Positions 1 through 37,945 are shown, counted from the stretch's first letter. The stretch is 37,945 nt of DNA from a virus (IMGVR_UViG_2526164597_000009), one strand, 5' to 3'. Numbers and translations are program-made. Notes: generated by a model from the letters alone, not told the origin.

Positions 1-1053
1 TTACGGGGTAATGCCAACCGCTGCCGCCACTTTGTCGCCACTTGGCAGCGTTGCCAGAGGATTGAAACGGAGCGCCGTTTCCAGATGATCCGGTGCCAGA
101 TGTGCGTAACGCATCGTCATTTTTATATCGTGATGTCCGAGAATTTTTTGTAAGGCCAGGATGTTTCCACCCGACATCATGAAGTGCGCCGCAAACGTAT
201 GGCGCAGAACGTGTGTGAGTTGACCGCGAGGGAGCACGATAGACGTTTTTTCCATCACGGATAAAAATTGAAAATAGCAGTCTGTGAAGAAATTGAACCC
301 ATCAAGCGCCATGATCTCTTCGTAAAGCTCTTTACTGATAGGGATGCTTCTGTTTTTCTTCCCCTTCGTTCTTACAAATGTAATTCGGTATTTGGTCACC
401 TGTGAACGAGTAAGATTTACGGCTTCTCGCCAGCGTGCGCCTGTGCTTAAGCATATCTTAACTACCAGTGCCAGAATTGGGTCCTGACGTTTGCAATCAG
501 CCAGTAATTCAACAATCTGCTCATGGGTAAGCCATGCCATCTCTTTTTCAGCGATGGTGAATTTTCGCATGTTCTCCAGTGGGTTCGGATACGACCATTC
601 GCCCAGGCGGGATAGTTCGCTAAAAACACTACTAAGATAGCTTTGCTCCAGGTTAATGGTGACCGGGCTTGCTCCTTTCTTCCATTTTTCGCTGAAGTAG
701 ATCTCTCCTGTCAGGCGTTTATCTCGATAGTGGGCAAACATTTTAGAGGTGAGATCGGTTGCAAGGGGATTGCCCAGAGCGTCAACTATCAACAGCAATT
801 TGTCATAGACATGCTGCCCAGCTGTCAGAGATTTACCATGTAGTTTGAACCATAGCTCAACCACGTCTTTCAGTGTTCGACGATCCACTGATTCACCCAG
901 CCAGGGCTTTGCTTCGGTTTCTTCCATCGTGTGACGCTCAAAAGCCAGAGCTTCACCTTTGGTGGCGAATTGTTTACGCACACGACGTCCACTACGTCCC
1001 GCGGGGTAACATTCGCATAGCCATTTTCCTGTGGTGAATTTTCGTACTGCCAT
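1..1053 (-). CDS. int: Tyrosine integrase (P2/186 Int family)
   Basis: ORF 1..1131 minus; start chosen at internal Met (MAVRKFTTGKW...) because GGAGG lies about 9 nt upstream; C-terminal HxxR...RYAHL catalytic region typical of P2-like integrases. Confidence 0.88.
   Translation of the reverse strand: MAVRKFTTGKWLCECYPAGRSGRRVRKQFATKGEALAFERHTMEETEAKPWLGESVDRRTLKDVVELWFKLHGKSLTAGQHVYDKLLLIVDALGNPLATDLTSKMFAHYRDKRLTGEIYFSEKWKKGASPVTINLEQSYLSSVFSELSRLGEWSYPNPLENMRKFTIAEKEMAWLTHEQIVELLADCKRQDPILALVVKICLSTGARWREAVNLTRSQVTKYRITFVRTKGKKNRSIPISKELYEEIMALDGFNFFTDCYFQFLSVMEKTSIVLPRGQLTHVLRHTFAAHFMMSGGNILALQKILGHHDIKMTMRYAHLAPDHLETALRFNPLATLPSGDKVAAAVGITP
19..40. repeat. Putative attL core (direct repeat cgctgccgccaCtttgtcgcca) lying inside the 3' end of int
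   Basis: 21 of 22 positions identical to 35091..35112; sits at the expected prophage boundary. Confidence 0.5.
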
Positions 1054-1078
1054 AAAAAATGCCCTCCAGTGGAGAGCA

Positions 1079-1106
1079 TTTTTACTGTATGTATAACCAG
1101 TGTCAA
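1079..1106 (-). promoter_or_regulatory. Candidate sigma70 promoter for int (-35 TTGACA, -10 TAAAAA) overlapping a near-consensus LexA-like box at 1085..1100
   Basis: Minus-strand TTGACA (plus 1101..1106), 16-bp spacer, TAAAAA; plus-strand CTGT-N8-CCAG at 1085..1100. Confidence 0.3.
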
Positions 1107-1142
1107 TGTATATGAATTGAGATTCATACATTGAGGTTAATT

Positions 1143-1748
1143 TTATCTTTCTACTTCCCAGCGTAGAGATTGCATTAACATAGCATAAATATTGAACAGG
1201 AAAGTTTTTAAAGTTAATACAAGGAACACTGCACTGCTTCCTACGAGTATATATAGTATTTGAACTCCAACAACTTTAGTGCAATGAGAAAACATTAAGG
1301 CTCTGAGTAATTTTGTAGCCAATCCATTTTCTTGCCCGAAAAGAAGGACTAAAAGATAGATAACAGACCAAAATATGAAATATATAAATACTCTCATAAA
1401 TACGCCATAAACATATTTTAAGTAACTTATCCCGTATAATGGATGCTTATACTCCATTAATGAAAGGAAAAGTTCAGGTTTATTTATGGTTGCAAATATT
1501 GTAAATCCAGTAATTAAAAAACCTAATGTTGTTGTAGTGAATCCGAATACTAAAGGTGTCCATTGTCTAATAGATGAAATTAACTCTGGTGATGAAGATA
1601 GACAAAAAGCATTAATAGATAATAATATCACTAATAATAATGTGAAATAAAAGTCAAATGAATTGACCTTTATTTTTTTAGTTAATTTGTAAACATCATG
1701 CAAAGATCGCTCTTTGGTCAGATCTTCTGGGTTGAATGTATATTTCAT
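1143..1748 (-). CDS. Hypothetical inner-membrane protein (about 4 predicted TM helices), last gene of the repressor-proximal cargo cassette
   Basis: 201-aa ORF in low-GC DNA; hydrophobic stretches such as LLLVILLSINAFCL, LVFGFTTTTLGFLITGFTIFATI, VFIYFIFWSVIYLLVLLFG, FLVLTLKTFLFNIYAML; start is 1 nt from upstream ORF stop. Confidence 0.6.
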   Translation of the reverse strand: MKYTFNPEDLTKERSLHDVYKLTKKIKVNSFDFYFTLLLVILLSINAFCLSSSPELISSIRQWTPLVFGFTTTTLGFLITGFTIFATINKPELFLSLMEYKHPLYGISYLKYVYGVFMRVFIYFIFWSVIYLLVLLFGQENGLATKLLRALMFSHCTKVVGVQILYILVGSSAVFLVLTLKTFLFNIYAMLMQSLRWEVER

Positions 1749-1749
1749 A

Positions 1750-2214
1750 CTATAGCCACCTAGAAATTATTGATGTTAACTTGGAAAAAATTTTAGTATA
1801 ATCTTCACGTTCTGGAATAATAATATTTCCTGCATCCTTTAATTCTGTGAATGCAGAATACGCCTCTTGAGCAGCTCTTTCCAAATCAGAACTAAGTTGT
1901 GGCCTTGATGCTTTTAGAGTAAAACTATCATTATTCCCTGATAGCCTTGCTCCGTGTTCATCTTTACCACTTATAATTACTTTAGAGTTGGCCATTCGGG
2001 TTGCACTTGTTGTTTTTTGAATGACGGCCTCAGAATTTAAACCATCTTCATTTTTATTTGTGTATACTAATTGAGCTTTACTACTATTAAGTTCTTCTTT
2101 TTCTTGTTCAATTTTCCTCCAGAAGCCATCAAGAGATATATTTTCACTATTTGTTGGCAATAACTCAATTGATAATCTATTAACAACAGAAAAGAGTTCA
2201 ACAAAATTGCTCAA
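1750..2214 (-). CDS. Hypothetical protein; probably the C-terminal part of a frameshifted about 348-aa gene (with 2294..2797)
   Basis: ORF begins with TTG and no good RBS; its frame is open upstream into the 3' end of the preceding ORF. Confidence 0.4.
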   Translation of the reverse strand: MSNFVELFSVVNRLSIELLPTNSENISLDGFWRKIEQEKEELNSSKAQLVYTNKNEDGLNSEAVIQKTTSATRMANSKVIISGKDEHGARLSGNNDSFTLKASRPQLSSDLERAAQEAYSAFTELKDAGNIIIPEREDYTKIFSKLTSIISRWL

Positions 2215-2293
2215 TGATCTTGGGTCTGTTAAGGGGGTAACCCGTAATTTGGGGGCTCCTAGTTTACGATAAATATCTTTTTTATACAGTCGA

Positions 2294-2797
2294 TCAATGT
2301 ATGATTTTTCTTTCTAATTCTTTTATTTTTTTTACTTCGTAATCCACAAAAGAATTATATCGCTGTGCAAGGCAATACTTGCTAGTATTTTCAAATTCTT
2401 CTAGGGTAGGGGCTCCAGAAACCTCTTTGCAAAGCATTAATCTGTGCTCATTAAGCATAAGAATAAAAATAGAGCTGGGGTGACTTTCTAGCGTCCTGTG
2501 ATCTCGAATTAATTGACCATCTTGAAATATTTGATCTCGTTTAAATATGGTCTTTTTTATAATGCGGCCACACAATGCAATTGTTGGAACTATAGGACCA
2601 ATAAAATCTGAATCTGTAGTATCTAACGTAATAATTTTTGTGTCAGTAAAGAAATATTCTGTATCTTTAAATTTTCTAACGTATTTTTGTGCGAAAAATG
2701 AAGGAAAAACAATGCAATCAAAAGCATCTAAGAGAACTTTGTCCTCTCCAAAATTTAAGGTATAGTTTGCAAATTCAATAGTTTTCGTAAAGCTCAT
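2294..2797 (-). CDS. Hypothetical protein; probably the N-terminal part of a frameshifted cargo gene
   Basis: 167-aa ORF in low-GC DNA starting 2 nt after the repressor stop; ends at an A5/T5 homopolymer (plus 2305..2309) where a 1-nt shift joins it to the next frame. Confidence 0.5.
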   Translation of the reverse strand: MSFTKTIEFANYTLNFGEDKVLLDAFDCIVFPSFFAQKYVRKFKDTEYFFTDTKIITLDTTDSDFIGPIVPTIALCGRIIKKTIFKRDQIFQDGQLIRDHRTLESHPSSIFILMLNEHRLMLCKEVSGAPTLEEFENTSKYCLAQRYNSFVDYEVKKIKELERKIIH

Positions 2798-2799
2798 TG

Positions 2800-3741
2800 T
2801 TAAACCCTTTTTCTAATTATTCCTTTAACTTTATTATTAAATTCCAAATCTTCTTTATCGCATTCAAAGCTATATTTTGTGTTTTCAACGCGGATGCGAT
2901 TGTTTGGAAGTTTAAATATGTCTCTAAAAGTAAATTCTCCGTTAATAGATACTAACCATAGACCATCGCTAAGATACTCCTCTTTGCTAATGATATATGA
3001 ATCATTTGCGGAATTAACTATATAGGGATGTTTTAAATTTTGAGGTAAAATTTCGCTCGAAACGATTAATTCTCTTTGATCAGTAAGTTTGCCGTCACGT
3101 AGATCATAGCAGTCTAATGTAAGCAACCCACTTAGCTTTGTTTGATTGGAATGCCCCTTACCAAAAGATAACCACTCGAGAGACACTCCTGTTTCTAAAC
3201 AGCATTGGATGATCCAGTCTGCCGGAAAAATGTCTCGCATGTATCGTGTAGCTAATGTGCTTTTTGAGATACCAAGGTGATCGGCTAAGGCTTGGCGCGT
3301 TTTGTAACCGTAAGCCTTAACAATTCGCTCTATTGCTGCTTTACCCCCTCGAGTGAAATCCATGTGGTTTTCATTATCGAACTTTATCGTGGGGGTGTGA
3401 ACTTCATTGCAAAATTCATCTGCAGACTGTTTTTCAGCATGCCGTTCTGGCGAAGGAGCTGGCACTCCTTCTTCAGCATCTAAACCAAATGCTAACCATT
3501 CGATTGATGCGCCAGTTTCCATTGAACATATAACAACCCAATCAGCAGGGAAGGTATCGCGTGCATATCTGTTAGCCATTGTACTTTGTGAAATACCAAG
3601 GTGGTTACAGAATGCTTGGCGTGATTTGAAACCATAGGCCATGAGTATTCTCTCAATGACTTTTTGCCCTCCTCGATTCTGCATGACCATGGCTTTCAGA
3701 TGATCTTCAACATGGCGAAATGTGATTTTATTAGTTGACAT
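2800..3741 (-). CDS. cI: Phage 186 CI-type immunity repressor with tandemly duplicated N-terminal HTH domain
   Basis: 313 aa; two about 65 percent identical modules (GGQKVIERILMAYGFKSRQAF...EWLAFG and GGKAAIERIVKAYGYKTRQAL...EWLSFG) then a C-terminal domain (GLWLVSINGEFTFRDIFKLPNNRIRVENTKYSFECD) resembling the 186 CI C-terminus as I recall it. Confidence 0.75.
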   Translation of the reverse strand: MSTNKITFRHVEDHLKAMVMQNRGGQKVIERILMAYGFKSRQAFCNHLGISQSTMANRYARDTFPADWVVICSMETGASIEWLAFGLDAEEGVPAPSPERHAEKQSADEFCNEVHTPTIKFDNENHMDFTRGGKAAIERIVKAYGYKTRQALADHLGISKSTLATRYMRDIFPADWIIQCCLETGVSLEWLSFGKGHSNQTKLSGLLTLDCYDLRDGKLTDQRELIVSSEILPQNLKHPYIVNSANDSYIISKEEYLSDGLWLVSINGEFTFRDIFKLPNNRIRVENTKYSFECDKEDLEFNNKVKGIIRKRV

Positions 3742-3763
3742 ATTCTTTATGCGAACCTATTCT
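3735..3763 (+). promoter_or_regulatory. Candidate lytic promoter pR (-35 TTGACA 3735..3740, 17-bp spacer, -10 TATTCT 3758..3763) in the cI/apl divergent region
   Basis: Consensus -35 with correct spacing to a 4 of 6 -10, directed into apl/cII. Confidence 0.4.
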
Positions 3764-3829
3764 CCGTTTTGTGAAGTTTTCGTCACGATTAATACCGGCT
3801 CACCACAAGCCAATAGGAGATGTTGCATC

Positions 3830-4051
3830 ATGACCCCTAACATTTCAATAACTCTGAATACGCCGCACGTCACAATTGAGCGTTATAGCGAACTTACTGG
3901 TCTTTCTATCGACACAATCAACGATATGCTGGCTGATGGTCGCATCCCTCGTCATCGCCTTCGGAAAGACAAGAAAAGAGAAAAGGTAATGATCAACCTT
4001 GCTGCTCTTACCGTTGATGCACTTACTGATTGCAATGTTGTATTCAACTAG
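3830..4051 (+). CDS. apl: Apl/Cox-like excisionase and transcriptional regulator (small HTH protein)
   Basis: 73-aa ORF with AGGAGA RBS 9 nt upstream of ATG at 3830; position between repressor and cII as in phage 186. Confidence 0.6.
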
Positions 4052-4083
4052 TTCCATTTTGGGATACATCAGGGGTGTCGACT

Positions 4084-4593
4084 ATGTTTGATTACCAAGT
4101 TTCCAAACATCCACATTTTGATGAAGCCTGTCGTGCATTCGCGCTGCGCCACAACCTGGTGCAACTGGCAGAACGTGCTGGCATGAATGTGCAGATTCTG
4201 CGGAACAAGCTGAACCCGGCTCAACCTCATTTATTAACCGCACCAGAAATCTGGCTGCTTACCGATCTGACTGAAGATTCAACGCTGGTAGATGGTTTTC
4301 TGGCTCAGATTCACTGCCTGCCATGCGTACCGATTAATGAGGTGGCAAAAGAGAAACTGCCACATTACGTCATGAGTGCAACCGCAGAGATCGGGCGTGT
4401 TGCTGCAGGTGCGGTATCTGGCGATGTAAAAACCAGTGCAGGTCGTCGTGATGCTATCAGCAGCATTAACTCTGTAACACGACTGATGGCGCTGGCGGCT
4501 GTTTCATTGCAGGCCCGTTTACAGGCTAATCCTGCGATGGCGAGTGCAGTTGATACCGTGACTGGCCTCGGTGCTTCATTCGGTTTGCTGTGA
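4084..4593 (+). CDS. cII: CII-like lysogeny establishment activator (186 CII family)
   Basis: 169 aa from [24 protein letters not shown]...; closely matches 186 CII as recalled ([20 protein letters not shown]...). Confidence 0.8.
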
Positions 4594-4600
4594 GGTGCTT

Positions 4601-4777
4601 ATGCTTACTAAAGAACCATCATTTGCATCGCTGCTGGTAAAACAAAGTCCGGCAATGCACTACTACGGTCACGGCTGGATCATGGGGGAGGATGGTAAAC
4701 GCTGGCATCCGTGCCGTTCACAAGATGAATTGCTGGCAGAACTATCTACGAAAAAAGGGGGAACAAATGGCTATTGA
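4601..4777 (+). CDS. Small early phage protein, hypothetical
   Basis: 58-aa ORF with GAGG RBS; its stop overlaps the next gene start. Confidence 0.45.
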   Translation: MLTKEPSFASLLVKQSPAMHYYGHGWIMGEDGKRWHPCRSQDELLAELSTKKGGTNGY

Positions 4778-5108
4778 AGGCGCTGCGGCGACTGTTCCAT
4801 TAAGCCCCGGTGAACGCCTGAGTGGACTTAATCACATAGCGGAATTAAGGGCGAAAGTTTTTGGCCTGAATATTGAGTCAGAGCTTGAGCGGTTTATTAA
4901 AGATATGCGTGATCCACGGGATATCAATAATGAACAAAATAAACGGGCACTGGCTGCTATATTCTTTATGGCAAAAATTCCGGCTGAACGTCATAGCATC
5001 AGCATTAATGAGCTGACCACTGACGAAAAGCGGGAGCTGATTAAAGCAATGAATCATTTTCGTGCAGTGGTGAGCTTATTTCCCAGACGGCTAACCATGC
5101 CGAATTAA
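4767..5108 (+). CDS. Early phage protein, hypothetical
   Basis: 113 aa from MAIEGAAATVPLSP...; start overlaps upstream stop. Confidence 0.5.
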   Translation: MAIEGAAATVPLSPGERLSGLNHIAELRAKVFGLNIESELERFIKDMRDPRDINNEQNKRALAAIFFMAKIPAERHSISINELTTDEKRELIKAMNHFRAVVSLFPRRLTMPN

Positions 5109-5175
5109 CCAACTAATGAAATTAATGGCGTAAACCCGCCGGGCATCCCTTTATCTAAATTCAGGAGAATTGATT

Positions 5176-5409
5176 ATGCGTAATATTGAAACCCTCACGA
5201 CTAAAACCGGACCGGATGACGCAGGGCTTAATATTTTACTGACAGAGGCTCGTCTGGAAGAACGCCGGGCAAGGGCTGAAGCAATGGCAGCTCGCCTTGA
5301 TCGCCTGGCGTGTCATATCACATCCCGCCAGTTAAACCACGTCGAAGCGGCAGAACTGCTGCGTGTGACTGCTGAAGCAATCCAGAACGAAGCGCAGGAG
5401 ATCCACTGA
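5176..5409 (+). CDS. Early phage protein, hypothetical
   Basis: 77 aa; AGGAGA RBS at 5163..5168. Confidence 0.5.
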   Translation: MRNIETLTTKTGPDDAGLNILLTEARLEERRARAEAMAARLDRLACHITSRQLNHVEAAELLRVTAEAIQNEAQEIH

Positions 5410-5636
5410 TGGCTGATGCAATGGATCTCGTACAGCAGCGCGTTGAAGAAGAACGCCAGCGTCATATCCGTGCTGCCCGTGCCAAAACGCCGGGAGTGTC
5501 CCGCGTGCTTTGCGTTGAGTGTGAAGCGCCAATTCCGCCAGCACGCCGCCGTGCCATTCCGGGTGTGCAACTTTGCATTACCTGTCAGGAAATCGCAGAG
5601 CTGAAAGGCAAACATTACAACGGAGGTGCTGTATGA
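5409..5636 (+). CDS. TraR/DksA-family C4 zinc-finger protein
   Basis: CVEC...(17 aa)...CITC zinc-finger spacing; start overlaps upstream stop (TGATG). Confidence 0.7.
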   Translation: MADAMDLVQQRVEEERQRHIRAARAKTPGVSRVLCVECEAPIPPARRRAIPGVQLCITCQEIAELKGKHYNGGAV

Positions 5637-6487
5637 GCACCATCCTGAAATGGGCGGGAAATAAAACTGCCATAATGTCCGAACTGAAAAAACATCTTCC
5701 TGCTGGCCCGCGACTGGTTGAACCTTTCGCGGGTTCCTGTGCTGTGATGATGGAGACGGATTATCCCAGCTATCTGGTTGCGGATATTAATCCTGATTTA
5801 ATCAACCTCTATAAAAAGGTTGCCGCTGATTGTGAATCGTTTATATCTCGCGCCAGAGTTTTATTTGAGATCGCAAACAGGGAGGTGGCTTATTACAACA
5901 TAAGGCAGGAGTTTAATTACTCAACTGAAATTACTGATTTCATGAGAGCGGTATATTTCCTGTATCTCAATCGTCACGGTTACCGTGGTTTATGTCGCTA
6001 TAACAAGAGCGGGCATTTCAACATTCCCTACGGTAATTATAAAAATCCGTATTTCCCTGAAAAAGAAATTCGCGCATTTGCAGAAAAGGCCCAGCGAGCA
6101 ACGTTTATCTGCGCCAGCTTTGATGAAACGCTGGCGATGTTGAAGGCGGGGGATGTGGTGTATTGCGATCCGCCGTATGACGGTACGTTTTCCGGCTATC
6201 ACACTGATGGTTTCACTGAAGATGACCAGTATCACCTGGCATCCGTTCTTGAACATCGAGCATCTGAAGGACATCCGGTCATTGTTTCTAACAGTGACAC
6301 GTCTTTGACCCGGTCTCTTTATCGTAATTTCACTCACCACTACATCAGGGCGAAACGCAGCATCGGCGTTGCAGCGGGGGAGGGAAAATTTGCAACAGAG
6401 ATGATTGCCACTAAATCTGCTAATTGGTTTAGTGCCGATTTTAGTAGGGGACGTGACTCTACTGTTATTTTCGGGGTGCAAGTGTGA
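5633..6487 (+). CDS. dam: DNA adenine methyltransferase (Dam-like, N6-adenine)
   Basis: ILKWAGNK N-terminus, [11 protein letters not shown]-binding motif, CDPPYDG catalytic motif; ATGA overlap with upstream gene. Confidence 0.88.
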
Positions 6488-7314
6488 AAGAAATGCACCA
6501 CGGAATTCATCATTTCCATGGGACGCCTGTCTGGGGAAGTGCTGGCGACGTTCATCGTATTGCGGTGAGCGGAGCTGGTGCTTTCGTCTCCTATGTACGA
6601 CCAGATCAGATTGCGGCGTCCATTCAGCACGCCCAGGTCGTTGGCATTGATAACGGCGCATTTTCTGCATGGGTGCGTGGGCTAAAAATTAACTGGAATG
6701 ATTTTTATAAATGGCTCCTGAACTATTACCACCATCCTAAGGTCGCTTTTTTTGTCATTCCTGATGTTGTGGACGGAGGTGAACGTGACAATGATGCCCT
6801 GATAAACGAAGTTCCGAAAATGTTCTACGGGAAGGCAACTCCCGTCTGGCATCTGCACGAGTCAATCGATCGGCTTATCGAGCTATGTCGTGAATGGCCT
6901 CGTGTCTGCTTTGGATCGTCTGGTGAATATGCGGCTATTAGAACTGCGCACTGGCATCGTCGTATGCAGGACGCTTTTGAAGCAATTTATTGCCGACACA
7001 ATTTCAAAACAGCTGTTCATGGTTTGCGCATGCTTGACGGTCGTGTGTTGGGAAATTACCCACTGGCGACTGCCGACAGTACAAATCTTGCCTGCAATGT
7101 CCCCAAATTTAATAGCAAATATCCTGAGCTTACGCGGGCTATTCAGGAGGCTGAGTATTCGCGCAATCTGACGGAAAAGGAGCTGAAAGCTGTCATTCTG
7201 AAAAACCGTTGCGCAATTTTAAAAGGTGCAATTGAAGCTGTTCGCCCACCTTCAGTTTCTGACTGGCTGTCGAATGGTTTGCAGCCTTCACAGCTCGAAC
7301 TGGAGATTGCGTAA
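6484..7314 (+). CDS. Hypothetical enzyme translationally coupled to Dam and A; possible DNA-modification function
   Basis: 276-aa ORF with GTG start overlapping dam stop; motifs [35 protein letters not shown] faintly recall the TGT/DpdA TIM-barrel pattern (unverified). Confidence 0.55.
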
Positions 7315-9686
7315 TGAACTACAGCTATTCCTGGAATGCTGAGAAAAAAGCAATCAATCCTTACGTAGAGACAGAAGAGCAATCTTCAGTTTCTGCGCTT
7401 TCAAACCTGATCGCTCTGTACGCTGCCGATAACGAGCAGGAACACCTGCGCCGCGAGGTACTGAGTGATCAGGTCTGGGAGCGTTATTTCTTTAATGAAT
7501 CCCGTGATCCTGTTCAGCGCGAAATGGAGCAGGATAAGCTCATTAGTCGGGCAAAGCTGGCGCATGAGCAGCAGCGTTTTAATCCAGATATGGTCATTCT
7601 GGCGGACGTCAATGCCCAGCCTTCCCATATCAGCAAGCCGCTGATGCAACGTATTGAATACTTCAGCAGCCTTGGCAGGCCAAAGGCTTATTCCCGCTAT
7701 TTGCGTGAGACGATTAAGCCATGTCTGGAACGGCTGGAGCATGTGCGCGACAGTCAGCTATCCACTTCTTTTCGCTTTATGGCAAGCCATGAAGGGCTGG
7801 ACGGCCTGCTGATTCTGCCTGAAATGAGTCAGGATCAGGTGAAACGCCTGTCCACCCTTGTTGCTGCGCATATGAGCATGTGCCTTGATGCAGCTTGTGG
7901 CGATTTGTATGCCACCGATGACGTTAAGCCAGAAGAAATCCGCAAGACATGGGAAAAGGTGGCAGCAGAAACCCTGCGACTGGATGTCATACCGCCTGCG
8001 TTTGAGCAACTCCGCCGGAAAAGAAACCGCCGTAAACCCGTGCCCTATGAACTCATTCCGGGTTCGCTGGCGCGTATGTTGTGCGCCGACTGGTGGTACC
8101 GGAAATTATGGAAGATGCGTTGCGAATGGCGGGAAGAGCAGTTGCGTGCTGTTTGCCTGGTCAGCAAAAAAGCATCTCCCTATGTCAGCTATGAAGCCGT
8201 GATGCATAAACGTGAGCAGCGCCGTAAGTCGCTGGAGTTTTTCCGTTCTCATGAACTGGTGAACGAAGACGGCGACACGCTGGACATGGAGGATGTGGTA
8301 AACGCCAGCAGCAGCAACCCTGCGCATCGCCGCAATGAGATGATGGCCTGTGTTAAAGGTCTGGAGCTTATCGCGGAAATGCGCGGTGACTGCGCCGTTT
8401 TCTACACCATCACCTGTCCGTCACGTTTCCATTCCACGCTAAATAACGGCAGGCCCAACCCAACCTGGACAAATGCGACGGTAAGACAAAGCAGTGATTA
8501 TCTGGTCGGCATGTTTGCTGCATTTCGTAAGGCGATGCACAAAGCCGGATTGCGGTGGTATGGCGTGCGGGTGGCTGAGCCGCATCATGACGGTACAGTT
8601 CACTGGCACCTGTTGTGTTTTATGCGCAAAAAAGACCGCCGCACCATCACTGCATTACTGCGTAAGTTTGCCATCCGTGAAGACCGCGAGGAGCTGGGCA
8701 ATAACACTGGGCCGCGCTTTAAGTCTGAGTTGATTAACCCGCGCAAAGGTACGCCAACAAGCTACATCGCGAAATACATCAGTAAGAACATTGACGGGCG
8801 TGGTCTGGCTGGCGAGATCAGCAAGGAAACGGGGAAATCCCTGCGTGATAATGCTGAATACGTTAATGCCTGGGCGTCTCTGCATCGTGTTCAGCAATTC
8901 CGCTTCTTTGGCATTCCGGGGCGTCAGGCTTACCGTGAACTGCGATTGCTGGCTGGTCAGGCGGCAAGGCAACAGGGGGACAAAAAAGCAGGTGCGCCGG
9001 TACTGGATAACCCGCGCCTTGATGCCATTCTGGCTGCTGCTGATGCTGGTTGTTTTGCCACCTACATCATGAAGCAGGGTGGCGTACTGGTTCCCCGCAA
9101 ATATCACCTCATCAGAACTGCTTATGAAATCAACGAAGAGCCGACCGCCTATGGCGATCACGGCATTCGTATTTATGGCATCTGGTCACCTATTGCAGAG
9201 GGCAAGATCTGCACTCATGCCGTGAAGTGGAAAATGGTTCGTAAGGCCGTTGACGTTCAGGAGGCGGCAGCCGACCAGGGCGCTTGCGCCCCTTGGACTC
9301 GTGGCAATAACTGTCCCCTTGCTGAAAATTTGAACCAACAGGAGAAAGATAAATCAGCTGATGGGGGCACTAGAACGGACATTACCCGCATGGATGACAA
9401 GGAGTTGCACGATTACCTGCACAGTATGAGCAAAAAAGAGCGCTGGGAACTGGCAGCAAGGTTACGCCTGGTTAAACCGAAACGGCGTAAAGACTACAAA
9501 CAGCGAATTACAGACCATCAGCGACTGCAGCTCGTCTATGAGCTGAAGTCCAGAGGATTTGATGGTAGCGAGAAAGAGGTCGATTTACTCCTTCGCGGCG
9601 GCAGTATTCCGTCAGGAGCAGGCCTGCGTATCTTCTATCGGAACCAGCGTTTGCGGGAAGATGATAAGTGGCGGAACCTGTATTAA
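7314..9686 (+). CDS. A: Replication initiation endonuclease (P2 gpA-like rolling-circle HUH endonuclease)
   Basis: 790 aa; HUH motif VHWHLLCF and tyrosine motif YIAKYISK; position after early operon. Confidence 0.9.
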
Positions 9687-9780
9687 TTCCGCGGGCTAAC
9701 AATTCGTGCTCTTAATAATACCAGGCATATCATGCTAATGAATGTAAAAAAACGTTTTACATCAGTAAGATTATTATATA

Positions 9781-9796
9781 CTGTAAATATAAACAG
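9781..9796 (+). promoter_or_regulatory. LexA box (CTGT-N8-ACAG) in the promoter of the tum/dinI-like operon
   Basis: Perfect CTGTAAATATAAACAG about 45 nt upstream of the ATG at 9840, adjacent to AT-rich -10-like sequence. Confidence 0.6.
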
Positions 9797-9839
9797 TGGT
9801 TATGCATACAGTGTTGCTTGTGGTGTCATAGGAGGAAAA

Positions 9840-10028
9840 ATGCAGGACTATTTTTTGGAGTCTTTGAAGCTCCAGCGCATTGATTTTTTTCTTAAGCTTG
9901 TAGCGGCTAGTGAGTGTAGTGATGAAGAGAAGGGGCTGGCTCTGCAGTGGGTTTCTGAATTGACTGATGAACTCATGGCAAAGATCAGAATCCACGAATA
10001 CAACCGCTCAATGGATGTCATCAGTTGA
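9840..10028 (+). CDS. Small SOS-regulated protein, possible Tum-like antirepressor N-terminal module
   Basis: 62 aa; strong AGGAGG RBS; immediately downstream of the LexA box. Confidence 0.4.
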   Translation: MQDYFLESLKLQRIDFFLKLVAASECSDEEKGLALQWVSELTDELMAKIRIHEYNRSMDVIS

Positions 10029-10038
10029 GGTGGCTTTT

Positions 10039-10272
10039 ATGCGCATTGAAATAATGATCGATAAAGAGCAGAAAATTAGCCAGTCTACTCTGGACGCCCT
10101 TGAATCCGAGCTTTACCGCAATCTGCGCCCCCTGTATCCCAAAGCGGTAATTCGTATCCGTAAAGGTAGCTCTAATGGTGTGGAACTGACCGGACTGCAA
10201 CTGGACGAAGAAAGAAAACAAGTGATGAAAATTATGCAGAAGGTGTGGGAAGACGACAGCTGGCTGCATTAA
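10039..10272 (+). CDS. dinI: DinI-family protein
   Basis: 77 aa, MRIEIMIDKEQKISQSTLDALESELYRNL...WEDDSWLH resembles E. coli DinI (MRIEVTIAK...ETWESADDWF); GAGG RBS. Confidence 0.7.
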   Translation: MRIEIMIDKEQKISQSTLDALESELYRNLRPLYPKAVIRIRKGSSNGVELTGLQLDEERKQVMKIMQKVWEDDSWLH

Positions 10273-10538
10273 GAAACGTTGCTGGCGTCTGAACTTGCTT
10301 CTGACGTCAGCAACGTTGAACAACTAGTTTAGTGGGGCATTAGTCATGGGGTAAAATACAGTAACCATTATTTTCACTTCCGCTCAGATTTAACCGAACG
10401 TTAGTTTTGCTACGTATGATGGGCTGCAAATTACCTTTTGGGATTTGTGATAGATACGAAAATCCTATTAGATGCTTGTTAGACCGGAAGCGCCACTTCG
10501 AACGAAAAGTAATGGCCACTTATGCCGGTTTAAAAGCC

Positions 10539-11069
10539 TTAACCTTGTATAGTTATTTGAATATTTTCTTCATTAACACCAAAGTATAGGGCTAGCCCTG
10601 CTTTTGCCTCCTGAAGTGTTAACGGCTTAACTACATTTTCTTCTTCTTCTTCGTACTCATCACCCGCTTGATCGACAATCGAATTAGTCGGGGTTAATTT
10701 TGGAAGAGCTTTAAATTCCAACTTGTCAGCCTCAATGCCAATGTCTTTGAGGTTGCGATAAGATACGGGATTCCGATTGCCATCCCATTGTCCTGGGATG
10801 TCAATTTCAGCATAAGAATTGATGTTTATGATCCAGCGTTTAGGGTTTTCTGGAGCCCTGCTTACTCCCGAGATTCGACCGATCATAAAAGCATGATGAT
10901 GTTTTGCTTCTTGTGATCCCCAGTCCTTTCTCGAATTTTGTACACAAACTAAATATTCGTGCTTAGCTGCATGGCTGGCGTCAAGTCTCCATGCTTGGCT
11001 TCCCCCTGTGTTCAAAATCTCTGTTAAACCACGAGCAGTAAGTACAGTAATACAGTTGGTAGTAGCCAT
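10539..11069 (-). CDS. Hypothetical cargo protein (orphan gene in the cos-proximal variable region)
   Basis: 176-aa ORF on the opposite strand to neighbours, in low-GC DNA; acidic DEYEEEEEN tract; no family recognised. Confidence 0.5.
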   Translation of the reverse strand: MATTNCITVLTARGLTEILNTGGSQAWRLDASHAAKHEYLVCVQNSRKDWGSQEAKHHHAFMIGRISGVSRAPENPKRWIININSYAEIDIPGQWDGNRNPVSYRNLKDIGIEADKLEFKALPKLTPTNSIVDQAGDEYEEEEENVVKPLTLQEAKAGLALYFGVNEENIQITIQG

Positions 11070-11385
11070 TGAATTGTGACCCCGTCTTTTTTAGAGAAAT
11101 ACTATTGATGAATGTAGTTTACGTATTTTTTTATGGAGTAGTCAAGTTAGTATTATGCTCATTATTGGCTGTTTGTTGAGTATTGTGAGTTAGTACTTTG
11201 TGTAGTACCTCTTGATTTATGAGAATTAAATCTAAGTTATGACAAAGGGAGGCAGGGGGAACGCGCAGCGCAAGGTGGACAGGAGGCCATAAGGACTCAC
11301 TTGAAGTAAGAAAAGATCGATAAAGCAACAATGCATGTCTATGCCGCATGAATTCGCATGATCGTTTGAGGATCGTTTTAGCTGA

Positions 11386-11414
11386 GGCCCGCCAGGAATG
11401 GCGGGCTTTTGTTT
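11386..11414 (+). terminator. Rho-independent terminator (stem GCCCGCC/GGCGGGC followed by TTTTGTTT)
   Basis: 7-bp GC stem, 6-nt loop, T-rich tail on the plus strand; about 40 bp upstream of cos. Confidence 0.6.
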
Positions 11415-11455
11415 ATGTCATGCAAGTGCATGAAAACCACTACATAAAGCGGGCT

Positions 11456-11474
11456 GGCGTGGCGGGGATACGAG
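11456..11474. other. Candidate cos site (cohesive-end sequence GGCGTGGCGGGGATACGAG)
   Basis: Resembles the P2/186 19-nt cohesive end (GGCGAGGCGGGGAAAGCAC as recalled); located upstream of Q 3' end in the A-to-Q interval. Confidence 0.45.
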
Positions 11475-11787
11475 CGCGCGCAACGTGCATGATATGGCAA
11501 TATGCATAACCTAGTTGATGAGATGTCTTGCCACTAATAATATTAAAACGATTGAAACATGTGTTCCGTCCGTACCATAATCTTTAAGTGGGTGCAGGGC
11601 TAAATTGTATGATGAAGTATCATATTGCTTCTGAATACTAATGGATAAGTACACGATTGATGTGATGTTATTGCTGACTATTTTTTGTTCTAGTCTTACC
11701 GAAGACCCAACACGGGAGAAGAAATAGAAATTAATTGCGTGCCCTTTAAGTGCACAATTTAGCAACAATTTAAAAATGAGGTGAACA

Positions 11788-12186
11788 GTGAAAGAGTTGG
11801 AACTATATAATCTGAATTTTTATTTTAGCTTGTGTACTTCAGATGAAGTGGAAAGAATAAAAAATGTATCAAACTCGGCGGATTACTTACTCAAAATTAG
11901 GGCTAATGCAACTATAGAACATATCAGAATCCATCGGGTATTACTAGCTGCAATGCGTAGAAGTGGAAATAATTGGTCATTAAGTAGTTATTTTGATGAT
12001 TCTCCTTTTGAGGATTATATTGATGATGTTTCTGAACAGTACAAAGAACATCTAGAAGGGATCTCTGGCGGATTTGTATTTTGCAATGATCCGAATGGTC
12101 GGATATTAAAAACTGATTATGGATGTGTGATTACTATTTCAGAATCACTTAAGTATTTTTTGTATTACATGAATTTAGCTTTTTAA
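11788..12186 (+). CDS. Hypothetical protein; likely N-terminal part of a frameshifted HEXXH-peptidase gene
   Basis: 132-aa ORF with GTG start and AGGTG RBS; ends just after a T6 run (12156..12161) where a -1 shift enters the downstream frame. Confidence 0.45.
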   Translation: MKELELYNLNFYFSLCTSDEVERIKNVSNSADYLLKIRANATIEHIRIHRVLLAAMRRSGNNWSLSSYFDDSPFEDYIDDVSEQYKEHLEGISGGFVFCNDPNGRILKTDYGCVITISESLKYFLYYMNLAF

Positions 12187-12251
12187 CTTTTGATGATTGT
12201 GATGTTCCTGATGATGTAAGAATTGCTGCATTAAGAATTGCAATAAGAACT

Positions 12252-12869
12252 ATGATGCAAAAGGAATCAATGGATTTTGAAATTGATCCACGTGGTATAA
12301 TTCCATCACAAATTGATATGGAAATTAGGTACCATGTAAATGATGTGATGAAGTTTATTGTTGGTCATGAATATTCACATTACGTACTTGGGCATTTGAA
12401 TGATGAATCAACTTTCGAGGCGAGTTTTTTAACCTCTATTGATACGGAAGAAGTTAAACACAAATTTTTCTCCTATGACCAAAAGGATGAACTAGCAGCA
12501 GATATTCATTCTTTACGAATGTTGTCGCTTTCTAAAGAAAAATTGGCTGGGTTAATTCAAAAGGTTTGTATCTACTTCGTGTTCATGGATATATATTCAA
12601 ATGTAAAAGATCAGGTGTCACCTTCACTTAATTTCACAAAGACTCACCCTGAACCAATGGATAGGCTTAGAAATATCATAGAAGAGTTTAAGGAGGAAGT
12701 GGAAATTGATTATAATGAAATGGATAAGTTCATCAGATCAGGTGAGGTCATAAAGGGTTTCTTGCAAGATGATGCTGGGTATAATTTTGATGAAATATAT
12801 GATTTTTATGGATCAATTTATTTAGGTCAGTGGAGGGGAAAGCCGTTAATAGATAGGGTAGACTATTGA
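12252..12869 (+). CDS. HEXXH zinc metallopeptidase-like protein (ImmA/IrrE-like motif); likely C-terminal part of a split about 360-aa gene
   Basis: GHEYSHYVLGH motif near residue 38; the frame is open 33 codons upstream of the ATG without a start codon or RBS. Confidence 0.55.
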   Translation: MMQKESMDFEIDPRGIIPSQIDMEIRYHVNDVMKFIVGHEYSHYVLGHLNDESTFEASFLTSIDTEEVKHKFFSYDQKDELAADIHSLRMLSLSKEKLAGLIQKVCIYFVFMDIYSNVKDQVSPSLNFTKTHPEPMDRLRNIIEEFKEEVEIDYNEMDKFIRSGEVIKGFLQDDAGYNFDEIYDFYGSIYLGQWRGKPLIDRVDY

Positions 12870-12883
12870 GTTGATGTTTATAT

Positions 12884-12930
12884 CCCAAATGACAATCAAA
12901 AATAGTGAACTTCTGTGACTGTCATTTGGG
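12884..12930. terminator. Hairpin between convergent genes (possible bidirectional terminator)
   Basis: 11-bp perfect inverted repeat CCCAAATGACA/TGTCATTTGGG with a 25-nt loop, between the peptidase gene and the Q 3' end. Confidence 0.35.
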
Positions 12931-13003
12931 TGGTGATTGTAATTTTTATTTGCAGTGGTTATGCATCTTTGGTTTAAGGTTTTTCTATAGAGAGAATGCT
13001 CGT

Positions 13004-14050
13004 CTATTTAGCATGGTTGGAATCTAATATATATTTATTGAATTTCACAATTTCATCACCTATCCAAGTATTTAGCTGCGATATTTGATGTTGTAGTGGT
13101 ATTAATTCATTTCTAACAAAAACCGTACTTGCCTTCTCCACATCCCCAAACCCACCAACATTACTTGGCATAATCCCCATCATTTGCGGCGGAACGCGGT
13201 GCGCAGCCATCATATCGTCACGGCTCACGTTCTTGATGTTCAAAAACTCATCCTTTGCCGCCACTTCTGACAGCGGGATGATCTGAATGCCATCCTTTTT
13301 ACCGTTGGGCGAGTACATAAACAGGTTGCGGAAGTTGCCCGGCCCTTTGGCGCTTTTCATGGCATGGCGGATGTTGTTCACGTCCTCCTGGTTCTGCGCG
13401 GCGTCGGTCATGTACATGATGAAGCCTGCATGACTGCCGTTGATGTAATATTTCCTGCGGAACAGCGTGGCGGACTCGTTGAGCAGGGCTGACGGAATAG
13501 CAGAAAGATAGCCGGGCAGGCCGTAGATCTCCTGATTTATGTCCGGTTCCATCAGATGAAAAATGCTGCCTTTCGTGAACTGATACGGCTGGGTTGTCAT
13601 ACCGTATTGCACAAACCAGTAGGTATCCAGGTCTAACCCGCGTCGGGTGTATTTTGCCAGTGCAGGCTCAAGGGCGATAACTTCACCGAAGCGGTTCGTG
13701 CGTTTCTCCAGGTAGGCGTTACCAAAAACCAGATAGTCCTGCACAAAACGCGAAAAAGCCTGCTGGCTGAGCAGCGGGTGAGGGATGTAGGTGCTGGTCA
13801 GAATGTTGCATTTCACTGCAATCGGTGAACTGTGATGCACGGCAGCGCGGAAGGTGCGCGCCAGCCCGTCAAAGCTGACGGGCGGCTCATACCAACGGTC
13901 CATCTGTACGCATTCCACATAGTCCAGCAGTTCTCGGCGGTCCAGAACAGGAACGGGATCGCCGAAGCTGAATGCTTCGGCTGTAGTCTGGTTTTTATGC
14001 TGGATCTGATTCGTCGCCGCAGCGCGGTTCTTCTTACTCTTTCCCATCAA
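13004..14050 (-). CDS. Q: Portal protein (P2 gpQ-like)
   Basis: 348 aa; position and size match P2 Q (344 aa); stop/start overlap with P. Confidence 0.88.
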   Translation of the reverse strand: MMGKSKKNRAAATNQIQHKNQTTAEAFSFGDPVPVLDRRELLDYVECVQMDRWYEPPVSFDGLARTFRAAVHHSSPIAVKCNILTSTYIPHPLLSQQAFSRFVQDYLVFGNAYLEKRTNRFGEVIALEPALAKYTRRGLDLDTYWFVQYGMTTQPYQFTKGSIFHLMEPDINQEIYGLPGYLSAIPSALLNESATLFRRKYYINGSHAGFIMYMTDAAQNQEDVNNIRHAMKSAKGPGNFRNLFMYSPNGKKDGIQIIPLSEVAAKDEFLNIKNVSRDDMMAAHRVPPQMMGIMPSNVGGFGDVEKASTVFVRNELIPLQHQISQLNTWIGDEIVKFNKYILDSNHAK

Positions 14051-15813
14051 AAAATCTCCACAATATTGCTGGTATTGGCGGACTCGCCCTGCAGCGGTTC
14101 GTTAAACAGTGCGTGCATTGTTGCCCACGCCAGATCGGCATGGCTGGCTTCTTCGCTGCGGCTGGCTTCATAGGTCGGGCGGTTGCCGCTGGCGGTGGTG
14201 GCGCGACGGATTGCCATAAATGACTGCGCTATGTCGGTGTGTCCGGCGTCAAACTCCAGACGGCGGTGACTGATAATGTCGTAGGCCTTGAGTACCAGGG
14301 CATTTTTAACGTTGGGGTTGTAGACAAACTCCCGGACGGCAGGAAAAAACGCTTTCACGTTCTCGTAAACCCCATGACCGACGCCGGTTGAGTCGATACC
14401 GATGTATGTCACGTTGTACTGTTCAGTCAGTTTTTTGATGGCGTCAGCCTGGGTGCGGAAGTCCATCCCGCGCCACTGGTGACGCTCAAGAATGCGGAAC
14501 TTACCACCTGGCACGGCTGGCGGTGCCACCACCACGCATCCGGCGCTGTCGCCGTTCTGCGTACCTTTTGCCGGGTCATAACCGATCCACACTTCGCGCC
14601 AGCCAAACGGGCGCAGCGCCAGTGCATGAAAGTCGGTCCAGACTTCCCAGCTGTCCACCATACACGCCTGCAGTTCGCTGAGCGGAAACACGGACGCGAG
14701 ATCGTCCACGAACTCGCACATCAGCAGGTTCTGGTATTCATCCGGGCTGTACTCCATGCGCAACTGGTCAAGGTCGAACAGGTTACAGCCGCCGCGCACC
14801 GCGTCTTCCACGGTGACTATCTGGCGGTATTGCCCGTCTGCGCACAGCAGGCCGGGGGCCAGATTGCTGTGGGACAGGTCGATGTCCACCTTGTCGGCTT
14901 TGTTGCGTCCACGGTTGAACAGCGCACCGGACCAGAACGGATAAGCACTGTGGGTCAGGCTGGATGGCGTGGAAAAATAGGTCTGTCGCCATTTCTTGTG
15001 AATAGCCATACCGGAAGCCACTTTGCGCAACTCCTGGAATTTTGGGATCCAGAAATATTCATCCAGATACAGGTTGCCGTGATAACTCTGGGCTGTGCGG
15101 GCATTGGTGCCGAGGAAGTAAAGCGTGGCCCCGTTAGGAAGCACCATCGGATCGCCTTTCAGCTCCACCTCCACTTCTTTGGCAAAGTCGATGATGTACT
15201 GTTTGAAGACGTGGGCCTGTGCCTTACTGGCAGAAAGGAAAATCTGGTTACGTCCGGTAAGCAGGGCGTCAATCAGGGCTTCACGGGCAAAGTAAAAGGT
15301 CGCGCCGATCTGGCGTGACTTCAGCAGGTTGCGGATGCGGTTGGTTTTTCCGGCTTCCCACCAGTGGCGCTGGTAGTTGAACATGGAGGAATGGAAGATT
15401 TCTTCCAGCTTCTCAATCTGCTCATCGGTGAAAACATTCTTTTCCGGCTGACGGCGCGGGCCTTTGTTGCGGTTGGCGACGTTTGGGTTTAAGTCAGCTT
15501 CGTTGCCGCCATTGTTAAACTTGCCGATCCGCGCGTGGCGTTCCGACTGGCGCGCCAGCAGGTCAATCTCTTTGAAATCTTTCCCTTCTTTGTGCTCCTT
15601 CATAATGAGCTGGCAGTAGCGTGCGGCGGTGGTGAGCTGCATCTGATCCAGCGGCCCATAGTCACCCCACTTGTCGCGTTTTTTCCAGCTGTGAACGGTT
15701 GCAACTTTCTCGCCCAGCATTTCAGCAATGCGGGCTACGCGGTATCCCTGAAAGTACAGCAGCATGGCCTGCCGACGGGGATCGAGATCTGCGGGTGTCA
15801 GTGTGGTGTTCAT
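14047..15813 (-). CDS. P: Terminase large subunit (P2 gpP-like ATPase)
   Basis: 588 aa; size matches P2 P (590 aa); divergent from O. Confidence 0.88.
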   Translation of the reverse strand: MNTTLTPADLDPRRQAMLLYFQGYRVARIAEMLGEKVATVHSWKKRDKWGDYGPLDQMQLTTAARYCQLIMKEHKEGKDFKEIDLLARQSERHARIGKFNNGGNEADLNPNVANRNKGPRRQPEKNVFTDEQIEKLEEIFHSSMFNYQRHWWEAGKTNRIRNLLKSRQIGATFYFAREALIDALLTGRNQIFLSASKAQAHVFKQYIIDFAKEVEVELKGDPMVLPNGATLYFLGTNARTAQSYHGNLYLDEYFWIPKFQELRKVASGMAIHKKWRQTYFSTPSSLTHSAYPFWSGALFNRGRNKADKVDIDLSHSNLAPGLLCADGQYRQIVTVEDAVRGGCNLFDLDQLRMEYSPDEYQNLLMCEFVDDLASVFPLSELQACMVDSWEVWTDFHALALRPFGWREVWIGYDPAKGTQNGDSAGCVVVAPPAVPGGKFRILERHQWRGMDFRTQADAIKKLTEQYNVTYIGIDSTGVGHGVYENVKAFFPAVREFVYNPNVKNALVLKAYDIISHRRLEFDAGHTDIAQSFMAIRRATTASGNRPTYEASRSEEASHADLAWATMHALFNEPLQGESANTSNIVEIF

Positions 15814-15859
15814 GGCACAAACCTACAGCCTTGAATGAAGGCTTTCCCCGCCTGCGGTT

Positions 15860-15877
15860 TGTGTGGTTGTCGGTACA
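15860..15877. promoter_or_regulatory. Candidate Ogr-binding site (TGT-N12-ACA) of the divergent P/O late promoter region
   Basis: TGTgtggttgtcggtACA centred about 55 bp upstream of the expected O transcript start. Confidence 0.4.
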
Positions 15878-15955
15878 AATACCGCGCATTGTTTCACTGC
15901 CCCCATCACCGCAACCATAAGGCTCCAGTAAGTTTTTTCTAACGGAGCACGGCTC

Positions 15956-16789
15956 ATGACAGTGAAAGCAAAGCGTTTTCGCATCGGGGTGGAAGGTGCC
16001 ACCACCGACGGACGCGAAATCCAGCGTGAATGGCTGGAACAGATGGCAGCCAGCTACAACCCGGCGGTGTATACCGCGCTGATTAACCTTGAGCACATCA
16101 AGTCTTATCTGCCGGACAGCACCTTTAACCGTTACGGCAAGGTGACGGCGCTGTTTGCCGAAGAAATCACGGAAGGTCCGCTGGCAGGCAAGATGGCGCT
16201 GTATGCCGACGTTGAGCCAACGGAATCCCTGGTGGAGCTGGTGAAAAAAGGCCAGAAATTATTCACCTCTATGGAAGTCAGCCCGAAGTTCGCTGATACG
16301 GGCAAAGCTTACCTGGTCGGCCTGGCTGCCACTGATGACCCTGCCAGTCTGGGTACGGAAATGCTGACATTCAGCGCCAGTGCAGCTCATAACCCGCTGA
16401 CAAACCGCAAGCAGAATCCTGCAAATCTCTTTACCGCTGCAGAGGAAACGGTGATCGAACTGGAAGAAATCCAGGATGACAAACCGTCCCTGTTTGCCCG
16501 TGTCACGGCGTTGTTTACCAAAAAAGAACAGTCCGATGACGCCCGGTTCTCTGATGTGCATAAGGCCGTGGAGCTGGTCGCCACTGAGCAGCAGAACCTG
16601 AGCGCACGCACCGAAAAATCCCTGTCTCAGCAGGAAGAACGTCTGTCTGAGCTGGAGACTGCCCTGCAGGCACAGCAGACCGCCTTTAACGAACTGGTGA
16701 ATAAGCTGAGTCATGAAGACAGCCGCCAGGACTACCGCCAGCGTGCAACAGGCGGTAACGCCCCCGCTGACACTCTGACCAATTGCTGA
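15956..16789 (+). CDS. O: Capsid scaffolding protein (P2 gpO-like)
   Basis: 277 aa, N-terminus MTVKAKRFRIGVEGATTDGREI...; position between P and N. Confidence 0.85.
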   Translation: MTVKAKRFRIGVEGATTDGREIQREWLEQMAASYNPAVYTALINLEHIKSYLPDSTFNRYGKVTALFAEEITEGPLAGKMALYADVEPTESLVELVKKGQKLFTSMEVSPKFADTGKAYLVGLAATDDPASLGTEMLTFSASAAHNPLTNRKQNPANLFTAAEETVIELEEIQDDKPSLFARVTALFTKKEQSDDARFSDVHKAVELVATEQQNLSARTEKSLSQQEERLSELETALQAQQTAFNELVNKLSHEDSRQDYRQRATGGNAPADTLTNC

Positions 16790-16805
16790 TGGAGCACAAA
16801 ACCCG

Positions 16806-17864
16806 ATGAAGAAGAATACCCGCTTTGCTTTTAACGCTTACCTGCAGCAGCTGGCGCGTCTGAACGGTGTGGCAGTTGAAGAACTGTCCAGCAAATTCAC
16901 CGTAGAGCCGTCTGTACAGCAGACGCTGGAAGACCAGATCCAGCAGTCCGCCGCTTTCCTGACGCTGATTAACGTCACGCCAGTGACTGAACAGTCCGGT
17001 CAACTGCTGGGGCTGGGTGTTGGTAGTACCATTGCCGGAACCACTGATACCACCGCGAAAGAGCGTGAACCCGTCGATCCGACGCTGATGGTCGATGTGG
17101 AATACAAATGCGAGCAGACCAACTTTGACACGGTGCTGACCTACGCGAAGCTGGATCTGTGGGCGAAGTTTCAGGATTTCCAGGTGCGTATCCGTGACGC
17201 CATCGTGAAACGTCAGGCACTGGACCGCATCATGATCGGCTTTAACGGCGTGAAGCGTGCGAAAACCTCCAACCGTAGCGAAAACCCGCTGCTGCAGGAT
17301 GTGAACAAAGGCTGGCTGCAGAAAATCCGTGAGGATGCACCGGATCACGTCATGGGCAGCACCACCACGGGCGGTGAAACCACACCGGGCGCGGTGAAAG
17401 TCGGGAAAGGTGGCGAATATGCCAACCTGGACGCCGTGGTGATGGATGCCGTCAATGAGCTTATCGACGTGGTCTACCAGGACGATGACGATCTGGTGGT
17501 GATTTGCGGTCGTGAACTGCTGTCTGACAAGTATTTCCCGCTGGTCAACAAAGAGCAGGAAAACAGTGAAAAACTGGCTGCCGATATGATCATCAGTCAG
17601 AAACGCATGGGTGGCCTGCAGGCCGTGCGTGCGCCGTTCTTCTCGCCGAATGCATTGCTGATCACCCGTCTGGATAACCTGTCCATCTACTGGCAGGAAG
17701 ATACCCGCCGCCGCTCAGTTATCGACAACCCGAAACGTGACCGGATTGAAAACTTTGAATCCGTTAACGAAGCCTATGTGGTTGAGGACTACCGCTGCGC
17801 CGCACTGGTGGAAAACATCCAGATTGGCGACTTCAGCGCCACCGCAGCAGAAACCGGAGCGTAA
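16806..17864 (+). CDS. N: Major capsid protein (P2 gpN-like)
   Basis: 352 aa; size and position match P2 N. Confidence 0.88.
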   Translation: MKKNTRFAFNAYLQQLARLNGVAVEELSSKFTVEPSVQQTLEDQIQQSAAFLTLINVTPVTEQSGQLLGLGVGSTIAGTTDTTAKEREPVDPTLMVDVEYKCEQTNFDTVLTYAKLDLWAKFQDFQVRIRDAIVKRQALDRIMIGFNGVKRAKTSNRSENPLLQDVNKGWLQKIREDAPDHVMGSTTTGGETTPGAVKVGKGGEYANLDAVVMDAVNELIDVVYQDDDDLVVICGRELLSDKYFPLVNKEQENSEKLAADMIISQKRMGGLQAVRAPFFSPNALLITRLDNLSIYWQEDTRRRSVIDNPKRDRIENFESVNEAYVVEDYRCAALVENIQIGDFSATAAETGA

Positions 17865-17867
17865 CCC

Positions 17868-18518
17868 ATGAGCCTGAGTCCCGCACGGCAGCATCGCCTG
17901 CGCGTTCAGGCTGAACAGGCCGCCCGCGAGGGCGGCAGTGTTCGCCACGCGTCGGGCTATGACCTGATGCTGCTGCAACTGGCGGAAGACCGCCGCCGTC
18001 TCAAGGGCGTTCAGTCCACGGTCAAAAAAGCGGAAATCAAAGTGGAGCTGCTGCCGAAGTACGCCGCCTGGGCAGAGGGTGTCCTGGCTGCCGGAGGCGC
18101 TCAACAGGATGACGTGCTGATGTACGTGATGCTGTGGCGCATTGATGCCGGAGATTATGCCGGGGCGCTGGAGATCGGGCGTCATGCCCTGCGTCATGGC
18201 TGGGTGATGCCGCTGGGTAACCGCAACGTGCAGACCGTGCTGGCAGAGGAAATGGCAGACGCCGCGCAGAGCGCAATGCTTGCCGCCACCGGCTTTGATG
18301 CCGATCTGTTGCTGCAGACGCTGGAGCTGACAGACGGTCTGGATATGCCGGACCAGTCACGGGCGCGTCTGCATAAAGCGATTGGCGCTGTCCTGAGTGA
18401 AAGCAACCCGGCTTCCGCCATTAATCATCTCAACCATGCGTTACAGCTCGATCCCCGCTGTGGCGTGAAAAAAGACAAACAGCAGCTGGAGCGCAGACTG
18501 CGAAATGACAGCCGCTGA
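17868..18518 (+). CDS. M: Terminase small (endonuclease) subunit (P2 gpM-like)
   Basis: 216 aa; position after N. Confidence 0.8.
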   Translation: MSLSPARQHRLRVQAEQAAREGGSVRHASGYDLMLLQLAEDRRRLKGVQSTVKKAEIKVELLPKYAAWAEGVLAAGGAQQDDVLMYVMLWRIDAGDYAGALEIGRHALRHGWVMPLGNRNVQTVLAEEMADAAQSAMLAATGFDADLLLQTLELTDGLDMPDQSRARLHKAIGAVLSESNPASAINHLNHALQLDPRCGVKKDKQQLERRLRNDSR

Positions 18519-18613
18519 CAGAACGTGCCCCCGCGCACGGGCGGCACGGGGTGGCGAAAGGCACTGCCACATCAAAACCCCGTCCACCGCCCTCTATTTC
18601 AGGAGAAAGCAGC

Positions 18614-19078
18614 ATGAAGTTTGTTGCGCCAGAACAGGCACCGGAACAGGCGGAAATCATTAGAAATACGCCGTTCTGGCCTGATGTGGACCTGTCGGAG
18701 TTTCGCAGTGTCATGCGCACTGACGGCACGGTGACGCAGCCGCGTTTAAAGCAGGTTGCCCTGTCGGCAATTTCGGAGGTCAACGCAGAGTTGTATGAGT
18801 TTCGCAGACGTCAGCAGATGCTGGGGTATGCGTCGCTGGCTGAGGTTCCGGCGGAACAGCTGGACGGCAAAAGTGAGCGCATTCATCACTATTTCAACGC
18901 GGTTTACTGCTGGGCTCGCGCCATGCTCAACGAGCGTTATCAGGACTATGACGCCACGGCATCCGGTGTGAAGCGGGGCGAGGAACTGGCGGAAGCAAGC
19001 GGTGATTTATGGCGTGACGCCCGCTGGGCCATCAGCCGGGTGCAGGATGCGCCGCACTGCACAGTGGAGCTTATCTGA
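18614..19078 (+). CDS. L: Head completion/stabilisation protein (P2 gpL-like)
   Basis: ORF 18551..19078; start chosen at MKFVAPEQ with AGGAGA RBS; the start could instead be the upstream GTG at 18551. Confidence 0.75.
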   Translation: MKFVAPEQAPEQAEIIRNTPFWPDVDLSEFRSVMRTDGTVTQPRLKQVALSAISEVNAELYEFRRRQQMLGYASLAEVPAEQLDGKSERIHHYFNAVYCWARAMLNERYQDYDATASGVKRGEELAEASGDLWRDARWAISRVQDAPHCTVELI

Positions 19079-19281
19079 TGAAAGTGCGTGCGCATCAGTA
19101 TGACACGGTGGACGCGCTTTGCTGGCGTCATTACGGGCGCACGCAGGGTGTCACGGAGCAGGTACTGAAGGCAAATCCGGGGCTTGCCGAATATGGCCCC
19201 TTTTTACCTCACGGGCTGCAGGTGGAGCTGCCGGACATTCCGACCACCACCACCGTGCAGACCGTCCAGCTATGGGACTGA
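19078..19281 (+). CDS. X: Tail protein X (P2 gpX-like)
   Basis: 67 aa, same size as P2 X; overlaps L stop. Confidence 0.8.
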   Translation: MKVRAHQYDTVDALCWRHYGRTQGVTEQVLKANPGLAEYGPFLPHGLQVELPDIPTTTTVQTVQLWD

Positions 19282-19284
19282 ATT

Positions 19285-19500
19285 ATGACGCTTGAGCGAA
19301 TCAGCGCCTTTATCACGTACTGCATCGCCGTTGTGCTGGCCTGGCTGGGCGATTTGTCCATCAAGGATGCCTCAACGCTGGGCGGCCTGATGATTGGTGT
19401 GCTGATGCTGGCTATCAACTGGTACTACAAACACAAAGCCTACCAGCTTTTGCGCGACGGGCAGATCTCGCGGGAGGACTATGAATCCATCAATCGTTAA
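19285..19500 (+). CDS. Holin
   Basis: 71 aa with two hydrophobic helices and a charged C-terminus; immediately upstream of the endolysin. Confidence 0.6.
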   Translation: MTLERISAFITYCIAVVLAWLGDLSIKDASTLGGLMIGVLMLAINWYYKHKAYQLLRDGQISREDYESINR

Positions 19501-19996
19501 ACGTTGCCTTGTCGGGGCCGTGCTGGCTATTGCTGCCACGCTGCCGGGTTTTCAGCAGCTTCACACCTCCGTGGAAGGGCTGAAACTGATTGCCGATTAC
19601 GAAGGTTGTCGTCTGCAGCCGTATCAGTGCAGCGCGGGTGTCTGGACCGACGGCATTGGTAATACATCGGGCGTCATCCCGGGCAAAACCATTACGGAAC
19701 GACAGGCAGCGGAAGGGCTGATCTCCAACATGCTGCGTGTGGAGCGGGCGCTGGAAAGGTGTGTGAAGCAACAGCCGCCGCAGAAGGTGTATGACGCGGT
19801 GGTGTCGTTTGCCTTCAACGTGGGAACGGGCAATGCCTGCAGTTCCACGCTGGTGAAATTGCTCAATCAGCGGCGCTGGGCGGATGCGTGCCGACAGTTG
19901 CCGCGCTGGGTTTATGTGAAAGGTGTTTTTAATCAGGGGCTGGATAACCGCCGTGCGCGGGAGATGGCCTGGTGCCTTAAAGGAGCTGGACTATGA
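19481..19996 (+). CDS. K: Endolysin, lysozyme family with N-terminal signal-anchor-release (SAR) type hydrophobic segment
   Basis: 171 aa; N-terminal CLVGAVLAIAATLPG; lysozyme motif EGLKLIADYEGCRLQPYQCSAGVWTDGIGNT. Confidence 0.82.
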   Translation: MNPSIVKRCLVGAVLAIAATLPGFQQLHTSVEGLKLIADYEGCRLQPYQCSAGVWTDGIGNTSGVIPGKTITERQAAEGLISNMLRVERALERCVKQQPPQKVYDAVVSFAFNVGTGNACSSTLVKLLNQRRWADACRQLPRWVYVKGVFNQGLDNRRAREMAWCLKGAGL

Positions 19997-20421
19997 CGCG
20001 TGCGCTGGCAGTAGTGGTGGCGCTGGCACTCGTTGCGCTGGGCTGGCAGTCGTGGCGGCTTAACAGCGCCAGCCACACCATCGAAACGCAGCACGCGGCG
20101 CTGAAAAGTAAAGCGCAGGAACTGACGAAGAAAAACAGCCAGCTTATCAGCCTGTCCATTCTGACTGAAACCAATAACCGGGAGCAGGCGCGGCTCTATG
20201 CCGAAGCAGAACAGACCAGCGCACTGCTGAGACAACGACAACACCGGATCGAGGAACTGAAACGTGAGAACGAGGATTTACGCCGCTGGGCTGATACTCC
20301 TTTGCCTGCTGACATTATCCGGCTGCGGGAACGTCCGGCACTCACCGGAGGTACAGCTTACCGTCAGTGGTTGTCCGCGAGTGACGCCGTGTCGGCTGGA
20401 TCAGGCAACGCCGCGCACTAA
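19993..20421 (+). CDS. lysB: i-spanin (LysB/Rz-like)
   Basis: 142 aa, N-terminal TM helix then coiled-coil-like charged region; matches P2 LysB size. Confidence 0.7.
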   Translation: MTRALAVVVALALVALGWQSWRLNSASHTIETQHAALKSKAQELTKKNSQLISLSILTETNNREQARLYAEAEQTSALLRQRQHRIEELKRENEDLRRWADTPLPADIIRLRERPALTGGTAYRQWLSASDAVSAGSGNAAH

Positions 20422-20554
20422 CGGTGATCTGAACGCGTTGCTGGATGAAACGGAGGCCGCCTGGGCGGTCTGTGCAGACAAAGTGGACATGATTATTGCG
20501 TGTCAGGAGCGAAACAGTGAACAAACCACAATCCCTGCGCCACGTCCTCAATAA
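20264..20554 (+). CDS. lysC: o-spanin lipoprotein (LysC/Rz1-like), overlapping lysB in another frame
   Basis: 96 aa (same as P2 LysC), GTG start, lipobox LTLSGC, proline-rich. Confidence 0.65.
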   Translation: MRTRIYAAGLILLCLLTLSGCGNVRHSPEVQLTVSGCPRVTPCRLDQATPRTNGDLNALLDETEAAWAVCADKVDMIIACQERNSEQTTIPAPRPQ

Positions 20555-20948
20555 AGCGGTGCCTTATGTCCGCAATAACCCGGACAAACTGCATCTGTTT
20601 GTGGATAACGGTTCGCTGGTTGCCACGGGGGCCAGTTCCATGTCGTGGGAGTACCGTTACACCCTGAACGCGGTGATTGAGGATTTCAGCGGCGACCAGA
20701 ATCTGCTGATGGCCCCGGTTTTGCTGTGGCTGCGGGATAACCAGCCCGATGCCATCAATAACCCGGCGTTACGGGAAAAACTATTTACCTTTGAGGTGGA
20801 TATTCTGCGCAACGATGTCTGTGATATCAGCCTTAACCTGCAACTGACGGAACGTGTGCTGGTCAGCACTGACGGCAGTGTGTCGAGCGTTGAAGCTGTA
20901 GCAGAACCCGATGAACCTGAAGAAATGTGGACGGTGAAACGTGGCTGA
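20517..20948 (+). CDS. R: Tail completion protein (P2 gpR-like)
   Basis: Matches recalled P2 R (DSLR...FVDNGS...YTLN...WLR.NQPD); GTG start with AGGAG RBS. Confidence 0.8.
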   Translation: MNKPQSLRHVLNKAVPYVRNNPDKLHLFVDNGSLVATGASSMSWEYRYTLNAVIEDFSGDQNLLMAPVLLWLRDNQPDAINNPALREKLFTFEVDILRNDVCDISLNLQLTERVLVSTDGSVSSVEAVAEPDEPEEMWTVKRG

Positions 20949-21387
20949 ACTGCAGAAGGTGGACGACTGGCTTAGTGCCTTACTGGCGAATCTGGAACCA
21001 GTCGCAAGAAGCCGCATGATGCGCCAGCTGGCGCAGGAACTGCGCCGGACACAGCAGCAGAATATCAGGATGCAGCGCAATCCAGATGGCAGCAGTTATG
21101 AACCGCGCAAGGTCACGGCGCGCAGTAAAAAAGGCCGCATCAAACGTCAGATGTTTGCAAAGCTGCGCACCACCAAATACCTGAAAACCGCCGCCAGCGC
21201 CGACTCTGCCAGCGTACAGTTTGAAAGTAAGGTGCAGCGCATTGCCCGCGTTCACCATTATGGCCTGCGCGATCGCGTCAGCCGCAAAGGACCGGAAGTG
21301 CGTTACGCAGAGCGTCGTTTGTTGGGTCTTAATGGTGAGTCTTACGTTCTAACTCTTGATATATTGAATAGATTCCTTCTGTCTTGA
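20941..21387 (+). CDS. S: Tail completion protein (P2 gpS-like); the last about 17 codons run into low-GC inserted DNA
   Basis: 148 aa; GTG start overlapping R; 3' end overlaps the convergent cargo gene. Confidence 0.75.
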   Translation: MAELQKVDDWLSALLANLEPVARSRMMRQLAQELRRTQQQNIRMQRNPDGSSYEPRKVTARSKKGRIKRQMFAKLRTTKYLKTAASADSASVQFESKVQRIARVHHYGLRDRVSRKGPEVRYAERRLLGLNGESYVLTLDILNRFLLS

Positions 21388-22135
21388 ATTCACCATATGC
21401 CCAATGAATTGCATTTTTTTGTTCAGTCAGAATATATTTCCTAACTTTTTTAGAATAGTGAATGGTCAGTATAAAACCCAAAGAAATCCATAATAGAATA
21501 AATATGGTTGTTGGGGCAAAGGAATAGATAAAGAATTTGTCTTTAACGAAATTCTTGACTTCTTCATCAATGTAAGCATTCCCTTCATCAGTGGTTAGTA
21601 GTTTACAAAGAATTTCTTTATGCTCGATAGTTAATGATTTGTACTTCTCTGTACTGGCAGAGGATGACTCTTCGCAATCATCCTTTGATATTTCCCAATC
21701 AGGAGTGGTTAATATTGTAGCTGCAGTCGCCAGTTTTTTTGACATATAAAATGATTCACCGGATTTTATCCAATAAAGCAATGTGCTATTTGGTGGGGTT
21801 CTAATGGCTTGGATGAAAACTGGACCAAAAATATAAATTGCACACAAAAAAAGAAGTGAAAAGAGAACCGTGATTGATTTTTCAGCCCATGTGATAGTAG
21901 GCAGCCTTTTTAATGATATTCGTATAAGAAAAAAATTTAATATAAACGCAGGTATTCCTGATTTTTTCAAAATTACATCATGAGATTTTCTATATTTGAA
22001 TAGTGCTCTTATAACTATCGTCACCAAAGTTATAACAGCTCCAATAATGGAAATCCATGCGGCAAGTGCCGCTGCCGGGGTGTTTAAAAATTCAGCATTA
22101 AATATATTAGAACTTATTGGATTCATAACACTCAT
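21329..22135 (-). CDS. Hypothetical membrane protein moron between S and V (P2 orf30 position)
   Basis: 268 aa in low-GC DNA on the opposite strand to the late operon; TM segments near both termini (WISIIGAVITLVTIVI, FIYSFAPTTIFILLWISLGFILTI). Confidence 0.6.
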   Translation of the reverse strand: MSVMNPISSNIFNAEFLNTPAAALAAWISIIGAVITLVTIVIRALFKYRKSHDVILKKSGIPAFILNFFLIRISLKRLPTITWAEKSITVLFSLLFLCAIYIFGPVFIQAIRTPPNSTLLYWIKSGESFYMSKKLATAATILTTPDWEISKDDCEESSSASTEKYKSLTIEHKEILCKLLTTDEGNAYIDEEVKNFVKDKFFIYSFAPTTIFILLWISLGFILTIHYSKKVRKYILTEQKNAIHWAYGEFKTEGIYSIYQELERKTHH

Positions 22136-22174
22136 TTATCCACCTATTGGTTGTTTTTTATCCTTTTATCAATT

Positions 22175-22192
22175 TGTACCATCGATACCACA
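22175..22192. promoter_or_regulatory. Candidate Ogr-binding site (TGT-N12-ACA) upstream of V
   Basis: TGTaccatcgataccACA about 50 bp upstream of the V start codon. Confidence 0.35.
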
Positions 22193-22238
22193 ATTTGCAA
22201 GAAGTTATAAACAAGTTTTCAGCTGTCATCATATATCT

Positions 22239-22817
22239 ATGAACGCACAACTAACCGAAATCATGCGCCTTATCACCAATCTGATCCGCATAGGTGTAGT
22301 CACCGAAGTGGACCGGGAAAACTGGCTTTGTCGGGTGAAAACGGGCGACCTTGAAACCAACTGGATTAACTGGCTGACGCTGCGCGCGGGTAATGCCCGC
22401 ACATGGTGGCGACCATCGGAAGGTGAGCAGGTGGTACTGCTGAGTCTGGGCGGCAATCTGGAAACAGCCTTTGCTTTGCCCGCCATCTATTCTAATCAGT
22501 TTGCACCGCCGTCGCAGTCGGTGGACGCCTGTGTGACAGAACATCCTGATGGTGGCTGGTTTGAATACGAACCCACTACCGGGCGCTGGTATGTCAGGGG
22601 CATCAAATCCATGGTCATTGAGGCTGCCGACAACATCACCCTGAAAACCAGTGAGTTTGTGCTGGAGGCTGACCGCACGCGTATTAACAGCGAAGTAGTG
22701 ATCAATGGTGGCGTTACCCAGGGCGGCGGTGCAATGAGTTCTAACGGAATTGTGGTTGATGCACATCAGCATACTGGCGTCCTGAAAGGCGGCGACACAA
22801 CCGGAGGCCCGGTATGA
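22239..22817 (+). CDS. V: Baseplate assembly protein / spike (P2 gpV-like)
   Basis: 193 aa from MNAQLTEIMRLI...; longer ORF-track version begins in the inserted low-GC DNA. Confidence 0.85.
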   Translation: MNAQLTEIMRLITNLIRIGVVTEVDRENWLCRVKTGDLETNWINWLTLRAGNARTWWRPSEGEQVVLLSLGGNLETAFALPAIYSNQFAPPSQSVDACVTEHPDGGWFEYEPTTGRWYVRGIKSMVIEAADNITLKTSEFVLEADRTRINSEVVINGGVTQGGGAMSSNGIVVDAHQHTGVLKGGDTTGGPV

Positions 22818-23173
22818 CGCTTTATAGCGGGATGAACAATACCAGCGGCAAAGTCATTACTGATATTGACCATCTGCGCCAGTCGGTGCGGGACATTCTG
22901 CTGACGCCGCAGGGTAGCCGCATTGCCCGTCGGGAATATGGTTCCCTGCTGTCGGCACTGATAGATCAGCCACAAAATCCGGCGTTACGCCTGCAGGTCA
23001 TGTCGGCAGTGTATGTGGCGCTGAGTCGCTGGGAGCCACGGCTGACGCTGGATTCCATCACCATCAACAGCCATTTTGACGGTTCAATGGTGGTGGAGCT
23101 GAGCGGGCGGCGTAATAACGGTGTGCCTGTTTCCCTTTCCGTATCAACAGGAGCAGAGAATGGCAGTGATTGA
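22814..23173 (+). CDS. W: Baseplate protein (P2 gpW-like)
   Basis: 119 aa; stop/start overlap with V. Confidence 0.85.
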   Translation: MTLYSGMNNTSGKVITDIDHLRQSVRDILLTPQGSRIARREYGSLLSALIDQPQNPALRLQVMSAVYVALSRWEPRLTLDSITINSHFDGSMVVELSGRRNNGVPVSLSVSTGAENGSD

Positions 23174-24068
23174 CCTTTCGCAGTTGCCTGCGCCGCAGAT
23201 TGTGGATGTGCCGGACTTTGAGACGCTGCTTGCCGAACGCAAGGCCGAATTTGTGGCGCTTCATCCGAAAGATGAGCAGGAAGCAGTGATCCGCACGCTG
23301 GAACTGGAATCTGAACCCGTTACCAAATTGTTGCAGGAGAACGCTTATCGTGAGTTGCTTCTGCGCCAGCGCATTAACGAAGCCGCGCAGGCGGTGATGG
23401 TGGCTTACGCGATGGGCGGCGATCTTGACCAGCTCGCTGCTAACTACAACGTGAAACGCCTGACGGTGACACCTGCTGATGATGACGCTGTACCGCCCGT
23501 TGCGGCTGTGATGGAAAGTGATGAAGCGTTACGCCTGCGTGTGCCTGCAGCCTTTGAAGGGCTTTCTGTTGCGGGGCCAACTGCCGCTTATGAGTTTCAT
23601 GCACGAAGCGCCGACGGTCGGGTGGCGGATGCCAGTGCAACCAGTCCGGCACCTGCAGAGGTGGTACTGACTGTCCTTAGCCGCGAAGGCGACGGAACAG
23701 CAGAAAAAGACTTGCTGGATGTGGTGGAGAACGCCCTGAACAGTGAGAACGTCCGCCCGGTGGCTGACCGTCTGACGGTTCGCAGCGCAGAAATCATCCC
23801 GTACCGCGTGGAAGCCACCATTTTTCTTTATCCGGGACCGGAAGCAGAGCCGGTAATGGCAGCGGCAAAAGCCAGCCTGCAGAAGTACATCGCCAGTCAG
23901 ACGCGGCTTGGTCGGGATATTCGCCGTAGTGCCATTTTTGCCGCGCTGCATGTTGAGGGGGTTCAACGTGTGGAGCTGACTTCACCGCTGGCTGATGTGG
24001 TCCTGAACAAAACACAGGCCGCCTCATGTACGCAGTGGAGCGTAACCAACGGAGGAACGGATGAATAG
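23160..24068 (+). CDS. J: Baseplate protein (P2 gpJ-like)
   Basis: 302 aa from MAVIDLSQLPAPQIV with AGGAG RBS; same length as P2 J. Confidence 0.85.
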   Translation: MAVIDLSQLPAPQIVDVPDFETLLAERKAEFVALHPKDEQEAVIRTLELESEPVTKLLQENAYRELLLRQRINEAAQAVMVAYAMGGDLDQLAANYNVKRLTVTPADDDAVPPVAAVMESDEALRLRVPAAFEGLSVAGPTAAYEFHARSADGRVADASATSPAPAEVVLTVLSREGDGTAEKDLLDVVENALNSENVRPVADRLTVRSAEIIPYRVEATIFLYPGPEAEPVMAAAKASLQKYIASQTRLGRDIRRSAIFAALHVEGVQRVELTSPLADVVLNKTQAASCTQWSVTNGGTDE

Positions 24069-24666
24069 TCTGCTGCCACCAGGTTCAACGCTACTGGAGC
24101 GCCGACTGGCGCAGACCTGTAGCGGGATTTCTGATCTGCAGGTGCCGCTGCGTGACTTGTGGAATCCGGCAACCTGTCCGGTCAGTTTCCTGCCTTATCT
24201 CGCTTGGGCGTTCTCTGTGGATCGCTGGGACGAGGGCTGGACTGAAAGCGTCAAACGTCAGGTGGTGAAGGATGCTTTTTATATTCATCAGAATAAAGGA
24301 ACCACCAGTGCCGTGCGGCGGGTGGTGGAACCGTTCGGATTCCTGATCCGCATTATTGAGTGGTGGCAGACCGGCGAAACACCGGGCACGTTTCGCCTGG
24401 ATATCGGCGTGCAGGATCAGGGCATCACTGAAGATACCTATCTGGAACTTGAGCGACTGATAAGCGATGCCAAACCATGTAGCCGTCACATGATCGGCAT
24501 GTCCATCAATCTGCAGACCAGCGGCCCGCATTGGGTGGGAGCCGCCAGCTATCTTGGCGAAGAAATCACGATCTATCCGTATATCAACGAAACAATTATT
24601 TCCGGCGGCACCGCGCATGAAGGCGGGGCGGTCCATGTTATTGACACAATGAGAGTGAATCCATGA
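24061..24666 (+). CDS. I: Baseplate/tail protein (P2 gpI-like)
   Basis: 201 aa; overlaps J and H. Confidence 0.8.
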   Translation: MNSLLPPGSTLLERRLAQTCSGISDLQVPLRDLWNPATCPVSFLPYLAWAFSVDRWDEGWTESVKRQVVKDAFYIHQNKGTTSAVRRVVEPFGFLIRIIEWWQTGETPGTFRLDIGVQDQGITEDTYLELERLISDAKPCSRHMIGMSINLQTSGPHWVGAASYLGEEITIYPYINETIISGGTAHEGGAVHVIDTMRVNP

Positions 24667-26405
24667 GCACAAAATTTTATACCCTGCTGACGGATATTGG
24701 CGCGGCGAAACTTGCCAGCGCCGCCGCGCTCGGTGTGCCTTTAAAAATTACCCATATGGCGGTCGGCGATGGCGGCGGAACATTACCAACGCCGGACGCA
24801 AAGCAGACAGCACTGGTAAATGAGAAACGCCGGGCTGCGCTGAATATGCTCTATATCGACCCGCAGAACAGCAGCCAGATTATTGCTGAACAGGTGATCC
24901 CTGAAAACGAGGGCGGTTGGTGGATACGTGAAGTGGGCTTGTTTGATGAGTCCGGGGCATTGATTGCCGTGGGTAACTGCCCGGAAAGCTATAAGCCGCA
25001 ACTGGCTGAAGGCAGTGGGCGTACCCAGACCGTGCGCATGGTGCTGATTACCAGCAGTACGGGCAATATCATCCTGAAAATCGACCCTGCTGTAGTGCTG
25101 GCAACCCGCAAGTATGTGGATGACAAGGCACTGGAGCTGAAGGTGTACGTGGATGACCTGATAGCAAAACATCTTGCCGCACTGGACCCGCATTCACAGT
25201 ATGCACCCAAAGAAAGTCCGACATTTACCGGAACCCCCAAAGCGCCAACGCCAGCGGCGGGGAATAATACCACTCAGCTTGCGACCACCGCATTTGTTCA
25301 GGCGGCACTGACGGCCCTGATTAATGGTGCGCCAGCCACGCTGGACACGCTGAAAGAAATAGCCGCAGCCATTAACAATGACCCGAAATTCAGTACCACC
25401 ATTAACAATGCGCTGGCACTGAAAGCGCCGCTGTCGAGTCCGGCACTCACCGGAACGCCAACAGCCCCCACGGCGGCGCAGTCGGTCAACAATACACAGA
25501 TTGCCACTACGGCTTTTGTGAAATCGGCGATTGCGGCAATGGTGGGTTCTGCACCTGCGGCACTGGATACACTGAACGAACTGGCGGCGGCACTGGGGAA
25601 TGATCCGAACTTTGCCACGACAATGCTTAATGCGCTGGCAGGTAAACAACCGCTGGACAATACGCTGACTAATTTGAGTGGAAAGGATGTAGCTGGTCTT
25701 CTCACATACCTTGGTTTGGGAGAAGCCAGATTCTCTGGTCGTTTGTTAAACACGAATATTTTTAAAAGTTCTGGAAAATATATCCCAACACCAGGGACAA
25801 AAAAGATAAGGGTCATTGCCTCTGGTGGTGGCGGCGGCGGCGGTGGGGTTCCTGAAACAACAGAAAATCAGCAGGCAACAGCCGGAGCTGGATTGAGCGG
25901 CGCATTTATTGAAGCATTTTTCGAGGTTGATAATGATTTCGAAGTCAACGTTATTATCGGTGCTGCAGGTAAAGGGGGGGGAGCCGGAAGAAATTCAGGT
26001 AGTGAAGGTGGCACAACTTATTTCGGTTCCATGATAACTGCACCTGGTGGTACAGGCGGTGGCGCGGGGGGAGCATCTGCAAACACATCATATATTCAGG
26101 GTATTTCATGGGGTGCCAGTCCGACATCGTCCGGCACTGTACTAAGAGCATTTCGCTGTAGTGCAAAAACACCAGGAGCAATGGTTATCTCTGTTAAAGC
26201 TGTAGCAGGTGGTACCGGGGGGGATACACCATTAGGTTCAGGCGGTATAGGTGGTGCAAGTTCTTCATCATTCAGAGGACGTGGTGGTGGTAAAGCTGAG
26301 GGCTTTGGTGCTGGCGGAGGCGGAGCCTGCGCACCTGCTGGAAGTGAGGCTCAATCGGGAGGTGACGGTGCCCCGGGAATAGTTATTGTTGAGGAGTATG
26401 CCTGA
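24663..26405 (+). CDS. H: Tail fibre protein (P2 gpH-like) with constant N-terminal part and an invertible variable C-terminal part
   Basis: 580 aa; N-terminus MSTKFYTLLTDIGAAKLASAAALGVPLKITHMAVGDGGG typical of P2 H; tandem fibre repeats; glycine-rich C-terminal domain. Confidence 0.85.
   Translation: MSTKFYTLLTDIGAAKLASAAALGVPLKITHMAVGDGGGTLPTPDAKQTALVNEKRRAALNMLYIDPQNSSQIIAEQVIPENEGGWWIREVGLFDESGALIAVGNCPESYKPQLAEGSGRTQTVRMVLITSSTGNIILKIDPAVVLATRKYVDDKALELKVYVDDLIAKHLAALDPHSQYAPKESPTFTGTPKAPTPAAGNNTTQLATTAFVQAALTALINGAPATLDTLKEIAAAINNDPKFSTTINNALALKAPLSSPALTGTPTAPTAAQSVNNTQIATTAFVKSAIAAMVGSAPAALDTLNELAAALGNDPNFATTMLNALAGKQPLDNTLTNLSGKDVAGLLTYLGLGEARFSGRLLNTNIFKSSGKYIPTPGTKKIRVIASGGGGGGGGVPETTENQQATAGAGLSGAFIEAFFEVDNDFEVNVIIGAAGKGGGAGRNSGSEGGTTYFGSMITAPGGTGGGAGGASANTSYIQGISWGASPTSSGTVLRAFRCSAKTPGAMVISVKAVAGGTGGDTPLGSGGIGGASSSSFRGRGGGKAEGFGAGGGGACAPAGSEAQSGGDGAPGIVIVEEYA
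25215..25656 (+). repeat. Tandem duplication (two copies of about 215 bp) encoding tail-fibre repeat modules within H
   Basis: Protein repeats PTFTGTPKAPT...TTAFVQAAL...LDTLKEIAAAINNDP and PALTGTPTAPT...TTAFVKSAI...LDTLNELAAALGNDP. Confidence 0.5.
25699..25724. promoter_or_regulatory. DNA-invertase crossover site (left; Gin/Hin/Cin/Pin-type 26-bp site) inside H
   Basis: TTCTCACATACCTTGGTTTGGGAGAA; its right half is the reverse complement of the right site's left half. Confidence 0.6.
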
Positions 26406-26671
26406 TGAGTAATTTTGCTCTGATTGAACATGGCGTGGTGAAAAATATTATTATCTGGGATGGAGAGGGTGATTTATTCTCTAATTGCGAAATTATAAAT
26501 GTTGATCATATAGATGCAGGCGTCGGTTGGTTCTATTCTGACGGAGAGTTTATAGCACCACCGGAACCGGAAATGACTGAATATGATGTTGGTAATATCG
26601 ACGCGGTGATGGAAGCAGATACCAGCACCGCGCCGGGGGTTATCTGGCCAGTTCCACCTGAGATGGTTTAA
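26405..26671 (+). CDS. Putative tail fibre assembly/chaperone protein (gpG position), within invertible segment
   Basis: 88-aa ORF overlapping H stop (ATGA), C-terminus GVIWPVPPEMV; short relative to P2 G. Confidence 0.45.
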   Translation: MSNFALIEHGVVKNIIIWDGEGDLFSNCEIINVDHIDAGVGWFYSDGEFIAPPEPEMTEYDVGNIDAVMEADTSTAPGVIWPVPPEMV

Positions 26672-26900
26672 TCTCAATCAGAATGGGTTCGCCCTTCTCG
26701 TTAACAGATATTTCCATTCCTTCAGGGATTTCAGATGCAGTAAAAAACCAGTTATCTTCTGGTAATTCCACAGCCCCGGTCACGTCATGAAGACCGGGGA
26801 TTACTTCAGTCAAAGTAACAGGATTAAACAGGCGCACAATAAACTCTCCAGGAAAAAGCACTTGTTGATGGTCTTCCGTCGTACATCTGGCAGCGGACAT
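26640..26900 (-). CDS. Putative alternative tail fibre assembly/chaperone protein (G-prime), silent in current orientation
   Basis: Minus-strand ORF downstream of the alternative fibre cassette; start ambiguous (ATG at 26900 or GTG at 26837 with GGAG RBS). Confidence 0.35.
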   Translation of the reverse strand: MSAARCTTEDHQQVLFPGEFIVRLFNPVTLTEVIPGLHDVTGAVELPEDNWFFTASEIPEGMEISVNEKGEPILIEIKPSQVELAR

Positions 26901-27165
26901 AAAAACCTGTATTACTGACCTGGTCATCCACGATCATTGAAACGTGAACGTTATTAGGTGTGGCCTCGTAATCTGTTCTTATTCTTTCCGCTATGCTGAT
27001 AAAACGTGAAAGCTTAGGTAGTGCAATTGGATAAACGACTTTAGCCAGCCCATTATCATTGGAACCACCAGTTCCAAATACTTCTATTGCACCATCTGAC
27101 CAGCGTATCCATGCACCATTGACATTAGCTCCTCGCTGAATGACATATCTGGCTTCTCCCAAACC
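26824..27165 (-). CDS. Promoterless alternative tail-fibre C-terminal cassette (Hv-prime) within the invertible segment
   Basis: Minus-strand frame passing through the right crossover site and encoding the same GLGEAR junction peptide as H at the left site. Confidence 0.45.
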   Translation of the reverse strand, partial: GLGEARYVIQRGANVNGAWIRWSDGAIEVFGTGGSNDNGLAKVVYPIALPKLSRFISIAERIRTDYEATPNNVHVSMIVDDQVSNTGFYVRCQMYDGRPSTSAFSWRVYCAPV

Positions 27166-27179
27166 AACGTTTATGAAAA
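27154..27179. promoter_or_regulatory. DNA-invertase crossover site (right), inverted relative to 25699..25724
   Basis: TTCTCCCAAACCAACGTTTATGAAAA, close to recalled cix/gix/hix sites; about 55 bp upstream of the invertase gene. Confidence 0.6.
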
Positions 27180-27234
27180 TGCAGAGATAACGGCTAACTG
27201 GCATCATCCCCGGTTTTTATTCAGGGGATTGATC

Positions 27235-27801
27235 ATGCTTATTGGCTATGTACGCGTGTCAACAAATGACCAGAACACTGATTTGCAACGTAATGCACTG
27301 AACTGCGCGGGATGTGAGCGGATTTTTGAGGACAAAATCAGTGGCACTAAGTCCAACAGACCGGGGCTGAAAAAACTGCTCAGGACACTATCGGCAGGAG
27401 ACACGCTGGTTGTCTGGAAGCTGGACAGGTTGGGGCGCAGTATGCGGCATCTTGTTACGTTGATAGAAGAGTTGCGCCAGCGAGGTGTGAATTTCCGAAG
27501 CCTGACTGACAGTATTGATACCAGTACCCCAATGGGCCGTTTCTTTTTTCATGTCATGGGTGCCCTGGCTGAAATGGAACGCGAACTGATAGTTGAACGT
27601 ACCAGGGCGGGGCTTGCTGCAGCTCGCGCCAAAGGCAGAGTAGGTGGACGCCGTCCTAAGTTGACTACCGAACAGTGGGCACAGATTGGACGCTTACTCG
27701 AGGCCGGAGAATCAAGACAGCGTATTGCACTGATTTTTGATGTGGGTGTTTCCACAATTTATAGAAAATTTCCGGCAAATAAGAGTAATGAATCCCCCTG
27801 A
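27235..27801 (+). CDS. Serine recombinase DNA invertase (Pin/Gin/Cin/Hin family)
   Basis: MLIGYVRVSTNDQNTDLQ...VVWKLDRLGRSM...SPMGRFFFHVMGALAEMERELI closely matches E. coli e14 Pin as recalled; catalytic Ser in the YVRVST motif. Confidence 0.9.
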   Translation: MLIGYVRVSTNDQNTDLQRNALNCAGCERIFEDKISGTKSNRPGLKKLLRTLSAGDTLVVWKLDRLGRSMRHLVTLIEELRQRGVNFRSLTDSIDTSTPMGRFFFHVMGALAEMERELIVERTRAGLAAARAKGRVGGRRPKLTTEQWAQIGRLLEAGESRQRIALIFDVGVSTIYRKFPANKSNESP

Positions 27802-27849
27802 ATCAGCATTATTTTGATTATCCCTGAAAGCAGACAAATACCGTCATTT

Positions 27850-27867
27850 TGTGTGAATAACGGTACA
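27850..27867. promoter_or_regulatory. Candidate Ogr-binding site (TGT-N12-ACA) of the FI/FII late promoter
   Basis: TGTgtgaataacggtACA centred about 85 bp upstream of FI ATG; resembles the P/O site. Confidence 0.4.
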
Positions 27868-27943
27868 ACTGCGCTTAGCTGTTTGTCAGGCACAATCACT
27901 TCAACATAGGGCGAAGCCTAATCCAATCAGGAGGTTCGCCACT

Positions 27944-29116
27944 ATGGCTCAGGATTACCACCACGGGGTGCGCGTTGTTGAAGTCAACGAAGGCACCCGA
28001 TCCATTACCACGGTGAGCACTGCCATCGTGGGTATGGTATGCACGGGCGATGATGCCGATGCAAAAATGTTTCCTCTTAATAAACCCGTGCTGATCACTG
28101 ATGTGCTGACTGCCAGCGGTAAAGCGGGTGAGTCAGGCACGCTGGCTCGTTCGCTGGATGCCATCGCTGACCAGGCAAAACCCGTGACCGTTGTTGTGCG
28201 TGTGCCGCAGGGTGAAACGGAAGAAGAAACCACGACCAATATCATCGGAGCAGTGACCGCTGAAGGTAAAAAAACAGGCATGAAAGCCCTGTTATCTGCC
28301 CAGTCACAGCTCGGCGTTAAACCGCGCATTCTCGGCGTGCCAGGTCACGACACGAAGGCGGTAGCTACTGAGTTGCTGAGCGTGGCGCAAAGCCTGCGTG
28401 GATTTGCTTACCTGTCAGCGTATGGTTGCAAGACGGTGCAGGAAGCAATCACTTACCGTGAAAACTTCAGTCAGCGTGAAGGAATGCTGATCTGGCCCGA
28501 CTTTACTGGCTGGGACACGGTGCTGAATGCCGAAGCAACGGCTTATGCCACCGCCCGTGCGCTTGGTCTGCGCGCCAAAATTGACGAGCAGACCGGATGG
28601 CACAAAAGCCTGTCCAACGTGGGCGTTAACGGTGTCACCGGAATTTCTGCTGATGTGTTCTGGGATCTGCAGGACCCGGCAACCGATGCGGGACTGCTGA
28701 ACCAGAACGACGTCACCACCCTTATCCGCAAAGACGGTTTTCGCTTCTGGGGTTCCCGCTGCCTGAGTGATGACCCACTCTTTGCCTTCGAAAACTACAC
28801 CCGCACGGCGCAGGTGCTGACGGACACGATGGCAGAAGCGCACATGTGGGCGGTGGATAAACCGCTGAATCCGTCGCTGGCCCGCGACATTATCGAGGGT
28901 ATCCGCGCCAAAATGCGCAGCCTGGTCAGTCAGGGCTATCTCATTGGTGGTGATTGCTGGCTGGATGAGTCGGTGAACGACAAAGACACGCTGAAAGCCG
29001 GAAAACTCACCATCGACTACGACTACACGCCAGTGCCGCCACTTGAAAACCTGATGCTGCGTCAGCGCATCACCGATCAGTACCTGGTGAATTTCTCCAG
29101 CCAGGTCAGCGCGTAA
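27944..29116 (+). CDS. FI: Contractile tail sheath protein (P2 gpFI-like)
   Basis: 390 aa; size matches P2 FI (396 aa). Confidence 0.9.
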
Positions 29117-29125
29117 GGGGACAAC

Positions 29126-29641
29126 ATGGCTTTACCACGCAAATTAAAACACCTGAACCTGTTTAATGACGGGAACAACTGGCAGGGGATCGTTGAGTCG
29201 CTGACGCTGCCGAAATTTACCCGCAAATATGAGAAGTATCGCGGCGGCGGAATGCCGGGTGCAGTGGATGTGGATCTGGGGCTGGATGACGGCGCACTGG
29301 ATACGGAATTTTCCATTGGTGGTACTGAACTGCTGCTGTTTAAGCAGATGGGCAAAGCCACGGTGGATGGTATCCAGTTGCGCTTTACCGGCTCTATCCA
29401 GCGTGACGATACCGGGGAAGTGCAGGCCGTGGAGCTTGTGGTGCGTGGACGTCACAAAGAAGTGGATTCCGGCGAGTGGAAGACGGGCGAAAGCAACACC
29501 ACCAAAGTGACCAGTACCAACAGCTACGCGAAGCTGACTATAAATGGTGAGGTGCTCTATGAAGTGGACCTTATCAACATGGTGGAAATTGTGGACGGTG
29601 TGGACCTGATGGAAGCGCACCGCAACGCCCTCGGCCTCTGA
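29126..29641 (+). CDS. FII: Tail tube protein (P2 gpFII-like)
   Basis: 171 aa; position after FI. Confidence 0.9.
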   Translation: MALPRKLKHLNLFNDGNNWQGIVESLTLPKFTRKYEKYRGGGMPGAVDVDLGLDDGALDTEFSIGGTELLLFKQMGKATVDGIQLRFTGSIQRDDTGEVQAVELVVRGRHKEVDSGEWKTGESNTTKVTSTNSYAKLTINGEVLYEVDLINMVEIVDGVDLMEAHRNALGL

Positions 29642-29695
29642 TGTATCTGAACGGCGCGGGATACCGCGCCAGAACCCAATTTACAGGACAGCAAA

Positions 29696-29998
29696 ATGAG
29701 CGATAAGCAGACTGAAAAGACTATTCAACTGGATACCCCCATCAAGCGCGGTAAAACAGAAATCACCGAAATTGTGCTGCGTAAACCGCAGTCCGGTGCG
29801 CTGCGCGGTACACGCCTGCAGGCCATTATGGATATGGATGTGAACGCGATGATGACCGTGATCCCCCGCATCTCCAGTCCGGCACTGACTGCACAGGAAA
29901 TTGCAGAGATGGACCCGGCAGATCTCACTGCCATGTCGGTTGAGGTTGTCACTTTTTTGTTGAAGAAGTCGGTGCTTGCCGGTTTACCGACAGCCTGA
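29696..29998 (+). CDS. E: Tail assembly chaperone (P2 gpE-like)
   Basis: 100 aa; contains slippery heptamer near 3' end. Confidence 0.8.
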   Translation: MSDKQTEKTIQLDTPIKRGKTEITEIVLRKPQSGALRGTRLQAIMDMDVNAMMTVIPRISSPALTAQEIAEMDPADLTAMSVEVVTFLLKKSVLAGLPTA

Positions 29999-30132
29999 CG
30001 GTTGACGATCTGGTGGCTGATATCGCCACCATCTTTCACTGGCCGCCATCCGTTACTGACGTTATGCCGCTGACCGAAGTGCTGGAATGGCGGTATAAAG
30101 CGATTCAGAGAAGCGGGGCCAACGATGAGTGA
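29696..30132 (+). CDS. Tail assembly chaperone E+E-prime fusion made by programmed -1 frameshift
   Basis: Slippery TTTTTTG at 29953..29959; the -1 frame continues (...VDDLVADIATIFHWPPSVTDVMPLTEVLEWRYKAIQRSGANDE) to a stop overlapping the T start. Confidence 0.6.
29953..29959 (+). other. Programmed -1 ribosomal frameshift slippery site (T TTT TTG)
   Basis: Heptamer in E with open -1 frame downstream; analogous to lambda G/GT and P2 E/E-prime. Confidence 0.6.
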
Positions 30133-33100
30133 TAATAACCTGCGCCTGCAGGTCATTCTTAATGCGGTTGACAAACTCACCCGCCCATTCCGTGCTGCAC
30201 AGGCCAGTTCGAAAGAGCTGGCTGGCGCAATTCAGAATACCCGAAACAGCCTCAAAGAACTGAATAAGCAGGCTGGCAGAATTGATGAATTTCGCAAGAC
30301 GCGCTCGCAACTAGCCATAACAGCCAACAACCTGAACGCAGCCCGCGAAGAGGCGGCAAAACTCGCCACACAATTTGCTGCCACTAACAGGCCAACCGCC
30401 GCGCAGGCAAAGTTATTCAGTCAGGCCAAAACACGAGTACAGGAACTTCAGCAGACCTATAACGGCTTGTTGGGGGCGGTCCAGAGACAACGTCAGGCAC
30501 TTAAAGAATCAGGGATTGATACCAGACAACTCAGTAGTGCCCAGCGAGAACTTAAGAAAAATGCCGAAGAAACTCGTCAGGCACTGGAGGGCCAGCAAAA
30601 AGCACTTAAACGTCTGGGTGAACAACAGGCACGGATGAACGTTGCCAGAGAACAATACTCAAGACGGCTTGAAGTGCGCGATCGCATCGCAGGAGCCGGA
30701 GCCACCACCACGGCTGCAGGGCTGGCAATGGGCGCGCCAGTGATGGCGGCGGTAAAAAGCTATACCAGCATGGAAGATGCCATGAAAGGTGTGGCAAAGC
30801 AGGTCAATGGTCTGCGTGACGATAATGGCAACCGCACTGCGCGTTTTTACGAAATGCAGGATGCCATCAAAGCTGCCAGTGAACAGCTGCCAATGGAAAA
30901 CGGTGCTGTGGACTTCGCCGCACTGGTTGAAGGTGGTGCGCGCATGAATGTGGCAAACCCTGACGACAGCTGGGAGGACCAGAAACGTGACCTGCTGGCC
31001 TTCGCCAGTACGGCAGCAAAAGCGGCAACAGCCTTTGAGCTGCCAGCGGATGAACTGTCAGAAAGTCTGGGGAAAATCGCCCAGCTCTACAAAATACCAA
31101 CCCGCAATATTGAACAGCTCGGTGATGCGCTGAACTATCTGGATGATAACGCTATGTCGAAAGGGGCAGACATCATTGATGTCATGCAACGCCTGGGCGG
31201 TGTGGCTGATCGTCTGGATTATCGTAAAGCGGCGGCGCTGGGTTCCACCTTCCTGACACTGGGGGCTGCGCCGGAGGTCGCTGCCAGTGCTGCCAACGCG
31301 ATGGTGCGTGAATTGTCCATTGCGACCATGCAAAGCAAGAGTTTCTTTGAAGGAATGAATCTGCTGAAACTCAATCCTGAAGTGATTGAAAAGCAGATGA
31401 CGAAGGATGCGATGGGAACTATCCAGCGCGTACTGGAGAAGGTGAACGCACTGCCGCAGGATAAGCGCCTGTCTGCCATGACCATGTTGTTTGGTAAAGA
31501 GTTTGGCGATGATGCGGCGAAACTGGCAAACAACCTGCCGGAACTGCAGCGCCAGCTAAAACTGACAGCGGGCAATGATGCGCTCGGTTCGATGCAGAAA
31601 GAATCCGACATTAACAAGGACTCACTTTCTGCGCAGTGGTTGCTGGTCAAAACCGGAGCGCAGAACACCTTCAGCAGCCTGGGCGAAACGCTGCGCCAGC
31701 CGCTGATGGATATTCTGTACACGGTGAAAAGCATCACGGGGGCGTTGCGTCGCTGGGTGGAAGCTAACCCTGAACTGACGGGCACACTGATGAAAGTAGC
31801 CGCGGTTGTGGCTGCTGTTACTGTGGGCCTCGGCACCCTGGCTGTGGTGTTGGCTGCTGTGCTGGGGCCGCTGGCAGTCATCCGTCTGGGATTCTCTGTG
31901 CTGGGTATCAAAACGTTACCTTCCGTTACGGCAGCAGTAACGCGAACCAGCAGCGCGTTGTCCTGGTTGGCTGGCGCACCACTTGCACTGCTGCGACGCG
32001 GGCTTGCTTCATCGGGCAACGCCGCAGGTTTACTTACTGCGCCGTTGTCGTCTTTGCGCCGCACGGCATCACTGACGGGAAATGTCCTGAAAACTGTAGC
32101 AGGTGCGCCGGTTGCACTTTTGCGGTCTGGATTATCCGGTTTACGTGCTGTTGCTGTGATGTTTATGAATCCTCTGGCGGTACTGCGCGGTGGACTGGCC
32201 TCCGCAGGCACGGTGCTGCGAGTACTGGCATCTGGTCCACTAGCGATGCTGCGCGTTGCCCTGTATGCCGTATCTGGTCTGTTAGGTGCTCTGCTCAGTC
32301 CGATAGGTCTTGTGGTTACTGCACTGGCGGGCGTGGCGCTGGTTGTCTGGAAATACTGGCAACCCATCACCGCATTTCTTGGTGGCGTGGTGGAAGGATT
32401 CAAAGCGGCGGCAGGTCCCGTCAGTGCAGCATTCGAACCGCTTAAGCCCGTGTTCCAGTGGATTGGCGACAAAGTACAGGCGCTGTGGGGCTGGTTTACT
32501 GATCTGCTGACGCCCGTTAAGTCGACCTCTGCCGAACTGCAGAGTGCAGCGGCAATGGGGCGGCGATTCGGGGAGGCATTGGCGGAAGGGCTGAATATGG
32601 TCATGCATCCGCTGGACTCCCTGAAATCCGGCGTTTCCTGGTTGCTGGAGAAACTCGGCATTGTCAGTAAAGAGGCTGCAAAGGCGAAACTGCCGGAAAG
32701 AGTGACGCGTCAGCAACCTGCGACGGTGAATGCAGACGGTAAAGTGATGATGCCATCGGGTGCTTTTCCGTCATGGGGATATGGCTTTGCGGGGATGTAT
32801 GACAGCGGCGGCTATATCCCGCGCGGGCAGTTTGGCATCGTCGGTGAAAACGGGCCGGAAATTGTTAACGGCCCGGCAAATGTGACCAGCCGGAGAAATA
32901 CTGCTGCACTGGCTGCCGTTGTTGCCGGAATGATGGGCGTTGCTGCCGCGCCTGCAGAGCTTCCACCGTTGCATCCTTTGGCACTTCCCGCGAAAGGCGG
33001 CGAAGCGATGGTGAGTCGTGCAGCCACTGTGCCGCCCGTTCACCGGATTGAGGCACCGACGCAGATCATCATTCAGACGCAGCCAGGACAAAGTGCGCAG

Positions 33101-33202
33101 GATATTGCGCGGGAGGTGGCACGCCAGCTTGATGAACGTGAACGCAGGCTGAAGGCAAAAGCCAGGAGTAACTACAGCGATCAGGGGGGATACGACGCAT
33201 GA
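30125..33202 (+). CDS. T: Tail tape measure protein (P2 gpT-like)
   Basis: 1025 aa; coiled-coil N-terminus and hydrophobic middle region; position after E. Confidence 0.85.
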   Translation: MSDNNLRLQVILNAVDKLTRPFRAAQASSKELAGAIQNTRNSLKELNKQAGRIDEFRKTRSQLAITANNLNAAREEAAKLATQFAATNRPTAAQAKLFSQAKTRVQELQQTYNGLLGAVQRQRQALKESGIDTRQLSSAQRELKKNAEETRQALEGQQKALKRLGEQQARMNVAREQYSRRLEVRDRIAGAGATTTAAGLAMGAPVMAAVKSYTSMEDAMKGVAKQVNGLRDDNGNRTARFYEMQDAIKAASEQLPMENGAVDFAALVEGGARMNVANPDDSWEDQKRDLLAFASTAAKAATAFELPADELSESLGKIAQLYKIPTRNIEQLGDALNYLDDNAMSKGADIIDVMQRLGGVADRLDYRKAAALGSTFLTLGAAPEVAASAANAMVRELSIATMQSKSFFEGMNLLKLNPEVIEKQMTKDAMGTIQRVLEKVNALPQDKRLSAMTMLFGKEFGDDAAKLANNLPELQRQLKLTAGNDALGSMQKESDINKDSLSAQWLLVKTGAQNTFSSLGETLRQPLMDILYTVKSITGALRRWVEANPELTGTLMKVAAVVAAVTVGLGTLAVVLAAVLGPLAVIRLGFSVLGIKTLPSVTAAVTRTSSALSWLAGAPLALLRRGLASSGNAAGLLTAPLSSLRRTASLTGNVLKTVAGAPVALLRSGLSGLRAVAVMFMNPLAVLRGGLASAGTVLRVLASGPLAMLRVALYAVSGLLGALLSPIGLVVTALAGVALVVWKYWQPITAFLGGVVEGFKAAAGPVSAAFEPLKPVFQWIGDKVQALWGWFTDLLTPVKSTSAELQSAAAMGRRFGEALAEGLNMVMHPLDSLKSGVSWLLEKLGIVSKEAAKAKLPERVTRQQPATVNADGKVMMPSGAFPSWGYGFAGMYDSGGYIPRGQFGIVGENGPEIVNGPANVTSRRNTAALAAVVAGMMGVAAAPAELPPLHPLALPAKGGEAMVSRAATVPPVHRIEAPTQIIIQTQPGQSAQDIAREVARQLDERERRLKAKARSNYSDQGGYDA

Positions 33203-33684
33203 TGATGGTGCTGGGATTGTACGTGTTTATGCTGCGCACCGTTCCGTATCAGGAACTGCAGTATCAACGCAGCTGGCGACATGCGGCAAACAGCCGGGTA
33301 AACCGTCGTCCGTCCACGCAATTTCTGGGACCGGACAACGACATGCTGACGCTTTCTGGTGTTCTTATGCCGGAGATAACGGGCGGCAGGCTGTCGTTGC
33401 TGGCTCTGGAGCAGATGGCAGAACAGGGAAAAGCATGGCCCCTGATTGAAGGCAGCGGCACGATTTACGGCATGTATGTGATTGAGGGACTGAATCAGAC
33501 TAAAACGGAGTTTTTCCGCGATGGTATGCCGCGCCGGATTGAGTTTACCCTGTCGCTCAAACGGGTGGATGAATCCCTGTCCGATATGTTCGGTGATCTC
33601 AGTGCGCAGCTGAATAATTTGCAGGATACGGCAACGTCTGCCTTAAGCGATATCAGTAAAACGGTGGGAGGGCTGCTGTCGTGA
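33199..33684 (+). CDS. U: Tail protein (P2 gpU-like)
   Basis: 161 aa; overlaps T stop. Confidence 0.85.
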   Translation: MMMVLGLYVFMLRTVPYQELQYQRSWRHAANSRVNRRPSTQFLGPDNDMLTLSGVLMPEITGGRLSLLALEQMAEQGKAWPLIEGSGTIYGMYVIEGLNQTKTEFFRDGMPRRIEFTLSLKRVDESLSDMFGDLSAQLNNLQDTATSALSDISKTVGGLLS

Positions 33685-34781
33685 ATTTCAGCTCTGAACT
33701 GCTTAACAAAGGCAACAAAACTCCCGCATTCAGCATCAGTATTGAGGGGAAGGATATCACCACTGTGCTGGACAAACGCCTGATGGGGCTTACGCTGACG
33801 GATAACCGGGGCTTTGAAGCGGACCAGCTTGATCTGGAGCTGGACGACGCCGACGGAAAAATCGTGCTGCCGCGCCGTGGTGCGGTCATTACGCTGGCGC
33901 TGGGCTGGAAGGGGCAGCCGCTTTTCCCGAAAGGGGCATTCACGGTGGACGAGATTGAACACACTGGCGCACCGGACCGCCTGACTATCCGGGCGCGAAG
34001 TGCTGATTTTCGTGAAACGCTGAATACCCGCCGTGAAAAGTCGTGGCACAAGACCACCGTTGGGGAAGTGGTGAAGGAAATAGCTGCGCGGCACAAACTG
34101 AAGATGGCATTGGGTAAAGATCTGTCAGATAAACCCGTGGAACATATAGACCAGACCAATGAGAGTGACGGCAGTTTTCTGATGCGGCTGGCGCGCCAGT
34201 ACGGTGCTATTTCATCGGTGAAAAATGGCAATCTGTTATTCATCCGGCAGGGTCAGGGCAAAAGTGCCAGCGGTAAACCACTGCCGGTGATAACTATCAC
34301 ACGTAAGGACGGCGACAGTCACCGCTTTACCCTGGCAGATCGCGGAGCTTACACGGGCGTAATTGCCAGCTGGTTGCATACCCGCGAACCCGCGAAGAAA
34401 GAAAGCACCACGGTGAAGCGTAAGCGCAGGACTAAGAAGCAGAAGAAAGAGCCGGAAGCGAAGCAGGGCGATTACCTGGTGGGTACGGATGAAAACGTGC
34501 TGGTACTCAATCGCACCTATGCCAACCGGAGTAACGCCGAACGGGCAGCGAAAATGCAGTGGGAACGCCTGCAACGCGGCGTTGCGTCATTCTCGCTACA
34601 ACTGGCGGAAGGGCGGGCAGATCTCTACACGGAAATGCCTGTGAAGGTCAGTGGTTTTAAACAGCCGATAGATGATGCGGAATGGACCATTACGACTCTG
34701 ACACATACCGTCAGCCCGGATAACGGTTTTACGACCAGTCTGGAGCTTGAAGTGAGGATTGATGATTTCGAAATGGAATGA
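33681..34781 (+). CDS. D: Tail protein (P2 gpD-like)
   Basis: 366 aa; overlaps U stop; position before ogr. Confidence 0.85.
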   Translation: MNFSSELLNKGNKTPAFSISIEGKDITTVLDKRLMGLTLTDNRGFEADQLDLELDDADGKIVLPRRGAVITLALGWKGQPLFPKGAFTVDEIEHTGAPDRLTIRARSADFRETLNTRREKSWHKTTVGEVVKEIAARHKLKMALGKDLSDKPVEHIDQTNESDGSFLMRLARQYGAISSVKNGNLLFIRQGQGKSASGKPLPVITITRKDGDSHRFTLADRGAYTGVIASWLHTREPAKKESTTVKRKRRTKKQKKEPEAKQGDYLVGTDENVLVLNRTYANRSNAERAAKMQWERLQRGVASFSLQLAEGRADLYTEMPVKVSGFKQPIDDAEWTITTLTHTVSPDNGFTTSLELEVRIDDFEME

Positions 34782-34871
34782 TTCTTCGCAATGGAGAACT
34801 TTTAAGTTTGCGAAATGGAATAATGCGGTATCATTATTGTGATTTTAGCAAAAATGGGGAGAACTCGAAAA

Positions 34872-35090
34872 ATGATGATTTGCCCACTGTGTGGAAGTGC
34901 CGCCCATACTCGCAGCAGTTTTCAGGTATCTTCATTGACCAAAGAGCGTTACAACCAGTGCCAGAATATTAACTGCAGCCATACTTTTGTTACCCATGAA
35001 ACTTTTGTTCGTTCGATTGCAACGCCAAAAGAGTCAAATCCGGTTCAGCCGCATCCAATGAAATCAGGACAGGTGGCGCTCTCTCTTTGA
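34872..35090 (+). CDS. ogr: Late gene transcriptional activator, Ogr/Delta zinc-finger family
   Basis: 72 aa, CPLC...CQNINC zinc finger; matches recalled P2 Ogr (MFHCPLCQHAAHARTS...KERYHQCQNVNC). Confidence 0.85.
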   Translation: MMICPLCGSAAHTRSSFQVSSLTKERYNQCQNINCSHTFVTHETFVRSIATPKESNPVQPHPMKSGQVALSL

Positions 35091-35112
35091 CGCTGCCGCC
35101 ATTTTGTCGCCA
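35091..35112. repeat. Putative attR core (direct repeat cgctgccgccaTtttgtcgcca)
   Basis: 21 of 22 positions identical to 19..40; immediately after the ogr stop; host DNA follows. Confidence 0.5.
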
Positions 35113-35170
35113 TCGATAAAAAACAGTGCTTCTAACATCATGATTTTAAAAGGCATAAATTTCAGGCAAC

Positions 35171-35214
35171 AAAAAACCCATCAACCTTGAACCGAAATGG
35201 CGGGGTTGATGGGC
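35171..35214 (-). terminator. Candidate Rho-independent terminator downstream of ybjL
   Basis: 10-bp inverted repeat CCCATCAACC/GGTTGATGGG followed on the minus strand by TTTTTT; loop is long (17 nt). Confidence 0.4.
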
Positions 35215-35325
35215 TCCACAAAATGGGGACATCAAAGAAAAGCAGTGGCACTAATTAAGACTGATGCCCTGCGGAAAAGTTCTGCGGTTGTGCAAAAAAA
35301 TTTCATTTTCAGGGCAACTTCAGTT

Positions 35326-37011
35326 TTATCCTAATCCTGGCCATACCATGACGATGATTGTCCCTGCCAGCGTCAGCAGGACGTTGGCGATTGCGTAGGT
35401 GCCCGCATAGCCCAGCGCAGGGATGTTACTGCGAGCTGTATCACTGATGATCTCCATTGCCGGCGCGCAGGTGCGTGCGCCCATCATTGCGCCGAACAAC
35501 AGTGCGCGGTTCATTCGCAATACATAAGCACCGAACAAGAAACAGATAACCACGGGCACAAGACTGACAATTAATCCGGCAATCAACATCTGACCGCCAA
35601 TCGCGCCCAGGCCGTTATTAATACCGCTACCGGCGCTCAGACCAACGCCTGCCATAAACACCATCAAGCCGAACTCTTTCACCATGCTTAATGCACCTTG
35701 CGGAATGTAACCGAAGGTCGGGTGGTTAGCACGCATAAAGCCCAGCATAATTCCGGCGAATAACAACCCGGCAGCGTTCCCCATGCCGAAACTGAATGTG
35801 CTGAACTGGAAGGTGATCATCCCGATCATCAGCCCAATAACAAAGAAGGCGCAGAATGCCAGCAGGTCAGTGACCTGGCTGTGAATCGAGATAAAGCCGA
35901 TGCGATCGGCGATGGTTTTTACGCGGCGGGCATCGCCGCTGACTTGTAAAACGTCACCTTTGTTAAGCACGACGTTGTCATCTATCGGCATCTCAATCTG
36001 GCTACGAATGACGCGGTTAAGGAAGCAACCGTGATCGGTCAACTTCAGTTGTGCGAGACGTTTACCTACAGCGTTATGGTTTTTAACGACCACTTCTTCA
36101 GTGACGATACGCATGTCGAGAAGGTCACGATCGAAAACTTCTTTACCGTTACGGAAGCTGGGATCGAGTCGGGCATGGGCGTCGGGATAGCCTACCAACG
36201 CTATTTCATCGCCCATTTGTAGCACGGCATCACCGTCTGGATTTGCCAGAATCCCGTTACGTCGAATACGTTCAATGTAGCAGCCGGTTTGTCGATAAAT
36301 ACCCAGTTCACGCAGATTTTTGCCGTCGGTCCAGGCCACCAGCTCCGGGCCGACGCGATAGGCGCGGATCACCGGTAAATAAACCTTACGGTTGGCATCA
36401 GTGTCCAGGCCACGTTCGCGGGCGATTTGCTGGGCGCTGGTCTGTAAGTCCTGATGCTGCAATTTCGGCAAGTAACGCGCACCAACAATCAAACTCACCA
36501 GACCGATTAAATAGGTTAAGGCATACCCGAGGCTCAGATTATCCAGTGCCAGTGAGAGCTGCCTGCTTTCCATGCCGAAATGACGCAGTGTATCGCCAGC
36601 ACCGACCAGAACCGGTGTCGACGTCATAGAGCCTGCTAACATACCGGCCGTCAGGCCAATATCCCAGCCAAACAGCTTACCTAACCCTAAGGCGATCACC
36701 AGCGCACTGCCAACCATCACCAGTGCTAACATTAGGTAATTTTTCCCATCGCGAAAAAAAATGGAAAAAAAGTTCGGTCCGGCTTCGACCCCGACGCAGA
36801 AAATAAACAGCATAAAGCCAAGATTAAGCGCATCGGTGTTAATGCTGAAATGTTGTTGGCCTAATAACAGCGATACGACTAAAACGCCAATGGAATTACC
36901 CAGTTGGATCGAACCAAGTCGTAACTTTCCGAGACATAGCCCAAGCGCGAGGACCACAAATAATAACAGAATGTAATTCCCATTTAACAATTCGGCGACG
37001 TTTATATTCAC
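35326..37011 (-). CDS. ybjL: Putative transport protein YbjL (AAE-family transporter with central TrkA-C-like domains)
   Basis: 561-aa ORF recognised as E. coli YbjL by length and flanking gene order (ybjM, grxA); multiple TM segments. Confidence 0.88.
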
Positions 37012-37280
37012 GGAGGCTAACTTCTTGTTTACTAGTAAGCTGTTGAAAGAAATGGTAATTTACGATAATGTTTTTTACCAGAATTCAGGGCGCAGATTCA
37101 TTCAGCGCACCTAAACGATAGTAAAGTAACAATATATTTTACTAGTGTAATCACATTAGGTATCAACGGCTATATGAATTGCGTTGGCCTATATTAGCAT
37201 GGAATGCGAAGCGGCTTTATCTTACTGAACGCCACACTGGCGAAAAATGTGTTCGATAGACGCAGTGTCAGGAGGAACGA

Positions 37281-37658
37281 GTGAAACATAAACAACGTTG
37301 GGCGGGGGCAATCTGCTGTTTTGTCCTCTTCATTGTGGTGTGCCTTTTTCTGGCGACGCACATGAAAGGCGCTTTTCGGGCTGCCGGGCATCCTGAAATC
37401 GGCTTGCTATTTTTCATTCTTCCTGGAGCAGTTGCCAGTTTCTTTTCACAGCGTAGAGAAGTCCTGAAACCTCTATTTGGCGCAATGCTGGCGGCACCCT
37501 GTTCAATGCTCATTATGCGGCTGTTTTTTTCACCGACGCGCTCATTCTGGCAAGAGCTGGCATGGTTACTAAGCGCGGTGTTCTGGTGTGCGCTGGGGGC
37601 ACTGTGTTTCTTATTTATCAGTAGTTTGTTTAAACCACAGCACAGAAAAAATCAGTAA
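37281..37658 (+). CDS. ybjM: Inner membrane protein YbjM
   Basis: 125-aa hydrophobic protein with GTG start between ybjL and grxA, as in E. coli K-12. Confidence 0.78.
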   Translation: MKHKQRWAGAICCFVLFIVVCLFLATHMKGAFRAAGHPEIGLLFFILPGAVASFFSQRREVLKPLFGAMLAAPCSMLIMRLFFSPTRSFWQELAWLLSAVFWCALGALCFLFISSLFKPQHRKNQ

Positions 37659-37678
37659 AGCCCTCAACGCGAGGGCTT
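37659..37678. terminator. Hairpin between convergent ybjM and grxA (possible bidirectional terminator)
   Basis: GCCCTC-aacgc-GAGGGC immediately after the ybjM stop. Confidence 0.4.
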
Positions 37679-37687
37679 GTCAGACGA

Positions 37688-37945
37688 TCAGGCGTCCAGA
37701 TTTTCTTTCACCCATGCAGCAAAATCGGTATAGCCGCCGATATGTTGCTGATCGACAAAAATCTGCGGCACGGTTTCTACGGGTTTACCTGCCTTTTGTT
37801 GTAGATCTTCTTTAGTGATCCCTTCCGCACGAATATCTACATACTGATACTGAAAATCATCGCGTTCATTGCTCAATTTCTCAGCCAGATCTTTTGCACG
37901 CACACAGTAAGGGCAACCCGAACGACCAAAAATAACGGTTTGCAT
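37688..37945 (-). CDS. grxA: Glutaredoxin 1
   Basis: 85 aa, MQTVIFGRSGCPYCVRAKDLAEKL... with CPYC active site; matches E. coli GrxA as recalled. Confidence 0.9.
   Translation of the reverse strand: MQTVIFGRSGCPYCVRAKDLAEKLSNERDDFQYQYVDIRAEGITKEDLQQKAGKPVETVPQIFVDQQHIGGYTDFAAWVKENLDA

Follow-up and report, generated by a model that had tools for sequence, protein, structure and literature searches.

A Pin-type invertible segment with unusually small putative helper genes very probably switches the tail fibre tip of a P2/186-type prophage of Escherichia coli

Background

The switching of tail fibres by Pin-type inversion is a textbook mechanism, known from Mu, P1, and e14. In the window studied here (the whole stretch of viral DNA that was analysed, IMGVR_UViG_2526164597_000009, 37,945 nt), an initial annotation made from the sequence had placed such a switch at the 3' part of the tail fibre gene H, with a Pin-like invertase beside it. 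The locus raises the question of whether this segment is a working switch, which fibre ends it would exchange, and whether the two very small ORFs that follow the fibre tips could serve as helpers of fibre assembly.

Results

Judged by its P2-type tail genes and CII-like regulator, the element is a P2/186-type prophage of E. coli, and the label '186-like' given to it initially fits. A near-identical prophage has the P2-type gene order V-W-J-I-H ... FI-FII-E-T, a CII-like activator is encoded at 4030-4593 of the window, and the first 24 kb of the window match Klebsiella phage 4LV2017 with 96.6% identity over 80%. Cartapus, a relative, belongs to Peduoviridae. The prophage in the window seems complete and has a full set of P2-type structural genes.

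An inverted repeat was confirmed in the window, with arms at 25699-25731 and 27147-27179 (33 nt each, 88% complementary, with a spacing of 1,415 nt). The invertase-site consensus TTCTCNNAAACCNNGGTTTNNGAGAA was matched at two places in the 37.9-kb window, with one and two mismatches, and at none in 100 dinucleotide-preserving shuffles of it; the two matches are the inverted 26-bp sites that had been proposed, the left one inside H (25699..25724, one mismatch) and the right one at 27154..27179. The left site reads TTCTCACATACC-TT-GGTTTGGGAGAA and the right site, as reverse complement, TTTTCATAAACG-TT-GGTTTGGGAGAA, the central dinucleotide and the inner half-site being identical in the two. Both centres (TT at 25711-25712, AA at 27166-27167) are thus TT in inverted register, as in the imperfectly palindromic 26-bp sites of Hin/Gin/Cin/Pin invertases. 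Alignment with the known site types identified both as pix-type: the right site (pixR) equals the K-12 e14 right site, TTCTCCCAAACCAACGTTTATGAAAA, and the left site (pixL-like) has the same centre and inner half as e14 pixL. Measured from central dinucleotide to central dinucleotide, the invertible segment comprises 1,457 bp (25711..27167), with a GC content of 43-51% versus about 55% in the flanks. A search across the 37.9-kb window for a third crossover site found none, and a multiple-inversion layout of the kind seen in p15B Min or in one EPEC prophage was rejected because the window holds no extra sites.

The segment inverts, both in nature and in a laboratory lineage. The native form has a full-length match in 16 complete E. 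coli genomes, and the form flipped in silico matches 12 complete E. coli genomes, each in one piece. The laboratory mutant UC4315, annotated as derived from UC4224, shows an exact inversion of 25711-27167 relative to its parent and is otherwise identical to it over 14.7 kb, and isolates LR1 and LR4 are exact reverse complements of each other over the same interval, with identical flanks. Sequence in the inverted orientation, whose absence the initial annotation had named as evidence against a switch, was therefore found both in natural isolates and in the parent/mutant pair. Both isomers also occur in the record of strain 214-4, from one DNA preparation, within an untrimmed terminal overlap. 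A tandem prophage was considered for these two copies and rejected because potFGHI, rimK, nfsA, and other chromosomal genes are duplicated as well; one copy of the duplicated stretch carries frameshifts, which points to an untrimmed contig overlap. In P2-like prophages of E. coli, inversion has been demonstrated experimentally, by sequencing and PCR (PMC4272514).

The 214-4 record does hold an assembly artefact at this locus, as would be expected if the database orientations were assembly errors across the inverted repeat, or if the switch were a dead relic. However, the repeat, at 33 bp, is much shorter than sequencing reads, each form is carried by independent complete genomes, the inversion that separates parent from mutant is exact and ends at the central dinucleotides, and the invertase, itself intact, evolves under purifying selection. 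A relic or an artefact is accordingly given almost no credence here.

The recombinase looks intact from its sequence. It is a Pin-type serine DNA invertase of 188 aa encoded on the plus strand at 27235..27801, with its true start at the ATG at 27235, and consists of a catalytic domain (PF00239, E=3e-53) and a C-terminal helix-turn-helix (PF02796 HTH_7, E=1.5e-15, residues 140-183); it matches the Gin structure 3UJ3 with E=4e-92. The close likeness to e14 Pin that had been noted amounts to 85% identity to PinE, and identity to Cin and Gin is 77% and 73%, respectively. Ser9, the catalytic residue whose substitution had been named as a sign of an inactive enzyme, is present, as are R7, D64, R65, and R68, all of them invariant in an alignment with Cin, Gin, and PinE, and a pN/pS of 0.03-0.15 indicates purifying selection. 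Within the gene, the plus-strand stretch 27253..27324 is a candidate recombinational (Fis) enhancer by alignment with that annotated in P1 cin; it is 79% identical to the P1 enhancer, versus 63% for the next 76 nt, a comparison confounded by the strongly conserved N-terminal peptide that the same DNA encodes, and 87.5% identical to pinE. A scan of 27180-27234 found no convincing sigma-70 promoter for the invertase, and promoter and terminator scans around the switch gave counts no higher than those in shuffled sequence and were thus uninformative.

H (24663-26405, plus strand) encodes 580 aa. Its constant part, residues 1-350 (24663..25710, plus strand), lies outside the segment, is unchanged in both isomers, and contains the phage tail-collar fibre N-terminal domain PF12571 (E=1e-63). 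The ORF layout of the segment is as initially described, with a fibre C-terminus and a small ORF on each strand. The GLGEAR peptide is encoded across the site in both fibre frames, and inversion in silico yielded an open, uninterrupted H of 463 aa, which bears out the in-frame fusion that had been predicted; in flipped genomes, RefSeq annotates this 463-aa form as 'phage tail protein'.

Variable tip 1, at present fused to H (25713..26405, plus strand), is a TNF-like and glycine-rich receptor-binding module that passes the cut-off for PF21722 Gly_rich_2 (E=1.7e-8). Its AlphaFold model (pLDDT 90.5) matches the fold of the cyanophage Pam3 fibre (7YPX, E=2e-7, TM 0.60), with further matches to 7YFW and the Bxb1 tail tip 9D93 and weaker ones to ALK/LTK TG domains. 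Variable tip 2, at present unfused, is encoded on the minus strand (26824..27165; 113 aa from GLGEAR to the stop) and belongs with phrog_2557 (E=5e-15). A gp53-like domain is not claimed for tip 2, PF21882 having reached 17 bits (E=0.009) against a cut-off of 24.9, and kinship with e14 StfE/StfP was rejected, the likeness to StfE being confined to the leader described below. A comparison of the tips by sequence with solved structures gave nothing significant. Few or no non-synonymous changes were seen in either tip, and pN/pS of tip 1 was 0.06-0.14 where measurable. Frameshifted tips occur in related loci L007, L021, and L023.

Outside the segment, a short leader (MMPVSRYLCIFINV; 27166..27207, minus strand) provides a start codon of its own to whichever tip is unfused, at present giving the ORF 26824..27207. 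Both of these orphan forms, 126 aa and 244 aa long, are annotated in RefSeq. The leader shares 67% identity with the beginning of e14 StfE, and this conservation of leader and orphan ORF is compatible with a benefit mainly to the lysogen and not to the phage: the unfused tip, translated from the leader, would block other phages at the cell surface in the manner of StfE2, a product of e14 P segment inversion that blocks T2 adsorption (PMC12529663). Consistent with this, the sites share a core with the e14 repeats inverted by PinQ, PinR, and PinE (PMC12529663), and the same segment is present in e14-like cryptic elements. The alternative tip, however, is unlike StfE, no promoter-like site for the leftward orphan ORF was found near 27207, and a function in the virion is the simpler reading because the prophage appears complete with its P2-type structural genes. 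That the lysogen is the main beneficiary is considered quite improbable; the blocking of other phages and a virion function are not mutually exclusive.

The ORF behind tip 1 (26405..26671, plus strand) encodes 88 aa and is translationally coupled to H by a TGATG overlap. A Pfam search returned no match for it, and evidence of its descent came from relatives: its N-domain is 39-51% identical to proteins of 129-136 aa that pass PF02413 Caudo_TAP, its last 24 aa match the tail of the tail fibre assembly protein (Tfa; hhalign probability 94.9%), and its family profile matches the Mu Tfa U (5YVQ_B, E=3.5e-11). When aligned with its relatives of about 130 aa, it has an internal deletion of about 46 residues; of the conserved C-terminal helical domain ending in DTSxAPxxxWPxxP, only the last 24 residues match. 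As read from these alignments, the 88-aa ORF is derived from Tfa and is not a full member of the family. Relatives that consist of the N-domain only (51-70 aa) are common. The helical domain has been linked to fibre trimerisation in Mu and Pam3 (PMC9608196), and tip 1 might assemble poorly because its Tfa is without most of this conserved domain.

The ORF behind tip 2 (26640..26837, minus strand) probably starts at a GTG preceded by the ribosome-binding site GGAGAG, which gives 65 aa as in RefSeq, versus 95 aa in a mechanical ORF list; it shares 14 nt with the alternative tip and 32 nt with the 88-aa ORF. It has 141 homologues in many genera of Enterobacterales, most of those listed being 57-66 aa long, and was for this reason rejected as a truncated gene. 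An alignment of 54 homologues shows conservation of residues 1-54, and of the 145 positions in the phrog_5400 profile the ORF matches only 1-66. Among the P2-like tail modules that were read, it stands directly 3' of a fibre-tip ORF inside invertase-flanked segments; a tip was upstream wherever the upstream gene could be identified (the Yersinia context was uninformative), and the pair is conserved across genera within such segments. Sequence and fold tests detected no similarity to Tfa or to any chaperone, and it is its position and co-inheritance with a tip that suggest a chaperone role. The initial description of both small ORFs as chaperone-like holds for the 88-aa ORF in so far as it is an internally deleted Tfa, and for the 65-aa ORF, which has no detectable relation to Tfa, by position; the size given there for these ORFs (about 60-90 aa, unusually small) was correct. 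No dN/dS signal was obtainable for either ORF, both being 99-100% identical in all loci fetched.

The state of these two ORFs bears on whether inversion exchanges two functional fibres or turns one on and off. If only one cassette gave a functional fibre and the helpers were degenerate, infectious and non-adsorbing particles would be made in turn, and the shortening of the conserved Tfa C-domain by about 46 residues in the 88-aa ORF, the 65-aa ORF with neither Tfa relation nor fold match, and the frameshifted tips of some related loci would all be in keeping with it. This is nevertheless judged unlikely, since the 65-aa homologues are mostly 57-66 aa in many genera with residues 1-54 conserved, N-domain-only relatives of the 88-aa ORF are common, the tips show few or no non-synonymous changes, and the two orientations are about equally frequent in genomes (16 versus 12). 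A further, tentative reading, which we hold to be possible and still somewhat doubtful, is that the 88-aa Tfa (a fibre-binding N-domain and a 24-residue tail) and the 65-aa family (with a core of about 55 residues) are functional minimal fibre helpers. The blocking of other phages by the unfused tip in lysogens is less likely than this. If both small ORFs suffice for assembly, the Tfa helical domain, held to be conserved and universal, would be dispensable for some tips, and the 65-aa family would represent a new kind of chaperone or cap for tail fibres.

Discussion

Very probably, the locus is an active Pin-type switch in which inversion of the segment changes the receptor-binding end of H, the tail fibre of this P2/186-type prophage. 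The invertase (27235-27801) would pair the two inverted 26-bp pix sites and cut at their identical central TT dinucleotides, probably assisted by Fis bound to a putative enhancer within the initial ~90 bp of the invertase gene, and rotation and religation would leave 25711-27167 flipped. The part of H that encodes residues 1-350, its promoter, and the invertase gene lie outside the segment and would not move. At present, H ends in the TNF-like/glycine-rich tip and is followed by the 88-aa internally deleted Tfa, and in the other orientation a 463-aa H ends in the 113-aa tip and is followed by the 65-aa ORF, with both small ORFs presumably acting as helpers. The two tips may differ in receptor specificity and so affect host range, in which case a lysogen population would release particles of two fibre types as a form of bet-hedging.

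As a mechanism this adds nothing new: the switch is ordinary, and it is the helper genes in the tip cassettes that are unusually small. The locus does provide a clean natural example, in which a parent/mutant pair places the breakpoints at the central dinucleotide. The state of the switch alone makes assemblies and annotations of such prophages differ; fibre gene labels vary by orientation ('hypothetical', 'partial', 'glycine-rich domain protein'), and in one 'complete' genome a 35-kb overlap of the ends at the switch locus was left unresolved. The cassettes are 99-100% identical in elements whose invertases are only 75-81% identical, and the segment is therefore exchanged, as a module, among e14-like elements and P2-like prophages. 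Compact cassettes of a tip and a mini-helper could serve in the retargeting of P2-based delivery particles and could help to define the minimal fibre chaperone.

Among known systems, the P segment of e14 with PinE is similar in its right site (identical), in the centre and inner half of its left site, in its invertase (85% identical), and in the conserved leader of the orphan ORF. The layout is also the same, with a fibre N-terminus, a segment with two convergent pairs of tip and helper, and an invertase, and the present segment itself occurs, about 99% identical, in some e14-like elements. However, e14 is a cryptic element, whereas the P2/186-type prophage studied here is complete and has a long H fibre. 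The segment measures 1,797 bp in e14 (PMC12529663) and 1,457 bp here, and where e14 has StfP/TfaP and StfE/TfaE, this prophage pairs a glycine-rich tip with an internally deleted Tfa and its other tip with the 65-aa ORF.

The Mu G segment with Gin and the P1 C segment with Cin share the recombinase subfamily (73% and 77% identity), the inverted 26-bp sites, and the logic of constant and variable fibre parts, and in P1 the annotated enhancer is situated within the 5' portion of the invertase gene, where the stretch described here aligns at the equivalent place. They differ in central dinucleotide, half-site sequences, and phage family, and they are larger (about 3 kb for Mu G and 4.2 kb for P1 C) and encode full-size Tfa proteins of about 175 aa, U and U'.

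Cyanophage Pam3 resembles the present locus in its proteins and, unlike it, is without an inversion system. Its gp24 combines a TNF-like and a glycine-rich domain, as does the model of tip 1, at a sequence identity of about 26%. In Pam3 gp25, an N-terminal domain of 55 residues that binds the fibre precedes a helical domain (PMC9608196); compared by sequence features, the N-domain of the 88-aa ORF is similar in size and leads into a PPEPE linker, with most of the helical domain lost.

The switches of other P2-like prophages (Peduoviridae), for example those of Cartapus, the EPEC E2348/69 prophages, and Fels-2 (Fin), occupy the same position between H and the sheath gene. One EPEC E2348/69 prophage has three repeats and four isomers, compared with two sites and other cassettes here. 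Escherichia phage Cartapus matches the present flanks and invertase with 95-97% identity, whereas its segment encodes two classical tips with Tfa proteins of about 130-140 aa.

Inversion of the segment in complete genomes

A total of 5,426 complete E. coli genomes were searched with the native 2.7-kb stretch and with a version of it flipped in silico. The native form had a full-length match in 16 of these genomes, and the flipped form was matched over its full length, in one aligned piece, in 12. Strain UC4315, recorded as a mutant of UC4224, has a 14.7-kb locus identical to that of UC4224 save for one exactly reverse-complemented interval, which corresponds to window positions 25711-27167 (1,457 bp) and runs from the central dinucleotide of one crossover site to that of the other. 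The same exact reverse complement of this interval, in otherwise identical loci, separates LR1 and LR4, two isolates from one study. The 'complete' record of E. coli 214-4 contains two copies of the locus, one in each orientation, spaced 35 kb apart over the record origin. A tandem prophage was rejected here because the chromosomal genes ybjO, potFGHI, rimK, nfsA, and grxA are duplicated as well and one copy is frameshifted, which points to an untrimmed contig overlap; both isomers were therefore present in one DNA preparation. The three comparisons (parent and mutant, sister isolates, single preparation) are close to an experiment, and they exclude, as general explanations, both a defunct switch and an error of assembly. 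That the segment inverts, as the initial annotation had proposed, is thus borne out by both orientations in complete genomes and by the exact flips in the UC4224/UC4315 and LR1/LR4 pairs.

The 214-4 record itself (NZ_CP025840.1) has ends, at 1 to approximately 35,000 and at 5,103,420-5,138,709, that overlap untrimmed by approximately 35 kb; the overlap takes in ybjO-potFGHI-rimK-nfsA and the greater part of the prophage, and one of its copies is frameshifted. The difference in segment orientation between the two copies (L009 and L010) may be the reason the assembler left these ends unmerged.

Crossover sites and invertase

The longest inverted repeat between 23000 and 29000 has 33-nt arms at 25699-25731 and 27147-27179, which are 88% complementary and spaced by 1,415 nt. 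When the whole 37.9-kb window was scanned with the generic DNA-invertase consensus TTCTCNNAAACCNNGGTTTNNGAGAA, allowing up to three mismatches, only 25699-25724 (one mismatch) and 27154-27179 (two mismatches) were matched, and none of 100 dinucleotide-preserving shuffles contained a match. No further credible copy was found with the inner half-site alone as query, so the system has two sites. In the same register, the left site (25699-25724) reads TTCTCACATACC-TT-GGTTTGGGAGAA and the right site (27154-27179), as its reverse complement, TTTTCATAAACG-TT-GGTTTGGGAGAA; the central dinucleotide and inner half are the same and the outer halves are unlike. The P2-type tail-fibre gene H (24663-26405, 580 aa) encodes ...LLTYLGLGEARFSG... 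across the left site, the minus-strand ORF encodes ...FINVGLGEARYVIQ... across the right site, and exchange in silico at the central dinucleotides gave an open H of 463 aa without interruption. The repeat, the consensus scan, and this product show that the inverted 26-bp sites and in-frame fusion described from the sequence are real. Alignment to known sites assigns both crossover sites, by sequence, to the pix type, the right site being identical to its counterpart in the K-12 e14 P segment and the left agreeing with the e14 left site in its centre and inner half. The e14 segment is inverted by PinQ, PinR, and PinE at a repeat with the core TTGGTTTGGGAGAAG (2025 study, PMC12529663), which is also the core of the sites here; with this core in common, host Pin paralogues could act in trans on the prophage segment, and e14 could in turn be a substrate of the prophage invertase.

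The invertase was assigned an ATG start at 27235 (MLIGYVRVSTNDQ...) instead of the upstream TTG of the ORF list. It has resolvase catalytic and HTH_7 domains, matches Gin crystal structures (E=4e-92), and is 85% identical to K-12 PinE, in keeping with its earlier description as closely resembling e14 Pin, 77% identical to P1 Cin, and 73% identical to Mu Gin. The nucleophile Ser9 is in place, together with R7, D64, R65, and R68, in the alignment with these three enzymes, so the catalytic serine substitution that the initial annotation had named as a mark of inactivity is absent. Comparison with relatives gave a pN/pS of 0.03-0.15. The protein here and the three aligned wild-type invertases have Met at position 114, where the crystallised Gin proteins have Val; Gin M114V is a Fis-independent mutant, which suggests that the invertase here is probably Fis-dependent. 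The Cin enhancer is annotated at +19 to +90 of cin in the P1 record, and the stretch aligned with it, 27253-27324, is 79% identical, compared with 63% over the next 76 nt, and is 87.5% identical to pinE. This stretch fits a putative enhancer, a reading confounded by the strong conservation of the N-terminal peptide that the same DNA encodes.

Fibre tips and proposed helper genes

Tip 1 (25713-26405, plus strand), the alternative C-terminus fused to H at present, belongs to Pfam Gly_rich_2. Its model (34 homologues; mean pLDDT 90.5) matched the fibre of cyanophage Pam3 (7YPX; E=2e-7, TM 0.60), as well as tail-tip proteins of mycobacteriophage Bxb1 and, more weakly, the TNF-like/glycine-rich domains of ALK and LTK; in Pam3 the TNF-like/glycine-rich module has been proposed as the end that binds the receptor (PMC9608196). 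Tip 2 (26824-27165, minus strand; 113 aa beyond the crossover) matched a PHROG family labelled 'virion structural protein' at that family's C-terminus (E=5e-15) and, weakly and below threshold, a gp53-like C-terminal domain. In four related loci (L007, L021, L023, and L002) H or the tips are called 'incomplete', 'frameshifted', or 'missing C-terminus' by RefSeq; tip 1 carries indels or a stop codon in three of them and is intact in L002, which suggests genuine damage behind some of these labels and only switch state or unfamiliar tips behind others.

The 88-aa ORF (26405-26671, plus strand) overlaps the H stop codon (TGATG). It had no match in Pfam, and a word-indexed search returned only five near-identical homologue clusters; an exhaustive search gave 207 representatives related to its first approximately 56 residues, mostly of roughly 55-70 aa or 125-145 aa among the 150 listed. 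All seven of the approximately 130-aa relatives tested passed Pfam Caudo_TAP, the family of the tail-fibre assembly protein Tfa. In the alignment the 88-aa protein comprises the N-domain, a PPEPE linker, and the last 24 residues (...DTSTAPGVIWPVPPEMV), without about 46 residues of the helical domain, and its family profile matched the solved Mu Tfa U (5YVQ_B; E=3.5e-11). These relatives, the shared N-domain and tail, and the Mu match indicate that the ORF is a Tfa derivative retaining the fibre-binding domain. In Pam3 the tip is bound by the N-domain and trimerisation is driven by the helical domain (PMC9608196).

The 65-aa ORF (26640-26837, minus strand) has a GTG start after GGAGAG and shares 14 nt with the end of tip 2. 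Its 141 homologues, mostly 57-66 aa long among those listed, come from genera including Escherichia, Enterobacter, Salmonella, Citrobacter, Kosakonia, Cronobacter, Hafnia, and Yersinia; when 54 of them were aligned, residues 1-54 proved conserved and the tail variable. The homologue lies directly after a fibre-tip ORF in all four full-length P2-like tail-module contexts read, where the segment holding it adjoins a resolvase-family gene, and one related element was seen in both orientations (L012 and L013). At the single Yersinia locus the upstream tip was not identifiable. The initial annotation had called both small ORFs chaperone-like; this holds for the 88-aa ORF as a Tfa-derived protein with some 46 residues absent, and for the 65-aa ORF a putative helper role is proposed from position and co-inheritance only.

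Probable exchange of cassettes

In phage Cartapus (Peduoviridae) the flanks and invertase are 95-97% identical to those here and the segment holds two classical tip-plus-Tfa pairs instead, and in L008 the same tip 2 and 65-aa cassette occur together with a classical tip that has a 201-aa Tfa. The convergent helper genes overlap by approximately 29-32 nt in the window, Cartapus, e14, L008, L011, and L014, and the shared Tfa tail is located at this junction. Each half-segment thus appears to be an exchangeable cassette, with the pix/GLGEAR sequence at one end and the Tfa tail at the other, which accords with older studies of fibre mosaicism. Two e14-like loci (L002 and L022) carry the same segment at 98.8-100% identity, with invertases only 75-81% identical and an unrelated fibre N-terminus (e14-like, YmfQ/StfP context), and GC content is 43-51% in the segment compared with about 55% in the flanks (4-12 points lower), which indicates recent horizontal exchange of the whole segment as a unit.

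Prophage type and neighbouring genes

The '186-like' label is supported by the P2 gene order of the near-identical 214-4 prophage (V-W-J-I-H-[segment]-invertase-FI-FII-E-T), by Klebsiella phage 4LV2017, which is 96.6% identical to the first 24 kb of the window over 80% of that stretch, and by a CII-like activator (4030-4593). Divergent from the CII-like gene is a 312-aa ORF (2800-3741, minus strand) with transcriptional-repressor PHROG matches in three separate stretches (phrog_4, E=3e-73), markedly longer than is usual for a P2/186-type immunity repressor.

In the early region, a DNA methyltransferase ORF (5573-6487, plus strand) is followed by an ORF (6484-7314, plus strand) matching a PHROG labelled queuine tRNA-ribosyltransferase (phrog_887, E=2e-96); this Tgt/DpdA-like gene beside a methylase might form a DNA-modification (7-deazaguanine-type) anti-restriction module. 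The cargo between the tail-completion genes and baseplate gene V differs among related prophages, being a GmrSD-type restriction endonuclease in LR1/LR4 (L019/L020, 986-2761, minus strand) and a hypothetical protein in UC4224 (L017/L018, 2288-2947, minus strand), and the site looks like a moron or defence hotspot of this phage group. A full-length RybB sRNA gene (35168-35246, minus strand; Rfam RF00110, 105 bits) lies approximately 80 nt from an aspartate:alanine antiporter ORF (start 35326, same strand), near the ogr/late-control end of the prophage. No attachment-site direct repeat of at least 20 nt was found in the window.

Comparison with known systems

Mu G and P1 C are classical systems of this kind, with which the record annotations agree. 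Inversion of the e14 P segment by PinE is established, and was cited and reconfirmed by sequencing and PCR by Goldberg et al., who showed inversion in P2-like prophages of EPEC by the same means (PMC4272514); PMC4272514 and PMC12529663 both cite the Fels-2 invertase Fin as acting on the Salmonella H segment. In e14 the unfused chimeric tip is reported to block T2 adsorption (PMC12529663), and because of this a second role in the lysogen would be possible for the orphan ORF starting at 27207, the tip with its own leader that is not fused to H. The initial annotation identified the tail-fibre switch correctly, and in view of these precedents the kind of switch is already known, so that only the cassette contents go beyond it: a Pam3-type glycine-rich tip with an internally deleted Tfa, and a tip paired with an uncharacterised 65-aa family.
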